Assembly: GCA_015056545.1 (NCBI GenBank)
Contig: SVGE01000001.1
Span: forward strand, 93,906 to 157,905
Length of the DNA stretch: 64,000 bases
DNA from: Clostridiales bacterium
Lineage (GTDB): Bacteria > Bacillota > Clostridia > TANB77 > SIG350
Direction of reading: 5' to 3'
Below are positions 1-64,000 of the stretch, piece after piece (positions within the stretch are counted from its first letter, which is position 1; every line of letters starts with the position of its first letter). A program made the translations under genes and the position numbers. A model generated the notes under the pieces. The model saw nothing but the letters and a program-made list of their open reading frames with translations, searched no databases and had not been told where the DNA came from.

Positions 1-368
1 AATTCTAATATTTCAATTTTATCTATATTATTAAACTCTTTTAATAATATATCAATTAAATTTTCAACTAATACTTCTGTATCACTTCTTGGAACTAATA
101 CATTTTCATTTACATATAACTCACAGTTCATAAATTCTTTTTTGTTTGTTATATATTCTAGTGGTTCATTATTAATTCTTCTATTAATACATTCAATAAA
201 TTTCAATTCATTTTCTTTTGATACAATATCCTCAGAATTAATAATTAATTGATGTTTTGATATATTTAAACAAAACTCTAACAATATATTTACTATAACA
301 ATACTGTCTTGTATATTATTTTTATTTAATAATTCAATTCCATATTTTTTTAATTCATTAATCGTCAT
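1..368 (-). CDS. prmC: Release factor glutamine methyltransferase PrmC/HemK, N-terminal part (gene continues past window start)
   Basis: Reverse-strand translation from ATG at 368-366 gives MTINELKKYGIELL...VLVPRSDTEVLVE. This is the PrmC N-terminal helical domain with the VLIPRPDTE-like motif. It lies 1 nt downstream of the DUF1385 gene, as in Firmicute prfA loci. Confidence 0.65.
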   Translation of the reverse strand, partial: MTINELKKYGIELLNKNNIQDSIVIVNILLEFCLNISKHQLIINSEDIVSKENELKFIECINRRINNEPLEYITNKKEFMNCELYVNENVLVPRSDTEVLVENLIDILLKEFNNIDKIEILE

Positions 369-369
369 A

Positions 370-1338
370 TTATTCCATTCCCATTGCTAATTTTAATGCT
401 TTTATTGCTACTTCTATTTGTTCTTCATCTGGTTCTCTTGTTGTTATTCTTTGTAACCATAAACCTGGTTTTGCAAATATCTTAAAAAATCTATTTTTAG
501 TTTTTCCTAAGAAACGTATAAATTCGTAAGAAATTCCAGCTATAACAGGTAATAATAATAATCTATATCCTATATTAATAAATATATTTGTACTTCTTCC
601 AATAATACTAAAAACAATAACACTTATTATTAAAACAATAATCATAAAATTAGTACCACATCTTGGATGAAAACGTTGTTGTTTTTTTACGTTTTCAACT
701 GTTAATTCAAGATTATTCTCATAGCAAAATATTGTTTTATGTTCTGCCCCATGATATTCAAATACTCTTTTAATATCTTTCATTTGTGCAACTAAAACAA
801 TATATCCTATAAATATTGTAAATTTAACTACACTTTCTACAACATTATATAATTTAACATTTTCTGTTGGTACTATAAAAGTAGAAATTAAGTTTGGCAG
901 GATTATAAATAATCCAATACTTAATAATAATCCTAAAACAACAGATACATATATTACTATATCTTTTGTTTCATCAGAAATATCTTCTTTAGGTTTATTT
1001 TTAGCCTCTCTTTTAGCTTTTTCTTTTTCAGTTTCTTCTACATCAAAAAACTTAGCTGAAAACATTAGCGCTTTTGTTCCCTCTACCATAGAACTAAAGA
1101 AATTAATTACACCTCTTAAAAAAGGAACTTTTTTTAGTTTTAATGTAATACTTTTAGAATTAGCTTTATCTACTTTTGTTACAATTTCGCCATCTAATTT
1201 TCTAACGGCAATAGCTGTTATATCACTGTTTTTCATCATAATACCTTCAATTAAAGCTTGCCCTCCAACGGCAAGGTTAGTAGAGCAAGTATTAATATTT
1301 TCGCATTTCTTTTGATTATCTTTATTTTTTTTACTCAT
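370..1338 (-). CDS. DUF1385 (YqhQ-like) membrane protein
   Basis: 322 aa with a GGQALIEGIMMK N-terminal motif, central hydrophobic helices and a conserved EHK region. This matches the DUF1385 family that commonly sits next to prmC. Confidence 0.6.
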   Translation of the reverse strand: MSKKNKDNQKKCENINTCSTNLAVGGQALIEGIMMKNSDITAIAVRKLDGEIVTKVDKANSKSITLKLKKVPFLRGVINFFSSMVEGTKALMFSAKFFDVEETEKEKAKREAKNKPKEDISDETKDIVIYVSVVLGLLLSIGLFIILPNLISTFIVPTENVKLYNVVESVVKFTIFIGYIVLVAQMKDIKRVFEYHGAEHKTIFCYENNLELTVENVKKQQRFHPRCGTNFMIIVLIISVIVFSIIGRSTNIFINIGYRLLLLPVIAGISYEFIRFLGKTKNRFFKIFAKPGLWLQRITTREPDEEQIEVAIKALKLAMGME

Positions 1339-1357
1339 ATTTTGTATCTCCTTATTG

Positions 1358-1879
1358 TTATAAATTATTTAATGTTTCAATAATTTGTTTATAACTAACA
1401 ATTATTGCATTTTGTTTTTCAATAGCACTATCTAAAACAGTTAAAACACTACTATCATAACCTTTAATTTTAACCATTTTTACAATTTCTTGTAACTGAT
1501 TTGCTTCATTCGCAATTGTAGCATTAGAAGTCTGCAAAAGATTAAGCATACTAGTTAATTGATTTAATAAATCTTGTGTTATAACTACTTCATTTCTTTT
1601 AATTTGTTCTAATAGTTTATCTACTTTATTTGATGCAGATTGTATTGAAGATAGAGCTTGTGCTTTTAATTCTTGTATTTTAATATTATTGTTTCTAATA
1701 ATATCAAATTTACTATCACGTGATTTTTTAAGCAACGCTCTCTCTTTTTTAATCTGTTCATATTTTTGTATAATTTCTTCTTCAGTCATACCATTTATAT
1801 TAGTCGCATATACAAAACTATTACAACACATTGAAAAAATTAATATTAAATTAAGAATAAAAATTAATATTTTTTTCAT
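1358..1879 (-). CDS. Hypothetical secreted coiled-coil protein
   Basis: 173 aa with an N-terminal signal peptide (MKKILIFILNLILIFSMC); the rest is heptad-rich. Confidence 0.4.
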   Translation of the reverse strand: MKKILIFILNLILIFSMCCNSFVYATNINGMTEEEIIQKYEQIKKERALLKKSRDSKFDIIRNNNIKIQELKAQALSSIQSASNKVDKLLEQIKRNEVVITQDLLNQLTSMLNLLQTSNATIANEANQLQEIVKMVKIKGYDSSVLTVLDSAIEKQNAIIVSYKQIIETLNNL

Positions 1880-1882
1880 ATT

Positions 1883-2341
1883 TTACTCCTCAATTTTAAT
1901 TTCTGAATTACTATCTAATATATCTTCATCTACAACACCTGTTGTTTTATCTATTGTTTCAAAAGATTTTTCCAATTCTTTTGATAACTCATTTAATAAA
2001 TCTTTACCTTGTTCATTTAACATTTGAGAATCAGATGAAATAATAACATTATTATCTGGAACATCTATTGTATTTTTATCTATTATATTTTCACCTTCAT
2101 TATTATTAACTTCTTCATCTTTATTTCCAACATTCGAATTATTATTTACATCAGTATTATTTTCACTATTATCTTGATTTATATTTTCATTTAATTTATT
2201 ATTAAAACTTTCTTCTAATTCTAATAATTTAGGATCTTTTCTAAAAAATGAAAACCATATTAAGAAAATACATAAAATTAATAATGTTGCTAAAATAATA
2301 TATTTTATATATTTTTTCATTTTACACTCCTTAAATTTCAA
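1883..2341 (-). CDS. Hypothetical membrane-anchored Asn/Asp/Glu-rich protein
   Basis: 152 aa with one N-terminal TM helix followed by a low-complexity acidic region. Confidence 0.35.
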   Translation of the reverse strand: MKFKECKMKKYIKYIILATLLILCIFLIWFSFFRKDPKLLELEESFNNKLNENINQDNSENNTDVNNNSNVGNKDEEVNNNEGENIIDKNTIDVPDNNVIISSDSQMLNEQGKDLLNELSKELEKSFETIDKTTGVVDEDILDSNSEIKIEE

Positions 2342-3716
2342 TTGTAATTACTGTACCATGTCCAACTTCTGATTCAACACTAATAGTTCCTTCATGTAAT
2401 TTAACCATATTTTGTACAATACTTAAACCAAGTCCTGCACCATTTGTTGCTGAACCATATTTATTTGCTGTATAAAATTTATCAAAAATGTATGGTATTT
2501 TTTCTTTTGGTATACCACACCCTGTATCTTCAATTCTAATAACAACATTTCTTCCTTTTGTTTTTGCAGATAACTTAATATATCCTTTTTGTGTAAATTT
2601 TAAAGAATTACTTATTATATTAATTATAACTTGTTTAATCTTATCTCTATCACCATTTAATAAAAGACCTTTTCTATAATCTTTAATTAATTCAATTCCT
2701 TTATTTTCAAATTCAGTATTAAATTCAACACATACATCATCTAAAAGATTAGTTAAATTAAATTTAACTTTATTTAAAGCAACTTTACCAGCCTCTATTT
2801 TAGTTAAATCTAACATATCTGTTGTTAATTCTTTTAGTCTATTTGCTTCATCATAAACAATTTTTATATATTTTTCATATTCATCTTGTTTAATTATTCC
2901 ATCAAGCATTCCTTTTAAAAAGCCAAGTATAGTTGTAAGTGGTGTTCTAAGTTCATGTGAAACATTAGCAACAAACTCTTTTCTAATACTTTCAGCTGCA
3001 TATATTTCTCTTTTCATTTCATTAAAAGATACGGCAAGTTTTGCTATTTCGTCTTTTCCTGAAACTTCTATGTCTTCTACTATTTCACCTTTACCAAGTT
3101 TTCTAGCATAATTAGAAATATTAGTTATTGGTTCTGAAATATTTTTAGAAATTACTAAAACAACAATTGAAGCAATAATAGTTATAAAAATCGCAATACA
3201 AATAATACCATAAATCATATTTTCAATTGTTGAAACAAATTCTTCAATTGGTGTAAATAACAATATTATTCCAGATATTTCACCATTATATATAAAAGGT
3301 GTACCTAAATACATAATATTATTTTCTGATTCTCTATTAAATAAACCCATTTTTACAATTGTTTCACCATCAATAACTTTAGATATATCATTTGCTATAT
3401 TTTCATTAGAAAAAATAGATACATCTTCCATATTATTAATTATTGTTTTATCTGGATTTAAAACATATATTTTTGTATTAGATGTATAACTCATTGCATC
3501 TATCCATGCAGTTAATTCTTTTTTAGTTATATCATTATTATAATATAGATTTAATTTTTCATCTATTTTACTAGCTATTGACATACTAGATATTTCAGCT
3601 TCTTCAGAATATTGTTTATAGAAAAAACCAATTGAAAAAGCTGTTAATAGCAAAATTATTAGTATTGCTAGTGTTATATATGTTACAACAAACTTTGTAT
3701 ATATATTTTTAAACAT
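2331..3716 (-). CDS. Sensor histidine kinase (2 TM, HAMP, HisKA, HATPase_c)
   Basis: H-box VSHELRTPLTTI and a G-box DTGCGIP...GLGLSIV, with two N-terminal TM segments. It immediately follows the response regulator gene. Confidence 0.85.
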   Translation of the reverse strand: MFKNIYTKFVVTYITLAILIILLLTAFSIGFFYKQYSEEAEISSMSIASKIDEKLNLYYNNDITKKELTAWIDAMSYTSNTKIYVLNPDKTIINNMEDVSIFSNENIANDISKVIDGETIVKMGLFNRESENNIMYLGTPFIYNGEISGIILLFTPIEEFVSTIENMIYGIICIAIFITIIASIVVLVISKNISEPITNISNYARKLGKGEIVEDIEVSGKDEIAKLAVSFNEMKREIYAAESIRKEFVANVSHELRTPLTTILGFLKGMLDGIIKQDEYEKYIKIVYDEANRLKELTTDMLDLTKIEAGKVALNKVKFNLTNLLDDVCVEFNTEFENKGIELIKDYRKGLLLNGDRDKIKQVIINIISNSLKFTQKGYIKLSAKTKGRNVVIRIEDTGCGIPKEKIPYIFDKFYTANKYGSATNGAGLGLSIVQNMVKLHEGTISVESEVGHGTVITIEI

Positions 3717-3718
3717 TA

Positions 3719-4444
3719 TTAACCTTCCTTAGTTTCAAATTTATATCCTACATTCCATATTGTTTTAATTTCCCATTTGTTATTTTTGCTTGCTAGCTTT
3801 TCTCTTAAGTTATTTATATGTACATCAACTGTTCTTGTTCCACCAAAATATTCATATCCCCATACTTTTTCAAGTAATTGGTCTCTACTAAATACTTGAT
3901 TTTTATTAGCAATAAAGAAATGGGCTAATTGCACTTCTTTTGGTTTTAAACCTGTAATAACATTTCCATCAAGAATAACTTCATATTTATCTAAATCTAT
4001 TGAAATATTATCAAATTTAACAGATGTGGCATTTGAACTTGTCTTTTCTTCTTTATTTCCATTACCTTCTTGTCTTCTTATATGTGCATTTACTCTTGCT
4101 AAAACTTCTTTTGGTTCAAATGGTTTAACAATATAGTCATCTGCACCAATATTTAAACCTTCTATTTTATTTTCCATTGTGTCTAATGCAGTAAGCATAA
4201 TTATTGGAACATCTGTAAAATTTCTCATAAGTTTACAAACTTCCCAACCACTTATAACTGGTAACATTATATCTAATAATATTAAATTAGGTTTAAACTC
4301 TTTTGCTTTATCTATTCCACTACTTCCATCATGTGCAAATTCAACCTCATAACCTTCATTCAATAGATATATTTTTAGTATTTCACATATATTTTTATCA
4401 TCATCTATAATTAATATTTTCTTATTAATAATAATCACTTCCAT
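3719..4444 (-). CDS. OmpR-family response regulator
   Basis: Receiver domain (ILIIDDD...LLDIMLP) plus a C-terminal winged helix (VWGYEYFGGTRTVDVHINNLREKL). Confidence 0.85.
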   Translation of the reverse strand: MEVIIINKKILIIDDDKNICEILKIYLLNEGYEVEFAHDGSSGIDKAKEFKPNLILLDIMLPVISGWEVCKLMRNFTDVPIIMLTALDTMENKIEGLNIGADDYIVKPFEPKEVLARVNAHIRRQEGNGNKEEKTSSNATSVKFDNISIDLDKYEVILDGNVITGLKPKEVQLAHFFIANKNQVFSRDQLLEKVWGYEYFGGTRTVDVHINNLREKLASKNNKWEIKTIWNVGYKFETKEG

Positions 4445-4505
4445 TTCATATATTTTTCCATTAATAATTATATATTAAAGCAATTAATTATTCAATAAAA
4501 AATAC

Positions 4506-4539
4506 AACAAAAAAGAGAAACTTTTAAATTTCTCTTTTT
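4506..4539 (-). terminator. Rho-independent terminator downstream of the LRR gene
   Basis: Hairpin agagaaa-cttttaaat-ttctct flanked by A/T runs. Confidence 0.5.
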
Positions 4540-4551
4540 ACAATAAACAAA

Positions 4552-5622
4552 TTAATTTATACTTGTATCTACTATTATTAGATCCTCTGGCATATCACCA
4601 TATGCGCTAAAACTATTTAGTAATAATTCCTTAACAGTCTCACTTCCTACTATATAAGTTGTATTTATTTCTTCATAATTAATTGATCCCTCATAAAATG
4701 CTTCTTCCTCTATTATTTCAACACTACTTGGTATTGTTACACTTTCAAAACTATTTGAAGAAAAAGCAGCAATTTTAATACATTTAACACTGTTTGGTAT
4801 TACAATATTTTTTGCATTAATACCATAAAAAGTAAATTCATTTATTATCTCAACTCCATGTGGTATATTTATAGTTGTTAAATTTCCACAACCTTCAAAG
4901 GCAGACGCACCAATTTCCTTTACAGTGCTTGGTAATACTATACTTGATATTGCAGTTCCAGAAAAAGCATATTCACCAATTGAAATAACTCCATTTGGTA
5001 TTGTTACATTTTCAAGATTAATACAGTTGTAAAATGCTTCATCAGCTATTGATACAATTCCTTCTGGTATTACTATGCTTTTATATTTATCTGGTACTGA
5101 ATAGTAAAGAATATCATCTTCTACATATTCTTCAGTTTTTTCAACTAAATCACTAAATCCTAATAGTATACCATCATCAGATATATTTAAATGTGGATAT
5201 TTTTCACTCAATGACTCTTCTTCTATTTTAGCTATTCCTAAATCTGCTAACCATGTACTATATGGGTTTTCTTCTCTCGAACCTAATATCATTTCACCAT
5301 TACTTATTACTATTAAATCTTTATACTCTTCTTTAAATTCTGGTATTAATCCTTGTATATCTACTAATTCTGTTGCATTTAATTCACTTTCTCCTCCATT
5401 ACCTGTTGCCAATTTTATTTGTTCCTCTGCTTTTTTTACTGCTAATATTTCTTGATATGTTCTTATATCACTTTTAAATACTGCTTCTTTTGCCCTATCT
5501 ATTATACCACCTTCCATAAATGTAACAATTACTGCAGCTGTTAATATTATTAGTACAATTATTGTTACGATTAAAGCAACTAGTGATATACCTGATGTTT
5601 TACTATTTCTTAAATTTTTCAT
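4552..5622 (-). CDS. BspA-type leucine-rich-repeat surface protein with prepilin-like N-terminus
   Basis: Probable ATG at 5622, preceded by the SD aaggagg. The N-terminus MKNLRNSKTSG/ISLVALIVTIIVLIILTAAVIV looks like a class III (type IV pilin) leader. The C-terminal half carries repeated ...IPxxVxxIGxxAFxxC..L..I.IP... units typical of BspA-like LRR_5. Confidence 0.6.
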   Translation of the reverse strand: MKNLRNSKTSGISLVALIVTIIVLIILTAAVIVTFMEGGIIDRAKEAVFKSDIRTYQEILAVKKAEEQIKLATGNGGESELNATELVDIQGLIPEFKEEYKDLIVISNGEMILGSREENPYSTWLADLGIAKIEEESLSEKYPHLNISDDGILLGFSDLVEKTEEYVEDDILYYSVPDKYKSIVIPEGIVSIADEAFYNCINLENVTIPNGVISIGEYAFSGTAISSIVLPSTVKEIGASAFEGCGNLTTINIPHGVEIINEFTFYGINAKNIVIPNSVKCIKIAAFSSNSFESVTIPSSVEIIEEEAFYEGSINYEEINTTYIVGSETVKELLLNSFSAYGDMPEDLIIVDTSIN

Positions 5623-5656
5623 AATCTTTTTCCTCCTTTTATTTTTAAATTTGTTA

Positions 5657-5677
5657 TTATACAATTTTATTGTATAA
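5657..5677. promoter_or_regulatory. Perfect 9-bp inverted repeat TTATACAAT-ttt-ATTGTATAA in the LRR-gene leader (candidate operator)
   Basis: Read directly from the sequence. It lies about 20 nt upstream of the SD of the LRR gene. Confidence 0.35.
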
Positions 5678-5897
5678 CACTTTTAATTTTACCTAAACTG
5701 TTTTGTTGTAGTTTTATTATTTTTCTTTTTATTACCTCCTTCCTCGGCTCTTTATTTTATTATTGCCAAAATATATTTTTATATTATTTGGACAAAACAA
5801 AAGAACCTAAGACTATACTACGTTTTTTCGTAATATATTCTTAAGTTCTTTGCAAAAATTGGCATGTCAATTAAAGATGTTTTTATACTATAAACAT

Positions 5898-5907
5898 CCC
5901 CCCCCCC
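5898..5907. repeat. Homopolymeric C10 (G10 on the minus strand) tract in a divergent intergenic region
   Basis: Ten consecutive C in a roughly 25 percent GC genome, between the LRR gene and the zinc-ribbon gene. Confidence 0.9.
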
Positions 5908-6026
5908 TAGTATTTAGCACTTTCTGGCACATTACTTTGGTTTTATTTGACATTTACTTACACCTCTTTTCTTGTTTGTAATATATCATATGTATTTCAT
6001 CATTTCAAGAGTTTTTTCATATTTAA

Positions 6027-6054
6027 TTGACTTTATCAACTACTATGATATAAT
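6027..6054 (+). promoter_or_regulatory. Sigma-A-like promoter TTGACT-16-TATAAT for the 6099 operon
   Basis: ttgact (6027-6032), a 16-nt spacer, tataat (6049-6054); the SD aaggagg precedes the ATG at 6099. Confidence 0.45.
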
Positions 6055-6098
6055 GTCATTGAATAAAAAAATGTTTTAAATATTAAGGAGGTTTTTTT

Positions 6099-7154
6099 AT
6101 GTCTATTACTAATCATAAATGTCCTAATTGTGAAGCGGGATTGCCTTTTAATCCAGAAAAAGGTCTATGGGTATGTGAATATTGTAAAAGTGAATTTACA
6201 GAAGAAGAATTAAATTCATATACTAAAAAAAGTGAAAAGAAAACAACTACTAGAAAGAAAAAAGAAGTTAATAATGAAAATATTGTTGAAATGGATATGT
6301 ATAGATGCCCAAGTTGTGGAGCTGAAATTTTAACAGATGAAAATACAACTGCTACTTTTTGTGTATATTGTAAAAATCCAGCTATAATTAAAGAAAGATT
6401 TAAAGGTGAATTTAATCCAGATTACATCATTCCATTTAAAAAAACTAAACAAGACGCAATTGAAGCTTTTAGTAGATTTTCAAAAGGTAAATTATTTACA
6501 CCAGATAGTTTTACTGATTATAACAATATTCAAGAAATATCTAGTATATATATACCTTTTTGGTTATATACATGTGATGTTAATGGTGAAATAAATGTTG
6601 ATGCAAGAAAAGTTAGAAGTTGGCGTAGTGGTGATTACAGATATACAGAAACTTCATATTATGATGTAACAAGAAATGGTGAATTAATATTCGATAGAGT
6701 TCCTACAGATGGTTCTACTGAATTTGATGATAATATTATGGACTCAATTGAACCATATGATTATTCTGAAATGACAGAATTTAATATGTCATATTTATCT
6801 GGTTTTTTATCTGAACATTATGATGTAAATAAAGATGATTCTTTTGAAAGAGCTGAAAATAGAATTAAAGAAACAACTAAAAATTATCTTAATAATGATA
6901 TACATGGTTACACAAGTAAAACTATTGCAAGTTCAAATATTACTATAGATAATTTAGATGCAAAATATGTATTATTACCTGTTTGGTTATTAAATACAAA
7001 GTATAATGATAAAATATATACTTTTGCTTTAAATGGTCAAACTGGTAAAATGGTAGGAAATATTCCAATTTGTAAGAAAAAACTAATCATTAAGTCTAGT
7101 ATTGTTGCTGGATTAACAGCTATAATTACAGCACTTATTACATATTTCGGTTAG
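6099..7154 (+). CDS. Double zinc-ribbon protein with C-terminal TM anchor
   Basis: Two CxxC...CxxC pairs (CPNCEAG...CEYCKSEF and CPSCGAE...CVYCKN) and a C-terminal hydrophobic helix. Confidence 0.5.
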   Translation: MSITNHKCPNCEAGLPFNPEKGLWVCEYCKSEFTEEELNSYTKKSEKKTTTRKKKEVNNENIVEMDMYRCPSCGAEILTDENTTATFCVYCKNPAIIKERFKGEFNPDYIIPFKKTKQDAIEAFSRFSKGKLFTPDSFTDYNNIQEISSIYIPFWLYTCDVNGEINVDARKVRSWRSGDYRYTETSYYDVTRNGELIFDRVPTDGSTEFDDNIMDSIEPYDYSEMTEFNMSYLSGFLSEHYDVNKDDSFERAENRIKETTKNYLNNDIHGYTSKTIASSNITIDNLDAKYVLLPVWLLNTKYNDKIYTFALNGQTGKMVGNIPICKKKLIIKSSIVAGLTAIITALITYFG

Positions 7155-7166
7155 GAGGTATTATAT

Positions 7167-8429
7167 ATGAAAAAAATTAAATTAAGTATTTTATTTATAC
7201 TAATTATTAATATATTAACAATTAATATATTTGCAACTGAATTAATACCACAAGTTGATACCTCTGAAAAAATATATGATTTTGCTAATATATTTAATAA
7301 TTCTGATGAAGAAACAATATATGATAGAATTATTTCTTCAATTTCTTCATATAATATGGATATTATTATAGTAACAATTGATGATAATCCATACACTACA
7401 GCTAATGAATTTGCAAAAGAATTCTATCTTGAAAATAACTTTGGTTTCTCAACTAACAAAAATGGTATTCTTTATTTAATAGATTTTGATAATCTTACTA
7501 CCTCTATTTATGCAAATGGAAATATATCTAAAATTTATACAAATAGTGTTTGCTCTACAATAAATAAATCTGTTAATGAATATTATAATAATGATGATTA
7601 TCTTTTATCTGCTTTTACTTTTTTAAATAATATAACTTTATATAGTTACAATAATAAATATAATCTTGATTTTGATACATCTAAAAAAGTATATGATTAT
7701 GCTAATTTATTAACTAGCTCGGAAGAAGAAAAATTATATAACCTAATAATGGACTATATAGACGAAACAAATTATGATATGGCAGTTGTTACAATAAATG
7801 ATAATCCTAAAAATAGTGCTATGATTTATGCTGATGATTTTTATGATTATAATGGTTTTGGACTAGATAGTGAATTTAGTGGAATATTATTTCTAATAGA
7901 TATGGATACTCGAGAAATGTGGATTTCTACTACTGGTAAATGTATTAATGCTTATACTGATAGTGAAATAGATATAATTCTTGATTATACATATGATGAA
8001 ATATCTGATAAAGATTATTATGGTTGTGCTAAAGTTTTTATAGAAAAAGCTGATTTATATCATACATCATATGGCTCTCCTTCAACTTCTAATAATTATT
8101 ATGATTACGATGATGACTATGGCTATGATTATGATTACGATAACGAAATATCTTTTGAAGTAGTTGTTGTCTTTACAATAATTATTACAGCATTATTTAT
8201 TGGTATAGCTACATCAAAACATAAAACTGCAAAAATAGCTACACAAGCTAATGCGTATGCTAGAAATTTTAAAATTACATATAGAAATGATATTTATCTT
8301 AGAAAAAACACTACAAAAACATATGACCCACCTTCTTCTAGTTCATCTAGTGGTGGAAGCAGTAGTCGCTCTTCTTCACATCGTAGTAGTAGCGGTAGAA
8401 GTCATGGTGGTGGCGGAAGAAGATTTTAA
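7167..8429 (+). CDS. TPM-domain (YgcG-like) protein with TM and Ser/Gly-rich tail
   Basis: Signal peptide, then two TPM/DUF477-like modules (YDFANIF...IIIVTIDD and YDYANLL...AVVTINDN). This is followed by an acidic DY-rich linker, a TM helix and a SSSSGGSSSRSSS...GGGGRRF tail. Confidence 0.6.
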   Translation: MKKIKLSILFILIINILTINIFATELIPQVDTSEKIYDFANIFNNSDEETIYDRIISSISSYNMDIIIVTIDDNPYTTANEFAKEFYLENNFGFSTNKNGILYLIDFDNLTTSIYANGNISKIYTNSVCSTINKSVNEYYNNDDYLLSAFTFLNNITLYSYNNKYNLDFDTSKKVYDYANLLTSSEEEKLYNLIMDYIDETNYDMAVVTINDNPKNSAMIYADDFYDYNGFGLDSEFSGILFLIDMDTREMWISTTGKCINAYTDSEIDIILDYTYDEISDKDYYGCAKVFIEKADLYHTSYGSPSTSNNYYDYDDDYGYDYDYDNEISFEVVVVFTIIITALFIGIATSKHKTAKIATQANAYARNFKITYRNDIYLRKNTTKTYDPPSSSSSSGGSSSRSSSHRSSSGRSHGGGGRRF

Positions 8430-8441
8430 TATTAATAAAAA

Positions 8442-8473
8442 ACAAGTTTTCAAAACGAAAACTTGTTTTTTTG
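8442..8473. terminator. Bidirectional rho-independent terminator
   Basis: acaagttttc-aaaac-gaaaacttgt followed by a T run, between convergent genes. Confidence 0.6.
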
Positions 8474-8475
8474 TT

Positions 8476-9273
8476 TTAAAATCGATTATAATCTTTAACA
8501 TTATTTTGTTTGCACCAATTAGCAAAGCCTTCTCTATTTTTACTTCTGAAATCATCTATAGAATATTCAGGATAATTCCACTTTTTATATATTTTGAAAT
8601 TACATAATTTTGCGTAATCCTCAAATTTAAAAGTAGTTCTGCGATTTGTGTCATATATATATTCACCTTTCATTATAAAGGCATGTGCATATAAAGGCAT
8701 ATCTTCTTCAAACACATCAGTTACTGCTCCCCATACAAGTGTAACATCCTTTAATATTCTTGCCAATTCTAATGAATAATAATAGCACAAATGGTTTGAT
8801 TCATTAGATAAAAGCTCCTCATAAAACCACTTGTCATATTTCTTTATTTTTTTCCACTCTTTACGAGTAACTGCCTTACTACCCGAAATTACAACTATTT
8901 TTCTAATAAAATCAGTTATTTTATGTGTTCTGTCAATAAAATCTTTATGTTTTCTTTTTTTAATTAATGTATAGTCAAAATTTCCTTTACCAACTTTATC
9001 TTCAATTTCAGCAACTTTTTCCATATTCTTTTTCTTTAGCCATTCTAATAATACAAAAAAATAAGCTATAAAAAGTAAAAGATATCCAACTATTTTGAAC
9101 TTAAATAAGATAAATATAACAGAAAATATTGTACAAATCATTGATAAAACAATATACCGATAAATTAAAAAAGTATACAAACCACATTCCAATTTATACA
9201 TTTGAGCAAATAAATCTAACTCATCTGTATATATATCATCCTTATAAAAAAACTTAGTAACTGCTGCTAACAT
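8476..9273 (-). CDS. Hypothetical membrane protein
   Basis: 265 aa with two N-terminal TM helices; the C-terminal domain matches no family I recognise. Confidence 0.35.
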   Translation of the reverse strand: MLAAVTKFFYKDDIYTDELDLFAQMYKLECGLYTFLIYRYIVLSMICTIFSVIFILFKFKIVGYLLLFIAYFFVLLEWLKKKNMEKVAEIEDKVGKGNFDYTLIKKRKHKDFIDRTHKITDFIRKIVVISGSKAVTRKEWKKIKKYDKWFYEELLSNESNHLCYYYSLELARILKDVTLVWGAVTDVFEEDMPLYAHAFIMKGEYIYDTNRRTTFKFEDYAKLCNFKIYKKWNYPEYSIDDFRSKNREGFANWCKQNNVKDYNRF

Positions 9274-9541
9274 TTCTCCACTCTCCTAAAATAATTTGAA
9301 TTTATAATTATTAATTTTTAACATTAATATTATACCACAATCTTATGTAAACTTCAACTTTGTTTGTATATAAGTTTTGGTTATATTTATAATAATTTTT
9401 TGGTATTTTACAAAATAGATTATATATACTAAAATATTATTGTAAATAAATTATTTAATATATTTTAGTTTTTTCTAATTTAGTAATTAAAAGTATCTTT
9501 TTAGATATTTTTAATAAATTTTAAAAGAAAGGAGAATTCAT

Positions 9542-9652
9542 ATGTGTAGTGGCGACCTTAATTATGATGATGACCTTAGCATGTATGTTGATGAAGATGG
9601 TAATGCCTATTATGACTCTGAAGGCAGAGAACCATATGGTGATGATGATTAA
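9542..9652 (+). CDS. Small acidic peptide (36 aa, Asp/Tyr-rich)
   Basis: Strong SD aaaggaga 6 nt before the ATG. ORF MCSGDLNYDDDLSMYVDEDGNAYYDSEGREPYGDDD. It has its own terminator downstream, and local GC is higher than the surroundings. Confidence 0.4.
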   Translation: MCSGDLNYDDDLSMYVDEDGNAYYDSEGREPYGDDD

Positions 9653-9671
9653 AAGCCGTATTACCTAGTTT

Positions 9672-9705
9672 AAAACAAGGAAAGTAAAATTACTTTCCTT
9701 GTTTT
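9672..9705 (+). terminator. Rho-independent terminator
   Basis: aaaacaaggaaagta-aaat-tactttccttgtttt. Confidence 0.6.
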
Positions 9706-9707
9706 AA

Positions 9708-10049
9708 CTATTTCCATTTCCTATTTATATTAATTTCTTCTTTATCTTTAAAAGCTTTATATATATCTATATTTAAACTATTACAAACACTGTTTAATAC
9801 AATAAACACATCTGCTACTTCTTCTTCAATTTCAGTATAATTAAGTAATTTAGTTTCATCAATTTTTGAATTTGGTAGTTTTTTTCTAATTGCTTTTGCT
9901 AATTCACCAACTTCTTCTAAAAGCATTAACATTTCATCTTGCACTGTTTTATTGTCTAATCCTCTTAGTTTTATTACTTTTCTTATATACTCTTGTATAT
10001 CTTTTAATGATGAATTTTCTGTTATATTATTTAATAATTCTTTTTGCAT
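9708..10049 (-). CDS. MazG-like nucleotide pyrophosphohydrolase
   Basis: 113 aa with the EEVGELAKA...EEVADVFIVL motifs of the all-alpha NTP-PPase fold. Confidence 0.6.
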   Translation of the reverse strand: MQKELLNNITENSSLKDIQEYIRKVIKLRGLDNKTVQDEMLMLLEEVGELAKAIRKKLPNSKIDETKLLNYTEIEEEVADVFIVLNSVCNSLNIDIYKAFKDKEEININRKWK

Positions 10050-10061
10050 AACTTTTTCTCC

Positions 10062-10457
10062 TTATTTTTTCCAAAATTCATACCATTTTTTTTGTGGAAC
10101 CGCTTCTATTTTAGGTTCAACTTCAGATTTTAATATTGCTATACCTTTTAATTCACTTATTGGCTTATATATCATTACTTTAAAATCTCTAATAATTTCT
10201 TTATCAAACTCTGTTTTAGTTAACTCATATATTTTTTTTAGTTCTACTAAATCAATAAATTCTTTAGTAACATATTTTAAATTATTTTCTCCTAAATTAG
10301 CTACTAATTCACAAAATTTCTTTTCATCATATGAAGCTAAATATTCTCCATTTGTTTTTAATTCAAATAATATCTCTTGCTCATCAATATTTTGTTTTTT
10401 CATTTGTTTTAAAGTTTCAATCATATCTAAATCTAATGAATAAAAATAATATTCCAT
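10062..10457 (-). CDS. Hypothetical acidic protein
   Basis: 131 aa ORF matching no family I recognise. Confidence 0.3.
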   Translation of the reverse strand: MEYYFYSLDLDMIETLKQMKKQNIDEQEILFELKTNGEYLASYDEKKFCELVANLGENNLKYVTKEFIDLVELKKIYELTKTEFDKEIIRDFKVMIYKPISELKGIAILKSEVEPKIEAVPQKKWYEFWKK

Positions 10458-10484
10458 AAATTAGTACCTCCTATGCTACATATA

Positions 10485-11780
10485 TTAATATCCTGGTTTT
10501 CCTAATAATTTAAACATATTTTTCTTATATGCTTCTACACCAGGTTGATTAAATGGATTTACTCCTAAAAGATATCCACTAATACCACAAGCTTTTTCAA
10601 AGAAATATATTAAACTACCTATATAGTATTCATTTAGTTCAGGTATATCTATTTTCATGTTTGGAACACCCCCATCAACATGAGCTAAAATAGTACCTTC
10701 CATTGCTTTTTTATTTATATAGTCAATAGTCTTACCTTCTAAGAATTTTAAACCATCACCAATATCTTCTTCTTGCTCTTTAATAGATAACATATAATTA
10801 TCTTTTTGAATATTTAATATTGTTTCAAATATTGTTCTTTCACCTTCTTGAATATATTGCCCCATTGAATGCAGGTCTGTTGTATTATCTACACCTGCTG
10901 GAAAAATTCCTTTTTGGTCCTTTCCTTCACTTTCACCAAATAATTGTTTAAACCATTCTGTAAAATAATGCAAACTTGGCTCATAATTTACCATTATTTC
11001 AATTTTTTTGCCTGCTTTATATAAAATGTTTCTAATTACAGCATATTTATAACAATCATTTTCTTCAATGTTGGTATTCATAAGCTTGTCTTGCATATCT
11101 TTTGCTCCAACCATAAGCTTATCGATATTTATTCCTGATACAGCAATTGGTAAAAGTCCAACAGCTGTTAATACTGAATATCTTCCACCAACATCATCTG
11201 GTACAACAAAAGTTTCATACCCTTCATTATCTGCTAATGTTTTTAAAACACCTTTTTGTTTATCTGTTGTTACAAATATCCTGTTTCTTGCTTGCTCTTT
11301 TCCATATTTATTTTCTATTAATTCTTTAAAAATTCTAAAAGCAATTGCAGGTTCTGTAGTTGTTCCAGACTTAGATATTACATTTATACATATATCTTTA
11401 CCTTTAACTTCATTAATTAAATCATTTAAATATTTAGAACTTATATTATTTCCAGCATAATATATTCTTGTTCCTTTATTTCCAAATGAATTAGATAATG
11501 CATCAATAACAGCTCTTGCACCTAAATATGACCCACCTATTCCAATAACGATTAAAGCTTGTGCATTTTCTTTTATATATTCAGCGGCTCTTTTAATCCT
11601 TCTGTATTCTTGTTTATCAAAAATAGTTGGAAGTTCTACCCATCCAAGAAAATCACTACCCTCACCTGTTTTATTATGAAGATCATTATGTGCTTTTTCT
11701 ATACTTTCTTGATAAGCATAAATCTCTTCTTCTGTTAAAAAATTTAATACATTTGAATAATCTAATTTAATATTCTCCAT
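10485..11780 (-). CDS. pgi: Glucose-6-phosphate isomerase
   Basis: 431 aa with [13 protein letters not shown] and a C-terminal [11 protein letters not shown] motif. Confidence 0.9.
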
Positions 11781-11799
11781 ATATTACTCCTCCTATGTT

Positions 11800-12858
11800 T
11801 TATTTTAATACTTCATCTATAACTTTCGCTAAATAGTGCATTGAATTAACACTTTGCTCAAGTGTATTTCCAGTAGCTCCTACTTCAATAAGTAATGACC
11901 CTTTAGATGTATGACCATTATATCTTGAATTTGTAACAGACATTTGTCTAAATAAACCTGGATAAATAGTTTCACCGGCATATTGAAGTTTTAATGCAAA
12001 TTTTAAGTTTTCCCTCCAATTATCATGTTTTTGTATACCATTTTGGTCAGTACCAACAATTATCATTAATTTTGATGCTTCTTTTCCTTCAAAATTTACT
12101 GTTGGTGCAAAATTAGGATTCGAACTAATTGCATCTCTATGTAAATCTAAAACTATATCTATATTATTATTTTCGTTAATATGTTTGTTAATACTTTCTA
12201 ATGCCCTATTATATGAACCTGAATAAGTTGGATAATCATAAAGCTCTCTATCATGAATAACATTATATCCGGAATTTTTAAGTATGTTTTCTAATTCGTC
12301 ACCAACTCTAATCATATTTTTTGAATTATCTTCATTTCTAAAATAATCTGTATGTTCCTCACCTAAGTAACTTTCTGAACCATGTGTATGTATTATGAGT
12401 ATTGTAGACACACTTTTATCTTTAAATATTTCTAAATCTTGTTTTATCAAATTATTCTCATCTAAGTTATATTTTGTATTATTTTTTATTTCAAAATTTA
12501 TATTATCATAATATAAATCATAATTTTGGTTATTAATTTTATTTATAGTAAGTAAATTTGTATCAACATGATTATTTTTATTATTATTTTCTATGCTTAT
12601 ATTATTAGTATTTTTAGTTAAAATATTAGTATTTAATACATATATTTCATTTTTTAGAAAATCTAAAAACTTTTCTTCTTTAGCTATATTTATACTTAAT
12701 ACATCTTTATTATATATATTTAATGTTGAATCAATACATTTTTTTAATAAATTGATATTTTCATATTTAATAATTAAAAAAGTAATTACTAGTATGGTTA
12801 ATATAACTAATAACTTTATACATATATCTTTTAAATCAAGAACAGCAAATTTTATCAT
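11800..12858 (-). CDS. spoIIP: Stage II sporulation protein P (SpoIIP)
   Basis: N-terminal TM helix and the ILIIHTHGSESY motif, with a ...VLDLHRDA amidase-like core. Confidence 0.7.
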   Translation of the reverse strand: MIKFAVLDLKDICIKLLVILTILVITFLIIKYENINLLKKCIDSTLNIYNKDVLSINIAKEEKFLDFLKNEIYVLNTNILTKNTNNISIENNNKNNHVDTNLLTINKINNQNYDLYYDNINFEIKNNTKYNLDENNLIKQDLEIFKDKSVSTILIIHTHGSESYLGEEHTDYFRNEDNSKNMIRVGDELENILKNSGYNVIHDRELYDYPTYSGSYNRALESINKHINENNNIDIVLDLHRDAISSNPNFAPTVNFEGKEASKLMIIVGTDQNGIQKHDNWRENLKFALKLQYAGETIYPGLFRQMSVTNSRYNGHTSKGSLLIEVGATGNTLEQSVNSMHYLAKVIDEVLK

Positions 12859-12943
12859 AATAAATACCCCTTATTTAAATAAAATAATTACTATTCCATT
12901 ATATGTATAAATTGTCCCTTTAATTACAGATATTTATATAAAT

Positions 12944-13396
12944 TTATTTTTGAAAAACATTAGCTTGTCTGTCTATTTCATCAATTGTATAATACATTGT
13001 TCCATTAATTGAAATTCCGTCTTTATATACTATATCTTGTGACATATAATTTACTAAATATATATTATTTATATTAGATATATTCATTTCTTTTAAGTTG
13101 CTAGGTTCTAATAAATAATATCCTGTATTTTCACCTATACCGTAAGTTATATTACCTAAAGTAATTTTATTTGTTTCTATAATTTTTTCGCCAAGATATG
13201 GGTAAAGATTTGCATCATCTTCATGTTTTAGTTGATATTCCAGTATTTTAGCTTGCAGGATTTTCATTTCGTCTAATATAACTAATGCTTTTGCTTCATC
13301 TGACATTTTATTTGTAGATAATATGATAGTTCCAACAATTATTAACATTACACTTATTGTTACACCTAACATTATTAAACTAAAGCCTTTTTTCAT
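12944..13396 (-). CDS. Prepilin-type N-terminal domain protein (pseudopilin-like)
   Basis: Likely start at the ATG at 13396, preceded by the SD agggggga. The leader MKKG/FSLIMLGVTISVMLIIVGTIIL is a class III signal-like sequence. Confidence 0.5.
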   Translation of the reverse strand: MKKGFSLIMLGVTISVMLIIVGTIILSTNKMSDEAKALVILDEMKILQAKILEYQLKHEDDANLYPYLGEKIIETNKITLGNITYGIGENTGYYLLEPSNLKEMNISNINNIYLVNYMSQDIVYKDGISINGTMYYTIDEIDRQANVFQK

Positions 13397-13412
13397 ATAT
13401 TTCCCCCTATAT

Positions 13413-14144
13413 TTATATAAATTTTTCACATATTAAATTATCATAAAGTCTGCAATATTTATCATAATCACTTGTAGTCGTTACTGTCCAACCTAATACA
13501 AGTCTTTTTTTCTTAATATTGTCTATTTCTTTAATTTTAGCATCTTTAACATCATATGATATAAAATTTGGTTTTGTTAAAAAGTTTAATAACATATGAC
13601 TTAAAAAGAATTTCTTTATTTTATTCATTTTAGAATTAGTAAACTTAGAAACTAATTGTCCTCTTATTACATCTTTTTTGTATAATTTAAACCATAATAT
13701 AGATAATGGATTAAAACTTTGAATTGCATATTTACCATTATATTTATCTAATAATTTAATAATTTCTTTTTCTAATAATCCAACTTTGTTATCATATTTA
13801 ATTTCAATTAAAAGTGGAACTTTTCCATCAATTAAATCTAATACTTCTTCAAATGTTGGAATATATGAATTGGTATTTAATAAATTATATTTTTTTATTT
13901 CATCATAAGTCATATATTTTATTTTTTTATTTATTCCACACATTCTAAATAAGTTATCATCATGAAATACAATAACTTTCCTCTCTTTTGTAATATGTAC
14001 ATCTAATTCAATTATATATCCTTTATTAATAGCATTTTCAAAAGCTTCTATTGAATTTTCTGGAACACCTTTTTCTATATCATGTAATCCTCTATGTGCA
14101 ATCAAAGGATTTTTTAGAAAATCTATACTATTCATTTTCATCAT
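13413..14144 (-). CDS. Glycerophosphodiester phosphodiesterase
   Basis: IAHRGLHD...ENSIEAFENAI...ELDVHITKE GDPD motifs. Confidence 0.75.
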   Translation of the reverse strand: MMKMNSIDFLKNPLIAHRGLHDIEKGVPENSIEAFENAINKGYIIELDVHITKERKVIVFHDDNLFRMCGINKKIKYMTYDEIKKYNLLNTNSYIPTFEEVLDLIDGKVPLLIEIKYDNKVGLLEKEIIKLLDKYNGKYAIQSFNPLSILWFKLYKKDVIRGQLVSKFTNSKMNKIKKFFLSHMLLNFLTKPNFISYDVKDAKIKEIDNIKKKRLVLGWTVTTTSDYDKYCRLYDNLICEKFI

Positions 14145-14709
14145 TACTTTCTTCTTTATTTTCTATTTCAGTAATATTAACTTGACCTTCAATATTTTTA
14201 GTATCTAAATTTAAATCTATATTACTTTTTATTTTAGGTAATTCATCTAAAGAAGAATATCCAAATAATTTATAGAAGTTTTCAGAAACCTTATATGTAA
14301 TTGGTCTACCTGGAACATCTAATCTTCCCGCTTCTTCTATTATCTCATATTCTAATAACTTATTTATTGTACCATCAGAATTAACACCACGTATTTTTTC
14401 TACACCTGCTCTAGTTATATTAGAATTATATGCAATAATTGAAATAACTTCAAACCCAGCTGAAGATATATTAGGTTTTGCTTTATTTTCAAATAATTTA
14501 TATATATATTCATAATATTCTTTTTTTGTTGTTAAGCTATAGCTATCATCAATTTGTATAATTTCTATTCCTCTATTAACATATTCATTTTTCATCTCAT
14601 CAATTATCTCTTTTATCTCTTTTTCTTTTTTCTCTAAAAGATTAGCTAAAACAGATAATTTAACAGGTTTTCCATAGGCAAACAACATTGCTTCAATTAT
14701 ATTTTTCAA
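14128..14709 (-). CDS. scpB: Segregation and condensation protein B
   Basis: MKNIIEAMLFAYGKPV... tandem winged-helix pattern with an acidic tail. Confidence 0.7.
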   Translation of the reverse strand: MKNIIEAMLFAYGKPVKLSVLANLLEKKEKEIKEIIDEMKNEYVNRGIEIIQIDDSYSLTTKKEYYEYIYKLFENKAKPNISSAGFEVISIIAYNSNITRAGVEKIRGVNSDGTINKLLEYEIIEEAGRLDVPGRPITYKVSENFYKLFGYSSLDELPKIKSNIDLNLDTKNIEGQVNITEIENKEESNDENE

Positions 14710-14721
14710 ATAATCACTTCC

Positions 14722-15951
14722 TTATTTAATTATTCTTAAAACATCACTTATCATAACATAAACAGTTAAAATTAATAATAGACTAAGTGTTATTCCAGTA
14801 GTAATTTTTTCAAATTTTTCACTAAATTGTTTTTTTCTATATCTTTCTATTGTAAATAATAGAATTTTTCCACCATCTAATATTGGAAGTGGTAATAAAT
14901 TCATTATAGCTAAACTCATACTAACAGATGCTAAAATAGAAAGATATTGATATCCTTTTTCTGTTTGAGTAACTATTTCTGATACTCCTATAATTCCCAT
15001 TAATTCTGCATTTTGGTTTTGTCCAGTTAATAATCTATATATACCACGTATATTTTCAAAAACAAAATCCCATGTTACAACAAAAGAATGATATACTTTT
15101 GTTCCAAAAGAATCATCTGCTGCTTTCATCATTAATCCTATATAATATTTAGAAAATTTTTCTGTTTTTATTTCTTTTGTAATAATTTCACCATTTCTAT
15201 TAAACTCAAATTTAGTTATATCATCTATATCTTTATTTAATTCAACTTCTAACTCTTGATTATTTGTAACTTCTATATCATTTATTTTAATAATTTTATC
15301 TCCAACTGCTACAATATCACTATTGTTATTATTTACAACTGTATTATTATCATCAACACTAAAACCAACTGTTACATACGTATATTCATATGGTTTAACA
15401 GTATAATTTATAAGTTCATCATTCCTTTTTACAACAATACTTACATCTTCACCTTTATTACCATATATAGCTGTATCTATTTGTGATTTAGAATATATCC
15501 TTTTTCCATTAATTTTATATATTTCATCACCTACTTGTATTCCAGATGTTACTATAGGTGCACCTTCTTTCAAACTGTCCACTATATTAGTTACAAATAT
15601 ACCTTGAAAATATAGTGCAAAAAATGCTGCAATTATTGCAAAAATAAAGTTAACAGTAACACCTGCAAGTAATATTAAATTCTTTTGATATAAAGGTGCA
15701 TTTTGAAATGAACCTTCTTTATTTTCATCATCTATATCTACATATCCACCTAGTGGAAATAATCTTAGTGAATATGTTGTACCATTTTTTTCTTTTGATA
15801 ATAATTTTTTACCAAAACCAACAGAAAATTCCTTTACAGGAATTTTAAAAAACTTTGCAACAGCAAAATGTCCACCCTCGTGGATAATTACTAAAAATGC
15901 AAGTAAAAAAACTATTTTCAAAACTTGAATTAATATATTTAATATAACCAA
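14722..15951 (-). CDS. rseP: RIP metalloprotease RseP/RasP
   Basis: HEGGH motif, a PDZ domain, a C-terminal LPLPILDGG motif and multiple TM helices. Confidence 0.85.
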   Translation of the reverse strand: MVILNILIQVLKIVFLLAFLVIIHEGGHFAVAKFFKIPVKEFSVGFGKKLLSKEKNGTTYSLRLFPLGGYVDIDDENKEGSFQNAPLYQKNLILLAGVTVNFIFAIIAAFFALYFQGIFVTNIVDSLKEGAPIVTSGIQVGDEIYKINGKRIYSKSQIDTAIYGNKGEDVSIVVKRNDELINYTVKPYEYTYVTVGFSVDDNNTVVNNNNSDIVAVGDKIIKINDIEVTNNQELEVELNKDIDDITKFEFNRNGEIITKEIKTEKFSKYYIGLMMKAADDSFGTKVYHSFVVTWDFVFENIRGIYRLLTGQNQNAELMGIIGVSEIVTQTEKGYQYLSILASVSMSLAIMNLLPLPILDGGKILLFTIERYRKKQFSEKFEKITTGITLSLLLILTVYVMISDVLRIIK

Positions 15952-15974
15952 TTTATTTATCTCTCCTTATTAAA

Positions 15975-16802
15975 TTACATAAATAGATAGAAATACGCAA
16001 AAATAACTGGTGCCACAAATAATGTTGAGTCAAATCTATCTAACATACCACCATGTCCTGGAAAAAACTTACCAAAGTCTTTAATATCAACATATCTTTT
16101 TATACTTGATGCAAATAAATCACCAATTTGAGATATTATAGAACAAATTATTGCTAAAACAATCATATGTACATATGAAATATTAGCCATAAAGAAACTG
16201 TTTAACACATATGTTAATAATCCAAAACCTATTATTCCCCCAAATATTCCACCAATACTACCTTCAATTGTTTTTTTAGGGCTAATTGAAGTAAATTTAT
16301 GTTTTCCAATTAATTTTCCAACACAAAAAGCTAATATATCTGGTGCCCATGAACCTACAAATATATACCATATATATAATTTACCATTATTTAATTCATA
16401 TAAATTTGTAATTGTTTCAAACATTATAATTGAATAAAATATTTGAAGTAAAGTAACTGATACATCTATAATTGAATATTTATGATGTTTAAAAGTATAT
16501 ATACTAAATAACAATATTAAAATTCCTGGAAGTAAAATATATACTAAAATTTCCAACATGTTAATTGGTAGCATATTCATATATTTTAAATTATTTAAAA
16601 CAAATATTGCTATAACTGTTAAATAACTAACAATACTTATAGGTTTAATTTGTTTATTATTAAATGCTTTGCTCATTTCTCTTACAGCAATTAATATAAA
16701 TATTGAGATTACTACATTTACCATATATATATTAGTACATAATATTACCCATGCAGTAAATGCAAATCCTAAAATAAGTGACATAATTCTTTTCGCTAAC
16801 AT
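15975..16802 (-). CDS. cdsA: Phosphatidate cytidylyltransferase
   Basis: Polytopic membrane protein with the C-terminal ...KDFGKFFPGHGGMLDRFDS signature. Confidence 0.85.
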   Translation of the reverse strand: MLAKRIMSLILGFAFTAWVILCTNIYMVNVVISIFILIAVREMSKAFNNKQIKPISIVSYLTVIAIFVLNNLKYMNMLPINMLEILVYILLPGILILLFSIYTFKHHKYSIIDVSVTLLQIFYSIIMFETITNLYELNNGKLYIWYIFVGSWAPDILAFCVGKLIGKHKFTSISPKKTIEGSIGGIFGGIIGFGLLTYVLNSFFMANISYVHMIVLAIICSIISQIGDLFASSIKRYVDIKDFGKFFPGHGGMLDRFDSTLFVAPVIFAYFYLFM

Positions 16803-17500
16803 TATTTTCCTCCAAACTTTCTATTTCTTCTTTGATATTCTTCAATTGCTTTTTCTAATTCATCTTCATTAAAATCTGGCCAATAACAATTTGTAAAATA
16901 CATTTCTGCATATGATAATTGCCATGGCAAGTAATTACTAACACGTATTTGTCCACTAGTTCTTATCATTAAATCTACATCTGTTGATGTAAATAATTCT
17001 TTTGAAAAGATTTGTTCATTTATTTCATCAACATTTATCTCATTATTAATTACCTTATTTATAATATTTTTTGTTGCATTTAATATTTCTTGTCTTCCAC
17101 CATAATTTAAAGCCATATTAAACTTCATTTTATTACAATTATATGTTTCTTCTTCAACTTTTATAATTGTCTTTCTCAAAAATTCTGGTAATTCTTCTTT
17201 TGTTCCCAATTGAGTAAATTTTATATCTGAATAATTTGATGTAAAAGAAGAAATAAAATCATTATATATTTTCATAAGCCAATTAACTTCTTCTTTGCTA
17301 CGCTTCCAATTTTCTGTTGAGAAAGCATAAAATGTAACTTCATTAATACCTAATTTAACTGCATGTTTAATGATTTTATCTAATGCAATAACTAATTTTA
17401 AATGGCCTTTCATAGGGTCTAGGCCTTTGTTTTTAGCCCATGTTCTATTACCATCCATTATTAATGCAATATGATTAGGTAAATTATTAGTATCTATCAT
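16802..17500 (-). CDS. Isoprenyl transferase (UppS-family paralog 2)
   Basis: DGNRTWAK, YAFSTENWKRS and RTSGQIRVSNYLPWQ motifs. Its start overlaps the stop of the upstream uppS by 1 nt. Confidence 0.8.
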   Translation of the reverse strand: MIDTNNLPNHIALIMDGNRTWAKNKGLDPMKGHLKLVIALDKIIKHAVKLGINEVTFYAFSTENWKRSKEEVNWLMKIYNDFISSFTSNYSDIKFTQLGTKEELPEFLRKTIIKVEEETYNCNKMKFNMALNYGGRQEILNATKNIINKVINNEINVDEINEQIFSKELFTSTDVDLMIRTSGQIRVSNYLPWQLSYAEMYFTNCYWPDFNEDELEKAIEEYQRRNRKFGGK

Positions 17501-18216
17501 TATTTTCCTCCAAATTTTCTGTTTCTCTTTTGATATTCTTTAATTGCCAAATCTAGTTCATTCTCTTTAAAATCTGGCCAATAATCATCTGTAAAATACA
17601 TTTCTGCATATGATAATTGCCATGGTAGAAAATTACTTACTCTAATTTCACCACTAGTTCTTATCATTAAATCTACATCTGGTGAATCATAGGTATATAG
17701 ACAAGTTTCAAATATTTTTTCGTCTATATCTTCTAATTTAATTTCACCACTTTGAACTTTTTCAGTAAGCAATTTAGTTGCATGAATTATTTCATCTCTA
17801 CCACCATAATTTAAAGCTATATTGAATTGAAGTCCTGTATTATTTTTTGTATTTTCTTCAATTCTTTTTATACCTTCTTGAAAAGATGGTCTAAGTCTAG
17901 TTATATCCCCAATAACTCTTATTTTAATATTATCTTTTTTATTATTTTTATCAAAATCATTTATATATTTTTCTAGTAAATCCATTAACCAATCTACTTC
18001 TTCTTTACTACGTTTCCAATTTTCTGTTGAAAAAGCATATACAGTTAAATATTTAATTCCTATTTTATTACAATATTTTGCTACTATTTCAAGTGTTTTA
18101 GCACCTTCTGTATGTCCTAATTTTCCTGGCATACCTTTTTCTTTTGCCCATCTTCTGTTTCCATCCATAATAATAGCTATATGTTTAGGTAAATTTGTAC
18201 TATCAATTTGGTTCAT
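17500..18216 (-). CDS. uppS: Undecaprenyl-diphosphate synthase
   Basis: DGNRRWAK, YAFSTENWKRS and RTSGEIRVSNFLPWQ motifs. Confidence 0.85.
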   Translation of the reverse strand: MNQIDSTNLPKHIAIIMDGNRRWAKEKGMPGKLGHTEGAKTLEIVAKYCNKIGIKYLTVYAFSTENWKRSKEEVDWLMDLLEKYINDFDKNNKKDNIKIRVIGDITRLRPSFQEGIKRIEENTKNNTGLQFNIALNYGGRDEIIHATKLLTEKVQSGEIKLEDIDEKIFETCLYTYDSPDVDLMIRTSGEIRVSNFLPWQLSYAEMYFTDDYWPDFKENELDLAIKEYQKRNRKFGGK

Positions 18217-18229
18217 ATATTACCTCCAA

Positions 18230-18781
18230 TTATATAGACATTATTTCTTTTTCCTTTTTCTCTAATTCTACATCAATTTGTTTAGTATATTTATCTGTTA
18301 ATTTTTGAATTTCATCTTCTGCATTTCTTAAATCATCTTCTGTTATTTCAGAAGCTTTTTGTTTTTGTTTATATACGTCTATACTATCTCTTCTAATATT
18401 TCTAATTACAATTTTAGCATCTTCAGCTATTTTCTTAATATCTTTTGCTATTTCTTTTCTTCTATCTTCTGTTAATTCTGGGAATGTTAATCTAATTACA
18501 TTACCATCATTTATTGGATTTATACCTATATCTGATTTTTGTATTTCTTTTTCAATTTCTTTAAGTAAGCTTTTATCCCATGGTTGAATAACTATTAATC
18601 TAGCTTCAGGAACAGAAACAGATGCCACTTGATTAATTGGTGTTGGTGTTCCATAATATTCAACATTTAATTTATTTAATATTGCAGGATTTGCTCTTCC
18701 TGCTCTAATAGCTCCCAAATTTTCAATATACACATTAAGTGATTTTTTCATTTTTTCTTCAATTTCAATATATTCTGACAT
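18230..18781 (-). CDS. frr: Ribosome recycling factor
   Basis: 183 aa, ...RLTFPELTEDRRKEIAKDIKK... Confidence 0.9.
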   Translation of the reverse strand: MSEYIEIEEKMKKSLNVYIENLGAIRAGRANPAILNKLNVEYYGTPTPINQVASVSVPEARLIVIQPWDKSLLKEIEKEIQKSDIGINPINDGNVIRLTFPELTEDRRKEIAKDIKKIAEDAKIVIRNIRRDSIDVYKQKQKASEITEDDLRNAEDEIQKLTDKYTKQIDVELEKKEKEIMSI

Positions 18782-18911
18782 AAATTTGTCTCTCCCTTCA
18801 ATTTATTTTTATTCGTTTATACTATATCATTTTTTATATATAAAGTAAAGAGAAATTAATATATTTTAGAGCAATTTAATTCAAAAAAATGTTGAAATAA
18901 CAGTATTTATG

Positions 18912-18940
18912 TTTACATAATTTGTTTAGTGTGATATAAT
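18912..18940 (+). promoter_or_regulatory. Strong sigma-A promoter TTTACA-17-TGaTATAAT for the five-gene operon
   Basis: tttaca (18912-18917), a 17-nt spacer, an extended -10 tgaTATAAT (18935-18940), and the SD ggaggt before the ATG at 19003. Confidence 0.55.
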
Positions 18941-19002
18941 AGAAAAGTAAAAAAATTTTTAATTTTGCTCATAAAAATTATTTTTTTGGAGGTAGACAAA
19001 AT

Positions 19003-19335
19003 ATGAAAGGTTATAATGAAAACGAATTACGGGCTTTACTTAAAGACAAAGAAAAACAATTAAAAGAATTAACACAGCAAACCGATGATGTTCTCGAAAC
19101 TTTAAACATGTTAAAACATCCTTCTTCTCCTATGGCGAGTATTCCAAATGAAACAATTAAAAATTTGGAAGAAACTCTTGATATATATGAGAAAAAACGT
19201 GAAAGACTTACTCTTGTTATTAATTGCGTAAAAGATAATCTGCGTAAAATGCACAATGCTAAGATAGAATATGAAAAAATATATAAATCTAATTTTAAAG
19301 ATTCAATGTTTTATCTTAAACAATTTAAAATATAA
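19003..19335 (+). CDS. Small coiled-coil protein (paralog family member A)
   Basis: 110 aa with SD ggagg. All helical heptads; similar architecture to the genes at 19971 and 20300. Confidence 0.55.
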   Translation: MKGYNENELRALLKDKEKQLKELTQQTDDVLETLNMLKHPSSPMASIPNETIKNLEETLDIYEKKRERLTLVINCVKDNLRKMHNAKIEYEKIYKSNFKDSMFYLKQFKI

Positions 19336-19349
19336 AGGAGCAAAGAATC

Positions 19350-19739
19350 ATGTCATTAACACTTACTAACAAAGAGCGTATTGAAAAAGCAAAAAAAATT
19401 CTCGAAAACAATGATTATCTTTTTGCTCTTTCAAAATTTGAACACAAAGAAACTGTTAAATTCGGAAAATTTTTAAGAGATTATTTTATTCAACCACATG
19501 ACAAATCTTTTATCTATGTCGTGTTATCTCCTAAAGAAATAACTAAAATTGAAAAAAACTTCAAAAATAAAATGGGAAATAATTATGTGTATTTTGATAC
19601 AATTATTTGTCCAATTTTAGGAGATAAAGTTTTACACCGTTTTAGGTCTTCAACTTCGACCTGTTTGGTTAAATATTTTATGGATGATGAAAAAAACATT
19701 CACATTTACCAAGAATTGTATAAAGGAGTTTTAAAATGA
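19350..19739 (+). CDS. Hypothetical 129-aa protein
   Basis: SD aaaggag before the ATG. Its stop overlaps the next start (atga at 19736). Confidence 0.5.
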   Translation: MSLTLTNKERIEKAKKILENNDYLFALSKFEHKETVKFGKFLRDYFIQPHDKSFIYVVLSPKEITKIEKNFKNKMGNNYVYFDTIICPILGDKVLHRFRSSTSTCLVKYFMDDEKNIHIYQELYKGVLK

Positions 19740-19984
19740 AAACAGCTGAAATTTCAACATTATCATATTTTTCCGGCGTAAAAACAGCAATGGAAGTATT
19801 GCTTGAATTAGGAGAAATTTATTGTAAAACATTTGAAACAGATAATATTCCATTTGAATTTTTAAAACCTCTTTTTGAAGAAAGTATAAAAAATGCAAAA
19901 GATCGTATTTCTGAATACCCAAATGGTAATGGTCTCTTAAATCAATTAAATAAAAATGGAGGAAAGCTCAATGTTATACAATAA
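19736..19984 (+). CDS. Hypothetical 82-aa protein
   Basis: Translationally coupled to the upstream gene; Gly/Asn-rich C-terminus. Confidence 0.45.
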   Translation: MKTAEISTLSYFSGVKTAMEVLLELGEIYCKTFETDNIPFEFLKPLFEESIKNAKDRISEYPNGNGLLNQLNKNGGKLNVIQ

Positions 19985-20285
19985 AAGCAAGTTAACTCAA
20001 TTACTTGAAAAGAAGAAAAACGAAAAAGAAGAATTGCTTCTTGAAATCAATTCATCTAAAAAGCAAATATATGCAGTTTCTTCTTCTGAGGAAATTGAAG
20101 ATGACTCCATATTTACCGATTTAAGAAAAGCAGAAGAAAAACTTAAAATGGTTAACTTAATAATAACTGAGGGGTCTCTTCAAATAAGAAATGTCGAAAA
20201 TCTTGAAAAAAGAATTTCTGACCTTGAAGAACTTCATACAGACTTATTCAAATCTGCGTATCGTTTACTTAACACAAAAATTTAG
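19971..20285 (+). CDS. Small coiled-coil protein (paralog family member B)
   Basis: Likely start at the ATG at 19971, after the SD ggagga. The C-terminal ...NLEKRISDLEELHTDLFKSAYRLLN resembles the gene at 20300. Confidence 0.5.
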   Translation: MLYNKSKLTQLLEKKKNEKEELLLEINSSKKQIYAVSSSEEIEDDSIFTDLRKAEEKLKMVNLIITEGSLQIRNVENLEKRISDLEELHTDLFKSAYRLLNTKI

Positions 20286-20299
20286 AAAGGATAAATAAT

Positions 20300-20602
20300 A
20301 TGAAAACGATTGAAAAAGAAATACATGCTTTTATCAAGAAAAAGAAAGAAGAAAGAAAAGAACTTTTGGAACAATCAATAAAACTCAATGAACAAATACG
20401 AAATGCAACAAGCAAAGAAGAGTTTGAAAAAGCAAAAGAACGTGTACGTCAAGTAAATTCCGAGATTAATAAGATAACCTTTATAATTGATAATGTTCAG
20501 AAACAACTTAAAAATGTTGATGCAATTAAAGAAAATATAAAAAATCTCGAAACAATTTGTTCAGATATGCTTAGTTCAATTTTTTCTTTATTAAACAAAT
20601 AA
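20300..20602 (+). CDS. Small coiled-coil protein (paralog family member C)
   Basis: 100 aa with SD aaaggata. The C-terminal ...NIKNLETICSDMLSSIFSLLNK parallels the other two family members. Confidence 0.5.
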   Translation: MKTIEKEIHAFIKKKKEERKELLEQSIKLNEQIRNATSKEEFEKAKERVRQVNSEINKITFIIDNVQKQLKNVDAIKENIKNLETICSDMLSSIFSLLNK

Positions 20603-20604
20603 AT

Positions 20605-20650
20605 TAAAAAAAGATTATAAATACATATATTGTATCTATAATCTTTTTAT
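20605..20650. terminator. Bidirectional terminator between the small-protein operon and rny
   Basis: aagattata-aatacatatattg-tatctataatctt flanked by an A run and a T run. Confidence 0.55.
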
Positions 20651-20652
20651 TT

Positions 20653-22194
20653 TTATTTAGCATATTCTATTGCTCTTGTTTCTCTTAAAATATTAACTTT
20701 AATTTGTCCTGGATATTCCATTTCATTTTCAATTCTTTTAACTATATCTCTTGATAATAATACCATATCACTATCAGAAATCGCTTCAGGATTTACTACT
20801 ATTCTTATTTCTCTACCAGCTTGTATTGCATATGAATTTTCAACACCTTTGAATGAATTTGCTATTTCTTCTAATTGTGTTAATCTCTTAATATATGCTT
20901 CTAATGTTTCTCTTCTAGCACCAGGTCTTGAAGCAGATATAGCATCAGCAGCTTGTACAATAACAGCAATAATTGAAGTTGGTTCAACATCTCCATGATG
21001 TGCTTCTACTGCATTAATAACAACATTGTTTTCTCTATGTTTTCTTAATACATCAACACCTATTTCAACATGTGTACCTTCCATTTCATGGTCTAATGCC
21101 TTACCAATATCATGTAATAATCCTGCACGTTTTGCAAGTTTAACATCTAAACCTAATTCACCAGCCATAATACCAGCAATTTGAGCAACTTCCATTGAAT
21201 GATTTAAAACATTTTGTCCATAACTTGTTCTATATTTTAGTTTACCTATTAATTTAACTAAATCTGGATCTAGGCCATGTACACCTGTTTCAAATGTAGC
21301 TCTTTCTCCCTCTTCTTTGATTGTTTCAAGAATTTCTTCTTTAGCTTTTTCAACCATTTCTTCAATTTTACCTGGATGAATTCTTCCATCTTGCATTAAT
21401 TTTTCAATTGCTATTCTTGCAACTTCTCTTCTTAAAGGATCAAAACTAGATATTACGATTGCTTCTGGTGTATCATCAATTATTAAATCTATACCAGTTA
21501 ATGTCTCAATAGCTTTAATATTTCTACCTTCTCTACCAATTAATCTACCTTTCATATCATCATTTGGTAAATTAACAGTAGAAACTGTTATCTCAGAAGA
21601 ATGATCAGCTGCACATTTTTGTACTGCATATGTAATTAATTCTTTTGCTTTCTTATTAGCTTCGTCTTTTGCTTGTTCTGTTGTTGTTCTAATAATTGTA
21701 GCCGCTTCTTCTTTTACTTCATCTCTAACTTTTTGAAGCACCATTTCTTTTGCTTCATCTTCTGTTAATCTAGATATTTTAAATAATTCATCTAATTGTT
21801 GCTCTTTTATTTTGTCTAATTCTTTTTGTCTTTCATCTAAATCATTTTCTTTTTTCTCAATTGCTTGTTCCTTTTTCTCTAAATTATCAATTTTCCTATC
21901 TAGATTTTCTTCTTTTTGCATAAATCTTCTTTCTTGATTTTGAATTTCTTGTCTTCTTTCTTTTACTTCTCTATCAAACTCTGCTTTTTCACTTAATATT
22001 TCTTCTTTTGCTTTTAAAACTTCTTCTTTTCTAATATTATCTGAAGCTTTTTTTGCATCATCAATAATTTTTTCCGCTTCTTTTTTTGCACTTTCAAGAT
22101 TTTCTTTATCTTGGTTGTCTTTAATAATTATTGTTAATATAACTGAAACTACAGCTGTAAGCAGAGAAGCAATAATTGTAACTGTTAAATTCAA
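20653..22194 (-). CDS. rny: Ribonuclease Y
   Basis: N-terminal TM helix, coiled coil, KH domain and HD domain ([13 protein letters not shown]...LLHDIGK). Confidence 0.9.
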
Positions 22195-22426
22195 TTATTA
22201 CACCTCCTATTAATTTTTCAATGTACAAAGTTTATTCTATTTATATTTATTTATTATATATTAAATTTAAATAAATCTACTTTTACACATATATTGTATA
22301 ATTTAATAATCATAATGTCAAGACAAAAATATGATTAATTATGTAAATTTTTGTAGAAGTATGAGATATATGCTAAACAGCAGTATTTCAACTATTAGAA
22401 TAATATAAAAATAACTATAAAAATTA

Positions 22427-22457
22427 ATTGACAAATAACATAAAACTATTCTATAAT
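22427..22457 (+). promoter_or_regulatory. Candidate promoter for the type III antitoxin-toxin transcript
   Basis: ttgaca (22427-22432), a 19-nt spacer, tataat (22452-22457); the repeats begin 15 nt downstream. Confidence 0.4.
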
Positions 22458-22471
22458 GTATATACTAAAAT

Positions 22472-22590
22472 AAGTTGGGTGACCTCATACCACAGTTGAG
22501 GACTATATAAAGTTGGGTGACCTCATACCACAGTTGAGGACTATATAAAATTTGGTGACCTCATACCACAGTTGAGGACTATAAAAGTTT
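22472..22590 (+). ncRNA. ToxI-like type III antitoxin RNA: 3.3 tandem direct repeats of 38 nt
   Basis: R1 22472-22509 and R2 22510-22547 are identical (aagttgggtgacctcataccacagttgaggactatata). R3 22548-22585 has 3 mismatches, then a partial fourth unit follows. Each unit contains an internal cctca/tgagg stem. Confidence 0.7.
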
Positions 22591-22620
22591 GGATAGCTTT
22601 CAACTTAGCTATCCTTTTAT
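22591..22620 (+). terminator. Terminator hairpin between antitoxin repeats and toxin gene
   Basis: ggatagct-ttcaactt-agctatcc followed by ttttatatt. This matches the terminator separating toxI from toxN in type III TA loci. Confidence 0.65.
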
Positions 22621-22646
22621 ATTATTCAGAAAGGAGGTATAATAAA

Positions 22647-23189
22647 ATGACAAAAAAAGATTTGATTCTAATTAGAGTTGAACCTAAATATATTGATTAT
22701 CTCAGACAATTTGATTCAAATGTACAATTAAATTCTGAACACTTACATAAAGAAAATAAACCATTTGTAGGTATTATCTTCAAAATCAATTTTCTTGATT
22801 ATTTTATTCCCATATCATCTAATAAAAAAGTGAAACTTATTAAAATCTATAATAATTATTTATTAAATAATACAAAACCTATTGATATGTTCTTTATTGA
22901 AGAAATAATTAATAACAAAAGAAGATTACTCTCTGTTCTCAATATAAATAATATGGTTCCTATCCCTGAGATAGCTAAAATATATTTTAATATAAATGAA
23001 GATAAAGACACTTCTTTGCTTCGTAAAGAAATACTATTTTGTAACAATCACAAACAAGATATTTTTAAAAATTCTCTTAGAGTCTATAATTCTGTTATAA
23101 ATCATACTTGGACTTCACTTGAAAGAAGATGTTGCAACTTCAAATTATTAGAAGAAAAATCTATCTTATATCAAAAATCATTTAAATAA
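22647..23189 (+). CDS. ToxN/AbiQ-family type III toxin endoribonuclease
   Basis: SD aggagg 8 nt before the ATG at 22647. The 180-aa product has N-terminal ...PKYIDYLRQFDSNV...KPFVGIIFKI..YFIPISS and C-terminal CNFKLLEEKS segments resembling ToxN (YIEYLKEFDDKV...KAFIGIVLEI..YLAPLTS...CNFSLLEEK). The longer ORF from 22572 is rejected. Confidence 0.7.
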   Translation: MTKKDLILIRVEPKYIDYLRQFDSNVQLNSEHLHKENKPFVGIIFKINFLDYFIPISSNKKVKLIKIYNNYLLNNTKPIDMFFIEEIINNKRRLLSVLNINNMVPIPEIAKIYFNINEDKDTSLLRKEILFCNNHKQDIFKNSLRVYNSVINHTWTSLERRCCNFKLLEEKSILYQKSFK

Positions 23190-23210
23190 ATTCTATTTAT
23201 CTCCAATATA

Positions 23211-23239
23211 TTGATATTTATACTTTTTTGTATTATAAT
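23211..23239 (+). promoter_or_regulatory. Promoter TTGATA-17-TATAAT for the Cys-rich small gene
   Basis: ttgata (23211-23216), a 17-nt spacer, tataat (23234-23239). Confidence 0.5.
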
Positions 23240-23289
23240 CTATCCATAAAAATATTTTACATATTTCAATAAACTATTATTTTGAAAGG

Positions 23290-23517
23290 ATGGATTATAT
23301 GTTTACTTGTGAATTCAAAAAACAATGTATTAAAGATAACAATAATCTTTTGAAACGCATTGAATTACCTAAATGTAATAAAGGTGTGTGTCATTCTGGT
23401 TGTCACAGATACAATTATTATCACACAAAACACTTTAGTCAAAGTTTAACACCTGAAGTATTAACAAAAATAAAAGAAATAGATGAAAACACAACACATA
23501 ATAGTTATTTAGGGTAA
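23290..23517 (+). CDS. Small Cys/His-rich protein (75 aa)
   Basis: SD gaaaggatgg. Five Cys (CEFKKQC...CNKGVCHSGCH) suggest metal binding. It has its own promoter and terminator. Confidence 0.45.
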   Translation: MDYMFTCEFKKQCIKDNNNLLKRIELPKCNKGVCHSGCHRYNYYHTKHFSQSLTPEVLTKIKEIDENTTHNSYLG

Positions 23518-23527
23518 AAAAACATAA

Positions 23528-23560
23528 AAAGGAATCGTATATTTTATATATGATTCCTTT
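23528..23560. terminator. Bidirectional terminator
   Basis: aaaggaatc-gtatattttatatat-gattccttt. Confidence 0.55.
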
Positions 23561-23565
23561 CATCT

Positions 23566-24855
23566 TTATAATTCCTCTACAATAAGCATATTATTTTTTA
23601 TATCAACTACTCTACCTTTTACTATTTCATTGCTTTGCTTATCTGTTTTAATTTTAGTATGTAAATAGTTTAAAGTAAATCCTTTCATATATTCATTATC
23701 TTTTTCTTCAAGTAATACTTCAACTTGTTTTCCTATGTATTTTTTTAAGTGACTAATTTCATTTGTATCACTTAAATTAAGCAATTTATCACTTCTGCTT
23801 GTTTTAATTTGTGGACTTACTTGATTATCCATTCTAGATGCAACAGTTCCCTTTCTAATTGAATATTTGAATACATGCATTTTATTTAAATTAATTTGTT
23901 TTAAAAAGTTATATGTTATTTCAAAATCTTCATCAGTTTCTCCTGGGAAGCCAACTATTATATCTGTTGTTATATTTGCTTCTGGATAATATTCTCTAAT
24001 TATATTAACTATATTTTTTATTTGCTCAGTTGTATATTTTCTATTCATAGTTTTTAATGTTTTATCATTTCCAGACTGAAGCGATAAATGAAAATGTGGA
24101 CAAAATTTATCTAATTTTATTAATCTTTCCATAAATTCTTTTGTTATTATAGTTGGTTCTAATGAACCTAGTCTTATACGCTTTAATCCTTCAATTCTAT
24201 TAATTTTTTCTAATAAATCAATTAATGAAATATCATTATCTAAATCTTTTCCATATGAGCATACATGTATACCAGTTATTACTATTTCTTTATATCCATT
24301 ATTTGCAATACTTTGCATTTCATTTATTGAATCTTCAAATGGTTTACTACGTATTTTCCCTCTTGCATATGGAATAATACAATAACTGCAGTAATTATTG
24401 CATCCATCTTGTACTTTCACAATAGCTCTTGTTTTTTCATAGAATGTAGTTAACTCTTCTGTTTCATATTTATCTTGTTTCATTATATCTGAAACAAATA
24501 TTTTGTCATTTTTATCTTTTAAATATTTTTCAATATACTTTACAATTTGCTTTTTATCTTCATTTCCAAGAATTAAATCAATTTCATCTATTTTTTCAAG
24601 TTCATCTTTTCCAATTTGTGCTAAACAACCAACTGCAACGACTATTCCATTGATATTTTTCTTTTTTGCACTTCTAAGCATTTGTCTAGATTTTCTATCA
24701 CTCATATTTGTTACAGTACAAGTATTTATTACATATATATCTGCTTTATCATTAAAAGAAACTATTTGGTATCCTTTATTTATAAATTGCCCAATCATTA
24801 CATTAGTTTCATATTGATTCACTTTACAACCTAATGTATTAAATGCTACTTTCAT
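23566..24855 (-). CDS. mtaB: tRNA t6A37 methylthiotransferase MtaB (MiaB-like radical SAM with TRAM domain)
   Basis: N-terminal MTTase domain (LGCKVNQYE), radical SAM CNNYCSYC motif and a C-terminal TRAM domain. Confidence 0.8.
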   Translation of the reverse strand: MKVAFNTLGCKVNQYETNVMIGQFINKGYQIVSFNDKADIYVINTCTVTNMSDRKSRQMLRSAKKKNINGIVVAVGCLAQIGKDELEKIDEIDLILGNEDKKQIVKYIEKYLKDKNDKIFVSDIMKQDKYETEELTTFYEKTRAIVKVQDGCNNYCSYCIIPYARGKIRSKPFEDSINEMQSIANNGYKEIVITGIHVCSYGKDLDNDISLIDLLEKINRIEGLKRIRLGSLEPTIITKEFMERLIKLDKFCPHFHLSLQSGNDKTLKTMNRKYTTEQIKNIVNIIREYYPEANITTDIIVGFPGETDEDFEITYNFLKQINLNKMHVFKYSIRKGTVASRMDNQVSPQIKTSRSDKLLNLSDTNEISHLKKYIGKQVEVLLEEKDNEYMKGFTLNYLHTKIKTDKQSNEIVKGRVVDIKNNMLIVEEL

Positions 24856-26986
24856 TAGCTATCTCCTCTACTATTTCAAAATCTATTCTCCTTAATTGTT
24901 TACTTGCATCTTTTACCTTTACTCTAATTTTATCTCCAATTATATATTTTTTGTTTGTTCTTCTACCAATAATACACATTATATCTTCATTAAAATCATA
25001 ATAGTCATCTTGCATGTCTTCATATCTAATTAATCCTTCTATTGTATTATCTAATTCAACAAACATACCAAAGCTAGTAAGTGATGAAATTACCCCATTA
25101 TATTCTTCACCAATTTTATCTTGCATATATTCACATTTTTTAATATCATCAAATTCTCTTTCTGCTTTTTCTGCATTTCTTTCTAAATCTGATGATGATT
25201 TAGAATAGTCTCTTGCTTGTTTTTCAAATTTGTTTAAAATACCTTGTGACAAATTGTATCCACTTGCAATATATTCAGAAATTATTCTATGAATAAACAA
25301 ATCTGGATATCTTCTTATAGGTGAAGTAAAATGGCAATAATATTTAGCAGCTAATCCAAAATGTCCTGCATTTTCTTCACAATATCTAGCAAGTTGCATA
25401 CTTCTTAACAAAAGATTTGACACCATTTTTCCATTTTCTCTATCTTTTACTTTATCTAATACTTCCTGCAAAGTTTTAGGATGAATTTCGTTATTTAAAC
25501 CTTTCATTTTAATATTAAAGTTATTTAGAATTTTATTTAATGTATATATTTTTTCACTATCTGGTTCTTCATGAATTCTATATATAAATGGTGCTTGCAA
25601 GAAAAAGAAAGTCTCTGCAATTGTTTCATTTGCACATAACATAAATTCTTCTATAATTTCGTCTGCAATTCCTCTTTCTCTTTTATCTATATTAATGGGT
25701 ACATCATTTTCATCTAATTCTATTTTTGATTCATAAGTGTCAAATTCTATGCTTCCTCTTTTTCTTCTTTTATTTTCTAAAATATTTTTTAATTCATACA
25801 TATGTGTAATCATTTCTAAAAAGTTAGTATATTCTTCATATTTAGCATTTTCTTTTTTTAATATTATATCTGTTACATCTGTATAAACACATTTTTTCTT
25901 AGAATTGATTATTGACTTAAATATTTCACTATCTACAACTTTACCATTATTATCTATTTTCATAACAATAGATAATGCACATCTATCTACACCTTCATTT
26001 AAACTACAAATACCATTAGAAAGTTCTCTTGGAAGCATAGGAAGTACTTTATTTATTAAATAAACACTAGTCCCCCTATTAATTGCTTCTTCATCTAATT
26101 TAGAACCTTCTTTAACATAATGACTAACATCTGCAATATGAACACCTAATTCATATAAACCATTATTAATTTTTTTTACACAAATTGCATCATCAATATC
26201 TTTTGTATCTGCTCCATCTATTGTAATAATATTTTCATTTCTTAAATCTCTACGTCCTCTTATATCTTCATCAGTTACAGTTTGATTTAAATTTCTAGCT
26301 TCATTTAAAACACTATCTTTAAATTCTAAATCTAAACCAAACATATTAACAACTGAAATAAAGTCTGTTTTTGGGTCACTTGCTCTACCTAATACTTCAA
26401 TAATTGTTCCTTCAGATTTTCTTCCATCTTCTGACCATTTATCTATTCTAACAATAACCTTATCTCCATTTTTAGCATTTCCTGAGCATTTTTTAGGTAT
26501 AAATATATCTTTTTCAATTTTAATATCGTCTGGTATAACAAAACCAAAATTTTTAGATGCTTCATATCTACCAATAATTTCATTAGACTTTCTTTTAGCA
26601 ATATCTATAATTACTGCTTCTGCTTTTTTTTCTAATGTTTTAGGTATAGTAATTTTAGCTATAACTATATCTCCATTTAATGCACCATTTATATTATCTT
26701 TTGAAACATAAACATCATCTTCTTCATCTGGCATGTCAATAAATCCAAACCCTTTTGAACTTGCTCTAAATGTTCCTGATATATATCCTTGAGATTTTAC
26801 ACTTATATATTTGTTTTTTTTAGTTATAATTATTAAACCTTCTTCTTTTAATTCATTTAATATATTTTCAATATTTCTTTTTTCTTCACTTGGCACACAA
26901 AGCGCATACATAATTTCTTTTAAATTCATTGATGTATAATTATCTGAATTAATAAAATTCAATAAAAGTTGTTTTTTATCTTCCAT
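24839..26986 (-). CDS. rnr: Ribonuclease R
   Basis: Cold-shock domains, the RNB catalytic core (DGADTKDIDDAI) and a C-terminal S1 domain. Confidence 0.9.
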   Translation of the reverse strand: MEDKKQLLLNFINSDNYTSMNLKEIMYALCVPSEEKRNIENILNELKEEGLIIITKKNKYISVKSQGYISGTFRASSKGFGFIDMPDEEDDVYVSKDNINGALNGDIVIAKITIPKTLEKKAEAVIIDIAKRKSNEIIGRYEASKNFGFVIPDDIKIEKDIFIPKKCSGNAKNGDKVIVRIDKWSEDGRKSEGTIIEVLGRASDPKTDFISVVNMFGLDLEFKDSVLNEARNLNQTVTDEDIRGRRDLRNENIITIDGADTKDIDDAICVKKINNGLYELGVHIADVSHYVKEGSKLDEEAINRGTSVYLINKVLPMLPRELSNGICSLNEGVDRCALSIVMKIDNNGKVVDSEIFKSIINSKKKCVYTDVTDIILKKENAKYEEYTNFLEMITHMYELKNILENKRRKRGSIEFDTYESKIELDENDVPINIDKRERGIADEIIEEFMLCANETIAETFFFLQAPFIYRIHEEPDSEKIYTLNKILNNFNIKMKGLNNEIHPKTLQEVLDKVKDRENGKMVSNLLLRSMQLARYCEENAGHFGLAAKYYCHFTSPIRRYPDLFIHRIISEYIASGYNLSQGILNKFEKQARDYSKSSSDLERNAEKAEREFDDIKKCEYMQDKIGEEYNGVISSLTSFGMFVELDNTIEGLIRYEDMQDDYYDFNEDIMCIIGRRTNKKYIIGDKIRVKVKDASKQLRRIDFEIVEEIANESSI

Positions 26987-27130
26987 TTTTCCTCCAATTT
27001 ATTGTAAACATTTTTATTTCCTTTATTATTATACCACTATATGAAAAATATATCAATTTAAAACTACAAAGAAAAAACTAGGAAATTAGTAATAAACTAA
27101 TTTTCTAGTCTTGATTTTTCATCATAAAAT

Positions 27131-27820
27131 TTATTTAATAAATTCTCTAACAACACTCATTAATGTTTCATTATCTGTTGATACTAGATATATTAAATAG
27201 CCTTTTCTTTCAACTGATTTAATGTTTTCTAATAATTGATATTGAGGTGCACTTAGTTTTGACCATGAATTTGTATATGTCTTAATAAAATTATTAATTT
27301 GAGTCTTAACTTCGTCTTTATTTTCTTCACTTGGTTTAACAATAATATACATATCTACGTCAAATTTGCCTGATGCAACTCTTACCACATAATCTTCAAG
27401 TAAAGAAATATCTATTCCTATTATTCCTTCAATCTCTTCATCAGATAATGTTATCATTTCTGGTAATATATTTTCATTTTTATTATTTGTTGTAACTTCA
27501 ATTCTGCTTTGCAAATTAGATAAATTTTCACTTGTACCTGATATATCTATATCTGTTTCTTCTTCATCAATTTCTAATTCATTATCAACTTCAGGTTCAA
27601 CAACTGTTCCAGTTTGTTCATTATCTTCACCAATAATAACTTCCACTTCATCAGGATTTGTTACATTATTATCATTATTAGTTATTGGAGTAGTGTTTTC
27701 CGGGTCAATAACCTCATTATTATTTTTACTATTAACTATACTAACAATTACCACAAGAGTTATAACAATTACGACAATAGAAATAATTATAAACTGTTTT
27801 TTAGAAATTTCATTATCCAT
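27131..27820 (-). CDS. Hypothetical membrane-anchored protein
   Basis: N-terminal TM helix, acidic linker and a conserved-looking C-terminal domain. Confidence 0.35.
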   Translation of the reverse strand: MDNEISKKQFIIISIVVIVITLVVIVSIVNSKNNNEVIDPENTTPITNNDNNVTNPDEVEVIIGEDNEQTGTVVEPEVDNELEIDEEETDIDISGTSENLSNLQSRIEVTTNNKNENILPEMITLSDEEIEGIIGIDISLLEDYVVRVASGKFDVDMYIIVKPSEENKDEVKTQINNFIKTYTNSWSKLSAPQYQLLENIKSVERKGYLIYLVSTDNETLMSVVREFIK

Positions 27821-28379
27821 TTTTTTCTCTCCTTTCTTTCATTTTTTTAATTTTTATTCTTCTTATTTCTTGTATTCTATTGTGTCTACTACCTAAAAAC
27901 ATAATAAATGGTGTTAATAATACATAGATTTCACTAGGTATATCTTTTGCACATAATATATCAAACCAATTAAAAATATAACTATGTATTACTAATACTA
28001 TATTTTTTACTCTATTAATAAAATCTATAAGGAAGAAATTGTCTTTTGATTCATTATAAAAAATTGTAGAAATAATATATACAATAAATAAACTTACATA
28101 TATCCCAAAACAAGAAATATATTTATTACTTCCTTTCTTTTTTCTTGCAGATAAATATCCTAAAATATATAGCATTACAAATATTACTAATGTTATAAAT
28201 ATACCAAAAAATATTTTATATCCATTATTAACATTTTTATCAAAAAAGTATAAACTGGCACTTAATAATAATCCAAAAGCTAATATTATAAAATATGCTA
28301 TTAAATCTAAATAAAATCTATTAAAAAGTGTTCTTTTTAATTTTTCTTTAAATGGTATTTCATTATTAATTTGTTTCAT
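27813..28379 (-). CDS. Hypothetical polytopic membrane protein
   Basis: 188 aa with 4-5 TM helices. Confidence 0.35.
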   Translation of the reverse strand: MKQINNEIPFKEKLKRTLFNRFYLDLIAYFIILAFGLLLSASLYFFDKNVNNGYKIFFGIFITLVIFVMLYILGYLSARKKKGSNKYISCFGIYVSLFIVYIISTIFYNESKDNFFLIDFINRVKNIVLVIHSYIFNWFDILCAKDIPSEIYVLLTPFIMFLGSRHNRIQEIRRIKIKKMKERREKNG

Positions 28380-29283
28380 AATTATTTTCCTTTCTTAAAA
28401 TATCTAAAACTTTATTAAACTCATCTGGCAGATTACTATCAAATTCAATATATTCCTTTGATGTAGGATGAATAAATCCTAAAATTTTTGCATGTAACAT
28501 TTGTCCAACTATTCCAAATGGATTCTTGCCATTCGAATATACTGTATCACCAATTAGAGGATACCCTATTTGTGACATATGTACTCTTATTTGATGTGTT
28601 CTTCCTGTTTCTAATTTCAATTCAACTAATGTATATTTATCAAATCTTTCTATAACTTTAAAATGTGTTACTGCACGTTTTCCATTTATATCAGCAGCCA
28701 TCTTTTTTCTATCCTTTTTGCTTCTGGCAATTGGCATGTCTATCGTACCTTCATCATTAGGTAATACCCCTCTAACAAGCGCAATATATATTCTATTTAT
28801 AGAATGATTTTTAAATTGCTCAGCTAAATTATTGTGTGTTTCATCATTTTTAGCTATTACTAATATACCAGAAGTATCTTTATCTATTCTATGAACAATT
28901 CCAGGTCTAATTATACCATTAATACCTGACAAACTGTCTTTACAATGTGCAAGAATGGCATTTACCAAAGTATTATCTTCGTTACCATTTGCTGGATGTA
29001 CAACCATTCCTTTCTCTTTATTTACAACAATAACATCTTTGTCTTCATAGACTATATTAATAGGTATATCTTGTGGAATTATTTCTAATTCTTTTTTTTC
29101 TGGAATATTAATTTCTATTTTATCACCAAAACATACTTTATATGATGGTTTTATTTGTTTTTCATTAACTAAAATATTTCCTTCTTCTATTAATATTTGT
29201 ACATAATTTCTAGTTATACTTTCTATATTTTCTGATATATATTTATCTATTCTAATATTACTTTCTTTTACTTCCAAAACCAT
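28366..29283 (-). CDS. rluD: RluA-family 23S rRNA pseudouridine synthase (RluD)
   Basis: S4 domain plus the HRIDKDTSG catalytic motif; adjacent to lspA as in many bacteria. Confidence 0.85.
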   Translation of the reverse strand: MVLEVKESNIRIDKYISENIESITRNYVQILIEEGNILVNEKQIKPSYKVCFGDKIEINIPEKKELEIIPQDIPINIVYEDKDVIVVNKEKGMVVHPANGNEDNTLVNAILAHCKDSLSGINGIIRPGIVHRIDKDTSGILVIAKNDETHNNLAEQFKNHSINRIYIALVRGVLPNDEGTIDMPIARSKKDRKKMAADINGKRAVTHFKVIERFDKYTLVELKLETGRTHQIRVHMSQIGYPLIGDTVYSNGKNPFGIVGQMLHAKILGFIHPTSKEYIEFDSNLPDEFNKVLDILRKENNYETN

Positions 29284-29837
29284 TTCTTTTTTCCTTTTTT
29301 CTCTATACTGTTTAAATCCATTCTATTAAATGCATCATTGTTAACTTTTAATAAATAAAATACAACTGTTAAAAATAATCCAACTGCTATACATATATCT
29401 GCTAAATTAAACGATATATCTTGTAATAATAGTGGTATACTCATATATGTTATAACATATCCTCTTATTATTCTATCAATTATATTACTAATTAAACCAA
29501 ACAAAACTAATATAAATGGGATATAGTTATTCTTATTTTTAACACGCTGTGCAAATTGTGTTAAAAACCAAAAAGCAAATATTGCTGCTATAACAATTGA
29601 TATAATTATATATATCACATTAAAATCTTTACCAAATATTGTTGCATATTTAGGAACAAATTTTAAATTAACAAAAAAGAATTCAATAGTCTGTGCATCT
29701 GCCAATCCCATAATAGCTACATTCTTCAAAATTTGGTCAACAACAATTAATATAATTCCAATTATTAATAGTATTATCATAAAACCTCCATTGTATATTT
29801 TTTTATCAATAAAATTATATATAACTTGTTTCAACAA
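29268..29837 (-). CDS. lspA: Lipoprotein signal peptidase II
   Basis: VVDQILK, SNIIDRI and FNLADI motifs with 4 TM helices. Confidence 0.75.
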   Translation of the reverse strand: MLKQVIYNFIDKKIYNGGFMIILLIIGIILIVVDQILKNVAIMGLADAQTIEFFFVNLKFVPKYATIFGKDFNVIYIIISIVIAAIFAFWFLTQFAQRVKNKNNYIPFILVLFGLISNIIDRIIRGYVITYMSIPLLLQDISFNLADICIAVGLFLTVVFYLLKVNNDAFNRMDLNSIEKKGKKKWFWK

Positions 29838-29903
29838 TGCAATAGAAAAATAAAAAAATATAGAGTAAAAATGTTATAAATATTACTCTATATTTTAATA
29901 ATT

Positions 29904-31235
29904 TTATTTTAAAAGCTCATTAACTAAAATATCTCCACCAGCATGTAATATAATTATCTTTTGTTTAAGTTTTCTGCTTAATTGATCTACAGTCATATTA
30001 TCTAGAAAAATGTCCTCATCATCTTTTAACATTACATCACAAATATATGTTATTTCACCTAAATTTTTATCTTTTAATTGATTATATATATCATTTCCTG
30101 TTAATAATCCTGTTACTGTAATGTTTTCACCGAAAAAATCATTTTCAATATCATATACATGAATTCTTATTCCAAATTCTTTTGTTAAGATATCTACACA
30201 TTTTTGAATATATGGTTTAATAAGTTTACCACATATAAGTGATATTTCTTTATTTGATTTGATATTATATTTCTTAGCTTCATTAACCGCACAATTGAAT
30301 TCATCTAAAAACAATGTAACCATACCTACTCCGTTTTCAAGTTGTGGAAATTGTTCATATTCATCATAATTAGGCAACTCTGTTTCAGATTTTAAATAAA
30401 ACTCATCAGAAAGATAAACAATATTGCAACCTAATTCTTTTTTAAACTCTTTTTGCACTTTTTCTATATCTATAATAGTTTGTTTCATTTCTTCTTTTGT
30501 AAATGGTCTTAATGGATATAATTTATCTCTATATTTACTTAGGCCAACAGGTACTATAGATACACTTTGCATATATGGATAGAATTTAGCTAAATCTTTT
30601 ACTGTTTTAATTAATTCTTCTTTATCATTTAACCCTGGGCAAAGAACTATTTGACCATTCATAAATATTTCATTATCATAAAGCTTTTGCATATATGTAA
30701 TAACATTATCAGCATTTTTGTTATTAAGCATTTTTTTTCTTAATTCTATATTAGTTGTATGTACAGATATATTTATTGGTGACATTCTATATTTAATAAT
30801 TCTATCTATATCTTCATTTTTGCAATTTGAAAATGTTACATAATTTCCTGTTAAAAAAGATAATCTATAATCATCATCTTTAAAAATTAATGTTTTTCTC
30901 ATATTATCTGGTAATTGGTCCATAAAACAAAAAACACATTTATTCATACATCTTTTAGGTTCATCAATTAACTCATTTTCAAATACAAGTCCTATATCTT
31001 CATATATCTCTTTTTCTATTTCATATTCAATTATTTCATCATTATGTAATATCTCAATAGTTACAAATTCATCAGACATATGATACTTATAATCTAGCAC
31101 ATCTACTATTTCTTCACCATTTACAGATAATAAATAATCATTTGGATAAATCTCTAATTCATCTGCTATACTATTTTTTATTACATTTTTTATTAATATT
31201 TTTTTCATAATTACTCCTCTAATATATTTTACCAA
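29904..31235 (-). CDS. PDZ domain plus radical-SAM-like DUF512 protein
   Basis: N-terminal PDZ-like region, then a CMNKCVFC (CxxxCxxC) cluster. Confidence 0.55.
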   Translation of the reverse strand: MVKYIRGVIMKKILIKNVIKNSIADELEIYPNDYLLSVNGEEIVDVLDYKYHMSDEFVTIEILHNDEIIEYEIEKEIYEDIGLVFENELIDEPKRCMNKCVFCFMDQLPDNMRKTLIFKDDDYRLSFLTGNYVTFSNCKNEDIDRIIKYRMSPINISVHTTNIELRKKMLNNKNADNVITYMQKLYDNEIFMNGQIVLCPGLNDKEELIKTVKDLAKFYPYMQSVSIVPVGLSKYRDKLYPLRPFTKEEMKQTIIDIEKVQKEFKKELGCNIVYLSDEFYLKSETELPNYDEYEQFPQLENGVGMVTLFLDEFNCAVNEAKKYNIKSNKEISLICGKLIKPYIQKCVDILTKEFGIRIHVYDIENDFFGENITVTGLLTGNDIYNQLKDKNLGEITYICDVMLKDDEDIFLDNMTVDQLSRKLKQKIIILHAGGDILVNELLK

Positions 31236-31307
31236 ACTTAATAGTTTTTTACAATAATTTTATATATAAAAACAGATAGTAAATTAAATTACTATCTGTT
31301 ATAATTC

Positions 31308-32492
31308 TTAGTCTTCTACAATTTCTTTAATTCTATTAAATAATTTATTGACTGGAGCATTTTTTACAATTCTAGCAAATAAGTATATGTCTTTTGGAGA
31401 TCCATACTGCATAATAGCATTAGCTAATTTGCTAATTGTAGCCCCACTAACATGAGTTGCAAAATCTTTTATATATTTTGGATCTTTTGATGCAATAACT
31501 GCATCTTCCAATTTTTCAATAGGTGGATTATTTACAATTTGTGCAAAACTAATCAACTGATTTAAATCACCTAACTCGATTAAAACATCAGCCAGTTTTT
31601 CTATAAGATCTCCTTCCGCATATCTGCAAAACATCCGAATATTATATGGCTTTTTAGTAGCAATAATTGCATCTGCTAATTTGTTTTTTGGAGCATTTGC
31701 TACTTTTCTTGCAAATTCATATATATATTCTGGGTTTCCATCTTCAATAACTACATTAGCAAGTTCCTCAGTTTTTATATTAGGATGTACACTTGCAAAC
31801 TTACATGCAAATTTAGCACTTTTAATTTTAATAAGTCCCTCTGCAACCTTTTCCAAATCTATATGTGGAATTCCAGCAAAATCATATACACATTCCGCAT
31901 CACCAATTTCAATAACAGCTTCCAAAAGCTTATTGTTATCTACTTCATCATATGAATATGATGCTATTTCATAAATCCATTCAATTTGTTTTGTTTCAAT
32001 AAGTGCATCTACTAGTTTGTTTATTACTATATGAATTCCAATTTCACTTACACCATCAAAGTCAATTATATTAGAAATAACCTCACTGATAAGCTCCCCA
32101 TCTTTTGCTTGAACAATTATATCAACAAACTTATCTATTGGTAAATTCTCAACATTTCTTGCAAAAAGATAAATAAACTCATCATTTCCCGTTTTTATAA
32201 TTGCATCAGAAAGCTCTCCTATAGGTACACCTTCATACAAAGAAAATTCATATATAAGTTCAGGATTATTAGTGCTAATAACTTCTTGAGCTAATTTATT
32301 AAGAACACTCTCTATTGTAGGAAATATTTCTTTTACCTTTTTTGATTTAACAACTTCTTGTGCAATTTCTTTAACAATATCTGGTTCTTCAAATACTATT
32401 CTATCAATATAGAAATCACACAGCTTTTTTCCTTCTACAATACTTTTAGCTATTTGCTTAACTAACATTTCTTGAACATCACTCTTAAACAT
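31308..32492 (-). CDS. Helical tandem-repeat protein (about eleven 28-aa repeats), paralog 1
   Basis: Repeats of the form ..G.pE(Y/F)IY.FAr.V.nAP..KL.DAII (for example EDGNPEYIYEFARKVANAPKNKLADAII). Confidence 0.6.
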   Translation of the reverse strand: MFKSDVQEMLVKQIAKSIVEGKKLCDFYIDRIVFEEPDIVKEIAQEVVKSKKVKEIFPTIESVLNKLAQEVISTNNPELIYEFSLYEGVPIGELSDAIIKTGNDEFIYLFARNVENLPIDKFVDIIVQAKDGELISEVISNIIDFDGVSEIGIHIVINKLVDALIETKQIEWIYEIASYSYDEVDNNKLLEAVIEIGDAECVYDFAGIPHIDLEKVAEGLIKIKSAKFACKFASVHPNIKTEELANVVIEDGNPEYIYEFARKVANAPKNKLADAIIATKKPYNIRMFCRYAEGDLIEKLADVLIELGDLNQLISFAQIVNNPPIEKLEDAVIASKDPKYIKDFATHVSGATISKLANAIMQYGSPKDIYLFARIVKNAPVNKLFNRIKEIVED

Positions 32493-32545
32493 ACTTTCTC
32501 CTCCTTAAAATAAAGTTAGATTAAAATAAATATTTATTTTGGGTT

Positions 32546-32575
32546 ATTTTATCACAGTTAATATATTTATGTCAA
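32546..32575 (-). promoter_or_regulatory. Promoter TTGACA-18-TGaTAAAAT (copy 1 of a duplicated promoter)
   Basis: Minus-strand TTGACA (32575-32570), an 18-nt spacer, and an extended -10 TGATAAAAT ending at 32546. It is identical to the copy at 34196-34225. Confidence 0.55.
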
Positions 32576-32577
32576 AT

Positions 32578-32607
32578 AAAAACTCTGATAATTAAATCAG
32601 AGTTTTT
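32578..32607 (-). terminator. Terminator after the 76-aa gene
   Basis: aactctgat-aattaa-atcagagtt with flanking T/A runs. Confidence 0.5.
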
Positions 32608-32620
32608 ATAATTTATCTTC

Positions 32621-32851
32621 TTATAGAACTGAAAAATATTTATCTCCCTTAATTTCAACTAAAACAGAATCAAGTAACTCATTAAGAAGATTAAGAACAT
32701 CTTCTTTATTTCCACCAACTTTTTCAAAAAGTTCAGAAAAAGTAAGTCCTTGATCATTTTCAATAAGAGTATCCAGGATTTTTCTCTTTAGAGTTTGCAT
32801 TTTCTTTGTTTTTTTCATAATATTTACCTCTTCAATATTATTGTGCTTCAA
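32621..32851 (-). CDS. Small winged-helix-like DNA-binding protein (76 aa)
   Basis: Pattern ...LKRKILDTLIENDQGLTFSELFEKVGGNKEDVLNLLNELLD...; overlaps the stop of the upstream repeat-protein gene by 14 nt. Confidence 0.4.
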   Translation of the reverse strand: MKHNNIEEVNIMKKTKKMQTLKRKILDTLIENDQGLTFSELFEKVGGNKEDVLNLLNELLDSVLVEIKGDKYFSVL

Positions 32852-34139
32852 TTAATTTGGCTAAAATTGCTTTCTCGATTTTATCTATAGGAGCATTTTT
32901 TATCTCATTTGCAAATTTATACATCCAATAAACTTCTCCTGCTTTTATAACAGCATCAGCATATTTTTCAACATTTATTCCCATAACCGCTTTTGCGTAT
33001 AAAAAAATATATGTAGGATTTCCGATATGAATTAAAGCATTCCCCAATCTTTCCAAAGGAACATACTTTACAGTTGTTGCAAATTCATATATAGCTTTTG
33101 CATCTCCTGTTTGAATAATACCTGTAATTAACTTATTTATTGGAACGTTTCTTATATTTTGTGCAAATTCAATAATATCTTCTACACCTAAAGTAATAAC
33201 TTTTTCAGCAATTTGATTCATATGTTTTTTTGAAAGTTTCAAATCGCTTTCATTTATAATGGAAAAATAGTTTCGTTTAATAATACCTTCTACTATTTTA
33301 TCTTTTGATAAACCCTTTACTTCTTTTACAAATCTGTCAAACCAGTAATCATTTCCTTTTTCAACAACAGTATCAAACAAAACATTTATATCTGCACCTT
33401 CAATATCTGTTGCAAAATGTAAACACATATCTACATCATCTAATTTTGCAATAGCATTACAAAGTTTTATTTTATCCGATTCTTTTACTCTGTCTGCAAG
33501 ATGATATATATCTAATGCCCTATTTGCTTTTATAACAGCATCTTCTATTTTACTTAGAGAAACTCCGTTAATATTACTGTTAGCAAGATCTGCAATATAA
33601 TATTTATTATTTGTTTTAAGAAGTGCGTCTACAAGTTTATTTAAAATTTCTTGTCTATTATCTTTTGCATCAAATATATTGGTTTCTTCTTTAAAGGTAT
33701 TATAAATAAAATTGTATATGTGTTCAGCTTCACTATACTCAACAAGAATATCTACAAATTTATTTACTTTTAATCCTGACATAATCGATGATGCAAAGCT
33801 ACATACATATTTGTAGTCTTTAGTATGGATAATTGCATCAGAAAGCTCATCAATTGCTACAAAATCTGCATTAGTAGCAAAATGATATATATACTTTGCA
33901 TTATTAGTTGCAATAACATGTTTCGCTATCGCTGTAACAATACTTCTTGTTGTTGGAAATTTTTCTTCTACCTTCGGATTTTCTTCATATTTTTCCTGCA
34001 TTACTTTTGTAATATCATATTCATTGATTTCTCCAGAACTTGTTAAGAGTTTAATGTAAAAATCATTTAACGATTTTTCATTAATCAATGCTTCAACAAT
34101 TTCATTTACTAACCGTTCTTTTATTCCTTTTTCTTTCAT
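32838..34139 (-). CDS. Helical tandem-repeat protein, paralog 2
   Basis: Same 28-aa repeat grammar (AKYIYHFATNA, KAIYEFATTVKYVPLERL, YWMYKFANEIKNAPIDKI). Confidence 0.6.
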   Translation of the reverse strand: MKEKGIKERLVNEIVEALINEKSLNDFYIKLLTSSGEINEYDITKVMQEKYEENPKVEEKFPTTRSIVTAIAKHVIATNNAKYIYHFATNADFVAIDELSDAIIHTKDYKYVCSFASSIMSGLKVNKFVDILVEYSEAEHIYNFIYNTFKEETNIFDAKDNRQEILNKLVDALLKTNNKYYIADLANSNINGVSLSKIEDAVIKANRALDIYHLADRVKESDKIKLCNAIAKLDDVDMCLHFATDIEGADINVLFDTVVEKGNDYWFDRFVKEVKGLSKDKIVEGIIKRNYFSIINESDLKLSKKHMNQIAEKVITLGVEDIIEFAQNIRNVPINKLITGIIQTGDAKAIYEFATTVKYVPLERLGNALIHIGNPTYIFLYAKAVMGINVEKYADAVIKAGEVYWMYKFANEIKNAPIDKIEKAILAKLIEAQ

Positions 34140-34195
34140 TTACTATCTCCTCCATTTATAATAAACTTTAGTAATTAAAATATTTAATTTTTCTA

Positions 34196-34225
34196 ATTTT
34201 ATCACAGTTAATATATTTATGTCAA
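34196..34225 (-). promoter_or_regulatory. Promoter TTGACA-18-TGaTAAAAT (copy 2)
   Basis: The same 29-nt core (ttttatcacagttaatatatttatgtcaa) as at 32547-32575. Confidence 0.55.
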
Positions 34226-34273
34226 CAAAAATAAAAAGCTATATAAATATAATTCATATAGCTTAACATTTTT

Positions 34274-34603
34274 TTACATTTCTACTGCTGGTCTTGATGG
34301 CATTGTTGTTTCTTCTACATCCCCTTGTATTTCAGTTGAAGTATCTTCAACAATAATATTATTGTTTTCTATTTGTTCATTTGATGTATTTACTTCAGTT
34401 TCATCTTGTGTTGTATTTTCTTGATTATCTATATTATTTGGTTCATCATCTTTATAATCTACTGGGTTTTGCATTTCATAGTTTTTATTAATAGCTTTAA
34501 CAATATTGTAGTAATCTGTATTTAATATTGTTTTAGCTAATATAGTAAATCCCGCTAATACTAAACTAATTATTAATAACATTTTTTTTGTTCTTTCTTT
34601 CAT
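34274..34603 (-). CDS. Hypothetical secreted acidic protein
   Basis: Signal/anchor helix followed by a Glu/Asn/Thr-rich region. Confidence 0.35.
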   Translation of the reverse strand: MKERTKKMLLIISLVLAGFTILAKTILNTDYYNIVKAINKNYEMQNPVDYKDDEPNNIDNQENTTQDETEVNTSNEQIENNNIIVEDTSTEIQGDVEETTMPSRPAVEM

Positions 34604-34769
34604 ATTTTCACCTTTTCCTTAATAATTTATTATTATATAATTATTATACATTATATAAACACACATTTCAATTTATAAAGTTAAAAATTTTTAAATAATT
34701 TTTTAAAAATATGTTTCATTATTAAAAAGTATATGATACAATTTGATTGAATTAATTTGGGAGGTACAA

Positions 34770-35906
34770 ATGATAAATAATATAGAAACTTTTGTATTAT
34801 ATCATCCTTATACAATTACAGGCCTATATGTTTTTTTAGGTGTAATTTTAGGTTTTAGTATTCAATACTTTATTAAAATATTAGCTGCTATAATATCTAA
34901 AGTTAGCAACAAAAATATTACTAAATCTGTAATAAAAGTTATTAAGAACTACCCTATTATATTTTTTACTTTTTGGGGAATTTATAGGGCTATAATGAGA
35001 GTAATTGGTACAGGAGCAATATACAATGGATTAAAAAAATTTAATTTAATATTTAGTACATATATCTTATGTATAATTATATTAAGAACAATATTAGAAA
35101 TAATAAGAATTAAAACAAATAAAAAAGATTCTTCTATTTCTTCTACATCAATAATTGAAAATATTGTAAGAGCAATTGGAGTTATAGTAATTATATTTAT
35201 AATTTTAACTGAATTAGATATACCTATTACACCAATATTAACAGCTTTAGGAGTTGGTGGTATTGCTGTAGCACTTGCATTTCAGGATATATTATCTAAC
35301 TTGTTTTCTGGTATATTTGTTATTGCTTCATCTCAAATAAGACCAGGTGACTTCGTAAAAATTGATGCAACTGTAGAAGGATTTATTGCAGATATATCTT
35401 GGAGAAATACAACCATTAGAGACTGGAAAGGAAATTATACATATGTTCCTAATTCTAAAATAGCAAATGCCACTATTGTAAATTGTATGCATCCAAATAA
35501 TGAAACAAATTTTGTTGTTCCATTTTCTGTTTCATATGATAGTGATTTAAGCTTTGTTGAAAATATAGTTACAGAAGAAGCATTAAAGCTGCAACAAACA
35601 CATTTAGGTGCTGTAAAAACACATATTCCTGTAATGAGAGTTAATAGTTTTGGTAATTCAGCAATTGATTGTAAAGTTGTTTTAAGAGCATGTACTTTTT
35701 CTGATCAATATTCATTAAGTTCAGATTTTATTAAAATATTACATGAAAGATTTAAACAAGAAGGAATTGATATTCCTTTCCCTATTACAACACTTAAAAC
35801 ATATGATAATTCACCAATTGGTATTGCTCCATCAGGTACATTAAATATTTTAAATGAAGCTTTAAAAATAAATGAACAAAATACTTCAAATGAAATAAAT
35901 AATTAA
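34770..35906 (+). CDS. MscS-family mechanosensitive channel
   Basis: Start at the ATG at 34770 after the SD gggagg. TM helices, then the MscS beta-domain pattern (GDFVKIDATVEGFIADISWRNTTIRDWKGNYTYVPNS). Confidence 0.8.
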   Translation: MINNIETFVLYHPYTITGLYVFLGVILGFSIQYFIKILAAIISKVSNKNITKSVIKVIKNYPIIFFTFWGIYRAIMRVIGTGAIYNGLKKFNLIFSTYILCIIILRTILEIIRIKTNKKDSSISSTSIIENIVRAIGVIVIIFIILTELDIPITPILTALGVGGIAVALAFQDILSNLFSGIFVIASSQIRPGDFVKIDATVEGFIADISWRNTTIRDWKGNYTYVPNSKIANATIVNCMHPNNETNFVVPFSVSYDSDLSFVENIVTEEALKLQQTHLGAVKTHIPVMRVNSFGNSAIDCKVVLRACTFSDQYSLSSDFIKILHERFKQEGIDIPFPITTLKTYDNSPIGIAPSGTLNILNEALKINEQNTSNEINN

Positions 35907-36006
35907 TAAATTTCAAATAGGAAACTGTAAATTACATTTTCCTATTTTTATATACATATTTTACATATTTATTTTAATTTAGCACAAAATATATTTAGGT
36001 GAAATT

Positions 36007-36636
36007 ATGAATAAAAAAATATTTAAAATACATTATTTAAGAAACATATTATTACTTATTTGTATACTTTTTATTTTAACAGGTTGCGGAGATAAGCAGA
36101 CAAATGATATTTCATATAATGTAGAAAATCAAAATTATGAAAATAATGCTACTTCTTATACGAATGAAATTGAGCTTCCTAAACAAGAAGTTGCTTCATT
36201 TTATACAAACATTTATGATAAAACTGAAAATAGGATGAATAACCTTAGAGTTGCTGCTAATAATCTAAGCAATACTGTAATTAAATCTGGTGAAATATTT
36301 TCTTTTAATGAAACAATGGGACCTTCAAATAAAGAAAAGGGATATAAGGAAGCTAAAATATTTGATGCAGAAGGTAATGTAATAGAAGGATATGGTGGAG
36401 GTATATGTCAAATAAGTTCTACATTATATAATGCAGCATTAGAATTAAACTTAGAGATAATAGAAAGGCATGCACATAGTAGAAAAGTGCAATATGTTGA
36501 AGAAGGAAAAGATGCAGCTATTAGTTATAATAGGCTTGATTTGAAATTTAAAAATTCTCTTGATTATGATTTAACTATTGAATGCAAAGTTGATGAAAAT
36601 AAAGTATATATATCACTTTTGGGTAATAGAAAATAA
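36007..36636 (+). CDS. VanW-family lipoprotein
   Basis: Lipobox LTGC and the GGGICQISSTLYNAALELNL VanW motif. Confidence 0.7.
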   Translation: MNKKIFKIHYLRNILLLICILFILTGCGDKQTNDISYNVENQNYENNATSYTNEIELPKQEVASFYTNIYDKTENRMNNLRVAANNLSNTVIKSGEIFSFNETMGPSNKEKGYKEAKIFDAEGNVIEGYGGGICQISSTLYNAALELNLEIIERHAHSRKVQYVEEGKDAAISYNRLDLKFKNSLDYDLTIECKVDENKVYISLLGNRK

Positions 36637-36668
36637 AGCATAGTATTTAAACTTACTATGCTTTTTAC
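36637..36668. terminator. Bidirectional terminator
   Basis: aagcatagtat-ttaaac-ttactatgctt followed by tttt. Confidence 0.6.
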
Positions 36669-36677
36669 TTAATATAT

Positions 36678-37706
36678 TTATATAACTTTTATATTATTTA
36701 TAACAGATATATTCTTTTCAATCGAAGATAATCTGTACCATTTTTCAAATTCATTTTTTACTATTTCATATTTTTGTGTTTCAAACATTAATTCTTTTAT
36801 TTTGTTTAAATACTCATATTCATCTGGGGTAATTATTTTTTCTAAAAGAATAATTTCATATCCTTGCGTTGTTTCTATAACTGTACTATTCTTTCCTATT
36901 TGAAGTGTTTTAGCTACTTCTTCAATTTTTTTATTTTCAGCATTACCATCAATATATACATATTCATCCCCAGGTTTATATGTTGAAATAACATCAGAAT
37001 ATTCAAGAGCTAATTCATTAAAACTTTCACCATTATTTAATTTTTCTAAAACAGTATTAGCCTTCAAATATATTTCTTCTTTTTGTTCTGGAGTATATTT
37101 ATCTGCTAAAGTATCTTTTTCTTTAGTACTAAATATCATTCTTTTTACAATATATATTGAACCATTACCTAAATCTTCTACATATGCTTTAGCTTCACTA
37201 TTCGTAATTATCATATTATCTGTTAAATAATTAGATAATATTGTAAATCTTTCTTCTTTAATTAAATAATCAATATATTGCTGTTCTGTAATAGCTATTT
37301 TATCTATTAATTTTTTAACATTAGCATCATTTTTTACTTTTAATGTTATTTCATCAACTTTTTCTTGTGATATATTTACACCAAACTCTATACATTTTTG
37401 TTCACATATAATATTTCTAATAATTAATTTAATTGTTTCTTCTCTTAAATATTGCTCTGCATTCATTCCATATAGTTCGGAAGTCCATAATTTATCTGTA
37501 TTACCTCTTTTTTCAATATATTCTTCTTCTATATTGTTTTTTATAATTTTAGCAAAAATATTAAATTCATCTACTTCCACAGATATTCCATCAACAGTTA
37601 ATACATACTGATTTGTTTTTGTATCTATCATAAACAATGTTACTAATGTTACACACATTAAGATAAAAAATATTGTTACATAAATTATCTTTTGTTTCTT
37701 TTTCAT
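36678..37706 (-). CDS. Membrane-anchored PpiC/parvulin-type peptidyl-prolyl isomerase (PrsA/SurA-like)
   Basis: N-terminal TM helix, a SurA_N-like helical domain, and a parvulin-like segment (RMIFSTKEKD...ELALEYSD...). Confidence 0.5.
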   Translation of the reverse strand: MKKKQKIIYVTIFFILMCVTLVTLFMIDTKTNQYVLTVDGISVEVDEFNIFAKIIKNNIEEEYIEKRGNTDKLWTSELYGMNAEQYLREETIKLIIRNIICEQKCIEFGVNISQEKVDEITLKVKNDANVKKLIDKIAITEQQYIDYLIKEERFTILSNYLTDNMIITNSEAKAYVEDLGNGSIYIVKRMIFSTKEKDTLADKYTPEQKEEIYLKANTVLEKLNNGESFNELALEYSDVISTYKPGDEYVYIDGNAENKKIEEVAKTLQIGKNSTVIETTQGYEIILLEKIITPDEYEYLNKIKELMFETQKYEIVKNEFEKWYRLSSIEKNISVINNIKVI

Positions 37707-37989
37707 ATATTTCTCCTAATTAAAAATCTATTTATTCCTATACTATATTAAGAATAACATTCCTTGCTTAACTTTTCAACCTTTTTTATATTAATTTATT
37801 GATTATTTTTTGTTTATTATTTTAAGCCTCATTTGTCGAATTTTGCGATGAAAAGTTTTCTTTTTTGTCATTTTGGTATTTACTTATATTTTTTTATTAT
37901 ATACTTGTTCTTGATAAAGGATATGAAACCAGGAGCGGTTAGCCTCTATTTTTTAAGGTACCACCCTTAAATGAAAGGAGGCGATTTGT

Positions 37990-38070
37990 ATGGTAGAGTT
38001 AGATTACATAACATTCTTTTCTTTAATTTTTTTACTAGCTTTTATCATAAAGCAAAAAATAAAAAAATAA
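37990..38070 (+). CDS. 26-aa hydrophobic KK-terminated peptide (candidate type I toxin), module A
   Basis: SD aaaggagg 8 nt before the ATG. ORF MVELDYITFFSLIFLLAFIIKQKIKK. It is flanked by 13-14-bp inverted repeats (gcggttagcctct at 37935 and agaggctaaaccgc at 38117). Confidence 0.45.
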   Translation: MVELDYITFFSLIFLLAFIIKQKIKK

Positions 38071-38158
38071 TCCGCCCTGTTTAATTTAGCCCTAGACAGG
38101 AGATTATTTTCTTATAAGAGGCTAAACCGCTTTTGCGGAATATCCTTTATCTATTTTT

Positions 38159-38187
38159 ATTTTACGATATTTTAATTCATATGTCAA
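38159..38187 (-). promoter_or_regulatory. Convergent promoter TTGACA-17-TAAAAT (candidate antisense/antitoxin RNA), module A
   Basis: Minus-strand TTGACA (38187-38182), a 17-nt spacer and TAAAAT (38164-38159), pointing into the small ORF. It is conserved with module B. Confidence 0.45.
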
Positions 38188-38206
38188 TAATTTTAGCTAT
38201 TTTTAA

Positions 38207-41200
38207 TTAGCTAAGTATTTGTAAAAAATCTTTAACTATATCTAATATATATTCTTGTTCATTACTCTTTAATCTTTTTATAATCATATTATTTTCAATT
38301 GAAATTTCAAGTCGGTATTTATCTACTAGTTTAACAATATTATCTCCATTAATGTTATTGTTTTCTCCTATTTTAAAAATCAGCTTATTTTGTTTTTGAG
38401 ATATTTCAAATATACCTAATTTTCTACAAATATTTTTTATTTTAGCAATTTCAATTAAATTTTCTACTTCTATAGGAATACTTCCATATCTATCTACCAT
38501 TTCATCAATTATTTCTAAAATATGCTCATTTTCTGTACATAATGCAATATTCTGGTATACTTCAATTTTTTGATTTTGATTTTCTATATATGTGTCTGGT
38601 ATATATGCAGATATTTTTAAATCTATTTGAATTTCAATATCTTCATATACTGTTTCACCTTTTAATACTTTAACTGCATCATCTAATAATTTACAATACA
38701 TTTCATACCCTATTGCTTCCATATGTCCATGTTGCTCTGAACCTAAAATATTACCAGCTCCTCTTATTTCTAAATCTCTAAGAGCAATTTTAAATCCTGA
38801 ACCAAATTCAGTAAATTCTTTTATTGCTTTTAAACGTTTTTCAGAATTCTCAGATAATAGTTTATTTTTTCTATATGTTATATATGCATATGCTTGTTTG
38901 TCTTTTCTACCTACTCTACCACGTATTTGATAAAGCTGTGCTAATCCCATCTTATCTGCATTTTCAATAATCATAGTATTAGCATTTGGAATATCTAATC
39001 CTGTTTCTACAATTGTAGTACATACTAAAACATCTATTTTCTTTTCACTAAAATCATACATAATATTTTCAAGCTCATTACCTGACATTTGTCCATGTGC
39101 AAATTCTACAACCGCATTTGGTACTAGTTTTTGTATTTCAATTGCTTTTTCTTCAATATCCTCTACTTTATTATATAAATAAAATACTTGACCATTTCTT
39201 TCTAATTCTCTAATTAATGCATCTTGTATTAAATATTTGTCATATTCAAGCACATATGTCTGTACAGGTTTCCTATTATGTGGTGGATCATATATAACAC
39301 TCATGTCTCTAATACCTACAATTGACATATGAAGGGTTCTAGGAATTGGTGTTGCAGTCATAGATAATACATCAATATCTTTTTTTAGTTCTTTTATTTT
39401 TTCCTTATGTGTAACACCAAATCTATGCTCTTCATCAATAATTAAAAAACCTAAATTTTTAAATTCAACATCTTTTTGAATTAATCTATGTGTTCCAATA
39501 ACTATATCTAATTCACCTAATTTTAATTTATTAATTATATCTTGTTGCTCTTTTCTTGTCTTAAACCTATTAAGTACTTCTACTCTAATTCCATATTCTT
39601 TCATTCTTGAATTAAAAGTTTCATATTGTTGTTTAGCAAGTACTGTTGTAGGCACTAGATATGCAACTTGCTTTCCACTCATTACTGCTTTAAATGCTGC
39701 TCTTATTGCAACTTCTGTTTTACCATAACCAACATCACCACAAAGTAATCTTTCCATAGGTCTTTGTTTTTCCATATCTTGTTTAACTTCATTTATACAA
39801 CGTATTTGATCATCTGTTTCTTGATATGGGAAATCATCTTCAAACTGTTTTTGCCAATCTGTATCTGGAAGAAATGCAAAACCTTTTGAATTTTGTCTTT
39901 GTGCATATAGTTCAACTAATTTCCTAGCAACATCTTCAATACTTTTCTTAGCTTTATTTTTAGCTTTTGCCCAATCTTTTGATCCTAATTTATTAAGTTT
40001 AGGAACACCATCATTTAATGCAACATATTTTCTAATTACATCTAATTGAACTGTTGGAACATAAAGCATATCATTATTTTGATATTTAATTTTAACATAA
40101 TCTTTTTTAACACCATTTACATCAATTGTATTAATACCAATAAACTGACCAATACCATATGTAACATGTACAACATAATCATTTGGCGATAAATCTGCTA
40201 AAACAACTTTTTTTGCATCTTTAAACACAGAAGATTTATATTGTCTTTTTTTAGGTATATTTTCTTCATTACTATCACTTAATACTAATAATTTTAAGTC
40301 TCTATATTCATAACTATTAGTATTATATCCAATAGTTATATATATTTTATTTTCATCTAATTTATCTATAAAATCTATTGAATTATATTGTTTTACATTT
40401 AATTCTAAATCTACAAATTCTTTGTAGATATTGCTTGCTTTAACTTTATTTTGAAGTAATATTAAGATCGATTTTCCTTTTCTATATTCTTTTTCCACTT
40501 CCTGAATAAATATATCCATTGAATCACGAAAAAAGTTAACCTCCCTACAATTAAAACTGTATTCTTTTCTTTTTGCAGGCATATTTATATCTAAAGTGTT
40601 TTTTTCTAATCTATTTAGATATATTAATTTTTTCTTTTCTAATATATTAGTAATATATGATAAATCTAATAATTGATAAAAATAATCTGGTACAAATTTA
40701 CCTTTTTCTATTATACTTTTAATTACTTCACCATTTTCAAAAATACTATTATTAATTCTTTGTACTACTCGTTCTGGTTCATCAACAAATATTAACATAT
40801 CTTCTGGTAAATATTCAATTACACTATATGTTTTTTCATACATACAAGAAAAATATTTATCTATTTTATTCAAGTAATTACCATTTTCTATCTCTTCAAT
40901 ATCTGATTCAATCTTTTCCGCTTCTTTTACTGTTAATTTAGTTTTATTTAAATTTTTGATATTTAATATAAATTTATTTACAAAACTTTCATCTAAAATA
41001 TATTCTTCACATGGATATATCTTAACTTCATTTAACATTTCTACTGATAATTGGTTAATTACATTAAATGTTCTAATAGAGTCAATTTCATCGCCCCATA
41101 GTTCAATTCTAATACCAGTTTCTAAATTATTTGGATATACATCAATTATTCCTCCTCTAATACAAAACTGTCCTTTACCTTCAACCATTTCAACTCTTTC

Positions 41201-41686
41201 ATAACCACTTCTTATTAATATACTTTTTATATTTTCTATATTAACTTCTTCACCTTGTTTTAAATAAAGTATACTTGTTTGATAATACTTTTTATCTATA
41301 ACTGGCACAATAACTGCATCTGCTGTAGTAATAAGTATTTTAACTTCATTGTTTGCTAATTTAGATAAAACATAGGCCCTATTTCTTATATTCTCCTTAC
41401 TTCCTGCCTCATAATCATAAACACTTACTTCTTTTTTCCCTAAAAACATAATTTTTTCATTAGTTATTTGTTTTAAGTCTTTAACTAAATTTTTAGCAGA
41501 TATTTCATTTTGAGTAATTACACAAAAAGGCCTTTCATCTGTATAATGTGATGTTGAATATATAAAATGAGATTTTTGAGCATCAGAAAATCCATTTAAT
41601 CCTATTGGATAAATGCTTTTCTTTACATTATTAATATATTCAATATATTTATTCAATTTTGGTAATCTTTCAATAATTGGATTCAT
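38207..41686 (-). CDS. mfd: Transcription-repair coupling factor
   Basis: 1159 aa with the UvrB-homology module, RNAP-interaction domain, DEAH helicase motifs (DEEHRFG) and TRG motif. Confidence 0.9.
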   Translation of the reverse strand: MNPIIERLPKLNKYIEYINNVKKSIYPIGLNGFSDAQKSHFIYSTSHYTDERPFCVITQNEISAKNLVKDLKQITNEKIMFLGKKEVSVYDYEAGSKENIRNRAYVLSKLANNEVKILITTADAVIVPVIDKKYYQTSILYLKQGEEVNIENIKSILIRSGYERVEMVEGKGQFCIRGGIIDVYPNNLETGIRIELWGDEIDSIRTFNVINQLSVEMLNEVKIYPCEEYILDESFVNKFILNIKNLNKTKLTVKEAEKIESDIEEIENGNYLNKIDKYFSCMYEKTYSVIEYLPEDMLIFVDEPERVVQRINNSIFENGEVIKSIIEKGKFVPDYFYQLLDLSYITNILEKKKLIYLNRLEKNTLDINMPAKRKEYSFNCREVNFFRDSMDIFIQEVEKEYRKGKSILILLQNKVKASNIYKEFVDLELNVKQYNSIDFIDKLDENKIYITIGYNTNSYEYRDLKLLVLSDSNEENIPKKRQYKSSVFKDAKKVVLADLSPNDYVVHVTYGIGQFIGINTIDVNGVKKDYVKIKYQNNDMLYVPTVQLDVIRKYVALNDGVPKLNKLGSKDWAKAKNKAKKSIEDVARKLVELYAQRQNSKGFAFLPDTDWQKQFEDDFPYQETDDQIRCINEVKQDMEKQRPMERLLCGDVGYGKTEVAIRAAFKAVMSGKQVAYLVPTTVLAKQQYETFNSRMKEYGIRVEVLNRFKTRKEQQDIINKLKLGELDIVIGTHRLIQKDVEFKNLGFLIIDEEHRFGVTHKEKIKELKKDIDVLSMTATPIPRTLHMSIVGIRDMSVIYDPPHNRKPVQTYVLEYDKYLIQDALIRELERNGQVFYLYNKVEDIEEKAIEIQKLVPNAVVEFAHGQMSGNELENIMYDFSEKKIDVLVCTTIVETGLDIPNANTMIIENADKMGLAQLYQIRGRVGRKDKQAYAYITYRKNKLLSENSEKRLKAIKEFTEFGSGFKIALRDLEIRGAGNILGSEQHGHMEAIGYEMYCKLLDDAVKVLKGETVYEDIEIQIDLKISAYIPDTYIENQNQKIEVYQNIALCTENEHILEIIDEMVDRYGSIPIEVENLIEIAKIKNICRKLGIFEISQKQNKLIFKIGENNNINGDNIVKLVDKYRLEISIENNMIIKRLKSNEQEYILDIVKDFLQILS

Positions 41687-41757
41687 TTTTTCTCCTTATC
41701 AATAAAATATTTAAACATAGCAAAATCCTTGCTTTTTTATTAGCAAGGGTATTACTT

Positions 41758-42495
41758 TTATTTTTGTTTCCATTTAATATATATTTCGCAATTATTTTTA
41801 CTTTCATTATCTTGATTTATATAATACATATATTCAGTATCTGATATTTTTTTCATACAAATATTATATTTATCTGTATATAGTAATTGCTTAATATATT
41901 TAACACTATATTTCTCTAACATATGTGTATCTAAAAAATTACTATCCATAGATTCAATAGCTAATCTTATATATTTTTTGTTATTCATATGCCAATTAGT
42001 ATCAACATCTTTATAATATACAGTTTGTTTAGTTATTTTATCATATTGTTTATCATCTTCAAAATGAATAAACCCTTCATCAGATATATCTCCAACTGTA
42101 TAATATAACTTCATTGTTTCTTCATCAATTTTTATAGGTCTTTTTCTAGAAGTGGAATACATTATCCACTTACTATTAGCATTTGCAATAAGTTTATTAT
42201 CTTTATTATATACTTCATATTTTCTATATGCATATAATCCTTTATTTCCGCAAGACCATGTTCTTACAGTAATATATTCATCTAATTTTGGCAAATCATA
42301 AATATTTACACATTTTTCAATAAGTATCCATACAAACTCTTTTTCCATCATATATTGCACACTACAACCAGTTACTTCTCCATGCATAGATGATGCTTCT
42401 TGCATATAATCTATAATACTATTTGGATTTGCATAACCAGTTTTGTCTATATCTAAATATTTAATTACATATTTATCTTCAAATTTTTCTATCAT
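41758..42495 (-). CDS. Acyl-ACP thioesterase (tandem hotdog)
   Basis: 245 aa with the FatA/B-like double hotdog pattern (...YANPNSIIDYMQEA...TWHMNNKKY). Confidence 0.5.
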   Translation of the reverse strand: MIEKFEDKYVIKYLDIDKTGYANPNSIIDYMQEASSMHGEVTGCSVQYMMEKEFVWILIEKCVNIYDLPKLDEYITVRTWSCGNKGLYAYRKYEVYNKDNKLIANANSKWIMYSTSRKRPIKIDEETMKLYYTVGDISDEGFIHFEDDKQYDKITKQTVYYKDVDTNWHMNNKKYIRLAIESMDSNFLDTHMLEKYSVKYIKQLLYTDKYNICMKKISDTEYMYYINQDNESKNNCEIYIKWKQK

Positions 42496-42531
42496 ATTAC
42501 TTTTTAGGTATATACCTAATTTCCTCCTTTG

Positions 42532-42948
42532 CTATTTAAGATTTATAGTTATATCCATTGTTGTTCCAGAATCTAATTCAGAAGCAATATTTAAAGAATC
42601 TACATTTTCTTGTATAATTCCAAAACCTCTTCCTAAACCGTATCCTTTTTGTTTAATTTCTTCATCTGCTGTTGTATAACCATCAACAAATGCCATACCA
42701 ATATTCTCAATACCTGGTCCTTTGTCTTTAAATCTTGCTTTTAAAATATTATCTTCAAGTATAACTTTTATTTCACCTGATTGAGCATAAAGTTTAATAT
42801 TTTTTTCTGCTTCAAATACAACTTTCTTTATTCTCTCTAAAATACTTTCATCAATCTGATATTCACTTAACATATCCATAATGTGTCTTGTTGCTAATCC
42901 TATATTATCTTTAGTATCAATTATCTCATTATATATTAAAGTTTCCAT
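42532..42948 (-). CDS. GHKL-type anti-sigma-factor-like Ser kinase (RsbW/SpoIIAB-like)
   Basis: 138 aa, ...FEAEKNI...DKGPGIEN...GYGLGRGFGII... Confidence 0.5.
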   Translation of the reverse strand: METLIYNEIIDTKDNIGLATRHIMDMLSEYQIDESILERIKKVVFEAEKNIKLYAQSGEIKVILEDNILKARFKDKGPGIENIGMAFVDGYTTADEEIKQKGYGLGRGFGIIQENVDSLNIASELDSGTTMDITINLK

Positions 42949-43151
42949 TTCTTTCTCCTTAATCTATTATACTTTTTTTCGAATATTTGTATTATATCAT
43001 TTTTTTTATAAAAAGTATATAATTTATTTAAAAATAAATCTTCCTTTAAGTTTTAAAAATTGAATAATGTAGTTTTTTGTGATATAATAACTTCGGTCAA
43101 AAAATATATATTTAATTTTTTAATATTTTATTAAAGGAGGAACATTAAAAT

Positions 43152-44252
43152 ATGAATGAGAAAAAAATAACAAAGATTGTCCTTACAGGTGGTCCATGTG
43201 CTGGTAAAACAACTGCATTATCTCGGATACAAAATTCATTTTCTAAACTTGGATACTATGTAATATTTGTTCCAGAAGCTGCAACTGAATTAATAACTGC
43301 AGGTATATCTCCCACTACTTTAAAAACTAATATGATTTTTCAAAAGTTTTTAATGAAATTGCAATTAGAACATGAAAAATTATATTATGAAGCAGCTAAA
43401 TATGTTGAAGGATTTGATAAAATTTTACTTGTTTGTGACAGAGGTCTTATGGATAGTAAGGCATATATGATAGAGGGTGATTTTTATCAGGCACTTGCAC
43501 ATCTTTATCTTCACATAACAGAAGCAAGAGATGAATATGATGCAGTTTTTCATTTAGTTACTGCTGCTAAAGGTGCTGAAGAGTTTTATACTTTAAGTAA
43601 TAATAAAGCAAGAACTGAATCTATTGACAAAGCAAGATATTTAGATAATAAGCTTATATCTACTTGGACAGGTCACCCACATCTTCGAGTAATAGATAAT
43701 TCAACTGATTTTGAAAATAAAATGAAAAGATTAATATGTGAAATCTCTTCATTTTTGGGTGAGCCTCAGCCATATGAAATTGAAAGAAAATTTTTAATTT
43801 CATATCCTAATATTTCTATCCTTGAAAACAATTCAAATTGCAGACGTATTGAAATAATTCAAACATATTTAAAATCAGATAATGAGGATGAAATAAGAGT
43901 ACGTCAACGTGGTGAAAACGGTCATTATATTTATTATAAAACCATAAAAAGAAAAGTTACAGACACCAAAAGAATTGAACTCGAAGAAAGACTTTCAAAA
44001 GATGAATATCTTACACTATTAATGGATGCAGATACGAATAAAAGACAAATACGAAAAACAAGGTATTGTCTTACTTTTGAAAATCAGTATTTTGAAATTG
44101 ATATTTATCCATTTTGGAACGATAAAGCTATAATTGAAATTGAGCTAAGCAATGAAAATGAAAAAATAGTTTTCCCTGAATGGGTAGAAATTATAAAAGA
44201 AGTTACTGATGATGATAATTATAAAAATGCATCTTTAGCTAAAATTAATTAG
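43152..44252 (+). CDS. P-loop ATPase fused to a CYTH (triphosphate tunnel) domain
   Basis: Walker A TGGPCAGKTT and D-box LVCDRG in the N-terminal half. The C-terminal half has EIERKFL...RVRQRGENGHYIYYKTIKRK...EIELSNE CYTH-like motifs. Confidence 0.6.
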   Translation: MNEKKITKIVLTGGPCAGKTTALSRIQNSFSKLGYYVIFVPEAATELITAGISPTTLKTNMIFQKFLMKLQLEHEKLYYEAAKYVEGFDKILLVCDRGLMDSKAYMIEGDFYQALAHLYLHITEARDEYDAVFHLVTAAKGAEEFYTLSNNKARTESIDKARYLDNKLISTWTGHPHLRVIDNSTDFENKMKRLICEISSFLGEPQPYEIERKFLISYPNISILENNSNCRRIEIIQTYLKSDNEDEIRVRQRGENGHYIYYKTIKRKVTDTKRIELEERLSKDEYLTLLMDADTNKRQIRKTRYCLTFENQYFEIDIYPFWNDKAIIEIELSNENEKIVFPEWVEIIKEVTDDDNYKNASLAKIN

Positions 44253-44263
44253 TATTTTAAAAT

Positions 44264-44297
44264 AAAAACTCTTGAGTCTATATATTGATTCAAGAGT
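44264..44297. terminator. Bidirectional terminator
   Basis: aaaactcttgagtc-tatatattgat-tcaagagtttt. Confidence 0.6.
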
Positions 44298-44319
44298 TTT
44301 TATTTTAAATTTAATTATT

Positions 44320-44556
44320 TCAATATGTTTTTTTCATTTTTATTTCTTTAATTTTGGCATGTATAAAATAAGGCACATTAAATATACATGCCATACCAGC
44401 ACCTGCCATCAGATTAAATATAAACTGACTTTGAATTTTAAATAATAGTATACCTGATATTATTGTTATAACCAAAAAAGTTAAAACAATTCTTTTAAAT
44501 CCTTCTACCCTTATTTCACAAAGCTTTAATTCTAATTCGCGTTCCATATTAAACAT
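44320..44556 (-). CDS. Small membrane protein (78 aa)
   Basis: Two TM helices. Confidence 0.3.
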   Translation of the reverse strand: MFNMERELELKLCEIRVEGFKRIVLTFLVITIISGILLFKIQSQFIFNLMAGAGMACIFNVPYFIHAKIKEIKMKKTY

Positions 44557-44628
44557 CCTCTCATAAAATTTTTAAAAGATTATATTATATTAATTTTTAT
44601 GATATTATAACATCTTTTAAATTAACTT

Positions 44629-45903
44629 TCAACTATTTATAATTTCATTTTCAATATTAATTAACCTGTTATATTTAGCAGTTCTTTCACTTCTACAAGG
44701 AGCTCCTGCTTTAATAAACATACTATTTGTTGCAACTGCTAAATCTGCAATTGTAGTATCTTCTGTTTCACCAGATCTATGTGACATTACTACTTTATAC
44801 CCATTCATTTTTGCAACTTGAATTGTATTTAACGTTTCTGTAAGTGTTCCAATTTGATTAGGTTTTATTAAAATACTATTTGCAACACCTAACTCTATTC
44901 CTTTTTTTAACCTTTCTATATTTGTTACAAATAAATCATCACCAACTAACATTATTTTATTTTTCAATCTATCACTAAGTATCTTCCAACCTATCCAGTC
45001 TTCTTCTGATAGTCCATCTTCTATAGATATAATTGGGTATTTATTTACTAATTCGCATAAATAATCTATCATTTCATCTCTAGTTTTTACCTCATTATTT
45101 TTCCAAAAAAGATAATTACCTTGTTTATCTATACTTTTTGCTTCTTCATGCATCTCTGTTGCTGCAACATCTAATGCTAACATAAAATCTTTTCCCGTTT
45201 CATATCCTGCTTTTTCTATTGCTTCTATGATTAATTCAATTGCTTGTTCATCATTTTTTAAATTTGGTGCAAAACCACCTTCATCACCTATTCCAGTTGA
45301 ATATCCTCTCTCCTTTAATATTTTTTTTAAGCAATGATACACTTCACTGCACATTTGAAGACGTAATTGAAAAGTAGTGTCAAGTATAGGAACTATCATA
45401 AATTCCTGAATATTTATACTACTATTTGCATGTCTTCCACCATTTAGAATATTCATCATTGGTATTGGTAATATTTTCGCATTAATACCGCCTATATATT
45501 CATATAGTGGCAAATTTAAACTATTGGCTGCTGCTTTTGCAACTGCTAGTGATACACCTAAAATACTATTTGCACCTAATTTAGATTTATTTACAGTTCC
45601 ATCTAACCTAATCATAAAGTTATCTATTTCTTTTTGATTATATACATTTAGATATTTAAGTTCAGGTCCAATAATATCATTTACATTATTAACTGCTTTT
45701 AAAACACCTTTTCCATTATATCTATTTTCTTGATTATCTCTTAACTCAACTGCTTCAAAACTTCCTGTTGAAGCACCTGATGGAACCATAGATATTCCTT
45801 CTGTTCCATCCTCTAAAATGACAGTTACTTGCAATGTTGGATTTCCTCTTGAATCTAATATTTCTGTTGCAAATACTTCTTCAATTTCTAAAATTTTTTT
45901 CAT
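44629..45903 (-). CDS. eno: Enolase
   Basis: Start at [23 protein letters not shown], preceded by the SD ggaggtg; the rest of the sequence is canonical enolase. Confidence 0.95.
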
Positions 45904-45959
45904 AAAAAACACCTCCATAAATATTAGTTATTATTTCCAATATTTATGAAGGTTATACT

Positions 45960-46847
45960 TTACATTAATTTAATTTCATTTATCCATCCTTCTATTATAC
46001 TGTTCTCCATTCTTAAATTTCCTAATCCTTTTCCAATTATATATCCTTTTTTACTAGAATTTTCTCCATGAAAATCTGTTCCACCAGATTTAAGTAAACA
46101 ATTTTTATCACAAAAGTTGTTTATTTCGTGTGTTTGCATATCTGTAAATTTTGTATAGTAACATTCTAAGCCATCCAAATCATATGTGATTATTATTTCT
46201 TCAAGTTCGCTTGCAACATATGGAGCATATATATATGTATGTGCAAGAAATGCTAAACCACCTGCATTGTGTATTTCTTTAATAACTTTTTTCATATCTG
46301 GATAAAAATCACTTGATTCCAAAAACAATTTGCTTTTATATGAATTTGTTTCATTTCTTAAAAATCTTGTAAAATTTTCTTTATTTTCAATATCTAAAAG
46401 AAATCTATCATTTTCCGGATATTTAATAAATTCATTATAAAATGCTTTATTAAAATTATTTCCACCCATATTTTTTAATACTTCTTCTTCATTAAAAATT
46501 ATTCCTAATTCATGATATTTTTTAAGAAAAATTGGTATTTTTTCTTTAAGAGGAGTTTTCTTAAAATCATCTCTTTTAAGTACTTCATTCATATATTTAT
46601 AATCTATACCATAACCCAATACTTCTACTACTCCACCTTTATATGTTGTAGTAAATTCAGCACCTGAAATAATCTTTCCAGAAAATACTTGTCTAATGTT
46701 TTTATCTTCTAAATCAAAATATGATTTAACACAATCATGGTCTGTTATTGAAATATAATCCATTTTTTCTTTTTCTGCTAATTTAAGCAATTCTTCTGTT
46801 GTATTTGTTCCATCTGAATAATGTGTATGCATATGTAAATCTATCAT
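45960..46847 (-). CDS. PHP-domain phosphoesterase
   Basis: MIDLHMHTHYSDG...ISITDHD PHP motifs. Confidence 0.7.
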   Translation of the reverse strand: MIDLHMHTHYSDGTNTTEELLKLAEKEKMDYISITDHDCVKSYFDLEDKNIRQVFSGKIISGAEFTTTYKGGVVEVLGYGIDYKYMNEVLKRDDFKKTPLKEKIPIFLKKYHELGIIFNEEEVLKNMGGNNFNKAFYNEFIKYPENDRFLLDIENKENFTRFLRNETNSYKSKLFLESSDFYPDMKKVIKEIHNAGGLAFLAHTYIYAPYVASELEEIIITYDLDGLECYYTKFTDMQTHEINNFCDKNCLLKSGGTDFHGENSSKKGYIIGKGLGNLRMENSIIEGWINEIKLM

Positions 46848-46856
46848 TCTTTCCTC

Positions 46857-47195
46857 CTAAATTAACTCAAACCTAATACCTAAAACATTATATTCAGCTT
46901 GTTTTTCTTTTGAATAATATTTTTCTAAATCTTTTAATACATCTTGTTTCTTTTCACTTTTGTCTGCTAAAATACTAATATCAAAATCTTTAAATAAGTC
47001 TTCAAAACAGCTGTATTTCAAAAGGCCTATTACTTTTACTGTAAAAGATTCATCTAAATTAGGTTCTTTTAAAATTTCTATTTCATCTCCTATTTTAATT
47101 AATTGTCTTTTTTCATCATTTAATCTAAGTTCTATTCTTTTTGCTCCATTTTTAACATAATCAAAATACTTTGGTTGTAATTTTATTGTCATCAT
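46857..47195 (-). CDS. ASCH-domain protein
   Basis: 112 aa, ...KNGAKRIELRLNDEKR... PUA-like ASCH pattern. Confidence 0.45.
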   Translation of the reverse strand: MMTIKLQPKYFDYVKNGAKRIELRLNDEKRQLIKIGDEIEILKEPNLDESFTVKVIGLLKYSCFEDLFKDFDISILADKSEKKQDVLKDLEKYYSKEKQAEYNVLGIRFELI

Positions 47196-47720
47196 TTAAT
47201 TCACCTCTATATCTTTCTTTTTTATATCAAATCTATATATTGCAATAAGTCCACTTATCAATTCAAATATGCTTCCAATTAGTATAACATATGCACCAAC
47301 ATTAAAATTAAATATAATCCACAAACATGCAATTAAACAAGTAAGTATCCTAAATATTCTCAAATCTTTTTGCCATATAGCATATGTATATAGTATTGTT
47401 GCTATAATTGGAATAAGACTAGATATATTTGTATACGTAAATATTCCTATTAATACAATACATAAAATTAATATACTAAACAATACTTTAGGTGTAGTTG
47501 TATTTTTCTTTTTTTCATAATAGAAAAATATTATACAGCGTATAAGCGAAACTAAACTCATTAATCCTGCAGATAATGAATTTAGTAATATATATTGCAA
47601 ACCATAAAATAAATTTGCAAAAATCTGAAAAAACAGAACTATACCTTTTTTATTATTTTGCAAACTGGTTACTAAAAAAACTAATCCTATAAAACCTATT
47701 ATTTGTGGTATATAATTCAT
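47196..47720 (-). CDS. YgjV-like inner-membrane protein
   Basis: 174 aa with 5 TM helices in the periodic hydrophobic pattern of the YgjV family. Confidence 0.4.
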   Translation of the reverse strand: MNYIPQIIGFIGLVFLVTSLQNNKKGIVLFFQIFANLFYGLQYILLNSLSAGLMSLVSLIRCIIFFYYEKKKNTTTPKVLFSILILCIVLIGIFTYTNISSLIPIIATILYTYAIWQKDLRIFRILTCLIACLWIIFNFNVGAYVILIGSIFELISGLIAIYRFDIKKKDIEVN

Positions 47721-47741
47721 AAAATTTTCTCCTTTGTTTTT

Positions 47742-47817
47742 TGGTTGGGGTACTAGGATTCGAACCTAGGAAATGCCTGAGTCAGAGTCAGGTGCCTTAC
47801 CACTTGGCGATACCCCA
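47742..47817 (-). tRNA. tRNA-Gln (anticodon CUG), CCA encoded
   Basis: Minus-strand sequence UGGGGUAUCGCCAAGUGGUAAGGCACCUGACUCUGACUCAGGCAUUUCCUAGGUUCGAAUCCUAGUACCCCAACCA. It folds as a cloverleaf with a U1-A72 pair, anticodon loop C-U-CUG-A-C and a GGUUCGAAUCC T-arm. Confidence 0.85.
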
Positions 47818-47880
47818 ATATGTAAATATACTAGCACATTTTTATCAAATATACTAGTATATTATTAATAAATTTATTTT

Positions 47881-48879
47881 TTATTTCATTGCTTCTTCTA
47901 CAGCAACTGCAACTGCAACTGTTGCACCAACCATTGGGTTATTCCCCATACCTATTAATCCCATCATTTCAACATGTGCTGGAACTGATGAAGATCCTGC
48001 AAATTGTGCATCTGAATGCATTCTTCCCATTGTATCAGTCATACCATATGAAGCAGGACCTGCTGCCATATTGTCTGGGTGAAGTGTTCTACCTGTTCCA
48101 CCACCTGATGCAACTGAAAAATATTTTTTACCTTGTTCAATACATTCTTTTTTATATGTACCTGCAACTGGATGTTGGAATCTAGTTGGGTTTGTTGAAT
48201 TACCAGTAATTGATACATCAACACCTTCTAAGTGCATTATTGCAACACCTTCTCTTACATCATTTGCACCATAACATCTTACTTTTGCTCTTTCTCCATT
48301 TGAATAAGCTTTTTCTCTTACCACATTTACTTTACCTGTGAAGAAATCAAAATCTGTTTCAACATAAGTAAATCCATTTATTCTTGAAATAACTTGAGCC
48401 GCATCTTTTCCTAAACCGTTTAATATAACTCTCAAAGGTTCTTGTCTAACTTTATTTGCTGATTTAGCTATACCAATAGCACCTTCTGCTGCTGCAAATG
48501 ATTCATGTCCTGCTAAGAATGCAAAACATTTAGTTTCTTCAGATAAAAGCATTGATGCTAAGTTACCATGTCCTAAACCAACTTTTCTATCATCTGCAAC
48601 TGATCCTGGTATACAAAAAGCTTGAAGTCCTTCTCCTATTGCTTTAGCAGCATCTGCAGCTTTTATGCAACCTTTTTTAATCGCAATGGCTGCACCTACA
48701 GTATATGCCCAACATGCATTTTCAAAACATATTGGTTGAATTTCTTTTACTATTTGATAAGGTCTAAAACCTTTTTCTTCACATATTGTTTTAGCTTCTT
48801 CTAAATCTTTAATACCATATTTATTTAATACAGGTATAATTTGATCTATTCTTCTTTCATAACTTTCAAATAATGCCAT
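47881..48879 (-). CDS. GGGtGRT-family protein
   Basis: 332 aa containing the SGGGTGRT motif; local GC is clearly higher than the neighbours. Confidence 0.7.
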   Translation of the reverse strand: MALFESYERRIDQIIPVLNKYGIKDLEEAKTICEEKGFRPYQIVKEIQPICFENACWAYTVGAAIAIKKGCIKAADAAKAIGEGLQAFCIPGSVADDRKVGLGHGNLASMLLSEETKCFAFLAGHESFAAAEGAIGIAKSANKVRQEPLRVILNGLGKDAAQVISRINGFTYVETDFDFFTGKVNVVREKAYSNGERAKVRCYGANDVREGVAIMHLEGVDVSITGNSTNPTRFQHPVAGTYKKECIEQGKKYFSVASGGGTGRTLHPDNMAAGPASYGMTDTMGRMHSDAQFAGSSSVPAHVEMMGLIGMGNNPMVGATVAVAVAVEEAMK

Positions 48880-48900
48880 TTTTATTCCTCCTTTATAGTA

Positions 48901-49593
48901 TTATTCTTGTCTTGGGTCAATTTTCTTAACTGCATCATCAAATCTACCATATTGACCACTTGCTTTTTCTATTGCTTCCATAGGTTCTATTCCTTTTTTG
49001 ATATTTTCCATCATTTTACCTAAGTTTACATATTTATATCCAATGATTTCATTATCTTCATCTAAACCAATTTCAGTAATATATCCTTCAGCAAGTTCTA
49101 AGTATCTTGGTCCTTTTACTTTTGTTGAATATATTGTACCTACTTGGCTTCTATGTCCTTTTCCTAAATCTTCTAATCCTGCTCCTACTGGCAGACCACC
49201 TTCTGAAAAAGCTGATTGTGTTCTACCATATACTATTTGTAAGAATAATTCTCTCATAGCAGTATTTATAGCATCACAAACTAAGTCTGTATTTAATGCT
49301 TCTAATATTGTTTTACCAACTAAAATTTCACCTGCCATAGCTGCTGAATGTGTCATACCTGAACATCCAATTGTTTCAACTAATGCTTCTTCTATTATAC
49401 CGTCTTTAACATTTAATGTAAGTTTACATGCTCCTTGTTGTGGTGCACACCAACCTATACCATGAGTTAACCCTGATATATCTTTAATTTCTTTTGATTT
49501 CACCCATTTTCCTTCTTCTGGGATTGGTGCTGGTCCATGGTTTACACCTTTTGCAACTGGACACATTTCTTCTACTTCTTTTGAATAAATCAT
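48901..49593 (-). CDS. NifU/IscU-like N-terminal-domain protein (GGGtGRT-associated)
   Basis: Likely start MIYSKEVEEMCP..., preceded by the SD aaggagc. Cys residues lie at CPVAKG, GWCAPQQGAC and IGCSGMT. Confidence 0.5.
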   Translation of the reverse strand: MIYSKEVEEMCPVAKGVNHGPAPIPEEGKWVKSKEIKDISGLTHGIGWCAPQQGACKLTLNVKDGIIEEALVETIGCSGMTHSAAMAGEILVGKTILEALNTDLVCDAINTAMRELFLQIVYGRTQSAFSEGGLPVGAGLEDLGKGHRSQVGTIYSTKVKGPRYLELAEGYITEIGLDEDNEIIGYKYVNLGKMMENIKKGIEPMEAIEKASGQYGRFDDAVKKIDPRQE

Positions 49594-49655
49594 ATTAATT
49601 GCTCCTTCCATTATTTTATTTATATGCAAAATATAGCTTAGCTATATCTTATCAC

Positions 49656-51188
49656 CTATATTTCTTCAATTAAATTACTACCTGTCATTTCTTGTGGTTT
49701 ATCTAAACCTAAAATATATAACATTGTAGGTGCTAAATCGCACAATCTACCTGAATTTAATTTAACATTATCTATACCAACCAATATAAGTGGTACTTTA
49801 TTTGTTGTATGCGCTGTATGCATTTCACCTGTTGAATAATCTATCATTTGTTCTGCATTTCCATGGTCAGCTGTTATTAATAATGCACCATTTATTTTGT
49901 TTATCTCTTCAACAATCTCCCCAACACATTTATCTACTGTTTCTACTGCTTTAACTGCTGCATCTAAACTTCCAGTATGTCCTACCATATCACAGTTAGC
50001 AAAATTTAAAATTATACTATCATATTTTTGTTCTTTTATAGCTTCAATAACTTTATCTTTTACTTCATATGCGCTCATTTCAGGTTTTAAATCATATGTT
50101 GCTACTTTTGGTGAATTAACTAATATTCTATCTTCATTTTCATAAGTTTTTTCTTCACCACCATTAAAGAAAAATGTAACATGTGCATATTTTTCTGTTT
50201 CAGCAATTCTTAATTGTTTTAAACCGTTATTACTAATATATTCTCCATAAGTATTTACTAATGTTTGTGGTTTAAAAGCTACTTTAACATTTGGCATTGT
50301 TTCATCATATTGTGTAAAACATGTATAATTAACATTAAAATATTCTCTCTCAAATCCATTAAAGTTTTTATCAACAAAACATCTAGTTATTTCTCTTGCT
50401 CTATCTGGTCTAAAATTAAAGAATATTATTGAATCGTTTTCTTTAATTCGAGGTAATTCAGTCTCATTTTCGCATATAATTGTTGGTTTAACAAATTCAT
50501 CAAATACTTCAATTTGATATGAATTTTCAATAGCAGAAGTAACTGAATTAGCCTTATCTCCTTCACCTTTAACCAAAGCATTATATGCTAACTCAACTCT
50601 TTCCCATCTATTATCTCTATCCATTGCATAATATCTTCCCATAATACTAGCTATTTTACCAACACCAATTTCATCCATTTTTTCCTGTAATTCTAATAAA
50701 TATTTTTCACCAGAAGCTGGTGGTGTATCTCTTCCATCTAAAAAAGCATGAACAAAAACATTTGAAAAATCATTTTTCTTACACATCTCAAGTATTGCAT
50801 ATAAATGTGTATTATGACTATGAACCCCACCATCAGATAAAAGTCCATAAATATGCATATTAGTATTATATTTTTTACAATTATTTATTCCATCTAATAA
50901 TTCTTTATTTTCAAAAAAATCTCCATCGGAAATAGATTTTGTTATTCTAGTTAATTCTTGATAAACTACTCTACCAGCTCCTATATTTGTGTGTCCTACT
51001 TCAGAATTGCCCATTTGGCCTTCTGGAAGCCCAACATCTATACCACTTGTTGAAATTAATGTATTAGGATATGTTTTAAAAAGCATATCTAAGTTTGGAG
51101 TATTAGCTATTTTTACAGCATTTGCCTTTTCATTTTCATTTACACCATAACCATCTAATATCATTAACATTGTTAATTTTTTATTCAT
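49656..51188 (-). CDS. gpmI: 2,3-bisphosphoglycerate-independent phosphoglycerate mutase
   Basis: 510 aa with MLMILDGYG...NSEVGHTNIGAGR. Confidence 0.95.
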   Translation of the reverse strand: MNKKLTMLMILDGYGVNENEKANAVKIANTPNLDMLFKTYPNTLISTSGIDVGLPEGQMGNSEVGHTNIGAGRVVYQELTRITKSISDGDFFENKELLDGINNCKKYNTNMHIYGLLSDGGVHSHNTHLYAILEMCKKNDFSNVFVHAFLDGRDTPPASGEKYLLELQEKMDEIGVGKIASIMGRYYAMDRDNRWERVELAYNALVKGEGDKANSVTSAIENSYQIEVFDEFVKPTIICENETELPRIKENDSIIFFNFRPDRAREITRCFVDKNFNGFEREYFNVNYTCFTQYDETMPNVKVAFKPQTLVNTYGEYISNNGLKQLRIAETEKYAHVTFFFNGGEEKTYENEDRILVNSPKVATYDLKPEMSAYEVKDKVIEAIKEQKYDSIILNFANCDMVGHTGSLDAAVKAVETVDKCVGEIVEEINKINGALLITADHGNAEQMIDYSTGEMHTAHTTNKVPLILVGIDNVKLNSGRLCDLAPTMLYILGLDKPQEMTGSNLIEEI

Positions 51189-51327
51189 ATTATCTTTCCT
51201 TTCATAGTTTATTATTATTCTCTGCTTGATTATTATATACCTAATTTATTTTTATGTCTAGATTTTTGTACAAAAAAGTCTTGCATATTTTTCTATACAA
51301 GACTTTAAATAAATTTTTAATAAAGAT

Positions 51328-52080
51328 TTATTTATCATAGTTTACTATTTTACTAAATTCTTGAGGTTCTAAGCTTGCTCCACCTACTAAGCCACCATCA
51401 ATATCTGACATTTCGAATAATTCTTTTGCATTTGAAGATTTAACACTACCACCATATTGAATTATTACTTTCTCTGCTGTTTCATTTCCATATATATTTG
51501 CTATTTCTTCTCTTATTGTCTTAATAGCATCATTAGCATCTTCATTTGAAGCAGTTTTTCCTGTTCCAATTGCCCAAATTGGTTCATATGCTATTACAGT
51601 TTTTTCCACTAATTCATTAGTTAATCCATCTAATGCTAATCTTGTTTGTGTAGTAATAACATTTTTTGTTACTCCATCTTCTCTTTGTTTTAAGCTTTCA
51701 CCAACACATACAATTGGTTTTAATCCATTTTCAAATGCCACTTTTAATTTTAAATTAACAGTTTCGTCTGTTTCATTATAATACTGTCTTCTTTCAGAGT
51801 GTCCTAATATTACATATTCTGTACCTATTTCAGTAAGCATATTAGCTGATATTTCACCTGTATATGCTCCATTAGCTTTAAAATGCATATTTTGTGCTCC
51901 AACTTTAATATTAGTATCTTTTGTCATCTCAATTGCTGTTGCTAAGTCTATAAATGGTACACAAATTATAACTTCATTTTCTGTATTGGCTACTAATGCT
52001 TTTAATTCTTCAATAAATTTTTTTGTTTCATTTGGTGTTTTATTCATTTTCCAGTTTCCTGCTATAACTTTTCTTCTCAT
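51328..52080 (-). CDS. tpiA: Triose-phosphate isomerase
   Basis: Start MRRKVIAGNWKMN, preceded by the SD ggaggg; contains ILGHSERR. Confidence 0.95.
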   Translation of the reverse strand: MRRKVIAGNWKMNKTPNETKKFIEELKALVANTENEVIICVPFIDLATAIEMTKDTNIKVGAQNMHFKANGAYTGEISANMLTEIGTEYVILGHSERRQYYNETDETVNLKLKVAFENGLKPIVCVGESLKQREDGVTKNVITTQTRLALDGLTNELVEKTVIAYEPIWAIGTGKTASNEDANDAIKTIREEIANIYGNETAEKVIIQYGGSVKSSNAKELFEMSDIDGGLVGGASLEPQEFSKIVNYDK

Positions 52081-52100
52081 AATTGTTCCCTCCAATTAAT

Positions 52101-52652
52101 CTATTTTTCTTTTATTTCATTTATTCTCTTTTCTAATTGTTTATATACAACTTCCATATATTGTTGATTTGAAAAAGTAACATTAGGATCTTTTTCATCT
52201 ATTAATCTACCAAGCTCTTCAATTGATATATATTTTAGTTTTGATATTTCTTCTGGATTTATTGGATAATCTTCAATTTTTCTATCTGTTTTTATAAAAT
52301 ATATATATCTAAAATTATTATTTCTTTCATTTTCTAGTTGGTTACTTTCTATACCTATTTCTATTAATTCTAAATCATATATAGTACATTTCATTACTAA
52401 TTCATTATGAAGTTTCCTCATAGCAGCTGATATTACATCCTCATCTGCTTCTACTACACCTGAACAAACTGTCCACATATTAGGCTTTCTTCTTTTTGTA
52501 TTAGAACGTTTTTGAAGTAATACTTCACCTTGGTTATTTACTACGAAAACAGATACTTCTCTATGCCATAATCCATTTTTAAAAACTTCTGTTAAATCTA
52601 CTTTTTCACCTATTAAGTTATTTTTATCATCAACAATATCAATATATTTCAT
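52101..52652 (-). CDS. NUDIX-like hydrolase
   Basis: 183 aa, ...WHREVSVFVVN...SGVVEADEDVISAAMRKLHNEL is a degenerate Nudix box. Confidence 0.45.
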   Translation of the reverse strand: MKYIDIVDDKNNLIGEKVDLTEVFKNGLWHREVSVFVVNNQGEVLLQKRSNTKRRKPNMWTVCSGVVEADEDVISAAMRKLHNELVMKCTIYDLELIEIGIESNQLENERNNNFRYIYFIKTDRKIEDYPINPEEISKLKYISIEELGRLIDEKDPNVTFSNQQYMEVVYKQLEKRINEIKEK

Positions 52653-52719
52653 AAATTACCTCCATAAACATTTATATATGTTTATTATTGGCAATATTAT
52701 AAATATTATTCCAGTATTA

Positions 52720-53904
52720 CTATTTATTATTTAAACATTCAATTCCTGGTAATAATTTTCCCTCTATATATTCAAGTGATGCACCACCACCAGTAGAAAT
52801 ATGTGTCATTTTATCTGCTAAACCAAATTTTTCAATAGCAGCTGCACTATCTCCACCACCAATTATTGTAATTGCATCAATTTCTGCTAAACAATTAGCT
52901 ATTGCAATAGTTCCATTTGCAAATTTTTCAAATTCAGATACACCAACAGGTCCATTCCACATAACTGTTTTAGCTGCTTTTAATTCTTCTATAAATAATT
53001 TAGAACTTTCTGGACCAATATCTAATCCTTCCCAGTTATCTGGTATTTCAGTTGATTTTACTGTACATACATCAGCTTCATTTGAAAATTCAGTTCCACA
53101 TACTGTATCAACTGGGAATAATAGTTTTATTCCTTTTTGTTTAGCTTTTTCCATTAAAGATAAAGCTAATTCTAATTTATCTTCTTCACAAATTGAATTA
53201 CCAACACTATATCCTTGTGCTTTTAAGAAAGTATATGTCATTCCTCCTGCAATAATTATTGTATCTGCTTTATCTATTAGATTTTCTATAACTCCTATTT
53301 TATCTGATACTTTTTTACCACCTAGTATAGCTACAAAAGGTCTTTGTGGGTTATTTAATGCATTACCTATTATTTCTATTTCTTTACCTATTAAATATCC
53401 TGCTACTGCTGGAAGATAATCTGCAACACCTGCTGTAGAAGCATGTGCTCTATGTGCAGTTCCAAATGCATCATTAACATATATTTCAGCTAAAGAAGCT
53501 AATTTTTTAGAAAATTCAGCATCATTTTTTTCTTCTTCTGCATGGAATCTTACATTTTCAAGTAAAATAGCTTTTCCCTCTTCTACTTCACCTGCTAATT
53601 TTTGCGCATCTTCTCCTACTACATCCTTTGCTAATTTAACTTCAAACCCAAGTAATTCAGATAACCTTTTAGCAACAGGTGCTAATGAATACTTCATATT
53701 AAATTCACCTTTTGGTCTACCTAAATGTGAACATAATATAACTTTAGCATTATTATCTAATAAATATTTAATAGTAGGAAGGGCAGCTTCAATTCTTCTA
53801 TCATCTGTAATATTACCATTTTCATCTTGTGGTACATTAAAATCACATCTTACTAAAACTTTTTTACCATTTACTTCAATATCTTCAATTGTTTTTTTAT
53901 TCAT
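52720..53904 (-). CDS. pgk: Phosphoglycerate kinase
   Basis: 394 aa, canonical. Confidence 0.95.
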
Positions 53905-53980
53905 AATTTACCTCCTAAAATTTATGTACTTTTTAATTGTATATTTTATACATGTAACAAATCTGACTAGAATAATTTAA

Positions 53981-54826
53981 TTATACTTTTTCTTTTACTA
54001 CATCATATCCATTTTCATTTTTGATTATTTTTAATTTTGCTATACCATTAGTTTTTTCATTAACTAAATAAATTTCACCATTTTGACACTGTATATTATT
54101 TGAATAATATATAGTTACATCCTTACCATAAAAATCTATTAGTTTATATCCTTTTTCATCTTTTAATAATAAAAATTTATCATTAAATACATTAATACTA
54201 ACATTATCATATATAGTTTCGTTATTTTCATTTTTTAAAGCAGACAAATTAATTTCAGTTTCTACACCATCTTGGTCTGTTATTTTATTTCTATATGAAA
54301 TAAGTTTATAACCATTATTAAATAAATATTCGATAGTATTTTTATTTATATCTATAATTCCTTTTGCTATTAGTTCTTTGTTGTCTATTGATATTAATTT
54401 AAATTGATTATCATTCCATGTTTGAGCATATCCTTCGTCTATATAAACTAATATATCATTATTTGATTTTGCAATTTCTTCAAGATTATTATTTAATAAT
54501 ATATTATTTTCAGTGTCACTTAAAATAATTAAATATGTATTTCTATATTCCATAAAACTAGCATTATCATATATACATTTAAATATTTCATTTTTGTCAT
54601 AATCTATTATTCCATATTTATCTTCTTTTTTTACTAATATATATCCATGGTTATCAAACTCAGCATAGCTTGTGTAATTTTGTTTTAAATATTGCTTCAT
54701 TTTATATGAATTGCTATTTACATATATAATAAAGAAAATAGATAACAATATAATTATTGTAATTATTACTGATATTAAGAAACTCTTTTTTTTCCAAATA
54801 TTAATATTATTCATATTACCTCTCAT
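53981..54826 (-). CDS. Hypothetical membrane-anchored protein with WG/KWG-like repeats
   Basis: N-terminal TM helix, then repeated ...YG(I/Y)ID.....I... units. Confidence 0.35.
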   Translation of the reverse strand: MRGNMNNINIWKKKSFLISVIITIIILLSIFFIIYVNSNSYKMKQYLKQNYTSYAEFDNHGYILVKKEDKYGIIDYDKNEIFKCIYDNASFMEYRNTYLIILSDTENNILLNNNLEEIAKSNNDILVYIDEGYAQTWNDNQFKLISIDNKELIAKGIIDINKNTIEYLFNNGYKLISYRNKITDQDGVETEINLSALKNENNETIYDNVSINVFNDKFLLLKDEKGYKLIDFYGKDVTIYYSNNIQCQNGEIYLVNEKTNGIAKLKIIKNENGYDVVKEKV

Positions 54827-54878
54827 TTATTAAAAGGCGAATTTTTAAATAAATTCGCCTTCTTAATTAATTAACTAA

Positions 54879-55910
<1,032 letters not shown>

Positions 55911-56009
55911 TTATGGATTAACTCCATATTTTTATACCAATGCTATTTTATATTATATAAAATATTTTTTCAATATATTTTTACCAAAATATTATATTTT
56001 TAATCTATT

Positions 56010-56669
56010 TTATTTTACATTCCATACAACATATATGTTTTCTTGGAATTCTATATCATCTATATTAAATGTTTCTGCTAAGCTAAAGCTTGATTCAATT
56101 GACAAACCTTTTTCTTTTGCCATAATACCTGTTCTTGAATATGTATTATATGTATATGGAACTTCATAACTTATCTCTTCATATCCATTAAGCTCTACTC
56201 CTGAAACTTCTGCAAGAAGCATTGCTTTTTCATAAGCATTATTATATGCTTTTTTCATAGCTTCTTTTTTAGCTGATTCTTTATCTAATACACTAAAATT
56301 ATATGTTGTTTTTATACCTAAATTTTCACAATTATATATTAGTTTTTCCATTTGTTTTAAATCAAGAGCTATTTCTAAGCTAGCTGTTCTTACAACTTCA
56401 TATCCTGCAAATACTCTTTCTGTTTTCTTTTCAACTATACCTATTTCTTTTGTTACATAATATGGTCTAACTGAATAATTAATTGTTTTAAATTTTTCTT
56501 TATCTATATTATTTTCATCTAATATATCATAAAGTTTATTTACATTCTTAACTTCATTATCTACAGCTATATCATATTTTTTATCTCTTACATTAAAATT
56601 CAAATTAAATTCTATAATATCTGGTTTTACTTTTACACTTCCTAAACCTTTTACTTTAATTACACCCAT
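56010..56669 (-). CDS. SIMPL/DUF541-domain protein
   Basis: 219 aa with GVIKVKGLGSVKVKPDIIEFNLNF... and a C-terminal helical region typical of SIMPL. Confidence 0.5.
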   Translation of the reverse strand: MGVIKVKGLGSVKVKPDIIEFNLNFNVRDKKYDIAVDNEVKNVNKLYDILDENNIDKEKFKTINYSVRPYYVTKEIGIVEKKTERVFAGYEVVRTASLEIALDLKQMEKLIYNCENLGIKTTYNFSVLDKESAKKEAMKKAYNNAYEKAMLLAEVSGVELNGYEEISYEVPYTYNTYSRTGIMAKEKGLSIESSFSLAETFNIDDIEFQENIYVVWNVK

Positions 56670-56681
56670 AACTATTCTCCT

Positions 56682-57611
56682 TTATATTTTATCATTACAA
56701 CATAAAACATCTCTTATTTTATGTCTAACCATTTCTTCTATTGCATCTCTTGCTGGTGATAAATATTCTCTTGGATCAAACTTACTTGGATTTTCTATAA
56801 AGAATTTTCTAATACTTGCGGTCATTGCTAATCTTAAGTCTGTATCTATATTAATTTTAGCTACTCCTAACTGACCTGCTTTTTTTAGCATATCTTCTGG
56901 AACCCCTTGTGCTCCTGGTATTTGTCCACCATATTTATTACATGCATCTACAAATTCTGGTATAACTGTTGAAGCACCATGAAGTACTATTGGAAAATGA
57001 TTTGTTCTTCTAACAATTTCTTCTAATATATCAAATCTTAACTTAGGTGTACCTTTAAATTTATATGCTCCATGGCTTGTTCCTATAGCTATAGCTAAAG
57101 AGTCACAACCTGTTCTTTGTATAAATTCAACAGCTTGATCTGGATCTGTAAATTTAGCATCATCTGCTGATACATTTACATCATCTTCAATTCCTGCTAA
57201 TTTACCTATTTCAGCTTCAACAACTACTCCTCTTTCATGTGCATAATCTACAACTCTTTTTGTTAATTCAATATTTTGTTCGAAATCATATTTTGAACCA
57301 TCTATCATTACTGATGAAAATCCTCCATCTATACAAGATTTACAAATATCAAAATCTGCTCCATGATCTAAATGAACAACTATTGGCAAATCTGTATCTT
57401 CAACTGCTGCTTCTATAAGTTTCATTAAATATACATGTTTTGCATATTTTCTAGCCCCTGCTGATACTTGAAGTATTAATGGTGCGTTTTCAGCTTTAGC
57501 AGCTTGTGTAATACCTTGGATTATTTCCATGTTATTTACATTAAATGCACCAATTGCATATCCCCCTTCTTGTGCTTTTTTAAACATTTCTGTTGATGTT
57601 ACTATTGGCAT
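56682..57611 (-). CDS. fba: Class II fructose-bisphosphate aldolase
   Basis: Start MPIVTSTEMFKKA, preceded by the SD aaaggtgg; contains HLDHG. Confidence 0.9.
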   Translation of the reverse strand: MPIVTSTEMFKKAQEGGYAIGAFNVNNMEIIQGITQAAKAENAPLILQVSAGARKYAKHVYLMKLIEAAVEDTDLPIVVHLDHGADFDICKSCIDGGFSSVMIDGSKYDFEQNIELTKRVVDYAHERGVVVEAEIGKLAGIEDDVNVSADDAKFTDPDQAVEFIQRTGCDSLAIAIGTSHGAYKFKGTPKLRFDILEEIVRRTNHFPIVLHGASTVIPEFVDACNKYGGQIPGAQGVPEDMLKKAGQLGVAKINIDTDLRLAMTASIRKFFIENPSKFDPREYLSPARDAIEEMVRHKIRDVLCCNDKI

Positions 57612-57927
57612 AATTAATTCCACCTTTCATCTTAATATATATAGCTTTAACACTATATTAAAAATCTATAACTATATTATTCTAAAATAAAATGAAAATC
57701 AAGTAAATTAATAAAAATTTTTTGATTTTCATTTTTATACTAAAAATATATATTCATTTTTCTTTGTCGAATTTCGCGATGAAAAGTATGTTTTTTTGAC
57801 AATTTTATATTTGCAAATTAAATTCAATATTATATAATCTTTCCAAGATAAAAGGAATTAAGCGGAGTGTGGTTAGTCATCTTTGTTCATATTGGATATA
57901 CCTCCTATATGAAAGAAGATGATGCTT

Positions 57928-58014
57928 ATGAGTACATATGAATCTCTATCTTTAATGATAGCATTTTCGATACTTATAATTGCTATTTTGGAATTTAAAA
58001 ATCCAAAAAAATAA
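57928..58014 (+). CDS. 28-aa hydrophobic KK-terminated peptide (candidate type I toxin), module B
   Basis: ORF MSTYESLSLMIAFSILIIAILEFKNPKK. A degenerate SD aaagaaga sits at the same 8-nt spacing as in module A. The module is flanked by inverted repeats gtggttagtca (57870-57880) and tgactaaccgc (58068-58078). Confidence 0.4.
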   Translation: MSTYESLSLMIAFSILIIAILEFKNPKK

Positions 58015-58107
58015 TTGCCTCTGTATATTTAGGTCATAACAAGGCAATTATTTAAAACACTCAAAATTTGACTAACCGCTTTTGCGGTATTCCTTTTATC
58101 TATTTAT

Positions 58108-58136
58108 ATTTTAATATGTTTTCTTATTTATGTCAA
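58108..58136 (-). promoter_or_regulatory. Convergent promoter TTGACA-17-TAAAAT (candidate antisense RNA), module B
   Basis: Minus-strand TTGACA (58136-58131), a 17-nt spacer and TAAAAT (58113-58108). The adjacent conserved block aaccgcttttgcgg.at.cctttatctattt matches module A. Confidence 0.45.
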
Positions 58137-58174
58137 TATTTTTTTGTCATTTAAGATAATAATAAATATTTTCT

Positions 58175-59467
58175 CTATAATATTAGCTCCTTCATCTTAT
58201 TTATATACTCAAGTGATTTTTCAGCATATACTTCATATTTTTTTACTTTATCTTTTATACGTATGTCTAATGGTCTAATTATACCAAAATTAGCATTCAT
58301 AGGTTGAAAATCTTTATTAGGTGTAGATATATATTTGGTTAATGCACCTAATATTGTTATATCTTCTAAAATAAATTTATCTTTTCCTAAAATATCATGT
58401 GCCATATTAATACCAGCAATTAATCCTGATGCAATTGATTCTACATACCCTTCAACACCTGTTATTTGTCCTGCAAAATATATATCTTTATTATTTATTA
58501 AGTTAAATGTGTTGTCTAAAATCTCAGGTGAGTTTATATATGTATTTCTATGCATAACACCATATCTTACAAATTCAGCATTTTCAAGTCCAGGTATTAA
58601 ACTAAATACTCTTTTTTGTTCTCCAAACTTAAGATTTGTTTGGAATCCTACTAAATTAAATAATGTTCCTTCTTCATTATCTTGCCTTAATTGAACTACT
58701 GCACATGGTCTATTCTCTCTATCAAAACCAACTGGTTTAAGCATACCAAATAATAATGTTTTCTCACCTCTTCTAGCCATTTCTTCTATTGGCATACATC
58801 CTTCAAATAAATTACCTTTTTCAAAATCTTTTTTCTCAACTATTTCTGCATTAATAAGCTCTGTATAAAATCTAGCATATTCTTCATCTGTCATAGGACA
58901 ATTTATATAATCACTATCCCCTTTTCCATATCTATCTGCTCTAAATACTTTTTCTTTATCTATACTATCATATGTAACAATAGGGGCAGCTGCATCATAA
59001 AATGATAAATATTCTTTACCAATAATTTTACTAATTACATTTGAAAAACTTTCTGAAGTAAGCGGTCCTGTCGCTATTATTGTTTTACCTTCTGGCAGAC
59101 TAGTTACTTCTTCTCTAATTATTTTAATATTTTCAAATTCACTTATTTTTTGTGTTACTAGATTTGCAAAATTATCTCTATCTACTGCTAATGCTTGCCC
59201 TGCAGGTACTTTTGTTTTATCTGCACATTTAATAAGTAAACTATCTAACTGTCTTAATTCTTCTTTAAGCAGACCACAAGCATTTGTTAATTTATCTGAT
59301 TTAAATGAATTACTACAAACTATTTCAGCTAAATTATTATTACTATGTGCTGGTGAATATTTATTTGGTTTCATTTCATATAATCTTACTTTTATTCCTC
59401 TTTTAGCTAATTGGTATGCAGCTTCACACCCTGCTAGTCCTCCACCAATTATATTTACATATTCCAT
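58175..59467 (-). CDS. trmFO: Methylenetetrahydrofolate--tRNA-(U54-C5)-methyltransferase TrmFO
   Basis: [22 protein letters not shown] motif; 430 aa of the Gid/TrmFO type. Confidence 0.9.
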
Positions 59468-59487
59468 TTATTATTCCCCCTATTTAT

Positions 59488-60798
59488 CTACTCATCCAAT
59501 TTATTTTTCCATTCATCTTTAATAAATAATGTATTTTTCATATTTTCATTTTTTATAATTTCTTTTTCTGCTTCTATATCAATACTTTCCTTTTGCTCTA
59601 TTTTTGTTTCTTTTTCTTCCCTTGAATCTTCCTTATTACCTTTTTTAATATACAACATTGCACAAATAAATGTAGTAAAGGGTATTGTAAATAATATTCC
59701 TATACTACCTACTAATCCTTGAAGTATTTCAACAACAATAACTTCTTTATTCATTAAATGTGAAAGTGAACCACTATATGTACAAGCAAGCAATACTGCA
59801 GAAAGTGAGCTACCTATATATGCAAGAATAAGAGTATTAGTCATTGTTCCCATCATATCTTTACCAATATTTATACCAGATTTCATTATCATTTTAAATG
59901 TAGGTTTTTGAGCTACTTCACAAATTTCATTTAATGATGATGAAATTGACATAGATACATCCATTACTGCTCCTATTGCCCCAACAGTTATAGCACCAAA
60001 TATTATTGCAACTAAATCAATAGTTACCCCTTCTATATAAAGCAAATACATTGTTTCTTCACTCATTAAACCAGTTATTTTTAATATATCTGACATAATA
60101 ACTGTAAGAATTCCAGCTAATGCTGTACCAGATATACATCCAATTGTTGCTGCAATACTTTTTTTATTAGCACCATACACTATAAGCATTGTCATTGCAG
60201 TAATATATATACAAGTAATTATTGCCCATAAATATATGTTTGCACCTGCTAATATTGACGGGATAAATACCAAAAATACTGCTAAACATGTAAATATTAA
60301 TGAAATTACTGTATTAATTCCTTTTACTCTACCAAATATTATTACAAAAGCTATAAAAACTATACCAAGTATAATTATTCCATCTAATCTAATAAATTCA
60401 TCTGCATACCAAACTAGCTCTTCTTCTATTTCTGGATTAACATATGTTTGAAGTAATAGTTTATCTCCAATATTAACTTCTTTCATAGCACCTTGAGTTG
60501 TATTATCTAAATTTTGAAGCACTTCTACTTCCTCACCTTTTAAATCTCCAGATAACATTTTAGCTTTAAACTTTATGTCTTTACCAAGATACATTGTTTC
60601 TCCATTTATCTCTTGACTTAATTCTTCTGCGTATATTATTTCTGTAACTACTGCTCTTTCTCTTCTTATATCTCCTGCACTTGCAAAAAATGTAACATCT
60701 TTAAAAATTACACATCTACCTATATATATGTATAATATTGATAAAACTAATGTTATACAATATATAATTATATTTTTTTTATTTAGTCTATTTTCCAA
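59488..60798 (-). CDS. YibE/F-family polytopic membrane protein
   Basis: N-terminal extracytoplasmic domain, then about 8 TM helices and a charged C-terminal tail. Confidence 0.45.
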   Translation of the reverse strand: MENRLNKKNIIIYCITLVLSILYIYIGRCVIFKDVTFFASAGDIRRERAVVTEIIYAEELSQEINGETMYLGKDIKFKAKMLSGDLKGEEVEVLQNLDNTTQGAMKEVNIGDKLLLQTYVNPEIEEELVWYADEFIRLDGIIILGIVFIAFVIIFGRVKGINTVISLIFTCLAVFLVFIPSILAGANIYLWAIITCIYITAMTMLIVYGANKKSIAATIGCISGTALAGILTVIMSDILKITGLMSEETMYLLYIEGVTIDLVAIIFGAITVGAIGAVMDVSMSISSSLNEICEVAQKPTFKMIMKSGINIGKDMMGTMTNTLILAYIGSSLSAVLLACTYSGSLSHLMNKEVIVVEILQGLVGSIGILFTIPFTTFICAMLYIKKGNKEDSREEKETKIEQKESIDIEAEKEIIKNENMKNTLFIKDEWKNKLDE

Positions 60799-60817
60799 TA
60801 TAATTCCTCTTTTCTTT

Positions 60818-62860
60818 TTAAAGTTCTAATTTAGTTTCATATTTTTGTTTTAATTGCTGTTTAAATAAAATATTTTCACCTTTTTCAAGATTATTGTCTT
60901 GATTTAAAATATCTATAGCAATAACTTGTACTATTTTTAAAATATCCATATCTGTAAATAAGTTAGCTATTTTAAAATCTGGAAGTCCATGTTGTTTTGT
61001 TCCAAAAAAATCTCCTGGACCTCTAAGCTCTAAATCTTTTTCGGAAAGAACAAATCCATCATTAGTTTTTTCCATTGCTGACATACGCTGTTTAACTACA
61101 TTAGAGTGTGATTCATATTTTAATATACAATATGATTTATCTCTACCTCTACCAACTCTACCTCTAAGCTGATGAAGCTGTGCTAAACCAAATCTTTCAG
61201 CATTTTCAATTACCATTAATGTTGCATTTGGAACATTAACACCTACTTCAATTACTGTTGTAGATATTAAAACATCAATTTCCCCATTTTTAAATTCATC
61301 CATTATTCTAGTTTTATCTTTGTTTTTCATTTTCCCATGTAAACATTCAACTCTGCATCCTATTAAATGAGCCTGATAATATTCCTTCATTTCTTCAACA
61401 GATTTAGCCTCAATATTTTCAGATTCTTCAACTAAAGGACATACAATATATGCCTGTTTACCATCTTTAACATTTTTAATAATAAAGTTATTAAGTCTTT
61501 CTTGTTTATCTTTTTGAATTGCAAATGTATCTATTTTTTGTCTACCTGGTGGAAGTTCATCAATTATTGAAATATCTAAATCACCATACAAAATTAATGC
61601 TAATGTTCTCGGAATAGGTGTTGCTGTCATAATAAGGATATCTGCATTTTTACTTTTGTCAGATAGTCTGCTACGTTGTCTTACTCCAAATCTGTGTTGT
61701 TCATCTGTAATTACTAATCCTAAATTTTTAAATATTACATTATCTTCTATAACAGCATGTGTTCCAATTAAAACATCAATTTCACCATTTGCTAATCTTT
61801 CACATATCTTTTCTTTTTGCTTTTTAGTTGTAGACCCAACAAGCAATTCACAAGTTAACCCTATTTTAGAATAAATCTCACGTATTGTTTCATAATGCTG
61901 AGTAGCAAGTATTGAAGTTGGTGCCATTATAGCTGCTTGATATCCGCTTCTTACCGCTTTATACATAGCAATAGCTGCAACAATAGTTTTACCAGAGCCA
62001 ACATCACCTTGCATAAGTCTATTCATACATTTATTACTTTCCATATCTGAAAAGATTTCTTCTAATACTCTTTTTTGAGCATTTGTTAAACTAAAAGAAA
62101 GCACTGATATAATTTCATCAGTAGAAACTTTATTAAATTCAATTCCTTTTTTATCTTCATCATAACCTTTCTTTAAACTTAATAACATAAGTTGCATTAA
62201 AAGTAGTTCTTCAAAAACCAATCTTACTCTAGCTTTTTTAAAATGTTCTTTACTTAATGGAAAATGTATATTGTTTATTGCCTCATTTATTCCCATTAAG
62301 TTATATTTTGCTATAATATTAGCTGGAAGTGTTTCTTCCATTTTGTTATCTATTAATTTTAAAGCAATACTAATCTCTTTTCTAAGTGTTGTTTGATTAA
62401 TGTTTTCAGTTAAAGGATATATTGGAACTATTTTTCCAGTTCTATTATTTTGATCAATTTTTTCATATTCAGGTTGAACTAATTCAACTTTTCCATATTT
62501 AACAGAAACTTTTCCAAAGAAAATATATTCTTCACCTTTATTAAAATATCCTTTTACATATTTATTATTAAACCATGTACACATTATTGTACCAGTATCA
62601 TCTTTAACCATTAATTTAAATATGCTTAATCCTCTTCTAATACGTGATTCAGTTACATTAGATATTGGGATAAGTTTTAAACATACAACTTCTCCATCAA
62701 TTAATTCATTTATTTTCTTAAACTTACTTCTATCTTCATAATCTCTTGGAAAATATGTAATTAAATCATAAACTGTATTAATACCTAATTTATTTAATAC
62801 TATCTTTCTATTAGGACCAACACCTTTTAGATATTGTATATCATTTCGTAGAATATCCAT
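60818..62860 (-). CDS. recG: ATP-dependent DNA helicase RecG
   Basis: Wedge domain, GDVGSGKT, DEQHRFG and QLRGRVGRG motifs. Confidence 0.9.
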   Translation of the reverse strand: MDILRNDIQYLKGVGPNRKIVLNKLGINTVYDLITYFPRDYEDRSKFKKINELIDGEVVCLKLIPISNVTESRIRRGLSIFKLMVKDDTGTIMCTWFNNKYVKGYFNKGEEYIFFGKVSVKYGKVELVQPEYEKIDQNNRTGKIVPIYPLTENINQTTLRKEISIALKLIDNKMEETLPANIIAKYNLMGINEAINNIHFPLSKEHFKKARVRLVFEELLLMQLMLLSLKKGYDEDKKGIEFNKVSTDEIISVLSFSLTNAQKRVLEEIFSDMESNKCMNRLMQGDVGSGKTIVAAIAMYKAVRSGYQAAIMAPTSILATQHYETIREIYSKIGLTCELLVGSTTKKQKEKICERLANGEIDVLIGTHAVIEDNVIFKNLGLVITDEQHRFGVRQRSRLSDKSKNADILIMTATPIPRTLALILYGDLDISIIDELPPGRQKIDTFAIQKDKQERLNNFIIKNVKDGKQAYIVCPLVEESENIEAKSVEEMKEYYQAHLIGCRVECLHGKMKNKDKTRIMDEFKNGEIDVLISTTVIEVGVNVPNATLMVIENAERFGLAQLHQLRGRVGRGRDKSYCILKYESHSNVVKQRMSAMEKTNDGFVLSEKDLELRGPGDFFGTKQHGLPDFKIANLFTDMDILKIVQVIAIDILNQDNNLEKGENILFKQQLKQKYETKLEL

Positions 62861-62869
62861 TAAACCTCC

Positions 62870-63556
62870 TTAAATTTCTATTCCATTTCTAACATAAATA
62901 CTACTTTCATCAATATATATTTCATCAAATTCAATATTTTCATCAATTATATCATTTACTTTAATTATTTCAAAATAATTACCATTTTTTATTTTTCTAT
63001 TTGTATTAATATATTTTACTTCAATAGATAACATATTATCTAATTCGTTTTTTAATCTAGTACATAAAGGATTAGTATTATATCCATCTTTTTTTTCTAA
63101 ACTTGTATGATATGCTCCCATAAAGCATATACATTCAGTATTTTTAAAATATTTATTAAAATTATTATATAAATATTCTTCTCTTGCTATTTCGTAAGAT
63201 ATATCGTCATAATCTTTTATTGTTTCAGCATATTCAATATTTCTTTGTATATTATATATATCTTCCTTATTATCTGTATATTTTAATATTTTCTCTGCAA
63301 TATGTCTTTGATGCTCTATATCTATACCAATTACCTTTACTTTGTTACCAGATTCAACACACTCTTTTAAATTTAATATATATTCTTTTAAATATTTTGT
63401 ATAAAATACTGTATTTTTAAAATCTTCTATAAATTCATCTATATTATATATTTCATTTCCATGTATATATTCATTTATATATATTCCTGCTGAATATCCA
63501 AGTTCTAAACCTATATTTAGCTGTACTTCCTTATTGAAATCTTGCACATATTTCAT
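62870..63556 (-). CDS. Hypothetical protein
   Basis: 228 aa matching no family I recognise. Confidence 0.3.
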   Translation of the reverse strand: MKYVQDFNKEVQLNIGLELGYSAGIYINEYIHGNEIYNIDEFIEDFKNTVFYTKYLKEYILNLKECVESGNKVKVIGIDIEHQRHIAEKILKYTDNKEDIYNIQRNIEYAETIKDYDDISYEIAREEYLYNNFNKYFKNTECICFMGAYHTSLEKKDGYNTNPLCTRLKNELDNMLSIEVKYINTNRKIKNGNYFEIIKVNDIIDENIEFDEIYIDESSIYVRNGIEI

Positions 63557-63726
63557 ATATTCAAAATATATATCAAAATTTTGCTTTATACCATGTTTTT
63601 CCCCTATAAATATATGTGTATATTTTTTATCTCCGAATTATCATATTATCACCATATATATTATATATGTATGTATACAAAAAATCAAACCTTAATATAT
63701 ATAAGATTTGATTTTTTATCATTTAA

Positions 63727-63996
63727 TTATATTTTATTTAAGTAGTTGCTCCTACTATAATACATATGTACTATATATACTGTATTATTATGTTCTGATA
63801 TTGTATATATTATTACATAATTATTTATCATAATTCTTCTAAATTCCATAGTTAATTCTTTATATTGTTTTATTATCATATACATTTTATTATATTCTTT
63901 TAAACCTTGTATAATAGTATCTATTTTTTTCATTAATAATTTTGCTGAAATTGGTGCATATAATACTATTGATATATATTCATTTATACGATTCAT
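63727..63996 (-). CDS. RelE/ParE-family type II toxin
   Basis: 89 aa with the ...NYVIIYTISEHNNTVYIVHMYYSRSNY C-terminal signature. The cognate antitoxin would lie just beyond the window edge. Confidence 0.55.
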   Translation of the reverse strand: MNRINEYISIVLYAPISAKLLMKKIDTIIQGLKEYNKMYMIIKQYKELTMEFRRIMINNYVIIYTISEHNNTVYIVHMYYSRSNYLNKI

Positions 63997-64000
63997 TTCT

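What the first reader, a model, noticed from the sequence alone, without database searches (positions are those of the whole stretch)
57760..58140. Intergenic module B: second copy of the small-peptide / antisense-promoter module (28-aa peptide)
Between fba and trmFO lies the same modular layout as module A. It shares the conserved left block (ttgtcgaatttcgcgatgaaaag) and a + strand promoter region containing TTGACA and tatataat. The 28-aa ORF is MSTYESLSLMIAFSILIIAILEFKNPKK, with a degenerate SD aaagaaga at the same 8-nt spacing as module A. It has flanking inverted repeats (gtggttagtca / tgactaaccgc), the conserved block aaccgcttttgcggtattcctttatctattt, and an identical-architecture minus-strand TTGACA-17-TAAAAT promoter. 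The peptide sequences have diverged but keep the same polar / TM / KK design. That pattern fits duplicated type I toxin loci under selection for function rather than sequence.
Basis: partly seen in the sequence, partly recalled or inferred. Interest (0 to 1): 0.55.

Follow-up and report, generated by a model that had tools for sequence, protein, structure and literature searches.

The report
BsrG-like type I toxin-antitoxin locus
The fba-trmFO spacer of this uncultured gut Clostridiales genome holds a small membrane-toxin gene with a convergent antisense RNA gene, built like the well-studied bsrG/SR4 and txpA/RatA systems, so it is a new member of a known kind.

Summary

- **The peptide.** The 28-aa ORF (57928-58014) is a real gene. 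It hits Pfam Hol_Tox (PF16935) at 42.9 bits against a 23.3-bit cut-off. It is 52-54% identical to toxins that sit inside Rfam-confirmed BsrG and RatA loci. Against a homolog in another metagenome contig it shows pS 0.96 and pN 0.13.
- **The toxin mRNA.** The predicted transcript (about 57845-58102) folds like probed bsrG RNA. About 35 nt at the 5' end pair with about 35 nt at the 3' end, and a hairpin buries the Shine-Dalgarno sequence. Fold z-scores are -9.9 (B) and -7.6 (A), with 8 compensatory pairs between A and B.
- **The antisense RNA.** A near-consensus minus-strand promoter (TTGACA-17-TAAAAT) would give an RNA of about 100 nt, complementary to the mRNA 3' end, that stops at the toxin stop codon.
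- **The left block.** It is not toxin-specific. The same 24-nt box lies 3 or 23 nt upstream of promoters of unrelated genes in at least 120 AT-rich metagenome contigs. It is probably a lineage-specific regulator site.

No transcript or toxicity data exist. The locus is a new member of a known kind and of modest interest.

The parts
57764..57787 (+). Left box TTGTCGAATTTCGCGATGAAAAGT. It lies upstream of the promoter and is not toxin-specific. Its first heptamer, from base 2, is TGTCGAA.
   Evidence: locate it. One search found the same box in at least 120 metagenome contigs. Its spacing to the -35 hexamer is bimodal, +3 or +23/24. The downstream genes are unrelated.
57810..57838 (+). Most likely toxin promoter, TTTGCA-17-TATAAT, with a predicted start near 57845. 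An alternative, TTGACA-17-TAAATT, lies at 57796-57824.
   Evidence: scores both at 10/12. The TTTGCA hexamer starts 23 nt after the left box, which is one of the two preferred registers. A start at about 57845 coincides with the first base of the 5'-3' helix.
57845..58102 (+). Predicted toxin mRNA of about 258 nt.
   Evidence: MFE is -84.8 kcal/mol against -43.1 for shuffles, z=-9.9. The consensus fold with module A has 44 pairs, 8 of them compensatory. Rfam BsrG gives a weak match at 57898-58010: 24.9 bits, E=6e-4, below the gathering score of 55.
57846..57884 (+). 5' arm of the long end-to-end helix, the counterpart of bsrG helix P1.
   Evidence: I5, I7. Covariation with module A: AAAAGGAAU/AUUCCUUUU in B against AAAGGAUAU/AUAUCCUUU in A.
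57877..57922 (+). Hairpin that sequesters the SD. Arms are 57877-57896 and 57903-57922; the SD GAAAGAAGA is at 57911-57919.
   Evidence: I1: 20 nt, 85% complementary. P(paired) of the SD is 0.84. An equivalent hairpin exists in module A and in L144.
57928..58014 (+). Toxin ORF of 28 aa, MSTYESLSLMIAFSILIIAILEFKNPKK, Hol_Tox / TxpA-BsrG family.
   Evidence: Pfam PF16935 E=4e-11, 42.9 bits against a cut-off of 23.3. phrog_9488 E=5e-10. Homologs P0121 (79% identity) and P0122 (70%). pS 0.96 and pN 0.13 against L144. The TM core at residues 7-21 has mean KD 2.96.
58009..58053 (.). Two-way hairpin AAATAATTGCCT...AGGCAATTATTT directly after the stop codon. On the minus strand a run of 7 U follows, which makes it the antisense terminator.
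   Evidence: (I8: 12/12). Module A and L144 have the same arrangement.
58064..58101 (+). 3' arm of the end-to-end helix. It contains the small hairpin ACCGCTTTTGCGGT (58075-58088) followed by a T-rich tail, the likely mRNA terminator.
   Evidence: flags it as the only terminator-like site, against 0.0 expected. Searches support the pairing.
58108..58136 (-). Antitoxin promoter TTGACA-17-TAAAAT, with a predicted start near 58101.
   Evidence: scores it 11/12. The identical architecture occurs in module A.
58003..58101 (-). Predicted antisense antitoxin RNA of about 100 nt. It has a 5' hairpin CCGCAAAAGCGG and a terminator hairpin with U7. It is fully complementary to the toxin mRNA 3' end and the last codons.
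   Evidence: z=-3.1. Covariance model R1 finds only this copy, module A and L144 in the sequence held, and does not cross-match RatA or SR4 loci. No Rfam antitoxin family matches at E<=10.
37833..38187 (+). Module A, the paralogous locus. Left box 37833-37856; predicted mRNA about 37912-38154; ORF 37990-38070 (MVELDYITFFSLIFLLAFIIKQKIKK); antisense promoter 38187-38159; antisense RNA about 38153-38058.

Best explanation
Module B is a chromosomal type I toxin-antitoxin locus of the TxpA/BsrG (Pfam Hol_Tox) kind.

- **Toxin transcript.** A sigma-70-type promoter (TTTGCA-17-TATAAT) would give a plus-strand mRNA of about 258 nt. It encodes a 28-aa single-helix membrane peptide with a lysine tail.
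- **Built-in translational block.** The mRNA is predicted to fold so that its first ~35 nt pair with its last ~35 nt. A hairpin next to that helix buries the weak Shine-Dalgarno sequence, so the full-length transcript should be poorly translated.
- **Antitoxin.** A stronger convergent promoter (TTGACA-17-TAAAAT) would give an antisense RNA of about 100 nt. It is perfectly complementary to the mRNA 3' end.
- **Inferred action, by analogy with SR4 on bsrG.** Pairing would create a long duplex for RNase III. It would also displace the mRNA 5' arm, which then extends the SD-blocking helix (module B) or forms it (module A).

The sequence shows the ORF family, the promoters, the complementarity and the covariation. 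Transcription, translation, toxicity and the RNase III step are inferred.

The left box is a separate upstream regulatory site shared with many other promoters of this lineage.
For: - **Peptide family.** Pfam Hol_Tox scores 42.9 bits against a cut-off of 23.3, E=4e-11. There are weak NCBIfam hits to ComI and to the type I toxin PepG1.
- **Homologs in known systems.** tblastn gives 52-64% identity to plasmid and phage loci annotated 'putative holin-like toxin'. The E. faecalis pGTC3 homolog lies next to an Rfam RatA antitoxin (64 bits). The SPbeta-like phage homolog lies inside an Rfam BsrG RNA (212 bits).
- **Coding selection.** Against L144 there are 14.7 synonymous and 7.3 non-synonymous differences, giving pS 0.96 and pN 0.13. 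The indel between peptides A and B is in frame.
- **RNA structure.** Fold z-scores are -9.9 (B) and -7.6 (A). RNAalifold gives 44 pairs with 8 double-sided compensatory changes between A and B.
- **SD occlusion.** The SD has a paired probability of 0.8-0.9. Blocking the 3' region lengthens the SD helix in B and forms it in A.
- **Match to probed bsrG RNA.** In bsrG, nt 1-35 pair with nt 232-262 (helix P1) and the SD sits in stem-loop SL1. SR4 binding melts P1 and extends the SD helix from 4 to 8 bp (PMC3834814).
- **Promoter strengths.** The antisense promoter scores 11/12 in both copies and the toxin promoter 10/12. In bsrG/SR4 the antitoxin promoter is also the stronger one (PMC3834814).
- **Antisense terminator.** It abuts the stop codon in B, A and L144.
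Against: - There is no transcript, translation or toxicity evidence of any kind.
- The SD of module B is degenerate (GAAAGAAGA), so the peptide may be made rarely or not at all.
- Rfam BsrG scores only 24.9 bits against a gathering score of 55.
- No known antitoxin RNA family matches the antisense strand.
- Only three loci (A, B, L144) support the RNA family, and the covariation rests on two sequences.
- Peptide A has no family hit.
- The locus lies between housekeeping genes, not in the prophage or plasmid setting typical of bsrG and txpA.
Confidence: 0.75

Rival explanations
1. The ORF encodes a small membrane peptide of the same family with a regulatory rather than toxic role, as ComI of B. 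subtilis pBS32 inhibits competence. The antisense RNA would then simply tune its level, and the locus would not be an addiction or toxin module.
For: The best NCBIfam hit is ComI (E=3e-4, 20.4 bits, far below its cut-off of 55). The module sits between housekeeping genes with no mobile-element context. The weak SD suggests low output.
Against: The closest annotated relatives are toxins of RatA- and BsrG-type systems. The elaborate translational lock and the full-length antisense RNA are the hallmarks of genes whose product must be kept off (PMC3834814).
Confidence: 0.12
2. The locus is a decaying or silent relic. The RNA signals are inherited from an ancestral type I module, but module B is no longer translated, and perhaps no longer transcribed.
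For: The SD is degenerate in B, compared with AAAGGAGG in A and AAGGAGG in L144. In module A the -35 and -10 hexamers are only 15 nt apart. The predicted occupancy of the SD hairpin is 0.84.
Against: The ORF is intact and under purifying selection relative to L144. Compensatory changes maintain the helices in both copies. The antisense promoter is near consensus in both copies.
Confidence: 0.08
3. The inverted repeats flanking the ORF are the terminal repeats of a miniature mobile element, and the small ORF is incidental.
For: Inverted repeats of about 35 bp flank a segment of about 190 bp. There are two copies in 64 kb.
Against: A/B homology extends beyond both repeats, to the left box on one side and to the antisense -35 on the other, so the repeats are internal and not terminal. 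The two arms co-vary between the copies, as expected for RNA pairing. The ORF belongs to a curated protein family and evolves as a coding sequence. No further copies were found in about 870 kb of related contigs.
Confidence: 0.03

Closest known systems
bsrG/SR4 of Bacillus subtilis prophage SPbeta (TxpA/BsrG family; Rfam RF01412)
   Same: - The toxin N-terminus has the same family signature (M-S/T-x-Y/F-E/Q-x-L-x-L-M-I/L-x-F) and a K-rich tail.
- The antisense RNA is convergent and overlaps the mRNA 3' end.
- The mRNA 5' end (~35 nt) pairs with the 3' end (~35 nt).
- The SD lies in the first internal stem-loop, and the stop codon lies at the 5' side of the last internal hairpin.
- The antitoxin promoter is the stronger one (PMC3834814).
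   Different: - The peptide is 28 aa, against 38 aa for BsrG.
- The antisense RNA is about 100 nt and wholly complementary, against about 180 nt for SR4 with a non-complementary 5' part.
- There is no separate terminator stem-loop after the long helix. A 5-bp hairpin inside the 3' arm plus a T-tract seems to serve instead.
- The Rfam BsrG score is below threshold (24.9 against 55).
- The locus is chromosomal, between fba and trmFO, in a Clostridiales MAG, not in a prophage.
txpA/RatA-type loci on Enterococcus and Listeria plasmids (PGAP 'putative holin-like toxin'; Rfam RatA RF01776)
   Same: The toxin has the same 28-aa length and is 53.6% identical (MSVFEALSLMIAFATLVLLIIDHTNTKK). A convergent antitoxin RNA lies downstream.
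   Different: The antisense RNA here has no detectable similarity to RatA. The toxin mRNA does not match rli28.
hok/Sok and aapA1/IsoA1 (Gram-negative type I systems)
   Same: A long-distance 5'-3' fold-back keeps the full-length toxin mRNA translationally inert (mentioned in PMC3834814).
   Different: In those systems the antisense RNA targets the 5' region or the translation start. The toxins are unrelated.
Clostridioides difficile type I TA modules (CD2517.1-RCd8 and others)
   Same: Clostridial host, a small hydrophobic peptide with a lysine-rich C-terminus, and a cis-antisense antitoxin (PMC6563280).
   Different: The C. difficile toxins are 30-56 aa and share no sequence similarity with the B. 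subtilis families. They are mostly in prophages or next to CRISPR arrays. The peptide here belongs to the TxpA/BsrG lineage, which that review says had been found in few Clostridia.

Membership tests
Pfam PF16935 Hol_Tox (TxpA/BsrG-type type I toxins) | Profile HMM score above the curated gathering threshold | tested here: met
   42.9 bits against 23.3, E=4e-11, residues 1-24 on profile positions 1-24. Peptide A does not hit.
Pfam PF16935 Hol_Tox (TxpA/BsrG-type type I toxins) | Fewer than 60 aa, one N-terminal transmembrane helix, charged C-terminus | tested here: met
   28 aa. Residues 7-21 (LSLMIAFSILIIAIL) have mean Kyte-Doolittle 2.96. The tail is KNPKK.
Pfam PF16935 Hol_Tox (TxpA/BsrG-type type I toxins) | Toxic to the cell when overexpressed | not testable with these tools
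   Needs an expression experiment.
bsrG/SR4-type type I TA system | Convergent antisense gene overlapping the toxin mRNA 3' end (promoter and terminator signals) | tested here: met
   TTGACA-17-TAAAAT scores 11/12 in both copies. A terminator hairpin with U7 ends at the stop codon. These are sequence signals only.
bsrG/SR4-type type I TA system | Toxin mRNA with a long 5'-3' helix and an SD sequestered in the first stem-loop | tested here: met
   compared with probed bsrG RNA (PMC3834814).
bsrG/SR4-type type I TA system | The antisense RNA is made, pairs with the mRNA and neutralises the toxin (RNase III decay, translation block) | not testable with these tools
   Needs Northern blots or RNA-seq, half-life measurements and rescue assays.
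Rfam RF01412 BsrG RNA | Covariance-model score at or above the gathering score | tested here: not met
   24.9 bits against 55 (E=6e-4 in a 561-nt search). The positive control, SPbeta-like L142, scores 212 bits.
Rfam RF01776 RatA and other curated antitoxin RNAs | Covariance-model match on the antisense strand | tested here: not met
   No such hit at E<=10 in module B or A. The positive control, L143, scores 64 bits. Model R1 of this antisense RNA does not hit L142 or L143.
Spo0A '0A box' (considered for the left box) | TGTCGAA heptamer upstream of a promoter | tested here: met
   The heptamer is at 57765 and 37834. Only one other copy occurs in 64 kb. The consensus itself is recalled from my own knowledge.
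Spo0A '0A box' (considered for the left box) | Found upstream of the classical Spo0A targets (spoIIA, spoIIE, spoIIG, abrB) | tested here: not met
   None of the 64 downstream ORFs behind the full box is a sporulation gene. They are Rpn/YhgA-like nucleases, sortases, TasA-like proteins, pilins and TA genes. The exact-match scan biases this sample.
MITE / small mobile element | Inverted repeats at the element termini, target-site duplication, many dispersed copies | tested here: not met
   The repeats are internal to the A/B homology. There are two copies in the window and none in about 870 kb of related contigs.

The most novel reading that the evidence does not exclude
The 24-nt left box (WTGTCGAATTTYGCGATGAAAAGT) may be the operator of an undescribed regulator in an uncultured, very AT-rich gut and rumen Clostridiales lineage. 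It sits in a fixed register, 3 or 23 nt upstream of the -35 hexamer. It would tie together a regulon of accessory genes: type I toxins (modules A, B and L109), a Phd/RelE-like type II pair, Rpn/YhgA-like nucleases, sortases with pilins, and TasA-like fibres. The toxin genes would then be switched on as part of a programmed response rather than expressed constitutively. The box also seems to be an insertion target, because one IS is flanked by a 28-bp direct duplication that contains it.
Probability: 0.4. Interest if true: 0.55.

Novelty: new member of a known kind. Interest (0 to 1): 0.3.

Why it matters
The locus extends the TxpA/BsrG type I toxin lineage to an uncultured Clostridiales gut bacterium. 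A 2019 review reported that homologs of known type I toxins had been found in only a few Clostridia (PMC6563280). The 5'-3' helix and SD-hairpin design of bsrG mRNA appears to be kept, even though the antisense RNA and most of the mRNA sequence have no detectable similarity to the Bacillus loci. That design is therefore probably ancestral to the family.

In practice, gene callers miss such 28-aa genes. No gene with this product is on record for this sequence. The shared upstream box is the only part that could lead to something new, namely a lineage-specific regulon that includes the toxin genes.

Tried and rejected
- **Genome scan with the right block** (CCGCTTTTGCGGNATNNNNTTTATC, GTDB representative genomes). 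The 11 hits were all chance terminators or coding matches in unrelated taxa.
- **Viral-contig scans.** The right block and a back-translated N-terminus pattern each gave 0 hits.
- The search for homologous proteins and the search for related loci reject the 28-aa peptide as too short. A search with the 57-aa miscalled homolog P0122 returned only itself.
- **Exact look-up of the 31-aa ORF.** It is not on record.
- **Orthologous-spacer test.** The nearest TrmFO relatives (73-79% identity) have different neighbours. Same-species contigs are identical across the spacer (0-11 mismatches over the 5-9 kb compared), so they say nothing about selection.
- **Left box as leader peptide, rRNA or tRNA promoter, or known RNA.** No 16S rRNA lies downstream. 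No Rfam family lies next to it. The reading frame after ATG/TTG-TCG-AAT is not conserved.
- **Left box as sigma-54, ECF or sigma-D promoter, or as a CodY, CcpA, LexA, Rex or TnrA site.** Spacing or sequence does not fit the consensus sequences as I recall them. These were not tool-tested.
- **Left box in cultured organisms or the literature.** Only chance matches in the plasmid and phage collections, and no paper contains the sequence.
- **MITE reading.** Rejected; see the rival explanations.

Full report
**Setting.** The window has 25% G+C. NCBI labels the source 'MAG ... [Clostridiales bacterium]' for the GAPDH gene encoded at 54879-55889. The finding lies between a class II fructose-bisphosphate aldolase gene (56682-57623, minus strand) and trmFO (58175-59467, minus strand). 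Pfam domains and a source name confirm both.

**Observation.**
- The left block is at 57764-57786. Its only other occurrence in the window is in module A, with 1 mismatch; shuffles gave none.
- The 28-aa ORF is at 57928-58014.
- The minus-strand promoter TTGACA-17-TAAAAT scores 11/12 in both modules.
- The inverted repeats are longer than reported: 57846-57858 with 58089-58101 is 13/13, and 57871-57884 pairs with 58064-58077.
- A and B align over about 380 nt. The non-coding blocks are strongly conserved, and the ORFs differ by an in-frame 6-nt indel. The right-hand 70 nt give blastn E=1e-11.
- Two details need correction. TTGACA and TATAAT on the plus strand are 31 nt apart, so they belong to two alternative promoters. 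The quoted right block lacks one T.

**The ORF is a real gene of a known toxin family.**
- Peptide B hits Pfam Hol_Tox (PF16935) at E=4e-11, 42.9 bits against a cut-off of 23.3. It also hits phrog_9488, and weakly ComI and the type I toxin PepG1.
- tblastn finds 52-64% identical peptides on Enterococcus, Listeria and Bacillus plasmids, several annotated 'putative holin-like toxin', and in SPbeta-like and Brevibacillus phages.
- Two hits were checked as positive controls. The E. faecalis pGTC3 homolog (28 aa, 53.6% identical) is followed by a convergent Rfam RatA antitoxin at 64 bits. The SPbeta-like homolog lies inside an Rfam BsrG RNA at 212 bits.
- A library of 1.8 billion representative proteins holds two close relatives, at 79% and 70% identity.
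- The contig of the second relative (L144) gives a codon-level comparison: 14.7 synonymous against 7.3 non-synonymous differences in 24 codons, so pS is 0.96 and pN is 0.13. That is strong purifying selection on the peptide.
- Peptide A has no family hit and is only 24% identical to B. It shares the same polar / transmembrane / KK layout.

**RNA architecture.**
- From the TTTGCA-17-TATAAT promoter the mRNA should start near 57845. The segment 57845-58102 folds to -84.8 kcal/mol, against -43.1 for shuffles (z=-9.9). The module A counterpart gives z=-7.6.
A hairpin next to this helix buries the SD (I1). The stop codon abuts a strong hairpin.
- The consensus fold of A and B has 44 pairs, 8 of which keep pairing through changes on both sides. 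Examples lie in the terminal helix (AAAAGGAAU/AUUCCUUUU against AAAGGAUAU/AUAUCCUUU) and in the SD helix.
- This is the architecture established by probing for bsrG RNA. There, nt 1-35 pair with nt 232-262 in helix P1, the SD sits in the stem of SL1, and the stop codon sits at the 5' side of SL3 (PMC3834814).
- Rfam's BsrG model matches 57898-58010 weakly: 24.9 bits, E=6e-4, below the gathering score.

**Antisense RNA.**
- The minus-strand promoter predicts a start near 58101, which is the outer end of the terminal helix. The RNA would carry a 5' hairpin (CCGCAAAAGCGG) and a terminator hairpin followed by seven U, ending at the toxin stop codon. Module A is built the same way. L144 keeps the terminator at the stop codon and the GGCTAAACCGC...GCGG...TCCTTTTAT block.
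- The antisense RNA is therefore complementary to the 3' arm of the terminal helix, and its 5' part resembles the mRNA 5' arm. The model's faint self-hit at 57843-57893 shows this resemblance.
- No curated antitoxin RNA family matches. A covariance model of this RNA finds only A, B and L144 in the 64-kb window plus about 870 kb of other loci, and it does not cross-hit the RatA or SR4 loci.

**Mechanism (inferred).**
- The SD is predicted to be paired (P about 0.8-0.9) in the free mRNA.
- When the 3' region is blocked, as it would be by the antisense RNA, the released 5' arm lengthens the SD helix by three pairs in B. In A the released arm switches from the 3' partner to the SD.
- This mirrors SR4, which melts P1, extends the SD helix from 4 to 8 bp and triggers RNase III decay (PMC3834814).
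- The sequence shows the complementarity and its conservation. The rest is analogy.

**The left box is something else.**
These give 87 distinct instances, with a median contig G+C of 27%.
- None of the other contigs encodes a peptide B homolog.
- The box is preceded by W-T-G and followed by T. It often comes straight after the upstream gene's terminator.
- It lies at two sharply preferred distances from the best -35 hexamer: +3 (31 cases) and +23/24 (33 cases). This holds across unrelated downstream gene families.
- Both window modules have a -35-like hexamer at +23.
- The downstream genes are mostly Rpn/YhgA-like PD-(D/E)XK nucleases (27 of 64) and sortases (16 of 64). Others are TasA-like proteins, LPXTG pilins, a Phd/RelE-like pair and an IS. 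One is another small hydrophobic-peptide locus with a convergent promoter (L109).
- The box starts with the Spo0A heptamer TGTCGAA (my own knowledge), but no sporulation gene is among the targets.
- It is absent from the plasmid and phage collections and from the searchable literature.
- L144, the closest toxin homolog with DNA available, lacks the box.
- I read the box as the binding site of a lineage-specific transcription factor, with low confidence.

**What could not be done.**
- The spacer is not conserved in the nearest relatives, because synteny is broken at 79% TrmFO identity and below.
- Same-species contigs are identical across the spacer (0-11 mismatches over the 5-9 kb compared).
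- The covariation evidence therefore rests on two, and in part three, loci.

**Verdict.** This is a well-formed type I toxin-antitoxin locus of the TxpA/BsrG kind. The toxin is a member of the family by sequence. The RNA design works like bsrG/SR4, but it is not a member of the curated BsrG, RatA or SR4 RNA families by score. It is a new member of a known kind, and the interest is modest. The promoter-upstream box is the one loose end worth following.

Noticed in passing
window 57764-57787 and 37833-37856; loci L015-L134: The 24-nt box WTGTCGAATTTYGCGATGAAAAGT occurs in at least 120 AT-rich metagenome contigs. It is always upstream of a sigma-70-like promoter, at +3 or +23/24 nt from the -35 hexamer. 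The genes behind it are unrelated: Rpn/YhgA-like nucleases, sortases, TasA-like proteins, pilins and TA genes. It is absent from the plasmid and phage collections and from the literature searched.
   Followed up: partly
L034 603-630 and 1763-1790 (also L096); empty site in L058 618-645: An IS with an rve-type transposase gene is flanked by a 28-bp direct duplication, ATGTCGAATTTTGCGATGAAAAGTGATT, that contains the whole box. L058, L118 and L130 carry the uninterrupted site. The duplication is unusually long for a target-site duplication, which suggests that the box is an insertion target.
   Followed up: partly
L109 165-460 (minus strand): This is a third small-peptide locus with the same layout in another contig. 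It has the left box, a promoter at +3, an SD hairpin, a 22-aa hydrophobic ORF ([22 protein letters not shown]), a two-way terminator and a convergent TTGACA-17-TAATAT promoter. The peptide is unrelated to A and B.
   Followed up: partly
L144 810-1070: This is the closest toxin homolog with DNA available (MSTYETLSLMISFSILVIAILKFREKK). The gene caller extended it to 57 aa by reading into the 5' UTR. It lies near an HTH_3 repressor-like gene in a 2.8-kb contig. It has no left box and no obvious consensus antisense promoter.
   Followed up: partly
window 58102-58175 and 38155-38207 (minus strand): No terminator-like structure lies between the trmFO stop codon and the antisense promoter, and none was flagged between the mfd stop codon and the antisense promoter of module A. 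Read-through from these housekeeping genes would therefore produce extra antitoxin-containing RNA ending at the antisense terminator.
   Followed up: partly
L142 582-695 (Bacillus phage SPbetaL8, OQ921348.1): The deposited CDS WIT28162.1 is in a different frame from the BsrG-like 27-aa ORF (601-684, MSTFQALMLMLAFGSFIIALLTYINKK). That ORF lies inside the Rfam BsrG match. The annotation is probably wrong.
   Followed up: no
window 37879-37905: In module A the hexamers that align with module B's toxin promoter (TTTACT and TATACT) are only 15 nt apart, because of a 2-nt deletion relative to B. The toxin promoter of copy A may be weak or use other hexamers, such as TTGGTA-16-TATTAT.
   Followed up: no
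window 42532-42948 (minus strand): A 138-aa ORF has a weak anti-sigma F (SpoIIAB) like match: 49.5 bits against a cut-off of 135. Relatives' contigs carry SpoIIID (L136). Both are consistent with an endospore-forming lineage.
   Followed up: no
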